NCBI GenBank assembly: GCA_002189035.1
Contig: CM007991.1
Span: 2,356,001-2,420,000, forward strand
Source: Utricularia gibba
Lineage: Eukaryota > Plantae > Magnoliophyta
Direction: 5' to 3'
Length of the DNA stretch: 64,000 bases
In this document: piece after piece, positions 1-64,000 of the stretch
Layout: every line of letters starts with the position of its first letter
Numbering within the stretch: position 1 is the stretch's first letter
Translations under genes and position numbers: made by a program
The notes under the pieces: model-generated
What the model was told of the DNA's origin: nothing
The model's input: the letters and a program-made list of their open reading frames with translations, nothing else
Database searches by the model: none

Positions 1-5
1 TGCAC

Positions 6-1670
6 ATTGTTAAAGTAAGCAAGAGGATTTGGCCACAAATCGTCCTTGATTATGTCAGCCACCTGATACCAGAAATAATAAAAAAAGCGACATGTTGGTC
101 ATTAAATGAACCATAACTAAGAACAGATTTGACGTGGAATTTACCTCATCATGAATTTCATACATCACTTCATTATGCTCAGATTCACTAAACCAGGCAA
201 AGAAGCTGCATTTGGACAAAAGGAAATGCAACTTAACAAAGAAACGGATCAATCGAACTAAAGCTGAAAAAAACAAATGAAAAAGGTCTGCATTATAAAT
301 CTTTAATCCACATCTACGGAATGAACATTTATACAATCTGGTATACGGGAAACTATCAATAATATATTGTGGAAGAATTTGAGGATTATATCTAGATTTT
401 AGATAAAACCCTTAAGGCATAATATGGAGGCGAGTAAGTCAAAACATGAAGAAAGGAAGAGAACTGTGAAAAATGAAGGAACACCTTTCCTCTGTATGTG
501 AGCGTTTTTTTCCTTTCTTCTCTTCAGGAACTCCATCCGGAATACCCTTCAAAGGTCAGGCATGGCTTGAATCAGAAAAAATAAACTGAAAGCTAGCATC
601 AAGGCAATAGGATATTGAAAAAGCTTACCATTCCATCTTTCCATTTCACCAGTGTAGCGGTAATCTTTGTTAACCCATCCTCGGAGAATGAGAAGGTCTT
701 GGTCAGCTTTGTATCTTCGAAATATGGGTTCGGGCTGAACGTCTGAGGTAAAATAGAGAAAGCGGTTTTAGTAGCTTGAAATCAGCATGCATAAAATGAA
801 GATAGCATGCATGGGAAGAGAGGAAAAATGAGGGCTCACAAATGAGATAGAGTAACCGGACTTCACATCCTTGCAATCATCTACTTCAAGATTGGTCAGA
901 TACTTGAAAATCTACGATAAAAGATCCAAGGAAGTTATGACAATCTTAACACGATATAAGGAACAAAACCATTAAGAGTAATAGATGATTTTTGAGACCT
1001 TTTGGTCTTCTGCTGTCAAAAGATCACAGAGAGCCGGATGATTGATAAACTGCAAAAGCAGAGAATATCTTAGTTAGAAGAAGCTCCAGACCAAAACTGG
1101 TGTAAAAGAGCACTCTTTACACCGGCACTACGCTTCACAAACAACACCAATCTTTGCAAACAGTACACATGAGAATCACTAACAGCAGTGAGCCAAAAAG
1201 CAGGAATGGATTTGATGACTTCATTCCTCTTATCATAAACAGGCTTCCGTATCTCATTGTACTTCTGCTCCACCTCCAAGACCTTTTCACTCGCCTCTTC
1301 ATTAACCTGAAAGAAAAAAAAAAAAAGAACATATTTCTCCTATTGACATGTACCAGAACGTGGGAAATCATGGAATGCATTTTCATGTACGTTAACATGG
1401 AAATGTAGATAAACCCATCAACCCCACCATCCAAAGATTTGATTTTGACGTCAGTTTATTTCGAAATAGGGAAAATTCGATACGGAATCGAGATGGGGGC
1501 AGAAAAAAAAAAAAAAAAAGCGGATTTAGTACCTTTTCAAGGTCGTCTTGAATATCCTGAAGCCTTTCAACAGAGAGAAGGAGCTCAGTGTCGATTAAGT
1601 CGGCCGCATCATCACCACTGTCCAGTTCCGCTTCCGCAGATTTGAGTTTCTTCCCTTTGTCTGCCCCCAT
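6..1670 (-). CDS. NRP: NAP1-related protein (SET/TAF-Ib-like histone chaperone); multi-exon, final acidic-tail exon lies left of the window
   Basis: GT-AG exons 1670-1533, 1306-1184, 1049-999, 911-840, 742-629, ~547-485, ~207-145, 62-6 give [10 protein letters not shown]...[28 protein letters not shown]...FWLTAFINHPAL...[14 protein letters not shown]...[19 protein letters not shown], typical of the NAP family. Confidence 0.93.
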
Positions 1671-2574
1671 GTTTCCCTGCAAGCCAAGAACCCTCACCTT
1701 GCCTTAGACCCTGAAAAAACCCCCGGCCCTTGTAAATCTATCACACCCACTGCCCTCCGTTTCAATACGGACTCCGTAATTTATAGTAAATTCCACAGTC
1801 CAGATTTCTGAAATCCGGAGACAGGGAAAAGAAGAAGGATTACAAGAATCTGCCTCCTTTTTTTCATTTCGTTTAAGACATCCTACCTAATCGTACATAC
1901 CGAAACCACCAAATACGATGATGTCCCTAACTTCTACATTTGTTATTTTAATCATATACCGTATAAAAAAGGTACGTGTAAATATGATGTGGGCGATGAT
2001 ATTTACTGTGCAAAGTTAAACAATATACTTCATCGATTACCAAAGTATACCATATAAACTATAAACTGTGTTTTATTGTACATTTTAATAATTTTAATTG
2101 TAGAAGTAAATGCATTGGAGTACCTGTTGCATGGTTCCATGTACCTTGGGCAACCAAAGCAAGCGCAGCATCTTGTGTCATCATGAATAGGAAGTCACCT
2201 TGGAAGCTGCAAATGCAGTGAGCTAAGCCTGCAGGGCGCGCTGATGTTGATGATGAATGGACGGCGGACTTCGGAACAGGAGATTACCTCGGCCCGTGGA
2301 GCTGCAGTGAAGACAGAGAAATATGATACAGCAACAGCACATGACCAGGAGTTCGGCTTAGTACTGCTTCAGTGAGGCCTGTTATCTGCGGAGTATTTGC
2401 CTTGCTTGGAGTGGTAAGCAATGGGAGTGTGCAAATATGCAGCATCAGCTGGGTGCTTGGTGCAGATTGCGTTGAAGAATCCAGAGGCGGGGCGGCAATA
2501 TCGTGTCCGTTGGCATCCATCGAAGCGGCAATCTGGTAGACATTGTAGAACAGCAGGGCATGAAGTGAAGGATT

Positions 2575-5528
2575 TCATACAGAGCTCCAACCAGGCTCCA
2601 TCTTATTCACACCTTGTCTTTTCATCGAGTCTCTGATTCTCAATACATCTTCCCAGTCTCCTGATTTAGCATGAATGTTCGAGGCAGAAACATAAGCCCC
2701 AGCATCTGCAGGCTGCAATTCCAGAACCTTTTCAACAGCTAGCTTCCCAAGCTCTTTATGGCCATGGACTCTGCAAGCAGCAAGCAGGGTTGCCCACTCT
2801 AAAGCGATGGGTTCCAAAGGCTTGTTTAGAATGAGGTTTTTAGCTTCTTCCAATCTTCCTGCCCGGCCAAGGAGATCCACCATACAGATGTAATGCCTGT
2901 ACCCTGGTTCAATACCGTATTCTGTTTTCATCGAGTTCAGATGAAAAAGCCCTTCCTCGACTAGACCAGAATGACTGCAGGCAGAAAGAACACCTACAAA
3001 TGTAGCTGCATCAGGCAGTATTCCTGAATTTTTCATGAGCTCAAATGATTCCAAGGCCTCTGATGCCTTTCCATGATGGCCGTAGCTCACAATCATAGCC
3101 GTCCAGGCAACTAAGTCTGGGGAAATGATGTTCTGAAACACTCTCAGGCACTCGCTAGTGCTACCACAATTTGAATACATTGTTACAAGTGAACTTCCTA
3201 GGAAAGATTCTGATTCTAGGCCAGCTTTAATCACATGACCATGCAACTGAGTACCAATGCGTGATTCACCTGAGACTGCTAGTGCAGAGATGATTGATGA
3301 TATTGAGAAGGCATCAATCCTCATATCAGAACGAAGCATGCCAATGATAAGTGTCAGAGCTTCATCGATGTTACCCGCTTTGGTTAATCCAGAGACTAAG
3401 CAAGACCTTGCCACCTGACTTTTGAAAGGCATCATATGGAATACAACTCTTGCAGATTTGAGATCAGCACATTTTGAGTACATATTAACAAGCGCTTCAT
3501 CAGTAATAGAATGCTGCGCATATCCACCTCGAAGAGTGAATCCATGCATTTCTCTCCCCAACTTCAAGTAACCCAGCACCGAGCATGCATTGAGAACAGC
3601 TGATAAAAGCTTTTCGTCATGAATTAATACCTCACCTCGCATTTCATTAAACAAGTCAATGGCTTCTTTACCAAGCCCATGTTCTACAAAACCCGCAATC
3701 ATTGAGGTCCATGAAACATAATCTTTGTTCTCGAGTAGCTCAAAAGCTTTCAAAGAGTTCCCCAAGTAACCACATTTTGAATACATCATGCAAATTGAAC
3801 TACCAACAGAAACCTCTGAAGCCAAACCAGCTTTAAGAATATAACCATGTACCTGGGTCCCAAAATACAAACAATCTATTACACTCAATAAAATGGAAGC
3901 ACTGAAGCTGTCTGGAGTCACACCATTTTTCACCATTCTCTGAAAATAAAGTGCAGCTTTATCATTGTGTTCTGAGTCGACAAATGCAGAAATCATAGTG
4001 GACCATATACCCGATTGGGTAAGGCTGTGAGACTCAGTAAATACTATTTCTGACAAATCGATCCTTCTAGCTTTTGAATATGCATTTATCAGCGAGGCGT
4101 TCACCACAGGATCGGAATGAAGGCCTTTCTTCAAGCTCCAGCAATGGACCTGTAATGCTTCTCCAATCATAGATGGATTAGCACAAGCAGCAAGCATGCT
4201 TGAGACAGTGAATTTATTTATGTCCTCTCCCAAGTTTTGCATCTCTTTGAAAAACCAAACAGCAGATGCTGAATCACCCTTCTGCGACAAACCAGAGATA
4301 ATGGCACTCCATGACACGTTATTGCGTTCTGGCATTAACCTAAACTGTTTAAGAGCATCATACAGGCAACCACATTTGGCATAAAAATCAACAATGGTAG
4401 TCCCCACAAAAATATCAGCTCCATCACCAAATTTGATCACTAGTCCATGAACGCTATCACCCAATTCAAGATTCTTAAGTGCAGCACATGCAGTGAAGAC
4501 GCTTGAAAAAGTAAATGCATTAGGGACCAGGGAGTCATGGCGATGCATTTGGATGAACACTTCAAGTGCAAGCCAGTCATTATCGCTCCTAACTGCTCCC
4601 GTCACTAGAGAATTCCAGCAAACAACGTTAACACACTCGATATCATGGAATACTCTCAAGCAATCCTGCATCCTGTTACACCTTGAAAACAAATCTATCA
4701 TCCCAGACCTCACATAACCATCTGAAAAGAAGCCATTTTTCAAAACGAATCCATACACTTGCTCCCCAGAGAGGGCACACAGCAATGCACAGCAAGAGGA
4801 AAGTACGCTACCATAAGTGAACGCATCCATGTCTACTCCCCTTCTGTGCATTTCAACAAAAACCCTCCAGCAATCATCAAAAAGAAATCTTTTATTGCAG
4901 CCAGAAAGGATCAAGTTCCACGTTACTGGATTGAAAAACGGAATTTCTTCAAGGATCATTAATGTATAATGGATGATGCCAAGTTCTGAGTAGGCCTCAA
5001 TCAACTGGTTTCCGGTGGATAATTCGGAATAAAGAATGCCACTTTTCAGTAAACACGAGTGCACTGCTTCGGTTTCCCCAAGTGTCAGACCTCCCAACAA
5101 TGCGGGGCCCTTAGCAGGGTAAAATGGTTATCCCTTGCACCGCTGTCAGCACATTCTTCAAGTATCGGGATACCGGTTGTGGCAGGCGACCTCCAGCCCT
5201 CGGATTCCCAAAACGGAATTTCTTCGAACAGGTTAGACGCATAATCCAGGCGTCCACATTCTGAGTAAACCTCAATCAAATGGTTTCTTGTGTGGATGTC
5301 GTAATCCAAGATACCACATTTCAGGAAACAGGTATGCGCTGATTCGGCTTCCCGGAGAGTTGGCCGCATCCCACATGCCGAATTGGTGCGCGGCAGCATA
5401 TGATGGCCCGTATTTGGTGTAGCATTGCGAGGAGTTCCAGTTGGTTGGATTTGGCATGAAGCGGCAGAACTGGTGAATTTCCGATGAGTATAACAACCGA
5501 CATGCCGCCAAATTCTTGTGCGAGGCAT
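2575..5528 (-). CDS. OTP87: PLS-class PPR protein, E subgroup (editing factor, At1g74600/OTP87-like); intronless, one apparent frameshift at ~5104-5107
   Basis: 841-aa ORF of PLS repeats ending in an E domain ...MEPGWSSV, like At1g74600 (KEPGWSSV). The ORF starts at TTG and has no early ATG. The upstream ORF (ATG 5528, MPRTRIWRH...) joins in frame if the G4 run at 5104-5107 is G5. Confidence 0.85.
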
Positions 5529-5631
5529 AACCCGTGCAGGCCATCCGGATCGTCGCAAGGCAGCGGGGGAAAAGTTTCAATTGATAAATAACTTGTGTTA
5601 TTATTTTAGGCAATTGATGATTGCCACAGAT

Positions 5632-5671
5632 GTCAAGATGGCCGAGCGGTCTAAGGCGCCAGTTTCAGGTA

Positions 5672-5703
<32 letters not shown>

Positions 5704-5711
5704 TCTTGACA
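5632..5711 (+). tRNA. trnL-CAG: tRNA-Leu(CAG), nuclear
   Basis: Acceptor stem GTCAAGA/TCTTGAC, D-loop TGGCCGAGCGGTCTAAGG, anticodon arm CCAGT-TTCAGGT-ACTGG, long variable arm, T-loop GGTTCAAATCC, followed by T-runs (Pol III terminator). Confidence 0.97.
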
Positions 5712-6380
5712 ATCGCTTTTGTTTGTTTTATTACATTGACGATGGTTGGGGCCTACCGACTCCCGAGTGAGAGGCGAGGCGGCCACAACATCATATGGGG
5801 TGGGGTGGGGCCCAAGGTGACCGACTCAACATTTGGGAAGGTACACACCCCGCACCTCACCCACACACATACTCGTGTGGAGTTGCTTTCCTGTGTCGGG
5901 GAACCTTCCAGCCCACCCCCACCCCCATTCGCATAGCATTGGACCCTGCCCTGCCAGCTTCCCATATCCAAAGATAAGCTAAGCTTTATTATTTTCACAT
6001 TTCTCTTTGAAAATACAAAATCATATTTTTATCATAAAAAACATGAATTGTAACGATGGTGTTTTTATTTAATTTTCTAAATCCATGGTGATTGATCGCA
6101 TTCGCCGGTCGTGTCTTGGAAGTTCCAGAGAGATGTGATTGAGCTGGGACTCGGAAAGTGGCCTAGTCCATTTTTAGCACTTGGAATTAGGGTTTCCATC
6201 CCATCCCCATTCCCATTCCCATACAACAACACAACACCCTTTCCCCTTGGCAGTTGGCTGGCATCGTTACCCTAACCTTGTCGTCGGACTCACACTAAAA
6301 ATATTTAAGTAATTTCACTTTTTGATTTAGCCAAGCAAAGGGAAGGCCCCAGGTGTGAGTCACAGTTTTCCCCTCTGGCC

Positions 6381-6413
6381 CTCTCCTCTCCTCTCCTCTC
6401 CTCTCCTCTCCTC
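6381..6413. repeat. (CTCCT)n pentanucleotide microsatellite upstream of the MYB
   Basis: About 6 perfect CTCCT units seen directly. Confidence 0.85.
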
Positions 6414-6547
6414 TTCTTTATATATTGCACTGCAGCTCCGTGCACAGGGCCCTCTGGGGTGGGGGGAGCAATAATTGTAACTATCCTTTCTCTTACTTCT
6501 TCTTCTTTCTGTCTCTGGTTGCCCCGCTGGTTGGTCGTGTTCTGCCA

Positions 6548-7603
6548 ATGGGGAGGCTCCCTTGCTGCGATAAAATCACAGTCAAGAAAGGCCCATGGAC
6601 TCCCGAAGAAGACATCATACTCGTTACTTACATTCAGCAACACGGCCCTGGCAACTGGAGGGCTGTTCCTAAAACCACAGGTCACCCACCCAAGGATCAT
6701 CTACAACATCCTGTGCTTTTTCAGATCTTTTTTTTGTTTTTCTCCAGGGCTGCTTCGTTGCAGTAAGAGCTGCCGTCTCCGGTGGGCGAATTATCTCCGC
6801 CCGGGAATCCGCCGTGGCAAGTTCACGGAAGACGAGGAGAGGACAATCATTCGTCTTCAAGCCCTTATCGGAAACCGGTCTGTCGTAATCTTCACAGAGA
6901 TCAAGTTCTTTTCTTACTGTTCATGATTGGTTTTACCTACCAAATCTACAGATGGGCGGCTATAGCCTCTTACCTACCGTACAGAACAGATAACGATATC
7001 AAGAACCATTGGAACACGCACTTGAAAAAGAGGGTCTCGAAGCAAGAAAACGGTGAGAGTTCATCGGAGTCCAGAGGGCAGTGGGAGAAGAAGCTTCAAA
7101 CAGACATCCAAATGGTGAAGAAGGCCTTCTGCGAAGCTCTTTCCCATGACAAATCAGTCCCTAGCCCAGATTCATCTCTTCTGTCAAATCTCGAGCAAAC
7201 GAAGCCTGCAGCGTACGCACACAGCACAGAGAACATCTCTCGTTTGCTCCAGAACTGGATGAAGAAAAGCCCAAGTGAAGAAGAAGAAGGGGCAACTCTT
7301 TTGAGCAGCAACAACTCAGACTCAGTGCCAATGCCAGATCCGGATGCTAAACCTGAATCCGGAAGCTGGAACCAAGGACTTGGCGCTCACACCAAGCCCC
7401 TTCTCAAGGCACAGGTAACAAACAGTCCCCGCAACTCGTAACCCAAGTTGCTCGAATTCCTTAAACAAGCAAGCAAGCCATTGTCTTCTTTCTGTATTGC
7501 CCAGGAGCCACTGAGCTTGCTGGAGAAATGGCTTCTTGAAGATAGTGGAACGCAAGGAGGAGATGGCTTCGTAGACATCTACAGCTTGGATGAGAGCCTC
7601 TGA
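6548..7603 (+). CDS. R2R3-MYB transcription factor, subgroup 1 (MYB30/31/60/94/96-like), 4 exons
   Basis: Exons 6548-6680, 6748-6877, 6952-7414, 7505-7603. MGRLPCCDK...[11 protein letters not shown]2R3 tryptophans, S1 motif [17 protein letters not shown] and C-terminal [13 protein letters not shown]. The first two introns have the canonical 133/130-nt exon pattern. Confidence 0.93.
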
Positions 7604-8691
7604 TTGGTAGCCCGCAAAAGGGGGGTTTCCTCGGAACAAGTTCCAAGTGTTGGGAGCCAAAAACCTCGGCTCCTTCTCCTCCGCCTGCTCCTACTTCAGC
7701 TGGAATAAATGTCAACCAGATGTAGGGTCTTTGCAGGGTTTGGTGTAAGCACATTTATGACAAGCCTTGCCCGCGTGAGGGAGTTTTGGAATCAATACAC
7801 AACAGATGATACAAGACATGTTCATCACCTGGAGCAATTTGAATCATTTCTCCACAACATGAATCAATACACAAGAGCACTCTCAAACAAACAATCCCGT
7901 AGCTGAGCTGCTGAGCCCCTCTTCACGTACAAGTATCCCCATCATTCACGCTCAGTCGTCACTCTCAACGCCCCAGATGCTAAATATTAAAATAATAACA
8001 CTAACGATAATAATAATAAATAACCGGGAGGTGTGGTAGAAGAATATCCGCTGCTACAGAAGCGCCACCTCTCCCAAAAAATGAAAAATGAAGAAGAAGA
8101 AGAAGCGGAGGCGTTGGAGGAATGGACACGTGTGGGTGAGGCGTCACATCGTCGTGGTGTTCACACGCGAGTCTCAACGGCGTGTCCCCACCCACATTTA
8201 CGGGAACTACCAGACGGCGGAGGAGACGTCCCCGACACGGCTACCTCCGCACCTCCATCACAACCATCAACATGCATTCGGGAAAATGGGGATCATCCAC
8301 CCTATCAATAAATAAATAAATAAATAAAAATAGACTAATCTTATATATAATATGATATTTTGATAATTTTATATTAAAACCCTATAAATCAGCAATCAAA
8401 TGGCCACCTTCCTTTTTTAAATAAATGACCAGCTGGGAGAGACTGATGACTTTTTTTTTTCTATTTAGGTTTTTTAAATTTATTTCACGATCAATACAAT
8501 TTTTGAAACCGATGTGGTGAGTGCATGATTGGGCCTCGTAATCCCTCCCACAGAGAGCCTCTTTTTCTGTTGAACACAAATGGTGTCATTGGGCCTCTAT
8601 GGTTAATTACCCAAATACCCATCTCATTTCCAATTATTTGGAAAATTAGATTTTGTCCTAAAATCATTTGAAGTAACTTGAGTAAACTATA

Positions 8692-8913
8692 TTCTGGAAA
8701 ATTTTTGAAACATATTTTTATTTTTCAAAATTATTTTTAAAAAATAGAAATAAAAAGTAAAAATAACCAACTATTTACTTTTCTAAAAATAACTTTTGTA
8801 ATTATAATTTTAAAAGTTTTTTTGATAGAATTATTTTTATAATTAAAAATGTTATAGAAAAAAACTATTTTTACTTCTGAAAAATAAAAATAAGTTTTAA
8901 AAATTTTCCAGAA
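8692..8913. mobile_element. AT-rich fold-back element / MITE-like
   Basis: About 38-bp terminal inverted repeats (TTCTGGAAAATTTTTGAAACATATTTTTATTTTTCAAAA versus reverse complement of the right end, 3 mismatches) with further internal symmetry. No clear target-site duplication. Confidence 0.65.
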
Positions 8914-9507
8914 CATTATTTAATTTAACGTAAAACCCTAAAAATTCAACTTCCAAAACGAATACTATCCGTTGGAGAAGCGACCACCACTTTTGGGTGA
9001 TGGTGTGCGGTTACCGGTTTCAAGAAGCGGGCGAAGCGAAGGCAAAACCCCCCCGTGTTGTCTCATAATTACGAGCTAATCTATCTATCTATCTATCCTG
9101 TCAGCCTGTCCCTGGGTCGCAGTTTCCGATGCTGATACCATGCTTTATTATTTAAGCTGCTATGTGGAAAATGCTCCATGGTTTCGGGTTTCAAATGGAA
9201 CTGGGGTGGGGTGTTGATGATGATACTCTCTCTCTCTCTCTCCGGTAAAAATCATGGGGAGGCAAAAGAGTTATTAATTGTGCACTTAATCTTTTTCCGG
9301 TATGCGTAAATGATATGCATGCATGAGGACGTTTTCAATAACCATAATAATAATAACGTCGCCATGGGACGGCGCATGAGCACGATCTTCGAGCACTAAT
9401 TCCTCATAATTGCCTCCTTTCCCCATCTCCCCTCCCTCCCTTTTATTCACCTACGTTTTTTTTATGTTGTTTTGCTTTTGTTGTTGTTTCACGTACTGGA
9501 CGCTGAG

Positions 9508-10659
9508 ATGGAGACTTCTCCTCCGCTGTTGAGCATGCCCATGGCTCTGCAGGATTACCAGGTGCAGGAGTATGAACAAGTCTTCGCCTTCCCGCTGCTT
9601 TATGATTTCAGGTACAGTTGAAGGGGGTGGGGTGGTACGCTTTGATCGGAAGCTTTGGTTCGTAACTATGGCTTTTGGCGCGTCTGTGTTGATAGTGATT
9701 CTGGGCTTCATGACTGGGACTTCTACGGTGGAATAGGAACCCTGGATTTACTGCTCACTGATGATGCTCCTTCTTGCCACCCACAAGGTTAAACTTTTTG
9801 TTTTTTAATTCCTTTTCTTTTTATTGGCATGTGCTGCAGTAGTAGTCGATTAAAGTTTGGAAATGGGACTGTGCGCAATTTCAGAGGGTTTTCTATGGGA
9901 TTCGTCGCTGTGGGAGGATATCAACTCAGCTTCTTCGCAAAAGCAGCAGATGACGCTGAAGAGCAGCGGTGAAGACGGGGCGAAGGGAGGAGAATCACCA
10001 TGCCCTGAAAACCCGATCGTGGGTAAAAAAACGAGTAGACGAGTGCACCGCAAAGATGAGACTAGAGCCTCGAGGCTGTCCAAGGAGATGATTTCGCAGT
10101 ACTTCTACCTTCCCATCGCAAAAGCAGCAGAGGAGCTGAAAGTGGGAGTCACGTATCTGAAGAAGAGGTGCAGAGAATTAGGAATCAAGAGGTGGCCACA
10201 TAGGAAGCTGATGAGCCTTCAAACACTGATCCACAATGTGCAGGTTTGGCGTCCCTCAACTCCGGCAATGTGCATGACACATATATATAAAGGCTTGTGA
10301 ATGTTTCATAGGAGCTTGGGAAAGAAAGAAGAGGGGTGCTGGGTGACGAGTACACACACATTTTGGAGGAAGAGAAGAAGCTGATGGAAGAGATTCCCGA
10401 TCTGAGACTGGATGACAGGACGAAGAGACTTCGGCAAGCTTGCTTCAAGGCAAATTACAAGAAGAGGAAGCTGATGGGCATGGCGGTTTCCTTCCCTAGG
10501 AAGCCTTCGAGCTCCAACCAACAAGTGGATGCCATTGACGAGGGCCATGTGAGTTCGGTTGGGTCGACAGGTGCAGAAGTGGACGATGAAGAGATCAAGT
10601 GTTTGATAGAAGGCTTCTGTTCGTCTGCTTCATCAGACGTGGAGCTTTTGAAGTATTAG
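9508..10659 (+). CDS. RKD: RWP-RK domain transcription factor, RKD subfamily; 5' exon structure uncertain
   Basis: [48 protein letters not shown] (RWP-RK), a 68-nt intron 10244-10311, then the RKD motif [16 protein letters not shown]. Putative exon 1 at 9508-9611 splices in frame to 9856. Confidence 0.88.
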
Positions 10660-10939
10660 TGTGCCCATGGCCTTGATTGTACATCGCGTTTAAGTACCAA
10701 TGGCATGATGAATAGTGAGTCAACAATGGAAACCAGCATATGAATCACAACCCAGCAGCTCCTGCGACCAAACGCCGTGTTTCTACATCCCCTTCCGATC
10801 ACGACGGAAGCCATGGAAGAGGGTTTCTACTGCATTGGTGGACGTGGTGGGAGAGGCGAGCCGTTGGATGAGGAAAAATGGAGGGTAGAGATTGATGGAG
10901 GATAGCCTTGCATTGGACCAGCCCATCTCCCACAATTCC

Positions 10940-11020
10940 TTGGGCCGGATCAGCAGCACCAAGAAAAGCATTGGCCCAATTCATCGTGCCTGAGGCCCAT
11001 TCCTTCAAAACCCTAGCTAC
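10940..11020 (+). promoter_or_regulatory. Site II (TGGGCY) plus telo-box-like promoter of the snoRNA host transcript
   Basis: TGGGCC at ~10941, GGCCCA at ~10973 and ~10995, AAACCCTAG at ~11008. This combination is established for ribosome-biogenesis and snoRNA promoters. Confidence 0.55.
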
Positions 11021-11330
11021 CCCGTTTCCTCGCCAATAAATTGGAGGGCGGGGGCAGCGCAGTTCAGTCCCTCGAATTCCCCTGCTTCCCTTCCCGTATC
11101 TCGTTAGGTTTCAGTAAAATTTCTGCGGAATTGTTCGTTGTGTCGTTGCCTTGCATATGATGTAGAGAAATTTTCTTACCCCTTTGTGGTGAAAGATGAT
11201 ACATTTACAGGAAATCAGAATCTCTGATGCGTTTTTGATTTTGGTTCGTCAAAAAAAAAAAGCCTTTTTTCTGTGTGCTGCTCCTCTTTGATTTGTTGTT
11301 CTTGGAAATGTTTTCAATAGTGCGCTGTTC

Positions 11331-11392
11331 GCCGGGGATGGTGTTAAATATACTTTGAGTGGTCAACAATGAAAAGTATGTAACTCTGAGGC
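11331..11392 (+). ncRNA. C/D box snoRNA, D' guide to 18S rRNA (GCGUA-Um-AUUUAA; about Um604 in Arabidopsis numbering)
   Basis: GCC/GGC termini, degenerate C box GGGATGG, 10-nt antisense TTAAATATAC before D' TTGA, D box CTGA at 11386-11389. The D+5 rule lands on a U that I recall is methylated in plants. Confidence 0.65.
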
Positions 11393-11491
11393 CTTTGCAC
11401 TATTGCTGTTTGGTAATGTCTACTTCTGCACTATCAGATTCCAATTTTTCATTATTGTGTCCGTCGCTACTTTCTTATCAGCTTTGTCTAA

Positions 11492-11574
11492 ATGCAAATG
11501 ACGATAAACAGACAGGGACATCAGAACTCTTTTAAGAGTATGATGATTTGTCGTTGGGAATCTCTCCGATGCAT
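11492..11574 (+). ncRNA. snoR44: Dual-guide C/D snoRNA, snoR44 (U79/U74-equivalent guides; 25S about Am2326 and Cm2337)
   Basis: Terminal stem ATGCA/TGCAT, C box ATGACGA, D' guide AGACAGGGACA complementary to 25S UGUCCCUGUCU, C' TGATGA, D guide TGGGAATCTC complementary to 25S GAGAUUCCCA, D box CCGA. The same TGGGAATCTCT guide occurs in human SNORD79. Confidence 0.85.
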
Positions 11575-11593
11575 AACGCTTTGGACTTTGTCG

Positions 11594-11664
11594 GGAATAT
11601 GATGCTTGTTGACATTCAGTTTTATCAGAAAATTTTGCATGATCGTTTTTCTCCCCTGAGATCT
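11594..11664 (+). ncRNA. Candidate C/D snoRNA with an 11-nt antisense element to 25S rRNA
   Basis: C box ATGATGC, D' CAGA, C' ATGATC, D CTGA. TTGACATTCAG is complementary to 25S CUGAAUGUCAA but is not adjacent to the D' box. Confidence 0.4.
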
Positions 11665-11778
11665 ACTACATTTAGTAATCGCTGAACAGTTATCCAGTCA
11701 CTATTTTTGTGTCATCTGGAATCTTGGCGTTTGTAGTTGAACTGTCACCACAGCGGTGATTTTTGAATATATAGTAGC

Positions 11779-11856
11779 TTGCCAGTGATGCATCTATTGC
11801 ACTTATTATCAGAATAAGTATGATGATATATGTGATTGTCACTACCTCTGAGGCAA
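11779..11856 (+). ncRNA. C/D box snoRNA guiding 18S AGGU-Am-GUGACAAU (about Am468 in Arabidopsis; snoR17-like)
   Basis: Terminal stem TTGCC/GGCAA, C box GTGATGC, C' TGATGA, 13-nt perfect antisense ATTGTCACTACCT immediately before D box CTGA (11848-11851). Confidence 0.85.
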
Positions 11857-12430
11857 GCCATTGGCTCTATTCTGTTCACTGGAGTGACTCACCTGTTGCC
11901 TTAAAAATTTCAGATGCACCATTTTCGTTTTATTACATGATGTGTTTTTAGGTGAAGTCAGATGCGAGAGTTCTTTCAGGCTTGTTGTCGAAGAAGAGGT
12001 TTACATACTTTCTGTATTGTTGCGGCGTCTGATGATTGTTCATCAAAGAACGGAGATTTGAATGGTGAAACTTGTTGAAGCCCGGCCTGGTTCTTGCCTG
12101 GGCTCCAAGAGCATCAATGTAATAAAGTTATACATTCCCTCCATGAAGGCGCTTCTTGATACTGAAGTATGGTTTTTTGGTTGCTGTCTAGTGTCCATGC
12201 TTCCATGCCACATCCTAGAGTTTAATAAAACCATTTCTCCATAACACATTGTGGTTGTTGGAGGCCTTTTTAATCGTACATTGTGTCATGTAACCTTTTT
12301 AAAGCTGAAGCTTGAAGCAACCTTGGCTGATCCAAGCCTTTGTACTCCCAAAACCAATACTTGCTCGTGTACCTCTACCTAAGCCAAACAGTCTATGTGC
12401 AAAATACCAATGGGCTTTGTTCCTTCGATT

Positions 12431-13347
12431 CTAAGCCGTGGCAAAAGAACCCACAAAGGCCCCTGCCGGTTCTTCATCACATGTTGATGATGCAAAACCC
12501 AAGGCAGCCAATTCAGAATCCTCCAAGCCTTTTCCAGTGCTCAAGAAACCTTATTCTGGAGTGTGCTTGGCTAATGCATCCTTCAGTTTCTTAATCTACA
12601 ATTTGTGAACGTAATAAGCAAAAGCAATCTACATGCGTTCATCGAGAAGTGAAGCAGCAAGTAAGATCCCAGTCACTTACAGTTGCATTGGTGCAGCTGA
12701 AGCTGCATACCTTTCCTTCTGCACCTTGGTAGAATCTGAAGAAGGGAAGAGCATGGACATGGAGAGCATAGCACATCGACTTGTGGGTGCCGTGGTTAAC
12801 CTTGAGGAAAATGGTGTTTGGGTTGAACTCAGCTAGCTGACAGATCTGTGGATTCAAAACCAGCCATGGTCAGGTTAATCCAACACAAATTTTCCGAAAT
12901 AGGGTTGCCTCAATTCAGTCTCGGTTTACCTTGGGATGCAGAGTTTTACAACCTCCACAGCCAGGAGAATAGAAATGAACAACAACCAGTCGGTCACCAA
13001 AACTCCGTAATGAATCCACAAGGTGCTGAGCAGATTGGATCTCTATCATGTTTGGTTGAACAGACTTCTCCCACCATTTCAGAGCCTTTTTCGTGGGAAT
13101 CGACTGCAAAAACCTCCAGAGTTCTACTGCTGTGTAAAAACAACTGATATCCTTACCCCGGCAAGATTGTGACCCTTTAAAACAAGCGAAGATTTGGCCA
13201 GAGCCAGCAATGGTGATCCCCCTTCCCTCAACTGGAGATCTTCAAGACAGAATAAACTCTGAAACCCGAATTCCCTCTTCTCTTACTAAAAACATCGCTT
13301 GGCCCAGGAACACCACAACCGGCCCTCAAGCAAGACGCCGCCGACAT
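12431..13347 (-). pseudogene. ACHT: Atypical Cys-His-rich (Lilium-type) chloroplast thioredoxin, ACHT; disrupted
   Basis: KWWEK...FYSPGCGGCKTLHPK|ICQLAE...LPFFRFYQGAEGKVCSFSCTNAT|IKKLKDALAKH. An in-frame TAA at 12551-12553 precedes the still-recognisable KGLEDSELAAL. The exon 1 ATG frame hits TGA at about 13229, before the donor. Confidence 0.7.
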
Positions 13348-14173
13348 ACCCTGGAATCCGTATAGCTAAAAATCTCCTTTTGCGCTGTTGGGCGATAACC
13401 CAGATGCAAAAAAGAGACGCCCAGCACCAGAAATGAACCGGAGACGAAGGGGGGGGGGGGGGGGGGAGAGATATATATGAGGGGCCACAAAGCGAGGAAA
13501 AGCGTAAAAGCGATTGGGGTCCATGTTTTGGTCTTATCCAAATGACTCATCCCATGTTTTTTACGCTTCTGGATAATTTTCAGATATTTTTTAATTCAAT
13601 TATTCGACCCAATCATTTACATATTTGCTCTTTTTTTAATATTAATTTTTACCTTACTATATAAGACAGAAATGATGGATAATTAGTTTTTTAAAGGATC
13701 CTTAATCCACACATTCAATCGCATTTGACTTTGACTAAAGACCCCCCTGATGCCCATTAATTAAAATAATAAAATAAAGGATGCGGATATTTATATCTTT
13801 ATTTTACAATTGAAAATAAAATAGGAAAATGACAAATCTTGGTTAGGTGTTGGACCAAACCTCCAGCTCAGTACATTGTTTTTGGACAGGGGCCAGCGGT
13901 TTGGCGATTCCACCGCGGATATTCATTTCTCGAATCCAACACTTCATTCATCATTCGTTTCTGGTGTTGTAGGCGGCCTGGCTACTCTTTCTTGACATGT
14001 GGGCTGCGTCCACAAAACTTCATTTATGAGTGTTTTTTTTTTCCAAAGAATAAGGCATAATTCCAGAGAGGATATTGGGGGAGTAAGCCTCAGCAATAGG
14101 GGGCCTGGATTGAGTTGAATAATAGCAATTGAGGGATTAGCAAGACAAACCGGAGAAGAAGAGTTTATGCCGG

Positions 14174-15206
14174 ATGGGTCTGTTTGATCTGGAAGAGCAG
14201 TTTGCGTTCTACGGGGCATATCATAACGACCCCATTAACATCTTGATCCACATGATATTTGTCTGGCCGATTCTTTTCACGGCTTTGCTTCTTTTTTATT
14301 TCACGCCGCCGCTGTTCGTAGCCCCTCCGATTGGGTCCTGGGGTGGCCAATTCTTAGTTTTGAATTATGGGTTTGTCTTTGCGTTAGTTTACGCACTGTA
14401 TTACGTGGCTTTGGATAGGAAAGCCGGCACCTTCGCTGCTTTTTTAGTGTTTTCATGCTGGGTTGGAAGCAGTGCCCTTGGCCATCAATTGGGGTATTCT
14501 CTCGCGTGGAAGGTATGCTTCGTGTTTGTCAAGTTGATGGGCTTGTGCCCTGATGCACAGCTCCAGAATAAAAATACGATCTTTAGCATGAGACAGAAAA
14601 TAAAAAAATCATAGGCACATGGCTTGCTTGGTTTTACAATGTTGCATGTATAAGTCAGAATTCCCCTTCTAACATCAAGAGTTGGTCAGGTTGTTCTGGT
14701 ATCTCAGTTGTTCTGCTGGACAGGACAGTTCATAGGCCATGGTGTTTTTGAGGTAACCATTTAATTGAACTCCTCTCTGTAAGTATGCTCATATTATTAG
14801 GTAGGATGCCACTTCCTTAAACCATAAGGCTGGAAGAAGACCAGTTCTTCAATTTGTAGTTGTAAGAACCTTGTGGGATTGTCACAGGGCGAGATCATGT
14901 TTTTATGAATTACCTCCGTGTGTTGCAGAAGCGGGCACCGGCTCTGTTAGACAACCTGGCTCAGGCCTTTCTTATGGCGCCATATTTTGTACTGCTCGAG
15001 GTATAGTAGCTAAGAAATGAAGCAGAAACACTAGACCTCCGCTAGGACTCCATGAAAACTTGAACCTTTAACCGCACCATTCCTTTCAGGCTCTACAATC
15101 TTCTTTCGGGTACGAGCCATACCCGGGATTTCACAGCTGCGTCAAGGCAAAGGTTGAGATCAACATCAAAGCTTGGAAAGACATGAAACAGAAGAAAGCT
15201 TCATAG
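14174..15206 (+). CDS. Mpo1/DUF962 family 2-hydroxy fatty acid dioxygenase-like ER membrane protein
   Basis: Exons 14174-14512, 14690-14752, 14929-15000, 15090-15206. FYGAYHNDPINILIH, QFIGHGVFE|KRAPALLDNL, GYEPYPGF motifs. Confidence 0.92.
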
Positions 15207-15394
15207 AGTAGAATCTCTGCATGAGTTATGATGTATTGAAGGTGTAACCTCGACTTGAACGGTCAGTCCAAAAACAATCTGTATAGGTGGATCTGGCAAG
15301 TAAATATATAATGCTCTACTCTCAAAGCCTCACGGTTGACTCTCATAGAACACTTTAACATTGCGCAACTATGCTCAAACATTGACACATTTTT

Positions 15395-17110
15395 TTAGGC
15401 TTTAACCAGCTTGAGTCCCCATGGCACGTCCTCACAATGCCTAACATAAGGCACCATCGCACCTGTATCAGCTCCTCGCCTCTCCCTGCAGTCAAAGAAT
15501 GGAGGAGAATGGAAGCAGGGTTCAAATGTATGGCCTCTATGACATGGTGGATCGGGGCAGTCTCATTCTCTGGCTTGTACAGTATCCATGGCCGTAACGC
15601 ACCTAGACCCTGTGCAACATAGCCAAAAGTTGAGGATGAGCTTGTCACAAGCTTGTCACATAAACTGAGAAGGTACATCTCAGCCAAGGCTTTCTTGTTA
15701 TGGTTTTGGTTGTGCATCCGTTGGTATCCCTCGAAGCTTGGTTGATGCACAGAGATTGTTTCTCCGGTTACAGTTGCATTCTCCCAATACAATTTTCTGA
15801 TTTCTTCAAAGTATCCCTGGTTCAATGAAGCGATCATCACAGCTACTGCACTTTTGCTACTTTTCTTCACCCCTCCTTGCTGGTGAACTTGTGGAAGTAT
15901 ATGCTCGTTCATGGTGCAGGAAAGAATTTGATCCAGGATATACTTGAATGGACCTTGTTCGATACGAAATACCCGTATCTGGATCCCTACCTTCACATCT
16001 GCTTTCGATAAATACGCCTCATAGAATCGAGTCACAAGCCCCCAAACTGAGTTTGTTGGATGCAAGAGGTACCGCACTAAGAGGTGAAACACAGTGTCCT
16101 TCTCAGGGAACAGATCATGAAGCCGTTGTTGGAACGAAGGGATCATGAAAAGAGAAGGAATGTAATAGTTATCGGACTTCATCATCAGCCATGGTACACT
16201 TTGCAAGTAGGACTGCTCTTTCTCACAGAAGAAAAGCTTGTCATGGTCACCATAGTCATGGACCAAATGGACATAAACATAAGGTGGTGGTGATGGCAGT
16301 GATGATGAATCATTCAGGCAGTTGTTTCTCAACAAATTCCCAAAACTATCATTCGACTCTCCCGTAAATCCGCTACGGACAGGGAAGTTGTAAGGAAGCA
16401 ACCAAGAACCATGAGGAAATGGCTCGCAAAAGAGGTCAGAAACATCATCCCCGCCATCGACCAGGAGGACTCTATCGGTGAGTAGAGCGTACAGGAAGGC
16501 CGAAGTCAGGGACATTACTCTGTTTCCCAAGCCACTATACGGTATCCAAACAATGTACCTACACTCATAAGGGATGCGAGATACATTGGACCTGAGAGCT
16601 TCCACGGATGCATTATAGGAATAAGTATGCGGAGCACATCTCTTATGCCGAGCCTCGTAGCTCCGCAACTCAGACACCAGGCGACGAGAAGGTTTGCGGA
16701 ATGTTGGCCGATTAGACAGGATGGGGTCGTGTCTACTGAGGCAAGATGTCCCATGGAACCCATTTGGTAGAAGGTCATCGTGGACCATTTCCTTGGATCC
16801 TTCACCATGGTGGTCCTGCAAAGGGATCCCTGCAGCAAAAAGACAAAAGTTCCAAACACATTACAGACGTCGGATTCTGGTACAAAAAACGACGACGGCT
16901 ACCATCACACATGCACAACACATCACCTCGTTGTGGACTAGAATCCAGAGCCATCGCGTCACAGAGACGGGAAGTATGAGCGGCTTTGAGCATAAGAAGA
17001 GAAGCGAACGACAAAGCAACCAACAGGAATAGATAAAGAAGAGTCGGATTCCCCAAATTCAGCCGCCATTTCATCCTCGGAGTTTTTGTGCTCGTGATGC
17101 TGGTGATCAT
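15395..17110 (-). CDS. FUT: Xyloglucan alpha-1,2-fucosyltransferase (GT37, FUT1/MUR2-like), 2 exons, frameshift at ~15555
   Basis: TM anchor exon (~17110-16927; start uncertain) spliced in phase 1 to 16829. SGLGNRVMSLTSAFLYALLTDRVLLVD, KALAEMYLLSLCDKLVTS, STFGYVAQGLG. The conserved end DPPC...EPCFHSPPFFDC...VRHCEDVPWGLKL* lies in another frame. Confidence 0.9.
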
Positions 17111-17417
17111 TGGATCCACCGCCGCCGCAACGCCAACGTCGATGAAAACAATAACCAATCGCCTTGCCTTGTATGCTACAACAATATAATGTTTGCCGTT
17201 TTCTGCACGTCCATTGACATTAATTAAATAATATTTTTTAAACTCAATGGGCCCCACATAAAGATTCCCTTTGACAGAGTGTCAGTTCGTTGTCCAAGGA
17301 AACCATCTGCGAATGAATGCATGCAATCCCATAAAAGAGCCAGATTTGATTCTGTGGCCAAACACCAACTGCCCTCTGTTTCCAATTTGGTAGAAGATGA
17401 TGATGATGCTTTTAAGG

Positions 17418-19370
17418 CTAGCCATGTAAAGAGTCACTAACCTTGGAAGCAGATTCAAAGTCAGCCATATCCTGATATCCTCTCATGAGCACCTCATCGA
17501 TGAAAGCATTTGGCAGCATTGCGGTCTTCAGCATATCTGCTTGCAGCATCATCACTGGAGACAATTGCCCGGCTGCAAAGTGCTCTTGGATGATGGCAGC
17601 ATAGAGGTATGCGTCCGGCTGGACGAACTTTCTCATGTCAGAGAAGAACTTGCTGGCTTTGGAAACTTGCCCCTTTTGGCAGAGCGCATTGATCATTGTG
17701 GAATATGTCACAGTGTTTGGGATACAGGAGGGCTGTGCGTCATGTCCCATCTGGTCATCTCCTTGGGTAGCAGAGGATCCGGTTTGTTCCTGAAAAAACT
17801 TGATGGCTTTGTTGGTCCTTCCATCTCCACACAGCCCGTGGACTACAGTGCTAATGGTATAATCATTAGGAGGGACACCGGCGGATACCATATCTTTGAA
17901 CAGTTTCATAGCAGCGTCGGTGTAACCAGCTTTGAAATGTCCTGAAATCAGACAAGTATATGCAACAACATCAGGCTTCAAGCCTTTTATCATCATTTCG
18001 TTGTAGAGTCCCATGGCAATCTCCAGCTTCCCAATTCGACAATAGCCATTTAGCAGTGTGCAGAAGGTAACTATATCAGGTTGCAATTGCTTCTCCATCA
18101 TTTTGGAACAGACTTCCATAGCTTTATCTAATTTACCCCGCTTGAGGTTACCATCAATTAGAGTGTTGTAGACCACCACATTTGGTTCTATGCCTCTATC
18201 ACTCATCTCGGATAACAAACTCTCTGCTTCTTCAAGTTTACCGCTCCTGCAATACACCTTCATGAGTATGCCATATGTTACAGCATCTGGAGAAACATCA
18301 AACTTCTGCATCTCCATGTACATATCCATGGCAGCATATGAGTCACCCCCTTCACAGAGTGCATCTATTAAGCAATTATATATGTATGCATTTGGAACAA
18401 CATTAAGCTTCAACATGTGTACAAAATAGTTCCTGAAAACTGTCAGCTTGCCGACTCTGCAAAACAAGTACATAAGAATACCGTAGGTAATACAATTAGG
18501 AAGCACTCCTCGATCCAGCATTTCATAATAAACTCTACGGGCTTTCTCAAAGCTGGATGTCTTGGCATACCCATCCATTAAAACATTGTAGGAGAAGAGG
18601 TTTGGGGTAATTCCCTCATCCTGCATTCTCATAAACATTGCCTCTGCTTCCATAATCATATTCCCTCTGCAGAGTCCTCCTATCAGTGTTGTATATATTA
18701 CAACCGATGGTTTCAGTCCCCTCTCACTCATCTCATTGACCAGCAAATCAGCCTTCTTGATGCCTCCTTGGTCACAGGAAGCGTGAATCAATATACCATA
18801 AGTTATAGCACTAGGCACTAAACCATTCACTTTCATGTTGTCATAAGCCTTCCACATACAGTCGACCTGGCCTGCCTTTAAGAGACCATTCAACAGCACA
18901 TTACAGGCCTGCACAGCAGGCAACTTTCCCATCTTCTGGAACACCCAGTACCCCTCATTGGGGAAACCCTTTCGGCATAAAGCAACCATCAACAGCTCAA
19001 AAACGTCATGATTACAGTTTGATCTCTGAAATCTACTCAGAGAATTGAAAATCGAGGAACAAACTTTGTGAGGCGCCCATCTTCTTCTCAAAACCTCAAT
19101 GAGGCATTCTATCGAACACCTTGCCTTCACGTACAACTTGGCAGAGGTTAGGTAACAAATGACAGCTGAATGGACATTTATCGTCTTCTCCGGACTTACC
19201 CCTCTGGTTGCTGTGTTGAAAATCGATAACGCGTGTCTTGTCGTTGGGGAATTCAGAATTGCAAAGACTGCATCATGAGAAGGCACACGAGATGCAGATG
19301 CTGAAAAGCAAGCTAATGCAGAGTTGGGGATGGTTCCAGGCGTGGTCTTCGGCGGCAAAAGCTTCAACAT
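17418..19370 (-). CDS. P-class PPR protein (At5g61400-like), intronless
   Basis: 650-aa ORF with a tandem array of 35-aa P repeats (for example PSVVIYTTLIGGLCR, PDIVTFCTLLNGYCR). Confidence 0.93.
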   Translation of the reverse strand: MLKLLPPKTTPGTIPNSALACFSASASRVPSHDAVFAILNSPTTRHALSIFNTATRGVSPEKTINVHSAVICYLTSAKLYVKARCSIECLIEVLRRRWAPHKVCSSIFNSLSRFQRSNCNHDVFELLMVALCRKGFPNEGYWVFQKMGKLPAVQACNVLLNGLLKAGQVDCMWKAYDNMKVNGLVPSAITYGILIHASCDQGGIKKADLLVNEMSERGLKPSVVIYTTLIGGLCRGNMIMEAEAMFMRMQDEGITPNLFSYNVLMDGYAKTSSFEKARRVYYEMLDRGVLPNCITYGILMYLFCRVGKLTVFRNYFVHMLKLNVVPNAYIYNCLIDALCEGGDSYAAMDMYMEMQKFDVSPDAVTYGILMKVYCRSGKLEEAESLLSEMSDRGIEPNVVVYNTLIDGNLKRGKLDKAMEVCSKMMEKQLQPDIVTFCTLLNGYCRIGKLEIAMGLYNEMMIKGLKPDVVAYTCLISGHFKAGYTDAAMKLFKDMVSAGVPPNDYTISTVVHGLCGDGRTNKAIKFFQEQTGSSATQGDDQMGHDAQPSCIPNTVTYSTMINALCQKGQVSKASKFFSDMRKFVQPDAYLYAAIIQEHFAAGQLSPVMMLQADMLKTAMLPNAFIDEVLMRGYQDMADFESASKVSDSLHG

Positions 19371-19734
19371 TTTCCCAGTAAATCCAGTTTTCCTCCATTA
19401 ACAACATGCAATGAACCCACTGAAAAAGAAAATGTAAGGAAAATTTGAAAAGTGAGGAAGAAGGGACTGGGGAGACTGTTTAGAGATCCATTTCCCCACA
19501 AGCGTCGACCCTCCGGCGCCGGCTCTTCACGATTCGCGAGCGCCGCCGCGACAATCCCTTGAATTTGGAATTGTATACACTGCGAATGAATGGCGATTAT
19601 TGTATCTCAATCCATGGTTTTAATATGAAGCAAAATTGAACTGTTTGACCTCCGGTTTATTAATCGATTTTTAATACAACGAAAGCGATTCTATTCTGTC
19701 CACCGTGATCAAGATTTCACTTTTTTTTTGTTTC

Positions 19735-20515
19735 TCAAGAAGCGGAGGAGCTCCGGCGATCTCGATGCAGGTCCAGCAAAATTTGATTCAGCAGCGACAT
19801 TTGATCGAGCAGTTGGTTGATTTTCTGATACAGAGAGAAAAAGAAGGATATTGAATCGGATTGAAGCTGCAAATGGTAGCTTTTTCAAGGATTGAATTAG
19901 TCAACTAACCTCATCCCTTTCCTGGAGAATCATGGCCTTCCGCCGCCGCCTCCGCCACCGGAAATATAAAACCGCAGCCATCAACACCGCCGCGGATGCA
20001 GCGGACCGATACGTCACGAAAATTCCTCGCGATGATGAAAAAATACTGCTAAACAATCGGAGTCGGAGTAGATACACAGCTCTACAACGGAATAACTCCC
20101 TAATGGAACAGAACCATCCCGATGCTCCGGTGACTGTGGAAGGAAACGTAGAGACCTGCTCTGAGCTGGAGACTGACGGGGAGAATGTGGAAGCGGAGGA
20201 CGAATCGGAATCCGAATCTGTGACTGTGTCAGAAATAGATATTTTATAATTCTCCGCCGCAATCGACGAAATCCGCCCGGAATCCTGGTTAACGGCCAGG
20301 TTTTCATGTTCAGTCGGAGGGAAAATACTTAGGGCAGAGTCGCCACGGTGATTTGTGACGGTGACAATTGACTTGGGCAATGGCGTCCCAGTTATATCGA
20401 GGGGAAGATGGAGTAATTCAGCAATCTCTACAGCGCCGTACGATAGTAACGGCGGGGACTCCGCACCATCTCCGTCACCCTCCGCGGCGGAGATCTGGTT
20501 CAAATGAAGCACCAT
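19735..20515 (-). CDS. Uncharacterised single-pass membrane protein with FPPxxHENL motif, Ser/acidic tract, TM helix and C-terminal coiled coil
   Basis: Exon 20515-19910 (SIFPPTEHENL; AAVLMAAVLYFRWRRRRRK) spliced to 19824-19735 (KINQLLDQMSLLNQILL...*). Confidence 0.75.
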
Positions 20516-20577
20516 TGTAGCGAGACTGCAGCAGCGCGGCTTGAGCTCGATGAATTGGCTCTTCTTTTTCCATGGAA

Positions 20578-20617
20578 ATAATAATAATAACAATAACAAT
20601 AACAATAACAATAATAA
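20578..20617. repeat. (AAT/AAC)n compound microsatellite
   Basis: ATAATAATAA CAATAACAATAACAATAACAATAATAA seen directly. Confidence 0.8.
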
Positions 20618-21484
20618 GAAGAGGGCTTAGTCCACTCAACGTTTGGGCCTCCACGCTTCGACAGCCCATATTGAGATTAGGTGCAGTAGCCCACCCGGCA
20701 TTCCATTCTATATATTCATTCTTATAATTCCAAAAACAAAAAATTAAATTATTTTATATAATAAATAATTGAGAATACAATTGTCGGGAATTTATTCAAA
20801 ATCCAATTTCCATTCTGATCCCAATCTGGTCAAAACGCATAATTAATCTCCTTCAAAACTGTAAAAAATAATAATTAAATCCCGAACCGACAGTGGATCA
20901 ATGTGTTCTCCCATATTATGGTTGTCACTTACCAATAATTAGGGTGTGGTGAGTGGTCAACGTAGTGCCAACCATGGCTTCACATTCAAAGGTGGGTCGG
21001 GCACATCTACCTCTATTCTTCTCTCTCATTTGTGTGTATTTTTTAAAATAAATGATATATCCATCCATATTTTGATGTACCATTGGTTTCAAGTGGTGCA
21101 CAGGAAAAGTTAGCATTCCAGTGGCATCATTAGAGACGTGGAAAATGAGAAAAAATCAATGCTGCTTTTTTAGGGTGGATCCAAATCCAATGCAGGAGTA
21201 GTAGTGTGTGGTGTTTCAGAGTTATTTGTGTTGGGTAATTATCTATCCATCTGTGAATGGAGCCCATGATTTGGGTAGTTGGGAGGTTGAAGTGTGATAT
21301 CAGCAAAGCAACTCTACCTTTCCTTGTGGTGTTAAATGTTAGTTATCAGTTGGTGGCCTGTTTTTTCTACATCTGAACTATTCCCATTGGGCGTCCTTCA
21401 ACATGCTCTCTGTGTCATGTATTTGAAGCCATTTTCATGAAACCAGGCAGGGAGGAGGCAGACAGACTTCTGGGGTTCAACTCA

Positions 21485-22435
21485 ATGGAGAAGGCGTCAG
21501 AGATCATGAGAAGATCAATCTTCACCTTCCTCCAAAACCTTCATCTCTTCTCTTCAACTCCTGCTTTCCTTGCCCTCCCATTTGCTGTTGCCGTCTTCCT
21601 GTCGCTGCCGCTGGCCTCCTCCTCCTCTCTGTTTCTCATACTCGAAGCCCGCCTGCATTCGCTTTTCATTGCTTCAGGATTCCCACCCTCATTGAAGCTG
21701 TTCACCATTCTCAGTCTCAAGCTCTCTCAAACCTTCCTTGCCTATCTTCTGGTTCTCCCATTCACGCTCTCCTTTCTTCTCCTCGCCAAGGCAACCACCA
21801 TTTTGGCTCTGCAGACCAACAAGCAGATTCAGACCAGCACTCTGTTTCACTCGGTTTGCAGCTTCATTAACTTGCTGTCTACTCAGATTTGCACCTCTTT
21901 GGTGCTCCTTGCAGCTAATGCTACCTGCTTGTGCATCCTCGTCATGTGCTTCAATTTCGTCGAGCTTTTCGCGCTTTCGTCTCCGAAACTTCATTTGCTC
22001 ATTTCAGCAGTAGGGACGGTACTCTATTCTGTGGTTTTCACAAACACTTGCATCATATGCAACCTGTCATTGATCATTTCCTGGATGGAGAAGCGTGGAG
22101 GCTTCAACTCCATTCTCAAGGCCTGCTTTCTGATCCAGGATAGAGCCTCCGTCGCAATGGCTCTGGTAGTGCCAATAAACATCTGCCTGGCTGCAATCGA
22201 TGCTCTGTTTCAGTATCGTGTAGTAAGAGCGTCACAGCGATTGAGACCGGCTGTGATCATGGAAGGAATCCTCATCAGTTACCTGTATTCCATGCTCCTT
22301 GTTCTAGATACCATCGTCTGCTTTATGTTCTTGAAAAGCTGCAAGCAAGACTACCCGGAAGACCAACACTCTCAGCAGATAGAAATATCAGTGCAAAGAA
22401 AAGATGGCAGAGTGGAGATCAAACTCTCAGTATAG
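21485..22435 (+). CDS. Uncharacterised polytopic membrane protein (At5g61340-like), intronless
   Basis: ORF starting MEKASEIMRRSIFTFLQN with about 6-7 hydrophobic segments and EGILISYLYSMLLVLDTIVCFMFLKSC. Confidence 0.8.
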   Translation: MEKASEIMRRSIFTFLQNLHLFSSTPAFLALPFAVAVFLSLPLASSSSLFLILEARLHSLFIASGFPPSLKLFTILSLKLSQTFLAYLLVLPFTLSFLLLAKATTILALQTNKQIQTSTLFHSVCSFINLLSTQICTSLVLLAANATCLCILVMCFNFVELFALSSPKLHLLISAVGTVLYSVVFTNTCIICNLSLIISWMEKRGGFNSILKACFLIQDRASVAMALVVPINICLAAIDALFQYRVVRASQRLRPAVIMEGILISYLYSMLLVLDTIVCFMFLKSCKQDYPEDQHSQQIEISVQRKDGRVEIKLSV

Positions 22436-23347
22436 CTTCTGCTGTTCAGATCACATTCAATACTTCATCGTTGTTGCTGCTGTACAGAAGTTACCTGGAT
22501 GCACTTTTCCCTCGAACTGGTCCGTCCAACTGGTTCTTTCTCTGGTAGAACCGTAGGATGGACAATCCATTCCACTGTTAAACAAACAATGGATACATAT
22601 AATGAGCATACAACCTCTTACATTTTACTGATGCTGTCTTCGCAAAGTTTCTCACTGTACAAACATTATAAGGGAAGTACAATCCATACAGTGTGTCAAC
22701 GAATGCCATAACATGAACCTAAAAACATCAGCATAAAACAATGGACCAAAAACATAGACATCTCTGCTTGCTAGTATTTTGTATCAAAACATTTAAGAAA
22801 TCAGAAGGGAGAACCAGTTCACGGTTGTATCCCATCCTAAACTACAAAAAAGAATGCCTGCCTGTGAAGAGAAAACAAGGTAGAAGAAGCCGGTCCTGTA
22901 CAAGTATGTGTGTCAACTGTCATCTCGTGCTGGAGTAAGATTAAGAAGCTTACAGCAAGATGCTACGGATGCTGCTACAAAAATTATGGTGATGCTGAAA
23001 CTCCTATGGCCTTCACTCAAACCAGGCCTGCTGGGGGTGTAAAGAAATCTCTGTGCATCACTCCGATGGCTCCTATTTGCCAAATGAGTCTGTCCTCGGT
23101 ATGTATAATGGGTAGGATACCGAGAGAGCTCATGAATCACCGCAGATATAAGCCAATGTTTGGGTCTTCCAGGGCCTTCTCCCCTTCCTGAGGCACCGCT
23201 CTGTACTGCACTGCCCGGTGAATGTTTCCATTGAAGGCTGAACCCCGTTCGGTGGGTTGATCCATAAATAGAATCTAGATTGGCCATGGATGAACATTTT
23301 AGGAGTCATACAGGTGCCACTCATGGGAATGCCAATATCTCTGACTT

Positions 23348-26300
23348 TCACTTCCTTTTAAGAGAAGTGCGTTCATTTGCCTTCTCCATTTCCATTTCAG
23401 CCTCCTTTTGGGCTTTCTTTTTTTCAATTTCAGCTTGTTTGCAGTTCTCTTCATGAGCTTTCTGGAATAACTTCACAAAGTTCAAAAGGTTTGCAATGAC
23501 TGCATTCAGGAAAATGGAAAGAATAAGCAATCTGCATTGCTAAGTTAAATGCGCAGGAAAAAGAGATTCATTATATTCTACCTTGTTCGAATGGACATTT
23601 TGCTGGATCTTCACCAAAGTAAAGAGCCAGAGCATCCGCATTTCTTCCCTAAACGAAAATAATAGTACAGCAATAATTGCCATGTGTTCTGATGGTATTG
23701 AGAATATTTATGTTGCGTGACTTACAGCGATGGAATACAAGCTTGTTACAGAGGCCACTTCAGCCTCCGCAATACCAATGAACTCCTTCAGTGTCTGCAA
23801 AAATGATCAAAAGTTTTTACAAACACACAAATGGCAAGAATCTGCGATTGTGTATCTAAATGACCATAAAAGAGATATTTCCACAAATATGATCACAAAT
23901 AAAAGCTAAATAAAATTTGATAATGTGAATGAGTCTATAGCATGAGGAGAGCGGTTGAAAATAAAAATGAATAATACCTTACGAAAAGTTTCAGAAACAG
24001 GGCCATCGCTTTCCGATGCCTCCAGCTCCCGATTAACTTTTTCCAAGCCTTTGATAATGGCTTGCATTTCCTCTGCCAAGGATTTCAACTGAATCTGTGA
24101 AAACAAAAGCATAAATATATTCAATCTCCTGAAAGTCACCAAAAGCACTTAAAAATGTTTGCTAACTAAAATAAAATGAAACCTTCGATGCAGCTTCTAG
24201 GCTAACTAGATCTTTGTGAAAGTCCAAAAGTTCAGGCCTTCTCGAGGCAAGAACCTGAGGAGCAAAATTACCCAATCAATGAATAACCAGATAGACTACT
24301 TAGTTCACTATTGGATACATTGTGGTGACGAAATGAATACCTTGCATAGATAATGCATAAGGGTCATCTTGTTGTTGGAAGCACGTGTATCTGTGAGTTT
24401 CAAAAGGCTGTCCAATTTGAATCCAACAGCAGAGCCTGAATATCAAGTTTACAAACACATTAAAAATCATACGTTTCTCACTTTCACCAAGAAATGGACC
24501 TGCAACACTTTCTTGGGAGCAAATGTACTAAATTTGAATATCTGAAAGCAACACACTTTGATCTCTCAAATGGGAAGAAATAAATGGTAGGAAGACCCAA
24601 AATCTTCTTGGTTAACAGGCTCATAAATAATATCCATAAACTTGAATTAGAGAACACGCTTCCTGCTGCAGCAAAGGTTGATGTAATGGAGGATGAAACA
24701 CAAAATTCAATGGTATCTTGTGTAAGCTGGGACAGTACGCAGTGAATTGTGAAGGGAAAACATTTCTCCTTAGTAGGTTCGGACATGAAATTTCGATACT
24801 TCAGATAAACTCACAGAATAAAACAATAAACTCCAATGAATTGAATATCACAAAATAAGCTGCTTTTGAAGAAAATGCTATATACCTCTAGCTGTTCCTT
24901 GATTCAGTGTATTGCCAAGACTCAAAATTCTCTTCATAATTTCTTTCAGCTTTAGGGACTTCCGAACCTAGAAAACTTTGAAATTAGAAGTTATGTGGAA
25001 GATAAAGGTAGCAAATATCAGTCACAGTGGTGCATATTTCTTTCTACCTCCTCGCAAGAAGAATTTACTGTGCCCAAGCTTCTCTTAAAATCAGTAACCT
25101 GAGATAAATGCAAAATTCAATTATGAAATTGTTAAAGTTGTAAGTGCAAGTATTTTCGGCAAACCTGGGATATGAACTGGATCTTGAACAAGAAGACTCT
25201 TAATTTAGATTCAACTCTTGGCACTTTCATCAGCTCCAGGAAAAACTGAAATAATTAAGCGAGGAAGTTGGCATTGGTCTTATTCATTTGATCACCTATG
25301 ATCTACTGACCAATAAAACAGAAGCATGAAGGAATGTAATGAATGAAGGGATTGTGGCAAGAAACTTCAACAAATCTTTTAAATAGGATGGCAATATACC
25401 AAGAAAATCAAAATTTTAAACATTCAAGAAACATCAAAATACAGTAGCACAATATATCATAAATAGATCGAGTCAGATTAACTAACAGACCTGCTCACAC
25501 TTCCCCAAGTTCTCCTTGTTGCCTGTGTAGGCCTATAAACGTACAATACTTCTGGTAAATATGCAGACGACAAAGGTTGTTGCAATTTGTAAAAAATACA
25601 GGACAAATAAAATGCAATTAAAACTTCACCTTGAGAAGTTCCATCTCCTCCTTTGTTGGACAGAATTTAATGAGATTTTCTACTTGATCAGCATCCAAAA
25701 TTGACTCATCCATTGTGAGTGCTGCGGCCTGCAAATATAAAGATCATGGTGCTAGCTTGCTATTATTGGGGAAGGTAGAAAAAATATAGTGAACTATGTA
25801 CATCTAATCAGAATAAACTGCCATCTCTATATTAAATACAGAACAAAAATGTACTCCAACGTTGCAGTTTGTACAAACAGCACTTGATCATCGTAATTAA
25901 CACCTTGGATGGGAATCACTAGAAAATCTTCACATATAAACTAGTTTGTTTTCCCTACAAGATGCTTCGGTTTGTTTTTGAATGCTCTTTATCATTTCTT
26001 ATGAGTATACATATACCTCGGAAGTAATTTTAAGGACATGAGATATCAACAGCACCTTTCAGTTATTTCACACTGCTAGGTACAACATTTTACACTAGTC
26101 GTTTCATGAAGTCTTCAATCGAGATTTGTTCGCACAGAAAGTCAGACTTTCTTGGACACCACAGAAGAATTTTTTTACACAAACATCCGTTCATATTACA
26201 ATGCAGTGCTACATAACTGCCAAAAGAAAAAAAAGCTCTTAAAAAGAAATAACACAAAACACACCAAATTGAATCAATAGAATCATGTAGAATCAAAACA

Positions 26301-29300
26301 CCACTCTTGTGACTAAGAGATGAAACGCTCGGATATAATGCATTGCTAGCTTACCATAATGTCAGGGAGCGGCATTTTCACTTTTGTGAGCATTATCTCG
26401 GTGTTATTGGCTCGCCTTAGGTCAATCTACAAAGCATAAATGAAAGAAAGGAGCCATCTCAAACCATCCGAACTCACAAATATGCTCAGAATGGAAAAAG
26501 GAAATAATGAAAAAGATCATGTGATTATTGAACATTTTAGTTCAAAGAAACCCCAAATCATGCTTTCTTTGATCTGATGAAGAAAAACCTTGTAAAAGTT
26601 ACAGACAATTTGAGCCAGTCAAGAAATTCATGATTCTCTGCATTAACTGCAGACTTCATTGAGATAACTAAGGCATATTCCACCTCTTTTTTTCCGAGTA
26701 AAATGAAACAATTTCTGTAATCTTAAAACCAAAGTATATTGACTCAGACACGTGGTTAAATTGTTGAAAAACATCTTAAATTAGTGTTTGTCATATGCCA
26801 TGAATGATAATAATTCTTCATACCCAAACTAGCAGTTGTTACCAAAGAACAGAAACCCACACATAATTACCAGATGAAGTATGTCAGGCTTTGATCCAGT
26901 GGACTTTCTCCGACTCCCAGATTTTCCACCTGTGCCATCTGACTTTGGAGCAATTGCAGAGAAAAGGGTCTCAAGTTCTGAGACGTCGAATTCCGATGCC
27001 CTAAATGTACAGTAAAAAATAAAACTACAATGGAAAGAAAGGCACTACTGAAAATTCAACTGCAACTAAAACTAGCTTACATTAACAGAGAAAAAAATGA
27101 AGAAGTTATTAAATATTAAAAAAATACTTTAATTCAAAACTAACAGCTTCAAAACTCATAAGTTTAGTGAACAGAAAAAAATGTTGTATATAAAAAGGAC
27201 AAGTACATTTGAGGCTCTCCATATCTCTGCAGCTCCTCCCATAGACTTCCCTGTACCACCCGAGTAACCTTGCTCCAATGCAATGGCTTCAAATTTGATC
27301 TACGAGCAGCAGTAGCAGATTGCACAGGACGTGAAGGCCGATAAACACCAGAGGGCAGCTCTCTTGCCTCACTTGCAGAAAATTTTACAGCATTGGGAGG
27401 CTGAGGAGGACCACCTCCTACATGTCCATGCCCAGTAACATGACCATTTTGGGGAGGCAGTGGAAGTGCTGCTACCCCCATAGTTGTAGGAGGAGCTCCT
27501 CGTGGACCTCCTGGAGGGGGAGGGGGAGGTGGTGCTAATCGTTGACCTCCTGGAAGAGGTGGTGGAGGCGGGGATGCTCTTGGACCCCAGGAGGAGGTGG
27601 TGGGGGTGGGGCTGCTCTTGGACCTCCAGGAGGAGGTGGTGGGGTGGGGCTGCTCTTGGACCTCCAGGAGGAGGTGGTGGGGGTGGAGCTGCTTTTGCAC
27701 CCCAGGAGGAGGAGGTGGTGGGGTGGAGCTGCTTTTGCACCCCAGGAGGAGGTGGTGGTGGAGGTGGGGTTAGTCTTGGGCCCCCTCCAGGAGGAGGCGG
27801 GGGAGATGGGGCAACTCGTAGGTCTCCAGGAGGAGGAGGTGGAGGTGGAGGGAGTGCTATTCTGGATCCTCCTGAAGGAGGAGGTGGTGGTGGGGGACTA
27901 ATGCCCGAGAGGTTCCTGGAAGAGAAAGTGGAGATGGTCGGGGGACTGCTGCCTGAGAGCCTCCCCCGAGAGGGGGTGGAGGTGGTGGAGGGACTGCTAC
28001 ACGAGAACCTCCAGGAAGAGGAGGTGGTGGTGGTGGTGGTGGTGAAGGGACTACCTGAGAGCCTCCTAGATGAGGAGTTGGAGGGACTGCTACACGAGAG
28101 CCTCCTGGAAGAGGAGGTGGAGGTGGTGGAGGGACTGCTACCCGAGAGCCTCCCGGAAGAGGAGGTGGAGGTGGTGGAGGGACTGCTACCCGAGAGCCTG
28201 TTGGAATAGGAGGTGGAGTTGGTGGTGGTGGGAAAGTTGTTTTGGAACTTCCTAGACAAGGTGATGGTGGTGGTGGTGGAGGAGGAGGAGACAGTGCTTC
28301 TCTAAAGGCTCCCAGGGGAGGGGGAGGAGGAGGTGCAGCTGGTGGAGGGGGTGCCACCTGGGATCCTCTCGGAAAAGGTGGGGGTGGGGGTGGTGGTGGT
28401 GGTGGTGGAGGAGGGGATGCTACCTGAGAACCTCTCGGAAGAGGTGGAGGAGGTGGTGCTGGAGGTGGCGTGCTGGCTATGAATGGTGAAGTTATAGAGG
28501 AATTCAAACGAGGAACAGGAGAAATTACATCTACAGAAGATCTAAGAGAATCGGTTGGATGAGGCAGAGACAGCTGCAAGGTACAAGTTGGTGAGGATAG
28601 AGGTGAATTTGGTTGCAAGGAATCAAGTTCTTGGGCATCACACTCCCCCTCTAGTCTCGAATGTGAAGTTACAGAAGAAACCACTTGACCTGATGCTGGT
28701 TCTGGAGCTGATGGCCTATTTAAATGTTTAGAAAGGCTAGATGAAATCCTATCCACCACAGGTGTTACCTCTGATGTTGGAATAGCAGACTGAGCCTTAG
28801 ACTTGACTGCAGGTGAAGAGTCCTTCCCAATAGCTAATGCTGGAGGAGCACTGTTATATCGTGATGGCGGGTAGTAGATATGCATTGAATTGGTGTATGA
28901 ACCTTTGTTAGGAGGTATCCACCTGGACACAGAGTTTGGCTTTGCTTGTCTAGCTGGAGAGCTTGGGGAATCTTGCTGCTTAGACTTCTTGCTTGTGCCT
29001 GATATTTCAGAAGCAGGCTTAGAACTAGGTATCATGGGCTTTTTTGATGGAGATGAGATCCCCTTGTCCAACTTTTGTTTAACAGCATCAACGGACTTCT
29101 GCGGTGGACTCTGCTTTTCAACATTTCTCATCGAAGGAGAAATTTCTTCCAGTTTCTTAATTTCCCCCTCTTCAAATTTTATATGCCTAGCAGGATTTAC
29201 CAGCTTCGTTTGAGCATCACCATCCACATCATAAATCACATGTCCGGGCTGGGGACCTCCAGTTTGCAAACTGTCATGAGCATAGACTTCCTTGTTATCA

Positions 29301-31018
29301 TGCACATGAAGTACAACATCAGACGCACAATCTTCAAATGTGTGCATATCCAAGTCAGTGCTCAAAACTTCTTCATGGCGATTTCCAGTATCTGAAGGAC
29401 TAGATTTAACTTCGAGTTTTTCCAAATCCACCTTACTATCTGTTCCATCAACAACATTACTGAAAATCTCTTCAGCCTCAAAAAATTCTTCAGGTGCGGC
29501 ACCTTCTGTTTCATTGCTCTCTTCAACCCCTGATGCTTCAGTTGGAAGTATAGAAGGTACTGAATGAGCATCTGAAAAGAGTACCTGATAAAAAAATGTA
29601 TTTTCAGCTACTAGAATTACATATACACGAAAAAAAAAAAAAACCAAGACAAGCACATAAGCCACTATGTACCTCAGCCCGGAATTCCCTGGAAAATTGG
29701 TCTTTCGCATCCCATAGCACATCAACTTCATCCCGAATCAGAGTCAACACATTAGTACGAACAAATGAAGTATGAAACATAATCCTGAATATCATCTCTT
29801 CCCTCACCAAATCCTCCTCAAAATGGATGCACTCTAAAACAACATCTCCTTGGATGCGACAATATATGTTGATTTTTACCAGTTCACATTCCTCCTGCGG
29901 CCATAAATCATATAACACATAATCTTTGAGTTCAACGCACATATTCTAGATCAACCAAGACACCCTTTTTGAAGTAAATACTGAATTATGGCATTACCTG
30001 CTGGTAGAAACGGATGTTTTTTGGCACTTTAGAAGTGGAAAACAAAAGCATTGAACTTCGGTTGGATGCTAATGAAGAGGGATCCTGACCATATACACGA
30101 ATAACTGGTCTACATCCTCTTCCACCATCATACAGGGGAATGTTCCTAAGCATGATGCTGTCTAACATAAGAGGTGTATCAGATGGCGCTCTATCTGACC
30201 CAGCACTGTTTCTTCTTGATATGTACTGAAGATACCTAAGCTGGGATGGCTGGGGATTCAGGGGAGACAATAGATGAAGAAGCTCCCTGGGGGCTTGCTT
30301 GTATACCATCTCAAGGGTCTTCTGCTCGCCAATATATTGTTTTCTGTACAGAAGAAGAGCTGCAAGCATAAATGCTAGCACGGGCCACCCTCCCCTTTCA
30401 CAGTACATCAGAAGCACATTTTGCTGACCCTCAAGCGACAACCAGCTCTCACTTGAACGTAAAAAGTGGTGGATCATCTCCAGTGGCAAGAGAGGGCATC
30501 CTTCGTACTGTCGTGGATAATCCATCACAGTCATATCATACTGAGACAATACATCTGACAACTGGCTTCTCCTATCGCCCTCCTTAAAGTTAAAAACCAT
30601 AAAAGCAGCATCAGGATAGTGATCCTGTAGCTGTGCAACAATTCCATTCATGTAACTTCTGTACTCATCTTCATCGAGAACATCAGTAGAGAAGCAGCAG
30701 TCGAACACTGTACACAATCAAATGATGTTGGTTAAAAGTAGCGTTCACTTCTTCGCGTTTTCTAATTCTATATATGTAATGAGGTTACACGGATAAGAGA
30801 AAGAGCCGGGGAAATGTATGAACCAGTAAAAACTAAAACTGCCCCACAAGTATAAGTATAAAACAAGGAACTCAACTGCCGGTCCAAGTCTTAGCAGTTG
30901 AAATTCGCTGCAAAAAAAAGAACCAAACTAACAGCTAATTCATACCGTAGACCCTTTCAGAGATCTCGAGAAGCCGATCCGGCGGCTTCCGATAGAAGAA
31001 CCGTCTGAACAGCGCCAT
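23348..31018 (-). CDS. FH20: Class II formin (PTEN phosphatase/C2 + FH1 + FH2; AtFH20/OsFH5-like); six apparent 1-nt deletions in FH1
   Basis: Exon 1 MALFRRFFYRKPPDRLLEISERVY (31018-30946), VFDCCFS...LMYCERGGWPVLAFMLA, C2 exon (GDVVLECI...FRIMFHTSFVR), poly-Pro FH1, then FH2 exons (LKPLHWSKVTRVVQGSLWEE, RRANNTEIMLTK, LGNTLNQGTARG, FVKLFQKAHEEN). Confidence 0.92.
27500..28480. repeat. FH1 coding tandem repeats (45-bp VPPPPPPPLPGGSRVA units and ~39-42-bp GGPRAAPPPPPPP units)
   Basis: Near-identical units such as GGAGGGACTGCTAC(C/A)CGAGAGCCTCC and GGAGCTGCTTTTGCACCCCAGGAGG recur on the + strand. Confidence 0.9.
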
Positions 31019-31928
31019 CTAAAGGCGCTGTATTCCCTGATCAGATCCACAACCCTTACTCGAGAGAGCAAAGCAGCAGAATTTCACCTAAATTCCACTC
31101 AATTAACTAAAGATCTTCACAGGTCATCGGTCACCGCCAGAAATGCTCGCGGCAAGAATCATCCAATAGCAAAGCCAGACCAATTCCAACCCGGAAAACG
31201 ATTCTGACCACGCAAAAAACTTAGTCACCACCTCAGGACCAAATAGCCGAACCAGCACAAAAATCTGAATCAAAAGAGGCTGCTTCAGCAAGAAAGACCT
31301 GAACAGCACTCGAAATACAGAATGCCCCGCGAGAATCACGTATTTAACCGAGAGGTAAAGCACGGCGAATCAAAACCTCACCCTGCTCAACACACGACAG
31401 AAAACTACTAGTCAGACGAGAGCAGCAGAGAAGCAAGAAGAAAAATAGTGGACGGTCTCGTTCGGTACAAGCAAGCCCCGCTCAACCCGACCCGACCCGA
31501 TCCGAATATCCCAACCGATTTCAAATATTAGTATTTCTTTCAAAAAGAAATCCAGAAAAATAAAAACAAATCATAGTAAACAGACCATGTGATTGGCCTG
31601 CACTTCATTTCTATGTATTATTGGCATCCCTATGTTTAATGGAATGATTCATACAAAACAAACAAAATTGAAATTATATGGTTCAATTTCGCATCTCAGT
31701 ATTTAAAAAATTACGAATCATTCATTATATAGATTAAATGACATTCAATATAACCAAGATTGAATGATTTTGGAGGTTGATGATATTCATGTTTTCAAAA
31801 AAAATATATTAGAAAAATGTTGGTGGCTGAACATCCTTTTTGATGACACGTGTCCCATGACCAAACAAGTAATCCGGGTGGATATTGCCATAATTTAAAG
31901 GGGATTACTTCCATTGGAATTGATTTGT

Positions 31929-33890
31929 CTATTTGGCACCATGTAACCTGTCAAGTATCCTCCATGTTGCAGCATCTGGTTTCAGGCCATTGCTCCTCAT
32001 GTCGCCGACGATCTGATAAGCCTCTCTTTTGAGGCCCAGCTTGGCGCAGTAGTCCAGAACGATGTTGTAGTTCACGTTATTGGGACTGATCTCAAGCTCT
32101 GCCAGCTGATGCAGCACATCGAAGGCCTCATTCAGCCTCTCTGCTGCGCACAGACCTTTGAGCAGAGCTGAGTAGACAAAGCTGTCATGCTTCCCTGATA
32201 CCAACACTACGCTTTCCCACAGCTTCTTAGCATCGTCTACCCGGGAATGCGAACATAAACCGTCGATGATGATGGCGTAGGTTCTGCAGTCTGTGGAGGA
32301 CGCGGCCATGTTTTCTAACATGTTCATAGCTTCGTCTACTCGGCCGTTTCTGAACAGCCCACCGAGTAGAATGTTGTGAGTAACAGTTGAGGGAGAAATG
32401 CCGTGCCTGGGGATGAGATCATTCCAATACTTGAAAGCTTCTTCTACGTTTCCTAGATTCAGGAATCCTTGGATGATGGTGGCGTAAGTCACTTCATTTG
32501 GAGCACAGAATTTGCCCACTGTCATGTCGTTAAGCACCTTGACAGCATCTTCTAATCTCCCAAGTTTGCAGAATCCATTGATGACAGTGTTCAGGGTAAT
32601 CACGTCCGGCTGACACTGTGAATGAAGCATCAAGACAAGTACATTTAGGAGCTCCGTGGGATTGCTCATCTCACAAATGGCTCTCAGATAAATGTTGTAT
32701 ATCCTTGTCCTGTTGACACCTTCCTTGCACAGCATTGTGTTTAAGACTTCCTTGGCTTTGGCTAGATCGTGTTCACGGCACAGGCCACGGACTAAGAGAT
32801 TATAGGTAAATTCAGAGGGGAAAAACCCAATCTGCTTAGCTTCTTCAAGTACCTGGAATGCGCGCAAAGGATCGCCATCATTGCATAAACCATGCACGAT
32901 TGCATTGTATGAAACGAAGCTGGGAGTAAAACCCCTTTTTTGCATTATGTAGATGATCCTGGCAGCACCATTATACCTTCCAAATGCGCAAAGAGAATCT
33001 ACCATCTGCCCATAAGCAAATTCTTCATCAACATTCTTGCCTTGGGGCATATTCTCTGCAATCCTGAAGACCTCATGAAACAAACCTTCTCTGCACAAGT
33101 GCTGCATCAAGTCACAAAAGGCTGAATTGTTCACTTGCAGATCCTTCTCATACTCCATAGCCTCCCAGATCTTCGAGATCAAATTTATCCCATTTTCCAA
33201 GTCTCGTCTTCTCAAAACACCTGAAAGAAAAGTAGAATATGTCAAAGCATTTGGACGGAGTGCCCTCTCAGACATTTCGTCAAACAGCTTTTCAGCAGAC
33301 TTCACATCTCCAACTCCACAGTACCCATTGAGCAATGTAGTATATGAAACGGTATTTGGACTGTGTCCTCTCATCATCATGTGATACAGCATCCAGTGCG
33401 CTGATTCCAATCTCCCAAATTTGCAGAACCCATCAAGAAAACGATTGTAATTCGAAATCGAGGGCACAAACTCGAACTTCTCAGCAATAAAAGCGTTTAC
33501 CAAGCGTAGCGTGTTGAAAGGATCACGCCCTTGAAGCAACCGCGCCATGAGAATATTGCAAGTCCTCTCATCAGGGACGCAGTGGGAAGAGATAAAATGA
33601 AGAAACCATTGGTGGGCTTCTGAGAAACGGCCGGCGTCGCAGAGAGCATGGATGATGCTGCTGACATTCAATGTCTCCGGCTGATATCCGCGGGAGCGGA
33701 GCTGGTGGAGGAGGCGGAGAGCGGCATCAACATCACGGTCTTCCGTACAGAGAAGGTGGATACGTCTAGTCCAATGAGCCACGTCACTTGCACTAAAGAC
33801 ATCAACTTCAATCGGCTGTTCCGCTGCAGCAAGGATCTCTTTCCGGGAAAAACACAGAGTTCGCCATGACCCAATTCTCAGAAGACGCAT
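31929..33890 (-). CDS. P-class PPR protein (At3g18020-like), intronless
   Basis: 653-aa ORF. WTRRIHLLC...PDERTCNILMARLL...RTRIYNIYLRAIC...PDAATWRILDRLH matches the At3g18020 family. The N-terminus may be extended by the upstream exon at 34092. Confidence 0.92.
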   Translation of the reverse strand: MRLLRIGSWRTLCFSRKEILAAAEQPIEVDVFSASDVAHWTRRIHLLCTEDRDVDAALRLLHQLRSRGYQPETLNVSSIIHALCDAGRFSEAHQWFLHFISSHCVPDERTCNILMARLLQGRDPFNTLRLVNAFIAEKFEFVPSISNYNRFLDGFCKFGRLESAHWMLYHMMMRGHSPNTVSYTTLLNGYCGVGDVKSAEKLFDEMSERALRPNALTYSTFLSGVLRRRDLENGINLISKIWEAMEYEKDLQVNNSAFCDLMQHLCREGLFHEVFRIAENMPQGKNVDEEFAYGQMVDSLCAFGRYNGAARIIYIMQKRGFTPSFVSYNAIVHGLCNDGDPLRAFQVLEEAKQIGFFPSEFTYNLLVRGLCREHDLAKAKEVLNTMLCKEGVNRTRIYNIYLRAICEMSNPTELLNVLVLMLHSQCQPDVITLNTVINGFCKLGRLEDAVKVLNDMTVGKFCAPNEVTYATIIQGFLNLGNVEEAFKYWNDLIPRHGISPSTVTHNILLGGLFRNGRVDEAMNMLENMAASSTDCRTYAIIIDGLCSHSRVDDAKKLWESVVLVSGKHDSFVYSALLKGLCAAERLNEAFDVLHQLAELEISPNNVNYNIVLDYCAKLGLKREAYQIVGDMRSNGLKPDAATWRILDRLHGAK

Positions 33891-34004
33891 TTATCGGTTT
33901 TCAACGATATATCATTTCCTCGTTCTTCATGAACAGTCATCTGCAAGCCCAAGTCTTCCGATTTACGAAGTCCAAAACCCGTCCACAGCAAAAAGCACGA
34001 AAGG

Positions 34005-34137
34005 AACAGCTAAAATCATACGGTGGCATTCGGATCCCTAAAAGGCGATCCGGCAGCCTTCGAGAGAAAAATCGTTTCAACGCCGCCGCCATGCGAAGAC
34101 GCTATTTTCCCGGATTAGATCCCCAACGACAACTTAC
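34005..34137 (-). repeat. Diverged duplicate of the formin 5' UTR + exon 1 + intron-1 donor (other copy at 30930-31059)
   Basis: 32/41 nt identity over the stretch ending in ATGGCG and 37/51 over the coding part (MAAALKRFFSRRLPDRLLGI vs MALFRRFFYRKPPDRLLEI). Donor GTATGATTTTAGCTGTT vs GTATGAATTAGCTGTT. Confidence 0.8.
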
Positions 34138-35024
34138 CAACGATGCAGTAACATAATACAGCGTTTATACACTATGTATTTTATGCAGACTACATTTATA
34201 TAGTATACAGTTGAGTTGTAGAATGAGTATTACATGAATTTAGATTGTTTGAATATTTTCTTTGGTGAGTTTGGCGCTTAGAGCTGTTACGTTCCCATGC
34301 CGCGTGCCGACCGTTTGATGAAATGCCCAAGTGTAGTTTATGACCTCTTATGCTCTCTGGCTTGTGGTGGAACCTTGTGGTCTCATCTCTGTGGTTTTTA
34401 AATATCATGCTAAACCTAGAAATGTTAGAAACTGAGTTTTTGTTAATTGATGGAGTTTGTTGGAGATTGTTAATAAACATTAGCCCTTGGGATGTAAGAA
34501 TACTTGGGAGGAGGAACGAGAGATCACTGGAAAGAGTAGAGACAATGTGATTAGCGAACTGTGATTCTTTGCTTATACAATGAAACATGATCTAGTTAGC
34601 CATGTGGTTGCCTCCCTTTTGTATGTGTGTTGTGTACTTTATACGGATGTTGGTAAATGAATTTTGAATTTCAGGTGGTGGTGTAGCCAGCCACCTCGAG
34701 GAAGCCCCCTAGGAACAGAGTATTCGTACACTACTGTGCCTTGCCACTTTTGCTTGTAAATAATGAGCGAGTAGCTTGGTTCTATCAGGGGGATCTGTTG
34801 TAGAAATTCCATGTGTGATAACTTGATCTTTTGAATCAGTTACTAAGAGGGCTTTTGTTCCTTAGGACACCGCTGCTCTCTACTTAGTTCTCTCTTCTAT
34901 TTTGGTTTTGTGTTAAAAGAACTGCGGGTGGAAAACGACCTGATGAATACCCAAGCTGCCTAAAACGTATGTGCGATCACACACTGGGAGAAATATACAG
35001 AATACAACAAGACCAGGAAATTTA

Positions 35025-38000
35025 TCAGCAGCCACCTTGCAGAGGTTTAGATGATGCTTCTTGTATGTAGGCTAATGCCTCCTCCTCTGAGAGTTGCTTC
35101 CCTTGCACCAACCCTTGAATCAATGTATCAGAGTAATCTTTTGAAGGCGGATTCACCGGAACCCGGCCACAGATGAAGCTATCGATATCTGAGAGTGTGC
35201 ACCTGAGTGCAAATATTTACATAGGAATCATGGAGTAGAGAGTTCAGCAGTCTGCAGCATTAGATAGATGAGGGGCGGCTGAGATCTAACAAGGCACTTA
35301 CGTCATGGTGAGAACTGGCAAATCTTGTTCCTCCCCAAGTAAACAACGTTTCTGTACCAGCCACTCTGTACACGAGGAGGAGTACAACAACCAATGAATG
35401 TTGTAAGCATGCTCTGGGAAAAATGGGTGTTTACTGAGTCTCAGATGGTGTAGAACTGACCTTGAGTGATTCCACTGTGATTTGCTTTTCTGTCTGCAGA
35501 GTCTGCAATGCCGCAAGGTCGATGAGGGGGCTATCGAAGCTAGCAATATTCTCTTGAAGCAGGACATCGTTGAATTGTTCAAGCCTAAAGAAAAAAGAGA
35601 AGTTGCTTGTTTCTGATTGAAATGTGAGTCTTAGCAACGAAAAAAAGGAATAGTGAGCGCATACGTGATTTTGTACAGGCACATGATGGCTTTATCCTCT
35701 GCGTTAGCCGAGGGGTGAAGAAAAGCAACACCTCCAAGACCCCATGTTGCAGTCCTTTCACGAGCAAAGAACAAGCGATGAGGGAAAGTTTTCCACATGA
35801 TATCTTTAGGCATGCTCTTGTCCCTCGAACCTACAGATGACCTTTTCATCCCTATCATCTGGAATATACACGAGAAAGGTCTCAGGACAAGCGAATTCAT
35901 ATGGAATGCAGAATCAGAGATACTCTACCTGTCCACCTTCTATGTAACAGCGCAGCCTTGATGCATTCATATTCGACCCATAAGTTGCATACCAGACATT
36001 AACTTTTGAGAATTCTGAACGCCATGAACACAGAGCAGAATCTACTTCTGTGTCTGCAAACAATCAACAATGCATTCAAGAAGGTACTCCCCTAAATGCC
36101 CTTGTTCCTTGTTGTGGATTAAAAATCAAATCTCTTACTACCTTTAATTGCTCCAACGAGTTGAAGGCCTTCGAGAGGTCTCAAAACATCATCAATATTC
36201 TATAAAAAAATCGACCATTTTTAATCAGGGAATGAATACTTATTAAGTCAATGATTGACATACTTATTATTGATAGATAACATACATTTCATGACCTTGA
36301 CATGGTGAAAAATGAAAATAAGTAGATGATTGAGAATAGTTACATCAAACTGCCGTGATTCATCAATGAATTCCTCATCTGTCACACCAAGAGTTGGCCA
36401 ATATGAACTTAGTTCCCTACGCACCTAACAAATTTTGACAGTTGAAGAGGACCATTCAACTACTCAGAAGTGAAACGATTCAATTAACTATTACCTGGCG
36501 GATAACTCGCCATGTGGATTCAAGAGGATTGTTTCCCCTAGGCTTAACAAGAGGTATCTCCTCTAACAACACTTGCACACATGCTTCTACTGAAGCTGAG
36601 ATGGAGTCAAGATTGTATCCTCCTTCAAGGGCCATGACGATTTTTCCTCCAGAAAACTCCATCAACTATGGAAGGTAGAAGGATAATTTAATATGGTAAA
36701 CGCGGAGGAAAGCAAAGGAGAGAATATGAAAAAAAGACATCAGATAGCACACGATTTCATTAACTGATTCATTTTCTAACCTTCTGAAGCATAATGGAGT
36801 ACCCCAAAGGAGTGACTAGACAGCCTCCCAAAGGATCTCCTAGGGCTGATCAAGTTCAGACAACGAAAAATATTCATAAACCATCAGCTGTTTCTCAGTT
36901 AAGTATAATATTGCATTAACGAGGAACATATTTCACTAGGAGGGTTAAGGGATGTAACCATGCCAAATCTACTATGATGAATGAAGTCTGAGGGAAATGC
37001 TATTGACAACGGTATAATTCAAGTACAACAAGACATCCAATACTTGTAAAAAGTGCAAAGAGGGGAAGTCAAATAGAAACCACAAACCTGCATCAAAACC
37101 AGCTGAAATAAACACCATGTCAGGATTGAATTCCTTAGCAACAGGGAGTAATATGTGATCCCAAACCGCCAAATAGTCAGCATCTCCATGGCCAGGACCC
37201 TCCCAAGGGACATTAATATTATATCCAGCTCCCGAACCTTGTCCAGTCATTTCATATGAACCATCATCACCACCAGGATAGAAAGTCCCAAAGTCATGCC
37301 TAATGAAGGATAGAGATAATGGCATAAAAATCATAATATGACATCAAGACAATTATTTCACATATATGCCCGGAAAATTAAACAAAAAGTGGAAAATTTC
37401 TACTTCAAAGAATCATGATATTTCATATAGCTTAATTCAACCAGTAGACATTGAACTAAATAAAAGCATCAGCAATTGAGTACCTTCTACTAGATGCAAT
37501 GAACTGAAATGATACATGAGATACGGCTGTCATTGAAGACAATGCGAATAAATGAAAGGCATAGTTTACAGAAGCACAATTATTCCAAAATATATATTTC
37601 TGTTTTGTGATTACATCATCAGACTGGAATTGGAAATTCTCATACCTATGAACCGAGAAGAAAAGAACTTGAGGATCATTGTAGAACATCTTTTGTGTTC
37701 CATTTCCATGATGCACATCCCAGTCAACAATCAGTATCTTCTTGATTCCCAATTCTTGCTACAACACGTGAGATAGTAAAAGAGAATGCCAAATTGCCAT
37801 GTTTCCAGAACTAAGTGAATTACGAGAAAGTTACTCACTCTTTTGTTTAACAGATAACTAGTCGCAACAGCAACATTGTTATACAAGCAAAAGCCCATTG
37901 GTTGGGTTTCCTCAGCATGATGTCCAGGAGGGCGAACAATAGCAAAACAAGAATTAAGTTCACTTTTAGCAACCTTCTCCATGGCCTATTAGGAATTTGC

Positions 38001-38781
38001 ACAACAAAATCACCGGCTGACAAAAAACGGTACCTCAAAAATCCAATTATTCACTAGGAAAGCTGTCAAACAATTTAAAAGCAAGCATGGTCATCATAGA
38101 TAGACCATCGATTTCTTTTATCTGCTCAACAAAGAAGCACCAAACCTCTATAACTGAGCCAGCAGCAAGAGAGGCAGCCTCTGAAGAGCCTTCACTGAAA
38201 TAGATAGAGTTGAATCTTGCAGCAATTCGGTTTCTTTTTTTCTGTGGCATTGTGGAGCTAACAATATTCTTTATCAAATTAACATGATATTTCGAATGAA
38301 CCAAGCTTAGTTGACTATCCTCCGCATATCTAGCATCCAGGATAATACATCTGTAACCAAATATTTTAAATGAAATCAACAGTAACTTCATGATAACTCA
38401 TCATACCTATATTATAACTTTTTTACAATGCAGACCACACAGTCTCCACATTGGCCAGGCTAATAACATGGAATCATTCAGATACTGATGAAAATATGGA
38501 ACAAAGTATCCATATCAACCAAAGATGGTGTTTTTCCTTCCCAGCATAAGAAAACCATACGAGACCTATTAGCACGAGAGAAAAAAAAAATCCGACCTTT
38601 GAGTGAGCGCAGAAGAGTTAAGCCTATCCCAGATGGCCCTAATTCGATCAGGAGACTCTGGATGGTCCAAGTTGTCGACGTTCAAGTGCCCACACATCCT
38701 CTCATCATAGATCAGGCCAACGCGACGATCTCTTGTTCTACTTACGATGAATGAGCTCCCAGCACCCTCTTCCGACTCCAT
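35025..38781 (-). CDS. HDA5: Class II RPD3/HDA1 histone deacetylase, HDA5-like, with plant C-terminal extension
   Basis: [64 protein letters not shown]-terminal [10 protein letters not shown]...[12 protein letters not shown]...[14 protein letters not shown]. Frameshift at the C4 run 35333-35336. Confidence 0.93.
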
Positions 38782-39296
38782 AACTTTCAAGGATTGGTTA
38801 ACGCAAAACAAGAAAGTACAGAAATAATGGGAACGACAATCGAACGAGACTCAATTATCGCACTATCAAGTATCTTCGTCAAAGAAAGCAGTTTGCAGCA
38901 GTAGTAGTAAAACCCATGATGTACATGTTCCGACTCGCTCCTTCGGACAATCAATCCATCTTGCAACCAACACCTCGATCGCGACCTGAAACAATTCATT
39001 AAATGGCCAGGATCCACAATAATGGACGCTGGGAGAGCATCTTCATTACGCGGTTCGCCTTGCGCACCTATTTCGAGGCTCGGAAGCCTTCCCTCCAAAA
39101 CCTCTACAATTATTTCCCTTAAACTTTTTTATTCTTTTTCAAAATTCAATCGCGGTAAATCCGTATATTGAAAAAATAACACACTACGCTGAGATTAGAA
39201 AGGGGGTTTAAAATAGATTTTAGGAGCAAGTATTGCCTTCTCCTGTGTTTGGATCCTGTGATCAGTTTTTACTGACACTCACTTCCTTGGTGCGCT

Positions 39297-40679
39297 TCAT
39301 TTTCTGTCCTCTAAGCATTTGGGACATTTACAATGGAAGCCATAGTCTGCAAGCAGTCTCTGTCTCTCATTGTAAGGAAGATCCTCATCTATGTAAGATA
39401 TTGTTATCTCTTCTCCAGCTGATATTGGTCTTGCAGCGATTATTGTTGCCTGGCCGTCGCGGTCCTCCTCTCGTTTAAAAGCTTTCGCATTAGGAACACA
39501 GGAGTGGTTCATGCAGCTCTGAAGAGGGAAGAATGCAGTGCCTTGGCAGGGGGCTGAGTAGGACTCATTTCCAAGAGCATCAAGCAAAGGTTCTGTGATC
39601 TTCTCAGCTTCTTCCCGTTCGGAGTGTGGAAGTTCATCAATGTACAGGAAATAGTCCTCCACGGGAGAAGCAACAACCAGATCAAGATTGTTCAGCTCAA
39701 ACATGCCAATTATATGACCATAGATGTCAAGAGAGAACAATGGTGCGCATTCGTCATCATATATGGCCTCCCTCAGAAGTTGCAGTGACTCACGAGCTAA
39801 CTCTTTTATTTCCATTCTGAACTGGGATTCCTCACATGGGTCGACATCTTCTGGCAGAGATATACAGTCCCACCACTTTTTCTTATATCCCATGGAAACT
39901 GGTTTCCATGCCTCAAGCAGCAGAGGAAATGTACCATCGTCCTGGAGAGTAGAATCCTTTTTCTCTCTCTGTTTCTCAATGTGAGATGCTTTCAATTCTC
40001 TGTATCGTAGAAGGATACAGGATATCAACTTAGCTGCAGGGATAAAGATGTCGTTTGTTTCGTTAGCGTGCTTCAGGAATTCCAAGAGTGCCTTTTTATC
40101 CTGCGACGATGATCCAGTACACAGTAGAGAATGAAAGGCATTCCAATCAGCTTCAGCACACAGTTCACTACAATAAAACGCCTCACGGCATCCACCAGGG
40201 CATGACACAACTGGTGGCAACGCAAATTTACTTGTAAAAGGCAGCTTCATGCTTCCATCCATTAAAGATTGGACTACATCACTAGGTATACGAGTTTTCG
40301 ATAAAGAACTATTGCACCCAGATTCATCGGACACAGAGGCATCTAACCCTTGCAAATACAACTTTCTTCCAATTTGAAGCTCTACCGAACCAATGAACTG
40401 AAAACAGAAGCTACACACCAGGCAGTCAAATTTATTAGAACAATGTTGGGCACCAACGAGCATTTTGTCCTTCAAAATAAGGTCACCCTCCTGAAAATTT
40501 ACCTTGCAATAAACCCCTTTCCCATGGGGAGCATCTAGTTTCACTTCTAGCCCAGGGCATCCCCTGTCACCCAAAAGAGCTTCGAAGTACACCCGGAGTT
40601 GAGGAAAAGTGGGAGCGCTCAAAAGAGCCGATATTTTCGGGGAAAACCCCACATCGGTTTCATTGACAGTCGCCACCAT
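39297..40679 (-). CDS. ATXR2: SET/MYND-type histone-lysine methyltransferase ATXR2, intronless
   Basis: Single ORF (extends to 40739). HGKGVY, CLVCSFCFQFIGSVELQIGRKLY, CPGGCREAFYCSELC, FFPLQSCMNHSCVPNA, EEITISYID, YGFHCKCPKC. Confidence 0.93.
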   Translation of the reverse strand: MVATVNETDVGFSPKISALLSAPTFPQLRVYFEALLGDRGCPGLEVKLDAPHGKGVYCKVNFQEGDLILKDKMLVGAQHCSNKFDCLVCSFCFQFIGSVELQIGRKLYLQGLDASVSDESGCNSSLSKTRIPSDVVQSLMDGSMKLPFTSKFALPPVVSCPGGCREAFYCSELCAEADWNAFHSLLCTGSSSQDKKALLEFLKHANETNDIFIPAAKLISCILLRYRELKASHIEKQREKKDSTLQDDGTFPLLLEAWKPVSMGYKKKWWDCISLPEDVDPCEESQFRMEIKELARESLQLLREAIYDDECAPLFSLDIYGHIIGMFELNNLDLVVASPVEDYFLYIDELPHSEREEAEKITEPLLDALGNESYSAPCQGTAFFPLQSCMNHSCVPNAKAFKREEDRDGQATIIAARPISAGEEITISYIDEDLPYNERQRLLADYGFHCKCPKCLEDRK

Positions 40680-41143
40680 TTTCGACTCTGCCTTACAAAC
40701 TGCAGCAACGGAACTCAGCAGCAAAACGGCAGAGATCAATCGAAATCGAAATCCGACAAGAGAACTTCCCGTGTTAGAAGCACTATGCCCAGGAACTGGA
40801 AAACTGGAGGCGGAAACCCAAGCATTCTTCTTTGTTATATTGGGCTAATAGCCTGCCTAATGGGCTTCTATCATTTACTCTTCTTCTTAATACTTTATTA
40901 TTTAGTTATTTTTTGAAATGGTGGCGGCGGCCGGCCGGCCGGCCAAATCTGAGCGGCTCTTGGAACTTGAATTCCAACTTTCAAGTTTGAAAATCCAAGC
41001 TTGAACTGCAGAGAACAAAGTTCTATCTGTCATCAGCTGTGTTCATCTCAGAAGTGTAAAGCTATCTGCACAGACATCTACTGTGCCAGCTAGACTCGTG
41101 GGCCATATAACGCCGTCCAGCAGAGGCCATTCTCATCCTGTCT

Positions 41144-43532
41144 TCACCGTGAGCTGCGGCACCGGCCGCCGGTGTCTTGTTTCAGGGGATTAAAGACTCC
41201 CCACAGGTAGTACCTTCCCTTCCAGCCTGAGAAAAGTGAGTAAATCATGCTTTTATTCCATATTCTTAAACTATCATGCGAACACAAGTAGCAAAACTCA
41301 CGTTGGCACTTGGTGTCCAGCAGCTTTGATGTGAAGACAAAAAGTTCGATGTCATCAACCTGCTTCCTCAATGCGTACATTTTTGAAGAGATGAACTCTA
41401 CCAAGGAGGCATACCACCCATCCCAACTGTGAGGTAGACAAGTAAGAAAGTGAAAAGCATATGCATTTGTGAATGAAAATAAGTGTTTCGATTCAGAAAT
41501 CAGAGCCACCTCGATTCTCCCGGGAAGAAAAAGAGAGCAATGTCCCTTTCATCAGGTGTAGAGTCTTTGAACAACTGATCCCAACATTGCTGGGATGGAA
41601 CAGCTTGGAAGCATAGCCATTCAGGCATCTTCTTGGGGAACTCGTAGATGATTCGAAGAACTTGAGAAGGTGGATGAGCTTTAAGATGGTGATGCACTTT
41701 GCAGTTTCCATATTCAAATCGCAAAGAGATGTTTCCTCTGATAAAATGACGGAGCACCAGAAATCGGTGAAGATGAAAGAATGTCACTTCGATTAAAAAA
41801 GGCAAGGTTTATAATAGAAACTTACATCCAAAAAGTCCTCGAGGCAGGAGTGCATCCTTCATTCTTGACATGGGAAGTCCCAGGTCTGCAAGCTCGATCT
41901 CTATGTGACAGAAGCTCTGGGATTAACTTCTTTTGAGGAGTTATAGCTCTTGAAGCTTCCTTCTTAGGTGCTTCCCTGCGCGTTGGGGCTTGAACAAGAC
42001 TTGTGCTGGGCAGTGATATTCGAATACCTGTTCAGGCACCAATCGATTTTCAAATGGCAACCAATTACAAATGAGACACATAGATCAATCAACCTCAATC
42101 ACACCCATGTAAATGTACTAGTGAAGTTATAAACATCACCCTAAACTAGTGACAAGAACTCCACAAAACCTAGAAGAAGATATCGAATACTTGGACTAGT
42201 TCCGTAAGATTTTCCAAAAACATCAAAAAGCTTAGATCTACTGTCTCTAACTGAGCATTGAGTTTGATACTTTGTTGAGATTGCATCTCCGCAGTTCGAG
42301 TTAAACACGTCTTCTTACCATGATGGGTTTTAGAGAAGGATTTTTTTCCCCTAGATTCAAGGGCACGAACTTCATTTAAACCTAGACTCACTGTCTTGCC
42401 ACCATCAGGAAAAATCTCCTTAGCCACCTTACATTTCCGTGATTTTCTCTTCATCCTTCTACTACTCGCAGGCATTCCACTGTCATTTTTTTCTGCCACA
42501 GGGTTGACTGATATTGACTGTCCTGCATCCTCACTCGGCTTCGATACCAACTTTCTTGCTTGATTGCTGGATGCACAACCTTCACAAATCCATTTACCAA
42601 CAACCTTCTTTTGGTATTCTTTCATGCAGTAACTAGCCTTAGCAACGGGCATAATTAATTTAAACATCAAAACAAGGAAAGTACAAAATTTCAGGAATCA
42701 ATAGCAATGAATTGTACCAGGGAAAGTAACTCTACTTTCCAACAATCACTACGCCAGTTGCAAATGACAGCACATGGAAATACAGAACAACAAATACTCA
42801 ACAAATTGGGAAAAGGAGAACTCAGGGAGCTTACTTGTGTGCTCTGCTTATTTTACACTGATAGCAGGTAATGAGTGCACCCAAGCGAGCTACGTCACCA
42901 CAGATCTCGCAAGGTCGTTCCTGCCGGCAAAACGTTAGTTCCAATTCTTGCACACCAAAAAGTTTTGTTTGGTCTTAAAGCTTCAAAAGAGAAAAATGCA
43001 AATGTGTGTTGAGTTTCTTGTTAATGACCCAGGGGAGTTGGAAATGATTCATCACAGGCATTGAAGATGAAAACCTGAACCACGGGAAGTGATTTCGGTA
43101 TACGTTAGCAGGGTAATACCGAGAGATTTCGACATGAATTTCGAAAATAGACCTTCAGTAACTACAAAGAAATATTGCATGCGCAAGAAAGCAGCGAAAT
43201 CACGGATCTCGCTATTGTATTGAAACAACAACAAAAGCATATTGTCCATAGTTGAATAAAAAGAACATCAGCATTCTTTCAAATCCAAAGCGTAACATGA
43301 AACCAAACAAGAGAACAGCACGTAAACGCCCAAGAAAACAACCGCCATTTTCTGAGCGTTTGGGTAGAAAAACAGAAAGTACCATTTGTTCAGATTTCAG
43401 CGCCGGCCCGTTGCCACAACCATTAACTCGATGAGAACTTCACGTATCCCCACAATCACGTACACGGTCGGCGCTACATGAAAGCGAGAAGAGAAGAATC
43501 GGGAAGGAGGGAAAGAAGCAAGTTCGAACCAT
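41144..43532 (-). CDS. PHD finger protein with C-terminal AIPP2-type SPOC-like domain (PHD1-6/AIPP2-related family)
   Basis: Putative ATG micro-exon at 43532-43530. Exons 42920-42835 and 42632 onward give a C4HC3 PHD (CEIC, CYQC, HNYC, CEGC). FWIGNI...LKAHPPSQV...WDQLFKDSTPDERDIALFFFP...LRKQVDDIELFVFTSKLL...YYLWGVF. Confidence 0.8.
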
Positions 43533-44072
43533 CTAATGGCGGTATCAACGAAGTAGCCCTGAAACTTTCTTTACTGTGAAAGACGCTACTTCTGCAGCAC
43601 GCTCCGTAAGTTGGTTCTTGTAGTCGAAGAAGGCTTCTCAGGACAATTTTGTAATAAAATAATCTAAATTAATTGTGATATTTTTAGTCTCGAAAATGGG
43701 CTTGAATACTATTTTTAGAAACCCTCTGAAAAAATGGGAAATGTACTAAGCTGGGCCTTGACGCTTGGGCTTCATCGGACTGATTGGGCCCAAGAACTGG
43801 ATGTTTCTTCTTCTTCTTCGATTTTACGAGACAAAAACCAGTCGTTTGGTTCTGTTACCTCCGATTTTGCACACTTCAGACAATTTGTGGGATTTTTTTT
43901 TGTTTCGATTTAAGTTGCAGCGGATTTGTTCCCCTACCCAACTTCGAAATTCATTACCAAGGTGCCCCAGGTCTTTTATTGAGGAACTTCACTTGTCTTT
44001 TCAGACACTGGTACTGACTTACGAATGGAATTCTGCACTCAATTTTACGAAGTATCCTAAAGTTGGCAGTGC

Positions 44073-46267
44073 ATGCCTTCTAGGATGCTAAAATGCATTC
44101 CTGTTTGTCAGTATGAACGGCTGTTACCTCTAAAATGGCGAAATGTGAGAACACAATTGGAAAATCAGAAGAAAGGTAGGGAGGCATCATTTGACAGCCA
44201 GCTGAGGTACACAGGCTTTCTTGCGGATACTGATGGGGGCGTTAATAGCCTTCTAACAACCTTGCAAGATAGTGCCACCCGTGGTCATTTATCCCGTGCC
44301 ATGGGGATATTTTCTCTCATTCAAGGCCATGCGCTCGCTTCCCCTTCTTCCCATTTTCTTTGGATGCATTGTCGGTTCTTTTGGTGGCATTTACCAAATT
44401 CAAGCTGCTTCTAGAAGGTAAACAGCTACATGCTCAAGCTATTACCTCTGGTTTTGATAAAAATTATGCCTTTGTGCCAAAGCTTGTTTCTTTCTACAGA
44501 GCACTTGACTTGCTTGATGATGCTTATTTGATAACTTCCAGTTCAAATGTCTTGCATCCTTTCACTTGGAATAGCCTCATTTCATCGTATGTAAGTAAAG
44601 GGTGCTTTCAGGAAGCTATCTTTGCCTATGAACAGATGTGTAATAAGGGAATAACGCCCGATCAATTCACCTATCCATCCGTTATCAAGGCTTGTGCATT
44701 GCAGTTGAATATTGATTATGGAAGAGAAGTTCACAAATCAGTTAATGCTTCCTCTTTGAACTCCAACTTGTTTGTGCAGAATGCTTTGATCTCTATGTAT
44801 GGGAAATTTGGTGACCTTGCTACTGCACGCAGCATATTTGACAGAATTCCAGTCAAGGATGATGTTTCATGTAACTCAATGATATTTGGGTATATCTCCA
44901 TGGGTAAGTTGTCTGAGGCTTCAGAGCTTTCTGAGACCATGCGGGAAGCTGGTTTTGAATTTAATATTTTGACCTGGAACATGATTGTTGGAGGTTTCTT
45001 GAAGGCAGGTGACTTTGAGGGGGCTCTTGAATTGATACGCAAGATGAGAATAAGATGCAAATTTTTAGATCCAGTTTCAGTTGTTGATGGCTTAAAGGCA
45101 TGTTCTGAGATGAGTGCTCTGAAACTTGGGAAAGAACTTCATGGCTTTGCAGTTCGAAATTTACTCTTAGATCACAACACTATACAAAACTCGCTAATTA
45201 CACTGTACTGTCGATGCCAAGATTTCAAACATGCTCGTATGGTGTTCACGTTAATTGAGGAGAAGACCATCATTTCCTGGAACTCAATTGTGTCTGGGTT
45301 TGCTCAGTGGGACTGTCTGGAAGATGCTACGTTTCTCTTCAGAAATCTCTTTCCTGCTGGTTATAAACCTAACGTTGCCACACTTGCTAGCATTCTCCCT
45401 GTTTGTGCTCGTTTCTCAAACTTGCGGTATGGGAAGGAGCTCCACTGTTATATTCTTCGAGATGAAGAACTTGCCACTCATTTGCGTCTTTGGAATGCAC
45501 TTATTGAGGTATACGCAAGATCAGGCAGGGTAACTATGGCAAGAAGGCTGTTCGATTTGCTGGAAAAGAAAGATGTCATAACGTACACTTCTATGATAAC
45601 TGGATATGGTCTACAGGGGAATGGTAAAATTGCGGTTCAGCTTTTTAAAAAAATGGAAAAATCCCACATAGAACCAGATGCTGTTGCAATGGTTGCTGTC
45701 TTATCAGCATGCAGTCATTCAGGCCTTGTAAGTCATGGCCAGCATTTCTTTCGAACCATGCAACATATTTATGGTTTAACTCCGAACTTGGATCATTTTT
45801 CTTGCATGGCTGATCTTTACGGAAGAGCCAGCTTACTGCACAAAGCTAAAGACATTATTTTGAGAATGCCTTACGAGCCAACTGCAGAAATGTGGGCAAC
45901 CCTTATTGGAGCGTGTTCTGTCCATGGAAACACAGAAATTGGGGAATGGGCAGCTGACAGACTACTGGAGATGAAGTCTCAGCAACCAGGTCACTATGCT
46001 CTTATTGCAAACATGTATGCTGCTGCTGGTTTTTGGAGAAAACTTGCCCAAGTAAGGACATTAATGAGGGACATGGGCGTTGTAAAAGACCCTGGGTGTG
46101 CTTGGGTTGATCTTGGAGCTGGTTTCTCTCAATTCACAGCCGAAGATACATCCAACAGTCAGGTGGAAGAAATATATAGTTTGCTGGTAGGACTGGGTAA
46201 ACATATGAAAGACATCATCACTTTAGACCTTGAGTATTCTCTAACCGAGGAAGGACTTCTTCCATGA
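44073..46267 (+). CDS. PLS-class PPR protein, E subgroup (At1g71490/At1g22830-like); frameshift at ~44341-44361
   Basis: 635-aa PLS/E ORF ending KDPGCAWVD. The upstream ORF from ATG 44073 (...RGHLSRAMGIFSLIQ) supplies the family N-terminus in another frame. Confidence 0.88.
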
Positions 46268-47317
46268 GATTGGAAAATTTGGCAGGTGCCTAATCATGCA
46301 GTAAAACAAATTTCTTGAATATAAATAGGTGCTACGCAAAGTCAATGCTAACCAACAAAAGATTGTACTCTGCCCATTCTTGATTGATGAAAAGAGGGGT
46401 AAACATCCACTGTCATTCCATCAGTTGACATCATTCAACGGCATCAAGTGCCTTCTTTATGTTCTCACAATGGCAGGGCAAATTGAGAAATGCACCAGCA
46501 AGTGTAGCCTGAAGGTTGAAGAAATGTTCATGTTATCCAATCTTACTGCTTCAAGTAAATTTCAGACGCTACATTTCAGGTAAGAAATATTTATAAAAAG
46601 GGAGATCTGAAGTTCTATTATGAAGGTTCATGCTCGTCCAATATTTTAAGAAGTCCAGATTTGCTTTCCTTTATAGGCTCCTTGTTTTTATATGAATCAC
46701 CATAAAATACATATTATGTTCACACTCTTGAGAACCCCTTTTCATACTCCTGGTACTTGATTTACCTTTTCCTTGTATCCATGGATGCAGTACCTCACAA
46801 GTTAACTTTCATGATTGTAGGGCGACTGACAATGCAATACCGACTCGTAGTGGTTTGTGGAGGAATCACTATCAATGTGGCAAATCATGTAGGGGGCTGA
46901 GCTACAACACTTAGGATGTGAGCTATATCTTCTTCGGATGTTCGATGGCACGAAGAGTGTACCATTAACGGGTTATGATCGGTTTTAGACAGCTTGAATA
47001 ATCTTGATTCTATTCAAACGGTGCTAGGGATAATTAGTCATGTATAGTTGCATTGATGTTTTGATTAGAAGTTGTCTTTAGATGTGATCCTTGGCCGCAG
47101 CCTCCGTAAGTTTTCTCACCTTCCTCGACACATCCATTTTTCAGCGCACTATTTAAATGGAAAACTTGACGGTCAATTGTACAGTTGGAGTTTCACCTGC
47201 TGTGGCTTTCATAAAGCTGAATGTGAAGTTGAAGATTATTTCGGCATGTTGAGTTTTCTTTTGAAGGTTCTTACAACTGATGACCGGGAACATGGGATCC
47301 TGATGTGCTGATTCATG

Positions 47318-48226
47318 CTACTCATCTTGAGTGCTCAAGAAACCACCAATAAATCCAGCGCCATTGCAGTTACCACACAGAATCTCCTTCTTCCCCCTGC
47401 AGTGCCAAAAATAAGAACAAGAACTAAAGGAGGAACCTTAGCTAATGAGCAGCTTAAAACACCTGCAAAGCCAACACAAGCCTCCGGCTTTGAACTGCCC
47501 ATTGAAGTGATCCACTGAATTGACTCCAGTGCCACCACATTGTGTGCATTTTTTGCAACCTAAAATGCCCATGATAGAAAGAACGAATCAAGTAAAAATT
47601 CAAACTTGGACGGATTGCTAATCAAAAACATGAATGAAGATCATCCAGTTGACGAGTCTGCACGCCATACACGTATAGGTAACCAAGGGAAGTGAAAGCA
47701 CTTGGCTTTAGTCAAGTTGCAGAACGCATAAAGAGGTAAACACTTACCATTCCCCTCACAATCGGTACAAAGAATGCTATTTCGCTTGGTGTTTGAGTCG
47801 CTCACAGTTGCCTACAAGTAAGGTGATTCTGAAGAACTCAAATAGAGCCCACAAGGAGAAATACGCTGTCAAGCTTGCATTACCGACAGACCCACAACCA
47901 AGAAATCAAGTTCATGAGGAAAGGGCTCTGCCAACACTTTCAATGCATAATCCTGAAGCAGAACTCAAGAGAATTCAGCCCTAATTCTAGTTTTACGAGT
48001 CACGGAAATAACCTTTATGGGTTCAAATGCAGCACTTCTGGAGTTCCAGGCAGAATTCCAATTCGGTTTCCCGGTATTGCAGCTTCCGACGGAAAGAGCT
48101 GTGAAAAAGCACATCATCAACTTCATGTCTTGTCACTTAACTGAATTATATGCATTTCAAGTGTATACCAGGTTTGGCAATGGTGTTGAGGGAAATGAGA
48201 GGCGAAAAACACAGGGTAATCCCCAT
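47318..48226 (-). CDS. BSD2: BUNDLE SHEATH DEFECTIVE 2, DnaJ-type zinc-finger Rubisco assembly chaperone, 5 exons
   Basis: Exons 48226-48169, 48098-48013, 47811-47748, 47559-47463, 47396-47318 give a transit peptide plus NSILCTDCEGNG-CKKCTQCGGTGVNSVDHFNGQFKAGGLCWLCRGKKEILCGNCNGAGFIGGFLSTQDE*. Confidence 0.95.
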
Positions 48227-48677
48227 TTCTTCACGAGAAGACGGGATTTCCCTCTTCTTCACCACCACAAAACCAGAAAGCAAGATGAGGAAGGAAGTTC
48301 TGGGAATCCCACTGATATATATTTCAGAGGTCGAGGTATAACAGTGAGACTGCAGAGGATAAGGGTTGTAAGAGAAAGGAAAATGGTGTAATATATGTAT
48401 ATATAGTGGACGAGATAAATAAACAAATTCCTGCAAGCCAAAATTCAAGAAGTCAACTTTGGGCAACAGAAAATGCTACATTCCATACCCCGGACGCAGG
48501 GAGCCAGAGAACCTAGAGAACGCGGTTTTCCGGTCCCGGCTGTGTCTCTGTCTGGTACCTTTTCCTCCACTTTTGTCATTTTCAGATTCCTATTTTCCTG
48601 ATGCACAAGCTACCCTCACATTTGGAGAAAAAAAGATTTTTTGCCCTCGCGTGTTGATCGCTGGTGGGTAGGATTCA

Positions 48678-50247
48678 ATGGGGTGTTGCAGCAGCAAGAG
48701 TGCGGATTCAGGAGACAGCCGCGTTGCTCGTTGGCGATCCACTGGAATAGTAGCGTTGCGCGATTCTAAACTGAAGGCATATTTCCCATGTCTCCTCTCG
48801 CTTTATTCATGAACTTTGGTTTTTTTTTTTCTTGTCTTTGTTGAATTGCTTGTTGGTTCCCATTTTTGTATTTACGGTGGTTTGTTATGCAAACGATTTG
48901 TTCTGGTTTTCAGAAATTCCCAGATGATGTGATTTCTTTAGGAAGCTCAGTTCGCACACTTGATGTAACGCACAATAAAATAGGTAAAGAACTCTCTTGT
49001 AGCATCTGCCGGATTGACCCTGTTTTACAACTGCAACAAATAGCTTATTCACATGTTGCTGTTTTGGTGTAGTTGATATCCCACTGGAGATTGATAAATT
49101 CATTAACCTACAGCGCTTGGTAAGAAGTTACTTTGCGAGGGGTTTCTCCTATCTTGGAACTAGCCTGCCTGCTTCTTTTTTTTTTTTTTTTTCATTTTGA
49201 TGGCCTTTGAGTCATGCAACTCTCTCTTCCAGATATTGTCGGATAATGTTATCGAGCGACTTCCAGCTAACTTGGGAAAGCTTCAGAGTTTAAAAGTCAT
49301 GACTCTTGATGGAAATCGAATTGCAGTACTGCCTGATGAATGTATGGCTTCATTTGTCGACAAAGTAAAAGGAACTTATCTGAGCTTTTGATAACTTGAG
49401 CGTTTTGTACGTTCAGTGGGTCAATTGGTGAAGCTGGAGAGGCTATCAGCATCTAATAATATGTTGCACAGCTTGCCTGAAACTATAGGGAGTCTACGCA
49501 GTGTCAGTATATGCTTATGGTTTTAATTTATCATTTGGTCATCTTCAAAGGACTCACGGATTAAAATAAAGCATGGATCATGTTTTGCAGTTGGTATTGC
49601 TTAATGTATCCAACAACAGGATAAAGTTTCTTCCTGAATCTATTGGCTGCTGCTTCTCTCTTGAGGAACTCCAAGCCAATGGTACTTGTAAATCATTCTA
49701 TTCTATTGTCGATTATGTGTGTTGCTGCAAATCTTGGTTGCCTCTTGCTTTTCATTTTCGTTATTGAGTTTGGTTTCTTCTGAAAGCGTTATAAAACATT
49801 TCGAGCAGGAAATTGTATCAAAGAGCTTCCATCTTCCATCTGCAACCTTGTTCATCTTAAATCACTTTCCTTGGACAATAACAATGTGGAGGAGGTTTGC
49901 CTGCTCAATTTTGTTTTATGGGTCCTCTTTGAAATTTAGTTTCAGCTTGGAACCACAACGATTTTCTTCAACTTCACAGATTCCACCGAACATCTTGAAG
50001 GATTGCAAAAGTCTTCAGAGCATTTCACTTCATGGCAACCCAATATCCATGGACAATTTTCAACTGGTAGTTTTTTTTTTATATTTCTTACTTTTGATTA
50101 CCTCAGTTCTTGACTGAGAAAAGGGAATCTTATCAGATGGAAGGTTTTGAAGAATTCGAAGGTCGGAGGAAAAGAAAGTTCGACAAACAGATTGATTCCA
50201 ACGTTATGATCAGTTCCAAAGGCCTCGATGAAGGCATTGATCTATGA
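48678..50247 (+). CDS. Intracellular LRR protein (At5g07910-like), N-terminal acylation motif MGCCSSK
   Basis: About 9 short exons of LRRs (LDVTHNKI, LSDNVIERLPANLGKLQSLKVMTLDGNRI, LNVSNNRIKFLPESIGCC) ending RRKRKFDKQIDSNVMISSKGLDEGIDL*. First intron is GC-AG. Confidence 0.9.
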
Positions 50248-51767
50248 TGCAAGTCATCTTACTTTGCCTTATGCTCTCTTTCAAAAGCTTTTGTCTTTCA
50301 GTTTCCATGATGGATTCAACCCTTCCATTGCACTGCGAATCTCTCTCTATATATCTATCTTCCTCATTTGCAGCTGAAGACCTCAAATGATAACAGAGAA
50401 GAAGAAGAAGAAGAGGCTTTTCGCATTGAGAGTGATGTCAGTACATACCCTCATCATTTCATGTAGATACATTCACTGAAACTTGAAGATGGTTTGCCTT
50501 TCGTATATCCAATGAATATAATTCAAATCTTTTTTTAAGGTCCCATGATGCACCTCATATTTCCAGTTCTGTACGACTAACTGTTGCTTTAAGGAAGTTT
50601 CCTGCGTTGAAGATTTGCCATTTGTATACCCTGAGAAAGCTACCCGAAAGCCAAAATCTTCTTAGTCTCATGCATCGAGGTTTTCATTCGTCTTCTCCAA
50701 CTGCTTCCCATCTGCGCAACGACTGCCTTCCAGCTTCCAAAACCATAATCCTAGTAGTGTAGTGGTTGGTGAAATTCAAAACCTGAGCTCCTCTTAGGAC
50801 CAACCATAGACTTGCGTTTGACTTTTAAACACAGGGAGTTAATGGCCATCTCTCTTTACCTAAGCTATTTGGAGACCATAATGCAGAATAGCTGAGAGGG
50901 TTGGTGGGTTGGGGATCTCCGGTCAAGGTCCAAGACTCAAGAGCTAGATACCGGACCCACAGGAGCGCTCAGAGACCAGAACGGTTCAAATAAGGAGTTT
51001 CGTGGAAGGTGATGTAACGGTCACATTGGCAGATCTGATACAAATGGGTAGTCTAGAAAGTGTACCCCAAAAATAGCGTAGAAAAATCTGGGGTGAATGA
51101 TTCAAGCTTGCGTTTGCTCTCTTTCAGTCTACCGCGTTGAATTTGCCTCTCTTATGGGTTTTCCCAGGAAGGAAAACCAGGGATGCATCTGTGATGTGGA
51201 ATAAGCTCTTTGTTCTTTGGATCCCAGGAACATCATCCAAGTTTGAACCTTTCCTTCCTACTTGCTTGTTTGTGAGAGACCCACTAACGTCTTCGGGTCA
51301 TCGCTATTGATTCCGCCTGTTCTTGGCACACGACGAAGCCAATTTCGTAATATTTTTCGATTTCGCTTCTGCTCTACCCTTTTGTTTGATTGATTCTGTC
51401 AAGTTTATCAAGGTGAAATTTGTTTGGTTTCGGTGATGCTAGAAATATTCTGTGCTTTTTCATGTTATATCTCTTAGTTTCAACTTTCCTGTTTTCGTGC
51501 TAAATTTTTTCTCGGTGGTGTCTTTTCTTCCTTCTTGTAGGATTAGTTGTTGATAGTCCCTGCCTTCGTTTCTGTTCCGCGATGAGACTATCAGTCTTTC
51601 AATTTAGGGTTGCATCTCATTGCTTGTAAACCTGATGTGCAATTTTGTGTTCCGTTTTCTTTCTTCAGGCCATATTTTCTACACCCTGTGGAAGTCCTGT
51701 TAAGGGAAGTGGTGTGCCTCCAAGAAGCATAGAGCATCGTATCGCTGACTACTGACTGAGAGTAAAA

Positions 51768-53072
51768 ATGTCTATGTCGAAGAAGTCTCCATTAAAGTTT
51801 TCTAAGCCTAACGCAGCGGCCCCTGTGCTTCACTCCAATACTAACCCTTTTGATTCCGATGATGAGTTGGATAAAAACCAAGAGCCGAAGAAATCAGGAA
51901 AAACATCCTCGGGAACATCTTTGTTTCCACTAGATTCGGGTTCAAACCCGTTTGATGACAATGATACCAAAGATGCACCATCTACAGAGAGCCACCTCTC
52001 TTCAGCAGCAAAAAACAGATACAAGAATGATTTTCGTGACTCTGGTGGGCTGGAGAACCAAACCGTTCAAGAATTGGAAAATTATGCTGCATATAAAGCT
52101 GAAGAAACTACGAAGAGTGTGAAAACTTGTCTCAAGATTGCAGAGGACATAAGAGAAGACGCTACCAAAACTTTGGTAACTTTGCATCAGCAAGGTGAGC
52201 AGATTAACAGAACGCATATGATTGCAGCAGACATGGACCATGATCTTAGCAGGGTAAGGTTAAACATAGATGTTGGTTGCTATTTTGTATTGAGCATCTA
52301 AGGCTTACAAGTTGCTTTTAATATTTCAGGGTGAGAAGCTGCTTGGAAGCCTTGGCGGTATCTTTTCAAAGAAATGGAAGCCGGTCAAGACTCCATCGGT
52401 AACAGGTCCTATAATCATTAGAGGTAATCTTCCTTGTAAGACATTCACTGCTTAAATTTCCATTGCAGTTGTCATTTTCCCTTAATACTCATACGTTTGT
52501 GCAGATGATCCTGTACATAGAAAGGGTAATCATTTGGAGCAGAGAGAAAGACTGGGAGTGACTTCCGCATCAAGGGAGCCAAGATCATCACATGCATCAA
52601 AACTCCCTTCTGAACCTACCAATGCATTGCAGAAAGTAGAGGTAAGCTTGTTACATCTAGTGTGCATGGTCTTCAAAATGTTATTTTTTATTTTTCATGG
52701 GAAGTGATTGCTGTGGGATATGTGTAGTTCAGCTCCAATCTATAGTATTGTTGACTGCATTTTCGTTTTAATATTCTTCGACAGGTGGAGAAGGCAAAAC
52801 AGGATGATGCTCTCAATGATTTAAGTAACATTCTGGGGAGTTGAAGGAAATGGCTATTGATATGGGATCAGAAATTGGAAGGTATTTTTGTTTTCAACTT
52901 TATGCGTTCACATCCTTTAGCTCGAAGCATCCGTTAGTTGATTCTCCGCTCCTTTCCTTTCTAACAACACAGGCACAACAAAGCAATGGATAATGCCCAG
53001 AATGATGTGGAGTCACTGAATACACGTGTGAAAGCTGCCAATCAGCGTGCACGCCGACTACTTGGAAGATAA
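51768..53072 (+). CDS. SNAP33: SNAP25-type Qb+Qc SNARE (SNAP33/SNAP30), 5 exons; frameshift at G4 52835-52838
   Basis: NPFDSDDE and NPFDD motifs, RYKNDFRDSGGLENQTVQELENYAAYKAEETT, LHQQGEQINRTH, GEKLLGSLGGIFSK, KQDDALNDLSNILGELKEMAIDMGSEI, ANQRARRLLGR*. Confidence 0.93.
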
Positions 53073-53574
53073 ATACCCATGATTCATGTAGTTGCCTCAC
53101 CCTGGATATGATGTATTTCATCCAGCAATGTTTTACCGTTCCCTTCTTGTCATAACATCCAATGTGGGTGCATGTTGACAGATTTTCTGTATTAGGCTCT
53201 GTCTTTGTTCCTAATCAAGCTTGTGATTTCACTGCGGCTGCTCAGTGTTCAACTGCTAAAATTTTGAATTCTGATGGCTGTTGGCTCTGATACCAATGCT
53301 TTTAAAGCAAGTAAACATGTCATTGAGGTCTGTGATTGTGTAGTCTTAACCTCGTGTTTCCTAGAATAGGCTCAAAAGCACAGGAACTCATTTATTACCA
53401 GCTGGTGCATTAATGGAGTTGAGTACGATGTTCATGGATCACTTGCTTCTGTTTTAAATACCTAACGAGAGGCAGGCAATGCCCCTCGTGATCTTTACAG
53501 GCATGCTCTTCTCTACATGCTTCAATTTCTCTGCTCCTTTCCTTCTAGTTTGCTCTCTTCTTAATTCATCACAG

Positions 53575-53894
53575 ATGATGATTAGCTGCTCTTTATCCAG
53601 CACAGCCCCCCGTCGTTGGATTCCTGCAGCCATTCTCATAATTCTGATGGCATCAGCAACCACTGGAAGTAGAGCCGCAGCAGAAACCGTCAATGCGCCT
53701 TTTAGGAATCTCAGCCATGTACCTGGTGCTTCCAATTCACATCCAAGCATCCGTCGGTTTCTTTTTCAAGCACGGAGGCTCCTCCATCCACCCCACGACA
53801 TCCTACTGAAAGCAGCAGATACAGGGATATTGATCCTCGGTACGACGTCGAGGCGCGGCTGGTACCGGGAGGGCCTAATCCCCTGCATCACTAA
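53575..53894 (+). CDS. CLE: CLE signalling peptide precursor (dodecapeptide RLVPGGPNPLHH); frameshift at C4 53791-53794
   Basis: Hydrophobic signal-like segment WIPAAILIILMASATTGSRA, then in the shifted frame IDPRYDVEARLVPGGPNPLHH* (motif 53856-53891), resembling CLE9-13 (IDPRYGVEKRLVPSGPNPLHH). Confidence 0.88.
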
Positions 53895-55241
53895 CAGCAT
53901 GCTAAAATGCAAAGAGGGGGTGGTGTTCTGTTCAAGTTATCTGCCAATTTCTTGTGAACTTTGGCACATACATCCGACGCCCAAGCGTGTTACAGACAAG
54001 TCATTCTCATTGTATTTGCTATAAGAATGTTGAAAACAACCTTTCTTTTGTTGGTGAGATGATTCCATCCCAGTTCCAGGTCCAGGATCACCTTCAATGA
54101 GGAAGGCTGGCATCTGGGAGAGGGGGCTCATGGGACCCTGCCAAGAAAAAAAGGGGTGGGGTGTAGGAAAAAGCCTGTGATTCTGTTTGTATTTGTTGGT
54201 AAGTAACGTGTGCATGCAAAAGAAAAGTTGTGTGAAAAAGAAATGATCTTTCCTCTACATCCCTGAAGATGCAGGGGCAATCTTTAATGTTGTGGAGCTT
54301 TTAGAAACAGAAGACAAGTGAGAGAATTTACTACCTGGTCTGAGTCTTCTGCTTTTGTACAGACCATAAGGCTTTTCACTCCCTTGTATTTCGCTTTCAT
54401 GATGAACTAATCACAGCTGAATCATTTAAGAGGGATGCAGATTTCTTGGGATATGAGAAACAGCAAACAGCATGTGTTTCCTTTATTCTTCCAAATGCAT
54501 GTAACCATATGCAGTTCAAACCACATGGTTTTAGTTGAAGGAAAGTTTTTTGGAAGCAGATGATCACAAAGTTCAGAATCCATACCCCATCAATCCAATA
54601 CGAACTTATGAATCAAAGTTGTAACAAACAGTCATCAAATAGGTAAACAGAAGGAAGGGCCTACCATGTTAGATAGTATATATTGCCTCGCTATCTGCAT
54701 TTTTGCAAAACTAGTCTGTTTCTAATTGAGCCCGCACCTCAAATATTGGAGCTTTACTTCTCACACGCGTCTTCTCCTTTTCCATTGCAACGGACCTGGG
54801 TCTAATTTTGGCCACGGGCGAGTTCATTTTCAAATAGGGTTTTCGAGCTTAAAGTATTCCGCTGGGTTTTGCCTGAAAGTTTGAAATGTTGGAGAAGCAA
54901 AACTGGACAGGTTTCTTTATGAATGCTGAGATACCTTCGTTCTCTCGAGGAAGTGAGCTGACTGTTTGGTTTGCTTGAATTTCTGGGTTTCCCTCAATGA
55001 CATTAGGGTATTTTAACTCAAAGATTAGAATTTAATCGTACGTTAATCGGAATCACGCCGCAGGGTTTGTCCTTTTCCTGTGTTTCTTGCGCTAAGCTCT
55101 TAAGAGTTAGGTTTGGAGCTGACAAGAAGAAATTTTGCAATAGATCGTCACAGTTTTGCTTGCTTTATAACATTCAGACGGGATTTTGTGTGGGGTAATT
55201 GTGAGCTGGGTAAAGGGGCTCCTGTGGGACGATAAGTGGAT

Positions 55242-55675
55242 ATGGATGTTTGGTTCCTTGCTACAGCTGCTATGGGATGCGTGGCTCAGCAACTGAGGCA
55301 TCTGAATACTGGTAATCGTAGTTGGCCAAATTTGTGGCATGACATTCTCAAAGCTGGTCGACTTGTTTACCCAGCAGCATGGAATTTGACAAAGGCGTTG
55401 GGCTTGAAAATGAAAGAATGTGCAGGCTCAAGGAACTTCATTCTGATGATTCTTGTGCTGAAGTTTGTGATTCTAGCTCTTCATGTGTGTATTCCAAGGG
55501 TGTGGCTCATGATGCTGATCAAATGGTGGCTAGTGACTCATCGTGCCATCCTTGGATCACAGAAGCCGGGTTTTCATCAAGTTCTAAACAAGTTAACCTT
55601 AGCCTAAGATGCAAAGGAGTCAATCAAGAACATGCAAAATCCCAAACATCTGTTGAAATTGTTAACAATCAGTGA
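55242..55675 (+). pseudogene. Possible truncated remnant of an At5g61040-like uncharacterised protein
   Basis: MDVWFLATAAMGCVAQQLRHL resembles the family N-terminus as I recall it (MDVWLIAATAATGYIAKQLQ). It is followed by a frame change and a stop at 55675. Weak, memory-based similarity. Confidence 0.35.
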
Positions 55676-56049
55676 AGAAGCTGCTTCCTTTGCGGAGAAA
55701 TGGCAGGGCTGCTGCTCTTCGCTTTTCTTTTTTACCGTTTTCTTTTACCTCGGTATCATTGATTAACTTGCTGGTTGACAAAATATTTGTGGAGTCAAAG
55801 ATTCTTCTTTTATGCAATGGTTGAAAGTGAAGGAACTGCAAAGCGAGTCAAAGACGGGGGTGCTTGAGGTGGGTTCGGGGCGTACCCGGTTTCAGGTGGT
55901 CAGAACTTCTTGGGTCGAACGACCGAGCCGTGGGTTCTTGGGTTTCGTAAATATGTGACGGGCGTGAGCCGTGAAACAATCGTCTTTGTGGATGGATCCG
56001 TGCGTCCATCGCCGCTGATTCTTCTATCTGGAATTCAGGGGACCCCAAA

Positions 56050-57288
56050 ATGGAACGCGGTGCAAGATCCAGAAGCATTCTCGAAACACTGGGGGAAGAA
56101 ATCGTCAGGATCGTAACGCCGGTTTCAATATGCATGCTTTTGGTGGTAATTCTTGTATCTATCCTGAATGGCGATTCGGATTTCGCATCTGGAGGTAGCG
56201 TAATGGTGAATTCGGTTGCCACCATGGCGTACGGTGAGAACGGTTCAGATTCCGCGTGGGATAAGCTCAAAGGTGCTCTTTTGAACTCCCTGGTATTTGT
56301 TGCTGTCGTCACCGTGGTCACTTTCCTCTTGGTACTTCTTTTCTACCTCAGATGTACCAAATTCTTGAAATACTACATGGGGTTTTCGGCTTTTATGGTT
56401 TTGGGGTTCATGGGCGGTGAGATCGTTCTTCAACTAATAAGAGATTTCAGCTTTCCTATTGACTGCATCACATTTCTAGTTCTATGGTTTAACTTTTCCG
56501 TGATTGGTGTGATGGCTGTGTTCATGACAAAGATGGCTATTTTCATCACACAAGCTTATTTAGTCGCTATTGGAATGTTGGTTGCATACTGGTTCACCCT
56601 TCTGCCTGAATGGACTACATGGGTGCTTTTGGTTGCCATGGCCTTGTATGATCTTGCTGCTGTTTTGCTGCCTGGCGGGCCATTAAGGCTCTTGGTAGAG
56701 CTTGCTATCTCAAGGGACGAAGACATTCCTGCTCTAGTTTACGAAGCCAGACCAGTATTAGCACCTAATACCAGCACCCCTCAGACAAGGATCTGGAGAA
56801 ATGAGAGGCAACGTTTGGTTGAAAACCAAAACCAAGCTTCCTCAAGGACAATTCTTCCTCCAGATCCTAGCTTTATGAGACATCTTGAAACCCTTCCAGA
56901 TGATGTGGAGGAAGGCGTGGTTGGGAGTGAGGACTCCGATCTTGTGGCTCCGCTTATCCGGAATGCAAATGTGCCCGCAAGCCAGGATCCTTTTCTTGAA
57001 GGAGTTGGATTAGCTTCTTCTGGTGCCATAAAACTTGGACTGGGGGACTTCATCTTCTACAGTGTGCTGGTCGGCCGAGCTGCCATGTACGATTTCATGA
57101 CGGTCTACGCATGCTACCTTGCCATCATCGCTGGTCTTGGTGTCACATTGACACTGCTCGCTGTGTATCGAAAGGCTTTGCCAGCTCTTCCCGTGTCTGT
57201 CATGCTAGGCGTTATATTCTACCTGCTGACTCGTTTCTCATTGGAGGTATTTGTGGTGCAGTGTTCTATCAACCTGCTTATGTTTTGA
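56050..57288 (+). CDS. PSEN: Presenilin (gamma-secretase catalytic subunit), intronless
   Basis: 412 aa with 9 TM segments, catalytic ALYDLAAVL (YD), GLGDFIFY (GxGD) and ALPALP (PAL) motifs. Confidence 0.96.
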   Translation: MERGARSRSILETLGEEIVRIVTPVSICMLLVVILVSILNGDSDFASGGSVMVNSVATMAYGENGSDSAWDKLKGALLNSLVFVAVVTVVTFLLVLLFYLRCTKFLKYYMGFSAFMVLGFMGGEIVLQLIRDFSFPIDCITFLVLWFNFSVIGVMAVFMTKMAIFITQAYLVAIGMLVAYWFTLLPEWTTWVLLVAMALYDLAAVLLPGGPLRLLVELAISRDEDIPALVYEARPVLAPNTSTPQTRIWRNERQRLVENQNQASSRTILPPDPSFMRHLETLPDDVEEGVVGSEDSDLVAPLIRNANVPASQDPFLEGVGLASSGAIKLGLGDFIFYSVLVGRAAMYDFMTVYACYLAIIAGLGVTLTLLAVYRKALPALPVSVMLGVIFYLLTRFSLEVFVVQCSINLLMF

Positions 57289-57434
57289 GACACGGGGTTC
57301 CCATTTTTGCTCTCCCAGTTAAGTTAATTCAGGAATATTTAAGAGCCTTGCTGGTTGCCATCAGATTCACAAGGCGCTAAGGAGCTCTTTTGCGTGATTT
57401 TTTTACATGATTTCAGAATTGGGCCTTGGTTCTA

Positions 57435-58400
<966 letters not shown>

Positions 58401-58444
58401 GGCCGCCTGCGCCGAAGGAACAGAGATACCACAACTGCCGTCCG

Positions 58445-58562
58445 ATACCCTAACATCCATGATCCACCCCTTTATATGGTACACCGTAACGGCCCAAACT
58501 ACAATATTAATGGGCTTCTTGTTCGGGCCCAATTACGTTACTATTTTCGAAAATGGGCCCAG
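58445..58562 (-). promoter_or_regulatory. Telo-box-like and site II elements upstream of RPL36a
   Basis: ACCCTAA at ~58445, TGGGCT at ~58510, GGGCCCAA and TGGGCCCA at ~58526-58561. Typical of plant ribosomal-protein promoters. Confidence 0.55.
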
Positions 58563-59463
58563 CAAAGCTTCTAAATAAAGATATTGTATTAAAAAATAAA
58601 TAATGCAGTTGAACATTTTATTTCTATTTTGGGTAAAAATACGGATATATTTGTATTTTTATAATTAGTTGTCCATTTAACTTCTGAAAATCAGTCCTTG
58701 GTGCCAAGGAAACCATCTGCAACCAAGAGGCCAAGATGAGTTTTATACACAGCACTGCTTCAGCGCACGGCCGAGCAACGAACCCGTCGCAACAAAATGG
58801 TTCATAAAAAGAAGCAGATAAACTCCCTACAAAAAGTTCTGAATTCGGCTCCCAAGTGTCGACGCATGAGAAACAACCCCATCAGCAACAGGCGCTATAC
58901 TGAGCAGCAGAGCAGCCATGGAATATAGTTCCTTGAATTGGAGGCATCCAAATGTCATATGGAAACACATGTAGACAAAACGCCCCAGCAAGATTTGCAC
59001 ACTACAAATCCAAAATAACATTGATCAGTGACACTGATTAGTGTGTAGTTAAGGATACACAACTTATTTTGTGCCATCTGAATGACTCATGTATCAAACA
59101 CAATTTCAAACTGTAGTGACAATTTTCAAATTGGCCCTCAAGGTCAACTTCATAGTGCGGACAAATAACTGTGAAGGGCATTTTTTTGTTCTGCAATAAC
59201 GCAGGAAATAAGGACATCAAAAGTATAGTTGAGTCACCCGCTCTCATATCAAGTAGAGAAAAGAGATGATTGACTACACTCCACTCTCAAGGGTGCTTTT
59301 TAACTTACGAAGCTATATGCCAAACTATCAGATGACGTTAAGGCTTCAACAGTGCTGGTAAACAATCTAACTAAATTCCCTTTCAATAGCGTATTCAGTC
59401 AAATGTCGCTTACCTAAAGCAACATCAAATGGCAGATCTCAAAGACCATGTTTTCAACATATT

Positions 59464-61712
59464 TTATGCCTTCGCGTACTTCTCAAGATACCCCTGCAGT
59501 CAGCATACAAGACGAGTAAGAATAAGTAAAAACACACATCAAACAGCATTATTCAACGATGTAATTATTTCAATGAGCATACCATTACAAGCTTAGTTAA
59601 TTTTCCTCGTGAGGAATCAATGTAGCGATCTATTTTAGCCTGAGATTTCGGTATTTTCTGTCTCCTCATAGCTCCAGATACTTTATCAATCGTCTTCTTA
59701 ACAATTGTCTTGAAAGCCTCCTTGCTCATATCTCCTTGGCGCCATGATGGCTTCAGAATCTCTTTCACAAATGTAGCAATAGAAATCTTAAATAGCTTAA
59801 TTGACCTTGAATCCTCGCTCTTACTTTCTCCAGACATTTTAACATGGCCCCCTCAATTTCTCCCACGCTCATGCCATTAGCCTCACTATTGGGATCACTG
59901 GTGCTTGCATTCATGCCTGCACCTACCTCTTTGCCAGCCATTTCCCCATGCTCTATAGTTTCAGGGGAAAAATTGACTGAAACAGCTGGTTTTCCTTCTC
60001 GGTTGAAAGCTTCTAAATTCAATGTCCTTTCAAATCCGGCTGATGCTACCAGATCATCAGAATCACCAACAGCTTCATGTTTTACCTGATTTTCTCTACT
60101 GACCGATGGCTCAATGCTGTCAATAAGTGGATCATATTGATCACTATCTGGAAATATTGACCTTGAAGGGGAAACTAGTGCTTCATCATCTCCCCCAGTA
60201 CCGCTCCCACCCCTTGGCAAATAGCTAGAACTGATGGGGTGCCATTTTTAGTACCACTGGTTGCATCATTTTCTGAAATTGAGGCATTTCGAAAAAATTC
60301 AGAGCTCATTGGCTGATTAAAAACAGGTACAGGCGGATAGGAATTTAAAGGAATTCCAGATCCCACATAATCCTTCACATCAGGCTGATTTTGCTTGCAA
60401 GAATAAGGAGTGATTCTAGAACTTTCTATGAAATCTGCACCTGCTGAGTATTGCATCCCATACTGTGGCCTGTTTAAGTTAGGATGTTCCTTGGAAGATT
60501 TAATATCAGAAGGAAGACCTCCGACCAGAAGACTGTGGGATCCAATCATTGATGGCTGAAGCAATTCAGCGTTAGATTGACCAAAAGAATATGAATAAGA
60601 AGTTCTTGAATTCTGCAATGGAAGATCAAAGTGGCTTTCTCTCAATATACCATCTTTTGAGTAAGCATGGTCATTTCCTAAAGGATTACTGTCATAACCA
60701 GTCACAGAATGGCTAGGCAGCACCGTTGATGGATCATTCACAGATATAAGAGAAGAGAAACTATTTGGAATAGCTACAGGACATTGCTGATTATTCTGTG
60801 AACCAGGGCAAGTTTGCACACTCAACTGGTCTCTATGTAAATGAGACTGGTGATTAGCAATTGGTGCCATATAGTCATCAACAATCTGTAGGGGCTTTTG
60901 GAAAGTTTGTTCACAGGGATCTGGACTCGAAGAATCAATTTTTCTTGAGAGCACTGCAACCGGACTTCTCAAGAAATTATTTTTAAGTATTCCGTCAGAG
61001 GCTGCAAGAGAGCAGAATTCCAGACTTGGCAGTTTGTTCTGATCTAAGTTGGTAGAACTGATGGGTATTTCTTTTGATTTTTCTGCTTCATCGAAAGCAT
61101 GCAAATCATGATGAAGTTCATCTTTGGATTCTTTGGCTGGCAGAATCCTAATCATATGGTCAGGACCTCTTGAAGGACTTCTTGAAGTACGAGGTGACCC
61201 TGGATGACTTTCTTGTCCTCTAGTATATTTCAAGTTTCCACTCTTGCCAGGCATATGATGCACAAAGCGGCAAGAAGCTCCACGATAACACCTCCCCTTT
61301 TTAAAGTGGAAGCATTCAAATGACTGGCCCTTCTTGCCGTTCATCTTGATTCCATGGAAATCACTGTAGTGACGCGACACAGGTGACCTACTCCTGCTTT
61401 GTTTCCTAGAAAAGAACCTGAAATAATATAATGATTTAACTCAGAATTATTCAAATGAAAATCACAAAAAAAGGAAACAGATGCATCCACTCCAAACCTG
61501 TGAGTGTGCCTTTTCCTCTCGTCTCTGTAGCATGGACTCCGCCTCCCAATCCTCTGCCTCCACGGAGACAGGCTCCTGCTTGGACTCCTATATCTTTTTC
61601 GCGCTGTTACCCCATTCCTCCGTGGGGATTCACTCGTGTCACTGTCTGAAGCACCTTCCCTGACCAGTCTTCCAAACTCATCCAATTTCAAATCAGCAGA
61701 GTTATTTCTCAT
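59464..61712 (-). CDS. RS-rich CCCH zinc-finger protein with FES1-type C-terminal helical domain (C3H38/C3H55/FES1-like); two apparent frameshifts
   Basis: LDEFGRLVREGASDSD, RS tract, CFHFKKGRCYRGASCRFVH, and FKISIATFVKEILKPSWRQGDMSKEAFKTIVKKTIDKV...KLTKLVM|GYLEKYAKA*. Frames join with +1 at 60236-60239 and 59848-59852. Confidence 0.8.
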
Positions 61713-62354
61713 CGCAGACTTGTGGAAAGCTAGCTCTCAAAAAAAATATTCACATCCTGATGTTTAGAAGATTTGATCTGCTCCCCATACAAAAAACACC
61801 ATCAAACTTCAAAATATCCGTCCCACCTTTTCCAATTTAGAGGCAAGTTTGCGTTTTTTTCCCCAGGCAGTTGAAATTGATTAAAGAATCGTATTCCCAA
61901 AAGGTAACACAACTTGGAGATTCCAACTTCTTTGCTCTTGTCATTAGCCGGTTTACTTCCTAGGCAGCTGTCCTTTCATGTTTGCCAGACCTTCCTCTAC
62001 AAAAGCATTAGAAGTGGCGTTAGCAACACCGAAACCTAATTCAGGAAAGTGAAAAAAAAAATCCATGAAATCCAATGCTTAGAACTGAAAACCGTGAAAT
62101 AAACCATATGATCACTATATCCGACATCTCCCCGCTATTCTTCAATCGAAAACCACCAGTAACCGTTAACCCACGGCAAAAAACAAGACTCACCAGCAGA
62201 TTCCGCACATTCACACAATTTATAACCAGCTTTCGCAGCACCTCACTCTTGTTCCTTCTATACAGCGTCTTTCGAGAGCTCCCTCCAGACAATCAAACGG
62301 ATGAAGAGAAGGAATTCACAGAAAAACCAACCGTGAAGATGCAATAAGGTGAAC

Positions 62355-62415
62355 GTTTACGGCCCATGTTTGGGTATTAATGGGCCGAGCCCAGTTATTT
62401 CAGGCCCAACGGCTC
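62355..62415. promoter_or_regulatory. Site II cluster in the bidirectional CCCH/PNM1 promoter
   Basis: GGCCCA, TGGGCC, AGCCCA and GGCCCA within about 50 bp between two divergent genes. Confidence 0.5.
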
Positions 62416-62504
62416 ACACTCATTCCACGCCGTCATGGGTGTTGGTCTCACCTTCAACAGTACGCTTTCCTTCTTCACTTCAGTTCCTCTTTTTCTGTGT
62501 AACA

Positions 62505-64000
62505 ATGCGGAAGCCCTTGATTTCTCTATTGGCGCACTTACGGCAATGCCTTGGCAGCATCGCCGCAGGTCCCAATTCGTTGAACCGATCGATTTCTACG
62601 TATCCGTCCTCTATTCTTTGGAGGGAGCCTCTCCGGTGCGCTGTGTATAAGAATCCCTTCCGCGTTGCTCATACCCAACCCTTCTCCGCCAGCGCAAAGC
62701 TTTTGTCTGATAAAGTCTCGGGATCTTCTGGTGGTCAGAATCAGGAGGAAATAGGAGAAGAAGAACATGCGTTGGCGAGGCTTCTTTCTAACGAGCTCTT
62801 GCGATCGCCGGAAGCGGAAACTCTCCCGTTGCCCAAAAGACTCGACCTTTCATTTTCTCATGTTACTATTAGGCCCACCTTGCTGCTTGCAACGCTCAAC
62901 GTTTCCCCTGATGCGGGTCGTGTGGCGCTTGATTTCCTCACGTGGGTGAAGTCAAGGCCGGGCTTTGTAGCTACGGATGAGGTTTACTCTTACTGGGTAA
63001 GTTATTTTGGGAGAAGGAAGGATTTTAAGGCGATACATGATGTTCTTGTTGATGGCCGTGGAGTCGTTGGGGTGAAATGTTTCGAAGCTTTTGTTGATCG
63101 GTTGGTTCGGGCCGGAAGAGCGAGTGACGCCGTCGCATTATTTGGTAGGATGAAGAAAGATTACGGTTTTAAAAAAGATATGAGCTCTATGAAGTTTATT
63201 GTTTCGAGTCTCTGTGAGCGAGGATACGCCAGCTATGCTGAAAAGATGGTTAAGAGTCTGGCTAATGAGTTCTTTCCTGATGACTACATTTGTGATGCCT
63301 TGATCAGTGGTTGGTGTGTAGATGGTAAGTTAGAGGAGGCTAGAAGATTAGTGAATGAGATGTCCAGGGGAGGCTTCGAGATAAGTACATTTGCATATAA
63401 TTGTCTTCTAGACTGTGTTTGTCGGCTTTGCAGACAGAAAGATTCCTTCCGGCTTGAATCTGAGACGCAGAATCTGTTGATTGAGATGGAAAGAAAGGGT
63501 GTTCCCCGCAATGTGGATACCTTTAATGTGCTGATTACCAACTTATGCAAGATGAGAAAAACAGAGGACGCAATGAAGCTGTTTTCCAGGATGGGGGAAT
63601 GGAGCTGCCATCCCGATGAAACTACATTTATCGTTCTAATTAAGAGTTTGTATCAGGCAGCTCGGACAGGGGAAGGTGATGAGATGATTGATAGGATGAA
63701 ATCCGCTGGCTATGGAGATGCTCTAGATAAGAAGGTGTATTATGAATTTATTCGTATTTTGTGTGGAATTGAAAGATTCTACCATGCTTTGAGAGTTTTT
63801 GAAATGATGAAAAGGGACGGTTGTCAACCTGGGATTAAAACATATGACCTCTTGATGAAAAAACTATGTGCTCATGGACGTTTTAACAAGGCGAATGCAC
63901 TTTACAAGGAAGCTGAGAGCAATGGATTACCTGTTGAGCCAAAGGAATACAGGGTGGATCCTAAGTTTGTTAAAAAGAAAACTGTGGCTGTGAAGAAGGA
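62505..64000 (+). CDS. PNM1: PPR protein PNM1 (nucleus/mitochondrion-localised, mitoribosomal rPPR; At5g60960-like), runs off the right edge
   Basis: Not in the ORF track because it has no stop in the window. Open frame from ATG 62505: MRKPLISLLAHLRQ (presequence-like)...YFGRRKDFKAIHDVL...LIKSLYQAARTGEGDEMIDRMKSAG...YRVDPKFVKKK. Confidence 0.9.
   Translation, partial: MRKPLISLLAHLRQCLGSIAAGPNSLNRSISTYPSSILWREPLRCAVYKNPFRVAHTQPFSASAKLLSDKVSGSSGGQNQEEIGEEEHALARLLSNELLRSPEAETLPLPKRLDLSFSHVTIRPTLLLATLNVSPDAGRVALDFLTWVKSRPGFVATDEVYSYWVSYFGRRKDFKAIHDVLVDGRGVVGVKCFEAFVDRLVRAGRASDAVALFGRMKKDYGFKKDMSSMKFIVSSLCERGYASYAEKMVKSLANEFFPDDYICDALISGWCVDGKLEEARRLVNEMSRGGFEISTFAYNCLLDCVCRLCRQKDSFRLESETQNLLIEMERKGVPRNVDTFNVLITNLCKMRKTEDAMKLFSRMGEWSCHPDETTFIVLIKSLYQAARTGEGDEMIDRMKSAGYGDALDKKVYYEFIRILCGIERFYHALRVFEMMKRDGCQPGIKTYDLLMKKLCAHGRFNKANALYKEAESNGLPVEPKEYRVDPKFVKKKTVAVKK

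Follow-up and report, generated by a model that had tools for sequence, protein, structure and literature searches.

A partial copy of a formin 5′ end lies unspliced in the mRNA leader of the neighbouring PPR gene in Utricularia gibba

Why does the region ahead of an intronless PPR gene resemble the start of the class II formin gene beside it, and has the PPR gene gained anything from this resemblance? A sequence-only reading of the window, by which we mean the whole 64-kb stretch of DNA analysed here, had suggested that a partial duplicate of the formin 5′ end heads the PPR gene, and that the latter took from it a promoter and possibly a mitochondrial targeting peptide or a regulatory upstream open reading frame (uORF). 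The duplicate was borne out by alignment and by the identity of its single segments, which are as follows:

33937..34137, minus strand: copy A, a formin 5′-end duplicate, partial and apparently decaying, within the PPR 5′ leader (score, collinearity, sharp 5′ edge)
34093..34137, minus strand: part of copy A from the last ~41-45 nt of the formin 5′UTR (31/41 identical)
34022..34092, minus strand: part of copy A from the coding sequence of formin exon 1 (50/68 identical; first 20 codons in frame)
33937..34021, minus strand: part of copy A from the start of formin intron 1, kept in the PPR mRNA (26/31 and 18/22 identical; contigs without joint)
30872..31059, minus strand: copy B, the stretch of the functional class II formin from which copy A derives (homology; canonical exon 1 peptide)

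Local alignment of 34600-33700 with 31500-30600 (both minus strand) gave one match, 34127-33990 against 31053-30915, at the place and in the orientation proposed. Its score was 82, whereas 300 dinucleotide-preserving shuffles, which served as the null, had a mean of 22.0 (sd 2.5) and a maximum of 33; blastn gave E = 4e-13 and found no third copy of the segment in the 64-kb window, leaving two copies only. The UTR-derived part, including a common GTAAG, is identical to 31059-31019 at 31 of 41 positions (76%), and the part derived from coding exon 1 agrees with the formin at 50 of 68 (74%). Identity in the intron-derived part is 83% overall, made up of 26/31 over the first 31 nt of the intron and a further collinear block, 33958-33937 against 30893-30872, with 18/22 identical positions and a score that 8 of 500 shuffles reached. 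Similarity stops 5′ of 34137/31059 (score 15 vs a shuffle mean of 18). The interval 34137-34005 of the sequence-only reading is thus real, but its boundary fell short: 34137-33937 is collinear with formin 31059-30872 up to TTGCAG/ATGA, with sharp edges, and spans the last ~41-45 nt of the 5′UTR, the coding sequence of exon 1, which is 71 nt long here and 73 nt in the parent gene, and the initial ~75-85 nt of intron 1. Since homology extends beyond the coding part into UTR and intron, copy A is a DNA-level partial duplicate of the formin 5′ end. Its first 20 codons remain in frame with the formin (MAAALKRFFSRRLPDRLLGI vs MALFRRFFYRKPPDRLLEI); indels of 1, 1 and 3 nt break the frame near the exon end, within the last 5 codons of the former exon. 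The donor GTATGA follows at 34021, with C at position -1 where the formin has G.

The parent gene was delimited by RNA contigs:

30946..31420, minus strand: formin exon 1, with a ~400-nt 5′UTR and 73 nt of coding sequence (contigs X2, 30946-31415, and X5, 31081-31420)
30708..30945, minus strand: formin intron 1, 238 nt, GT..AG (joint 30707/30946 in 4/4 RNA runs)

The exon 1 peptide of this gene is the canonical class II N-terminus: it is identical to that of 2 of the 28 class II representatives compared and differs from the others only at their variable positions. Because of this peptide, and because the gene is spliced and expressed, with its GTATGA donor truly used in all four RNA runs, the formin is the functional, ancestral parent copy. 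The parental version of the copied 5′UTR block is conserved in Forsythia and Centaurea formins. The assembled formin transcript has its 5′ end near 31415-31420, ~360 nt before the point at which homology sets in (31059), which itself lies only 41-45 nt before the ATG; therefore no promoter or transcription start site (TSS) sequence was copied, and the idea that the PPR gene took its promoter from the formin falls away.

The PPR gene, in turn, has a start of its own:

31929..33890, minus strand: intronless P-type PPR gene, 653 aa, At3g18020 (PPME) ortholog (single ORF, Pfam, homologues, start conservation)

The protein matches Pfam PPR_2 (E = 1e-115) and, from Amborella to Lamiales, proteins named At3g18020 at 45-63% identity over ~95% coverage, which identifies it as the ortholog of Arabidopsis At3g18020 (PPME). 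The latter is a mitochondrial PPR that is intronless in Arabidopsis as well (PMC4962808), and the identity is further supported by PMC3858439; the intronless state is thus no sign of recent retroposition, and the earlier notion of a PPR insertion does not apply to this conserved gene. An exact look-up of the protein in public assemblies returned no record, and a search with its first 150 aa gave a single match, in Sesamum (65%), and none in sister species. A TAA stands directly ahead of the ATG at 33890, as had been noted, and the N-terminus MRLLRIGSWR aligns with Salvia MYLWRIRSGR, Primulina MRPWRIQPWR and Sesamum MRLSKIQLWR. The start context AAATGCGTCTT is conserved at the DNA level, too. 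From this conservation, the PPR protein evidently still begins at the ancestral ATG and retains the N-terminus native to it. Since both align with those of Lamiales orthologs, a borrowed presequence is unnecessary; the splice to 33877 that would supply one was not observed either, and the proposed targeting peptide of formin origin is hence not upheld.

Whether copy A is transcribed was read from Logan contigs of four RNA runs from two studies, which are unstranded and drop rare variants and therefore represent assembled forms only; a minor spliced isoform, or a start further downstream that leaves out the uORFs, may escape them. In 4/4 runs the formin intron and three introns of the gene upstream are skipped, confirming them as RNA; introns at the locus measure 80-99 nt in these contigs. 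Contigs X1 (32974-34339), X2 (33919-34183) and X3 (33748-34128) cross copy A without a joint; X1 and X3 connect the PPR coding sequence to 34339 and 34128, respectively, and X2 is a separate contig over copy A. As contigs run unspliced from the PPR coding sequence through copy A, the latter lies in the 5′ leader of the PPR mRNA and is unspliced in the assembled transcripts. Leader depth about equals that of the coding sequence (4.5-5.2 vs ~5-7; 20 vs 18.5), words from the leader sequence were found in five RNA runs at 0.58-0.85, and depth is zero at 31576-31772, between the PPR and formin genes. Rather than starting downstream of 34005, which would have left the copy an untranscribed relic, PPR contigs reach 34128-34339, with 5′ ends at 34128, 34183 and at or beyond 34339, i.e., several candidate TSS positions. 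One motif lies in this range:

34195..34202, minus strand: TATATAAA motif upstream of copy A (read in the sequence; X2 ends at 34183, X1 goes further upstream)

It may serve the PPR gene as a core promoter element and is not formin-derived.

With copy A in the leader and unspliced, the old formin ATG opens a uORF of 51 codons, followed by a shorter one:

33937..34092, minus strand: uORF1, 51 codons and a stop, beginning at the start codon inherited from the formin (uATG map)
33878..33940, minus strand: 20-codon uORF overlapping the PPR start codon out of frame (uATG map)

Each has an ATG and an in-frame stop, the first ahead of the PPR ATG and the second running over it, and each opens inside the transcribed leader, which contigs cover over 33891-34128, -34183 and -34339. 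The start codon of uORF1 stands in the context cttcgcATGgc, and its stop TGA, 44 nt ahead of the PPR ATG, overlaps the next uATG (ATGA). The peptides, donor, uORF limits and arithmetic of both splices in the sequence-only reading were correct. Of the three outcomes that it had laid out, the unspliced 51-aa uORF is the one seen, whereas the splices to 33941 and to 33877 were absent: its suggested search for RNA junctions from 34022 found no joint in the assembled contigs of the four runs, against 4/4 for the homologous formin donor. Plant uORFs longer than 35 aa and those overlapping the main AUG are associated with nonsense-mediated decay (NMD) (PMC3315328). By analogy, the two uORFs likely damp PPR translation, and the mRNA may possibly be NMD-sensitive through them. 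The uORF peptide had no match in Pfam, and 30500-34700 had none in Rfam. A 15-nt likeness between the flanks of the uORF start and the PPR start (33881-33895 / 34095-34109) does not exceed what an 8-mer seed gives by chance.

We consider it probable that this piece of the formin end was copied from DNA or unspliced RNA into the PPR leader, where it stays unspliced and opens a uORF whose peptide is not under selection. In this course of events, ~200 bp of the formin 5′ end would have been inserted 3 kb further upstream, in unchanged orientation, at the 5′ end of the PPR gene. Intron sequence in copy A argues against mature mRNA as the template; DNA or unspliced RNA would fit. Given the sharp edges and the lack of transposon ends, the most likely origin would be a patch templated locally during break repair, and templated insertions at repaired breaks do occur in plants (PMC5217109). 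The formin ATG would then have opened the 51-codon uORF abutting the 20-codon uORF over the PPR ATG, with lower PPR translation and possibly NMD sensitivity as the consequence. No microhomology could be demonstrated at the junctions of copy A, and no convincing transposon ends or target-site duplications surround it, direct repeats being at chance level; nearby inverted repeats are short and likewise at chance level, and none brackets the copy. A retrocopy was rejected on the ~80 nt of intron 1 in copy A and on flanking direct repeats that do not go beyond chance, and capture by a Pack-MULE or Helitron on the lack of bracketing terminal repeats and of any other copy in the 64-kb window. Neither copy A nor the side-by-side position of PPR and formin genes recurs within ±10 kb, a short reach as the compared genomes are larger, of the PPR orthologs in Salvia, Primulina and Sesamum or of the Forsythia and Centaurea formins; in the same range neither the three Lamiales PPR loci nor the two formin loci have common neighbours. 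A weak blastn match (39 nt, E = 0.007, AT-rich) between sequence upstream of copy A and that upstream of the Sesamum PPR gene was set aside as too weak, and the exons of the gene upstream had no Pfam match.

The earlier count of 6 synonymous and 8 non-synonymous differences between copy A and the formin was reproduced from codon lists. Because the formin peptide is canonical among the 28 class II representatives, all 8 non-synonymous changes are assigned, by this comparison, to copy A, whose peptide no longer agrees with the formin at 6 of 19 aligned residues. Rooting the comparison on Forsythia places about 5-6 synonymous and 8 non-synonymous changes on the copy A branch; the resulting nominal dN/dS, near 0.4, is indistinguishable from 1 over 19 codons and no proof of neutrality. 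The similar identity of the UTR, coding and intron parts, the placement of the changes on the copy and the broken frame fit neutral decay, in which the peptide would not be under selection. Accession X1 has 6 variants in 34126-34284 and 0 in 33891-34125, where ~3 would be expected (P ~0.05, post hoc), so that constraint on the uORF region could be hinted at.

This last observation bears on a different reading, in which the formin-derived block was co-opted and is kept by selection to govern the translation or the stability of the PPR mRNA, perhaps in the manner of the formin. The block is present in essentially all assembled PPR transcripts, its ATG and 51-codon open frame survive at ~25% divergence, its 5′UTR portion has conserved counterparts in the Forsythia and Centaurea formins, and the relic persists in a seemingly compact, gene-dense region. 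However, conservation of the coding part (74%) does not exceed that of the intron part (83%), the frame breaks near its end and about a third of the compared residues are lost, as described, the element is missing upstream of the three Lamiales orthologs and hence lies outside the conserved PPME design, and the contrast in polymorphism between the two accessions amounts to 6 events. We therefore regard co-option as quite unlikely, and the fuller form of it, in which 5′UTR element, start codon and both uORFs would act as a translational or mRNA-stability module of a mitochondrial RNA-editing PPR, as, if anything, a little more so. Another route to the same present-day function would be erosion of a complete tandem formin paralog or whole-genome-duplication homeolog, with copy A as its last remnant. 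Centaurea solstitialis (locus L004) has a partial tandem duplication of the class II formin 5′ region, with exon 1 at 10001 and 17027 and the PTEN domain at 10442 and 17871, and the nominal dN/dS of the copy branch might go back to an early phase in which the exon was functional. Yet both edges of copy A are sharp, nothing else formin-like occurs in 33937-31929 or upstream of 34137, and two precise deletions would be needed with the PPR gene placed exactly inside the remnant; cross-species comparison stayed at shuffle level, for the upstream flanks of copies A and B against Forsythia and Centaurea formin upstream regions as well as for the introns of the copies against Forsythia intron 1. Erosion is thus unlikely, if the least so of these alternatives.

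Two further readings would have the copied exon spliced. Joined to 33877, it would give the PPR protein an Arg-rich, formin-derived presequence, and joined to 33941 a 24-aa uORF; the 71 nt and the acceptor at 33877 are in frame, the donor is one that the formin really uses, and an intron of 80 nt, ending in TTGCAG at 33941, would match the 80-99 nt usual at the locus. Against this, the X1, X2 and X3 contigs cross the site unspliced, the donor, non-consensus to begin with, is further weakened by C for G at position -1, and a splice to 33877 would remove the first four residues (MRLL) of the conserved PPR N-terminus, which makes such a chimera very improbable. The reading of copy A as an alternative formin first exon, with the PPR gene housed in a 3.3-kb first intron, has in its favour the same orientation, a start codon and a donor sequence equal to the real one. 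It is refuted for the assembled transcripts by the lack of a 34022/30707 joint in any run, the frame shift on splicing to exon 2 (71 vs 73 nt) and the zero depth between the genes, and its probability is practically nil.

Copying of a neighbour's start codon and first exon into a leader, as we prefer to read the locus, represents a clean, datable case of the birth of a uORF in one step, in which RNA contigs place the copied segment in the PPR mRNA and an in-frame splice that is attractive on paper goes unused in assembled transcripts. In other respects the event is of an ordinary kind: a gene fragment in decay, without new protein, promoter capture or evidence of selection. It would gain greater weight only if the uORFs set the level of a PPME-type editing factor. 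If co-option were true, a traceable regulatory uORF would have been born from a copied neighbour start region.

As in chimeric genes derived from neighbours by exon shuffling, a duplicated first exon and donor lie upstream of another gene in the same orientation; here, in contrast, the promoter was not copied, the donor is idle, the ancestral start and N-terminus are kept and no chimeric protein results. The locus was rejected as an exon-shuffled gene, the recruited exon being unjoined to the PPR coding sequence in the assembled mRNA of four runs. Closer are the local partial duplicates and filler insertions of plants (PMC5217109), with which copy A shares a short patch, a template a few kb off on the same chromosome and the inclusion of non-coding flanks and intron without transposon ends or poly(A) tail; the ~200 bp here differ from the few-bp median of the experimental study, and the mechanism here is inferred. 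Like conserved peptide uORFs (CPuORFs), uORF1 is long enough for a peptide, but this peptide is not conserved and diverges as fast as the adjacent former intron, and the 10 kb ahead of the PPR orthologs in Salvia, Primulina and Sesamum contain neither formin-like nor copy-like sequence. With uORF-bearing plant leaders (PMC3315328) the PPR leader has in common several uATGs, one uORF of 51 codons (above ~35 aa) and one overlapping the main AUG. It differs from them in that repression is predicted and in that the main uORF is of traceable origin, its ATG and first 20 codons being the copied start of the neighbouring gene.

The region from 34137 to about 33937, heading the PPR gene, is homologous to the 5′ end of the neighbouring formin gene at 31059-30872. 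The top local alignment scored 82, compared with a mean of 22.0 (sd 2.5, maximum 33) for 300 dinucleotide-preserving shuffles, and blastn returned E = 4e-13, which confirms the formin 5′ duplicate noticed at this position in the sequence-only reading. The main features are:

33890-31929, minus strand: PPR gene, a single ORF of 653 codons, 3 kb upstream of formin
31018, minus strand: formin ATG, with a donor after 30946 and an intron of 238 nt ending at 30708; class II, PTEN-domain type (Pfam PTEN_C2 match on exon 2)
34202-34195, minus strand: TATATAAA, candidate core promoter element
34917-36100, minus strand: upstream neighbour of the PPR gene, expressed and spliced (introns of 80-99 nt, 3′ end at ~34917-34975)

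Copy and formin agree at 31/41 positions of the former 5′ UTR, 50/68 of the former coding part and 26/31 of the initial intron stretch; past small indels, a second collinear intron block (18/22 identical) terminates at TTGCAG/ATGA of 33941. Similarity between the two flanks is absent 5′ of 34137/31059, so the 5′ edge of the copy is a true breakpoint. No third copy of the fragment was found in the window by blastn.

Formin exon 1 encodes MALFRRFFYRKPPDRLLEISERVY, the canonical N-terminus by comparison with 28 representatives in other plants. In the formin 5′ UTR, the final ~45 nt (31019-31059, minus strand) are conserved at the formin loci of Forsythia ovata (L005 9960-10000) and Centaurea solstitialis (L004 16985-17026 and 9960-10000) as GTTGTGGATC.GATC.GGG ... 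TAGATGGCG, with TAG directly 5′ of the ATG, and the remaining UTR and the intron show no conservation among the three species. This block may represent a conserved non-coding leader element of these formins.

Sampled words of 33895-34215 were present at 58-85% in five same-organism runs, four of which (two studies) were mapped onto 30000-35900. These runs behave as RNA, because the formin intron (joint 30707/30946, GT..AG, minus strand) and three introns of the gene upstream of the PPR were skipped in all four and depth fell to zero across 31576-31772, in the gap separating the 3′ end of the PPR gene from the 5′ end of the formin. PPR contigs cross the copy without a joint in three runs (X1, 32974-34339; X2, 33919-34183; X3, 33748-34128), and no joint starting at 34022, the copied donor, occurred in any of the four; thus, the copy is part of the PPR mRNA leader. 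Word depth in the leader equals that in the coding sequence (20 vs 18.5 in X1; 4.5-5.2 vs ~5-7 in the others). The copied donor is unused in any assembled form, the contigs being unstranded and stripped of rare variants. Nor do they define the TSS, ending at 34128, 34183 and 34339 with weak X1 coverage on to ~34620. X1 stems from another accession (its PPR coding sequence has ~0.5% SNPs, and short indels lie at 34126 and 34149); its coverage reaches ~400 nt farther upstream than that of the 2020 runs, and it has a 51-nt loose end at 34620 without match to the window. It may have an extra upstream TSS or a structural difference.

Judged by its matches, the PPR gene is the ortholog of Arabidopsis At3g18020: matches of that name from Amborella to Lamiales have 45-63% identity over ~95% of its length, topped by Sesamum, Salvia and Primulina (62-63%). 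The Arabidopsis gene, PPME, lacks introns and encodes a mitochondrial P-type PPR required for nad1 editing (PMC4962808), with predicted mitochondrial location (PMC3858439). The N-terminus aligns residue by residue with Lamiales orthologs from the first Met, and the DNA surrounding the ATG (AAATGCGTCTT...GAGAAT), abutted 5′ by a TAA, is conserved; therefore, the gene retains its ancestral start and presequence. Its intronless state is likewise ancestral, with no sign of recent insertion. Two weakly supported joints within the coding sequence (33005-33086 and 32849-32974, each in one contig of one run) skip 80 and 124 nt with GT..AG on the minus strand and a short side of merely 25-28 nt; they may be rare cryptic splicing or assembly artefacts. 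Further PPR genes lie at 17600-18950, 63250-63940 and 2800-3080 (tblastx paralog matches to Lamiales PPR loci), and none of these three has a formin-like leader.

Downstream of 34183, the leader contains the following upstream ATGs:

34154, minus strand: opens 6 codons
34092, minus strand: 51 codons, the former formin start
34029, minus strand: same frame as the 34092 uORF
34019, minus strand: 18 codons
33940, minus strand: 20 codons running across the PPR ATG in a different frame; this upstream ATG shares bases with the stop codon of the 51-codon uORF
33930, minus strand: 9 codons
33915, minus strand: same frame as the 33930 uORF (4 codons)

The ATG at 34092 is followed by G at +4 and the main PPR ATG by C, and both lack a purine at -3. 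In plants, NMD and poor translation of the main ORF are associated with uORFs that exceed ~35 codons or overlap the main AUG (PMC3315328), and the uORFs here would be expected to damp PPR output. The sequence-only reading had proposed that the PPR gene took its promoter, and possibly a targeting peptide or regulatory uORF, from the formin duplicate; of this, only the most modest branch, the unspliced uORF, agrees with contigs that cross the copy without a joint.

The copy holds intron sequence, so spliced mRNA was not its source, and it is not flanked by terminal repeats, either inverted or direct. Homology starts just 41-45 nt 5′ of the formin ATG, leaving uncopied ~360 nt of 5′ UTR and the entire promoter. 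The simplest origin would be a patch of ~200 bp, made locally at the DNA level in the course of repair from a template 3 kb away. Plants are known to acquire templated insertions, experimental ones being mostly much shorter than ~200 bp (PMC5217109). The main alternative is that the copy is the remainder of an eroded full formin paralog. Tandem partial duplication of a class II formin 5′ region does happen, as in Centaurea; flanks compared with Forsythia and Centaurea scored at shuffle level. In Centaurea solstitialis CM058040.1 (L004 10001-18575), exon 1 lies at 10001 and 17027 and the PTEN domain at 10442 and 17871, both copies being annotated together as a single 752-aa protein, with an extra fragment at 9133-9204.

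The start of the formin intron is ~83% identical to the copy but does not resemble intron 1 of Forsythia; therefore, the duplication is much younger than the Lamiales family split. Copy and PPR-formin adjacency were absent within 10 kb in Salvia, Primulina, Sesamum, Forsythia and Centaurea. The formin peptide is ancestral at every position among the 28 representatives, so all 8 non-synonymous differences fall on the copy, as do ~5-6 synonymous changes with Forsythia as outgroup. Conservation of the former coding part (74%) is not above that of the former UTR (76%) or intron (83%), and three indels in the final ex-exon codons break the frame. Even identity and a broken frame are what neutral decay would predict, weak constraint being possible over 19 codons. 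X1 carries six variants in 34126-34284 and zero in 33891-34125, a hint, in small numbers, away from neutral decay.

The product of the upstream neighbour contains a WYATYGSNM motif, and its tested exons had no Pfam match. It differs from the PPR neighbours in Sesamum (PP2C, Mlo) and Primulina (S1 domain). At 35332, within its 35300-35365 exon, all four RNA runs (two accessions) have one extra base (assembly GGGG, RNA GGGGG), probably a homopolymer error of the assembly, which would put any gene model out of frame.

Compared with known classes, the arrangement is neither a chimeric gene (no joint at 34022 in four runs) nor a retrocopy (intron sequence inside the copy), and promoter capture fails because the formin transcript begins at ~31415-31420 (RNA contigs) and homology only at 31059. 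A conserved-peptide uORF was rejected because nothing resembling the copy lies in the 10 kb upstream of the PPR orthologs of Salvia, Primulina and Sesamum, and an alternative formin first exon because none of the four runs had a joint 34022/30707. The copy is a gene-fragment duplicate that now forms part of another gene's leader, where it creates uORFs.
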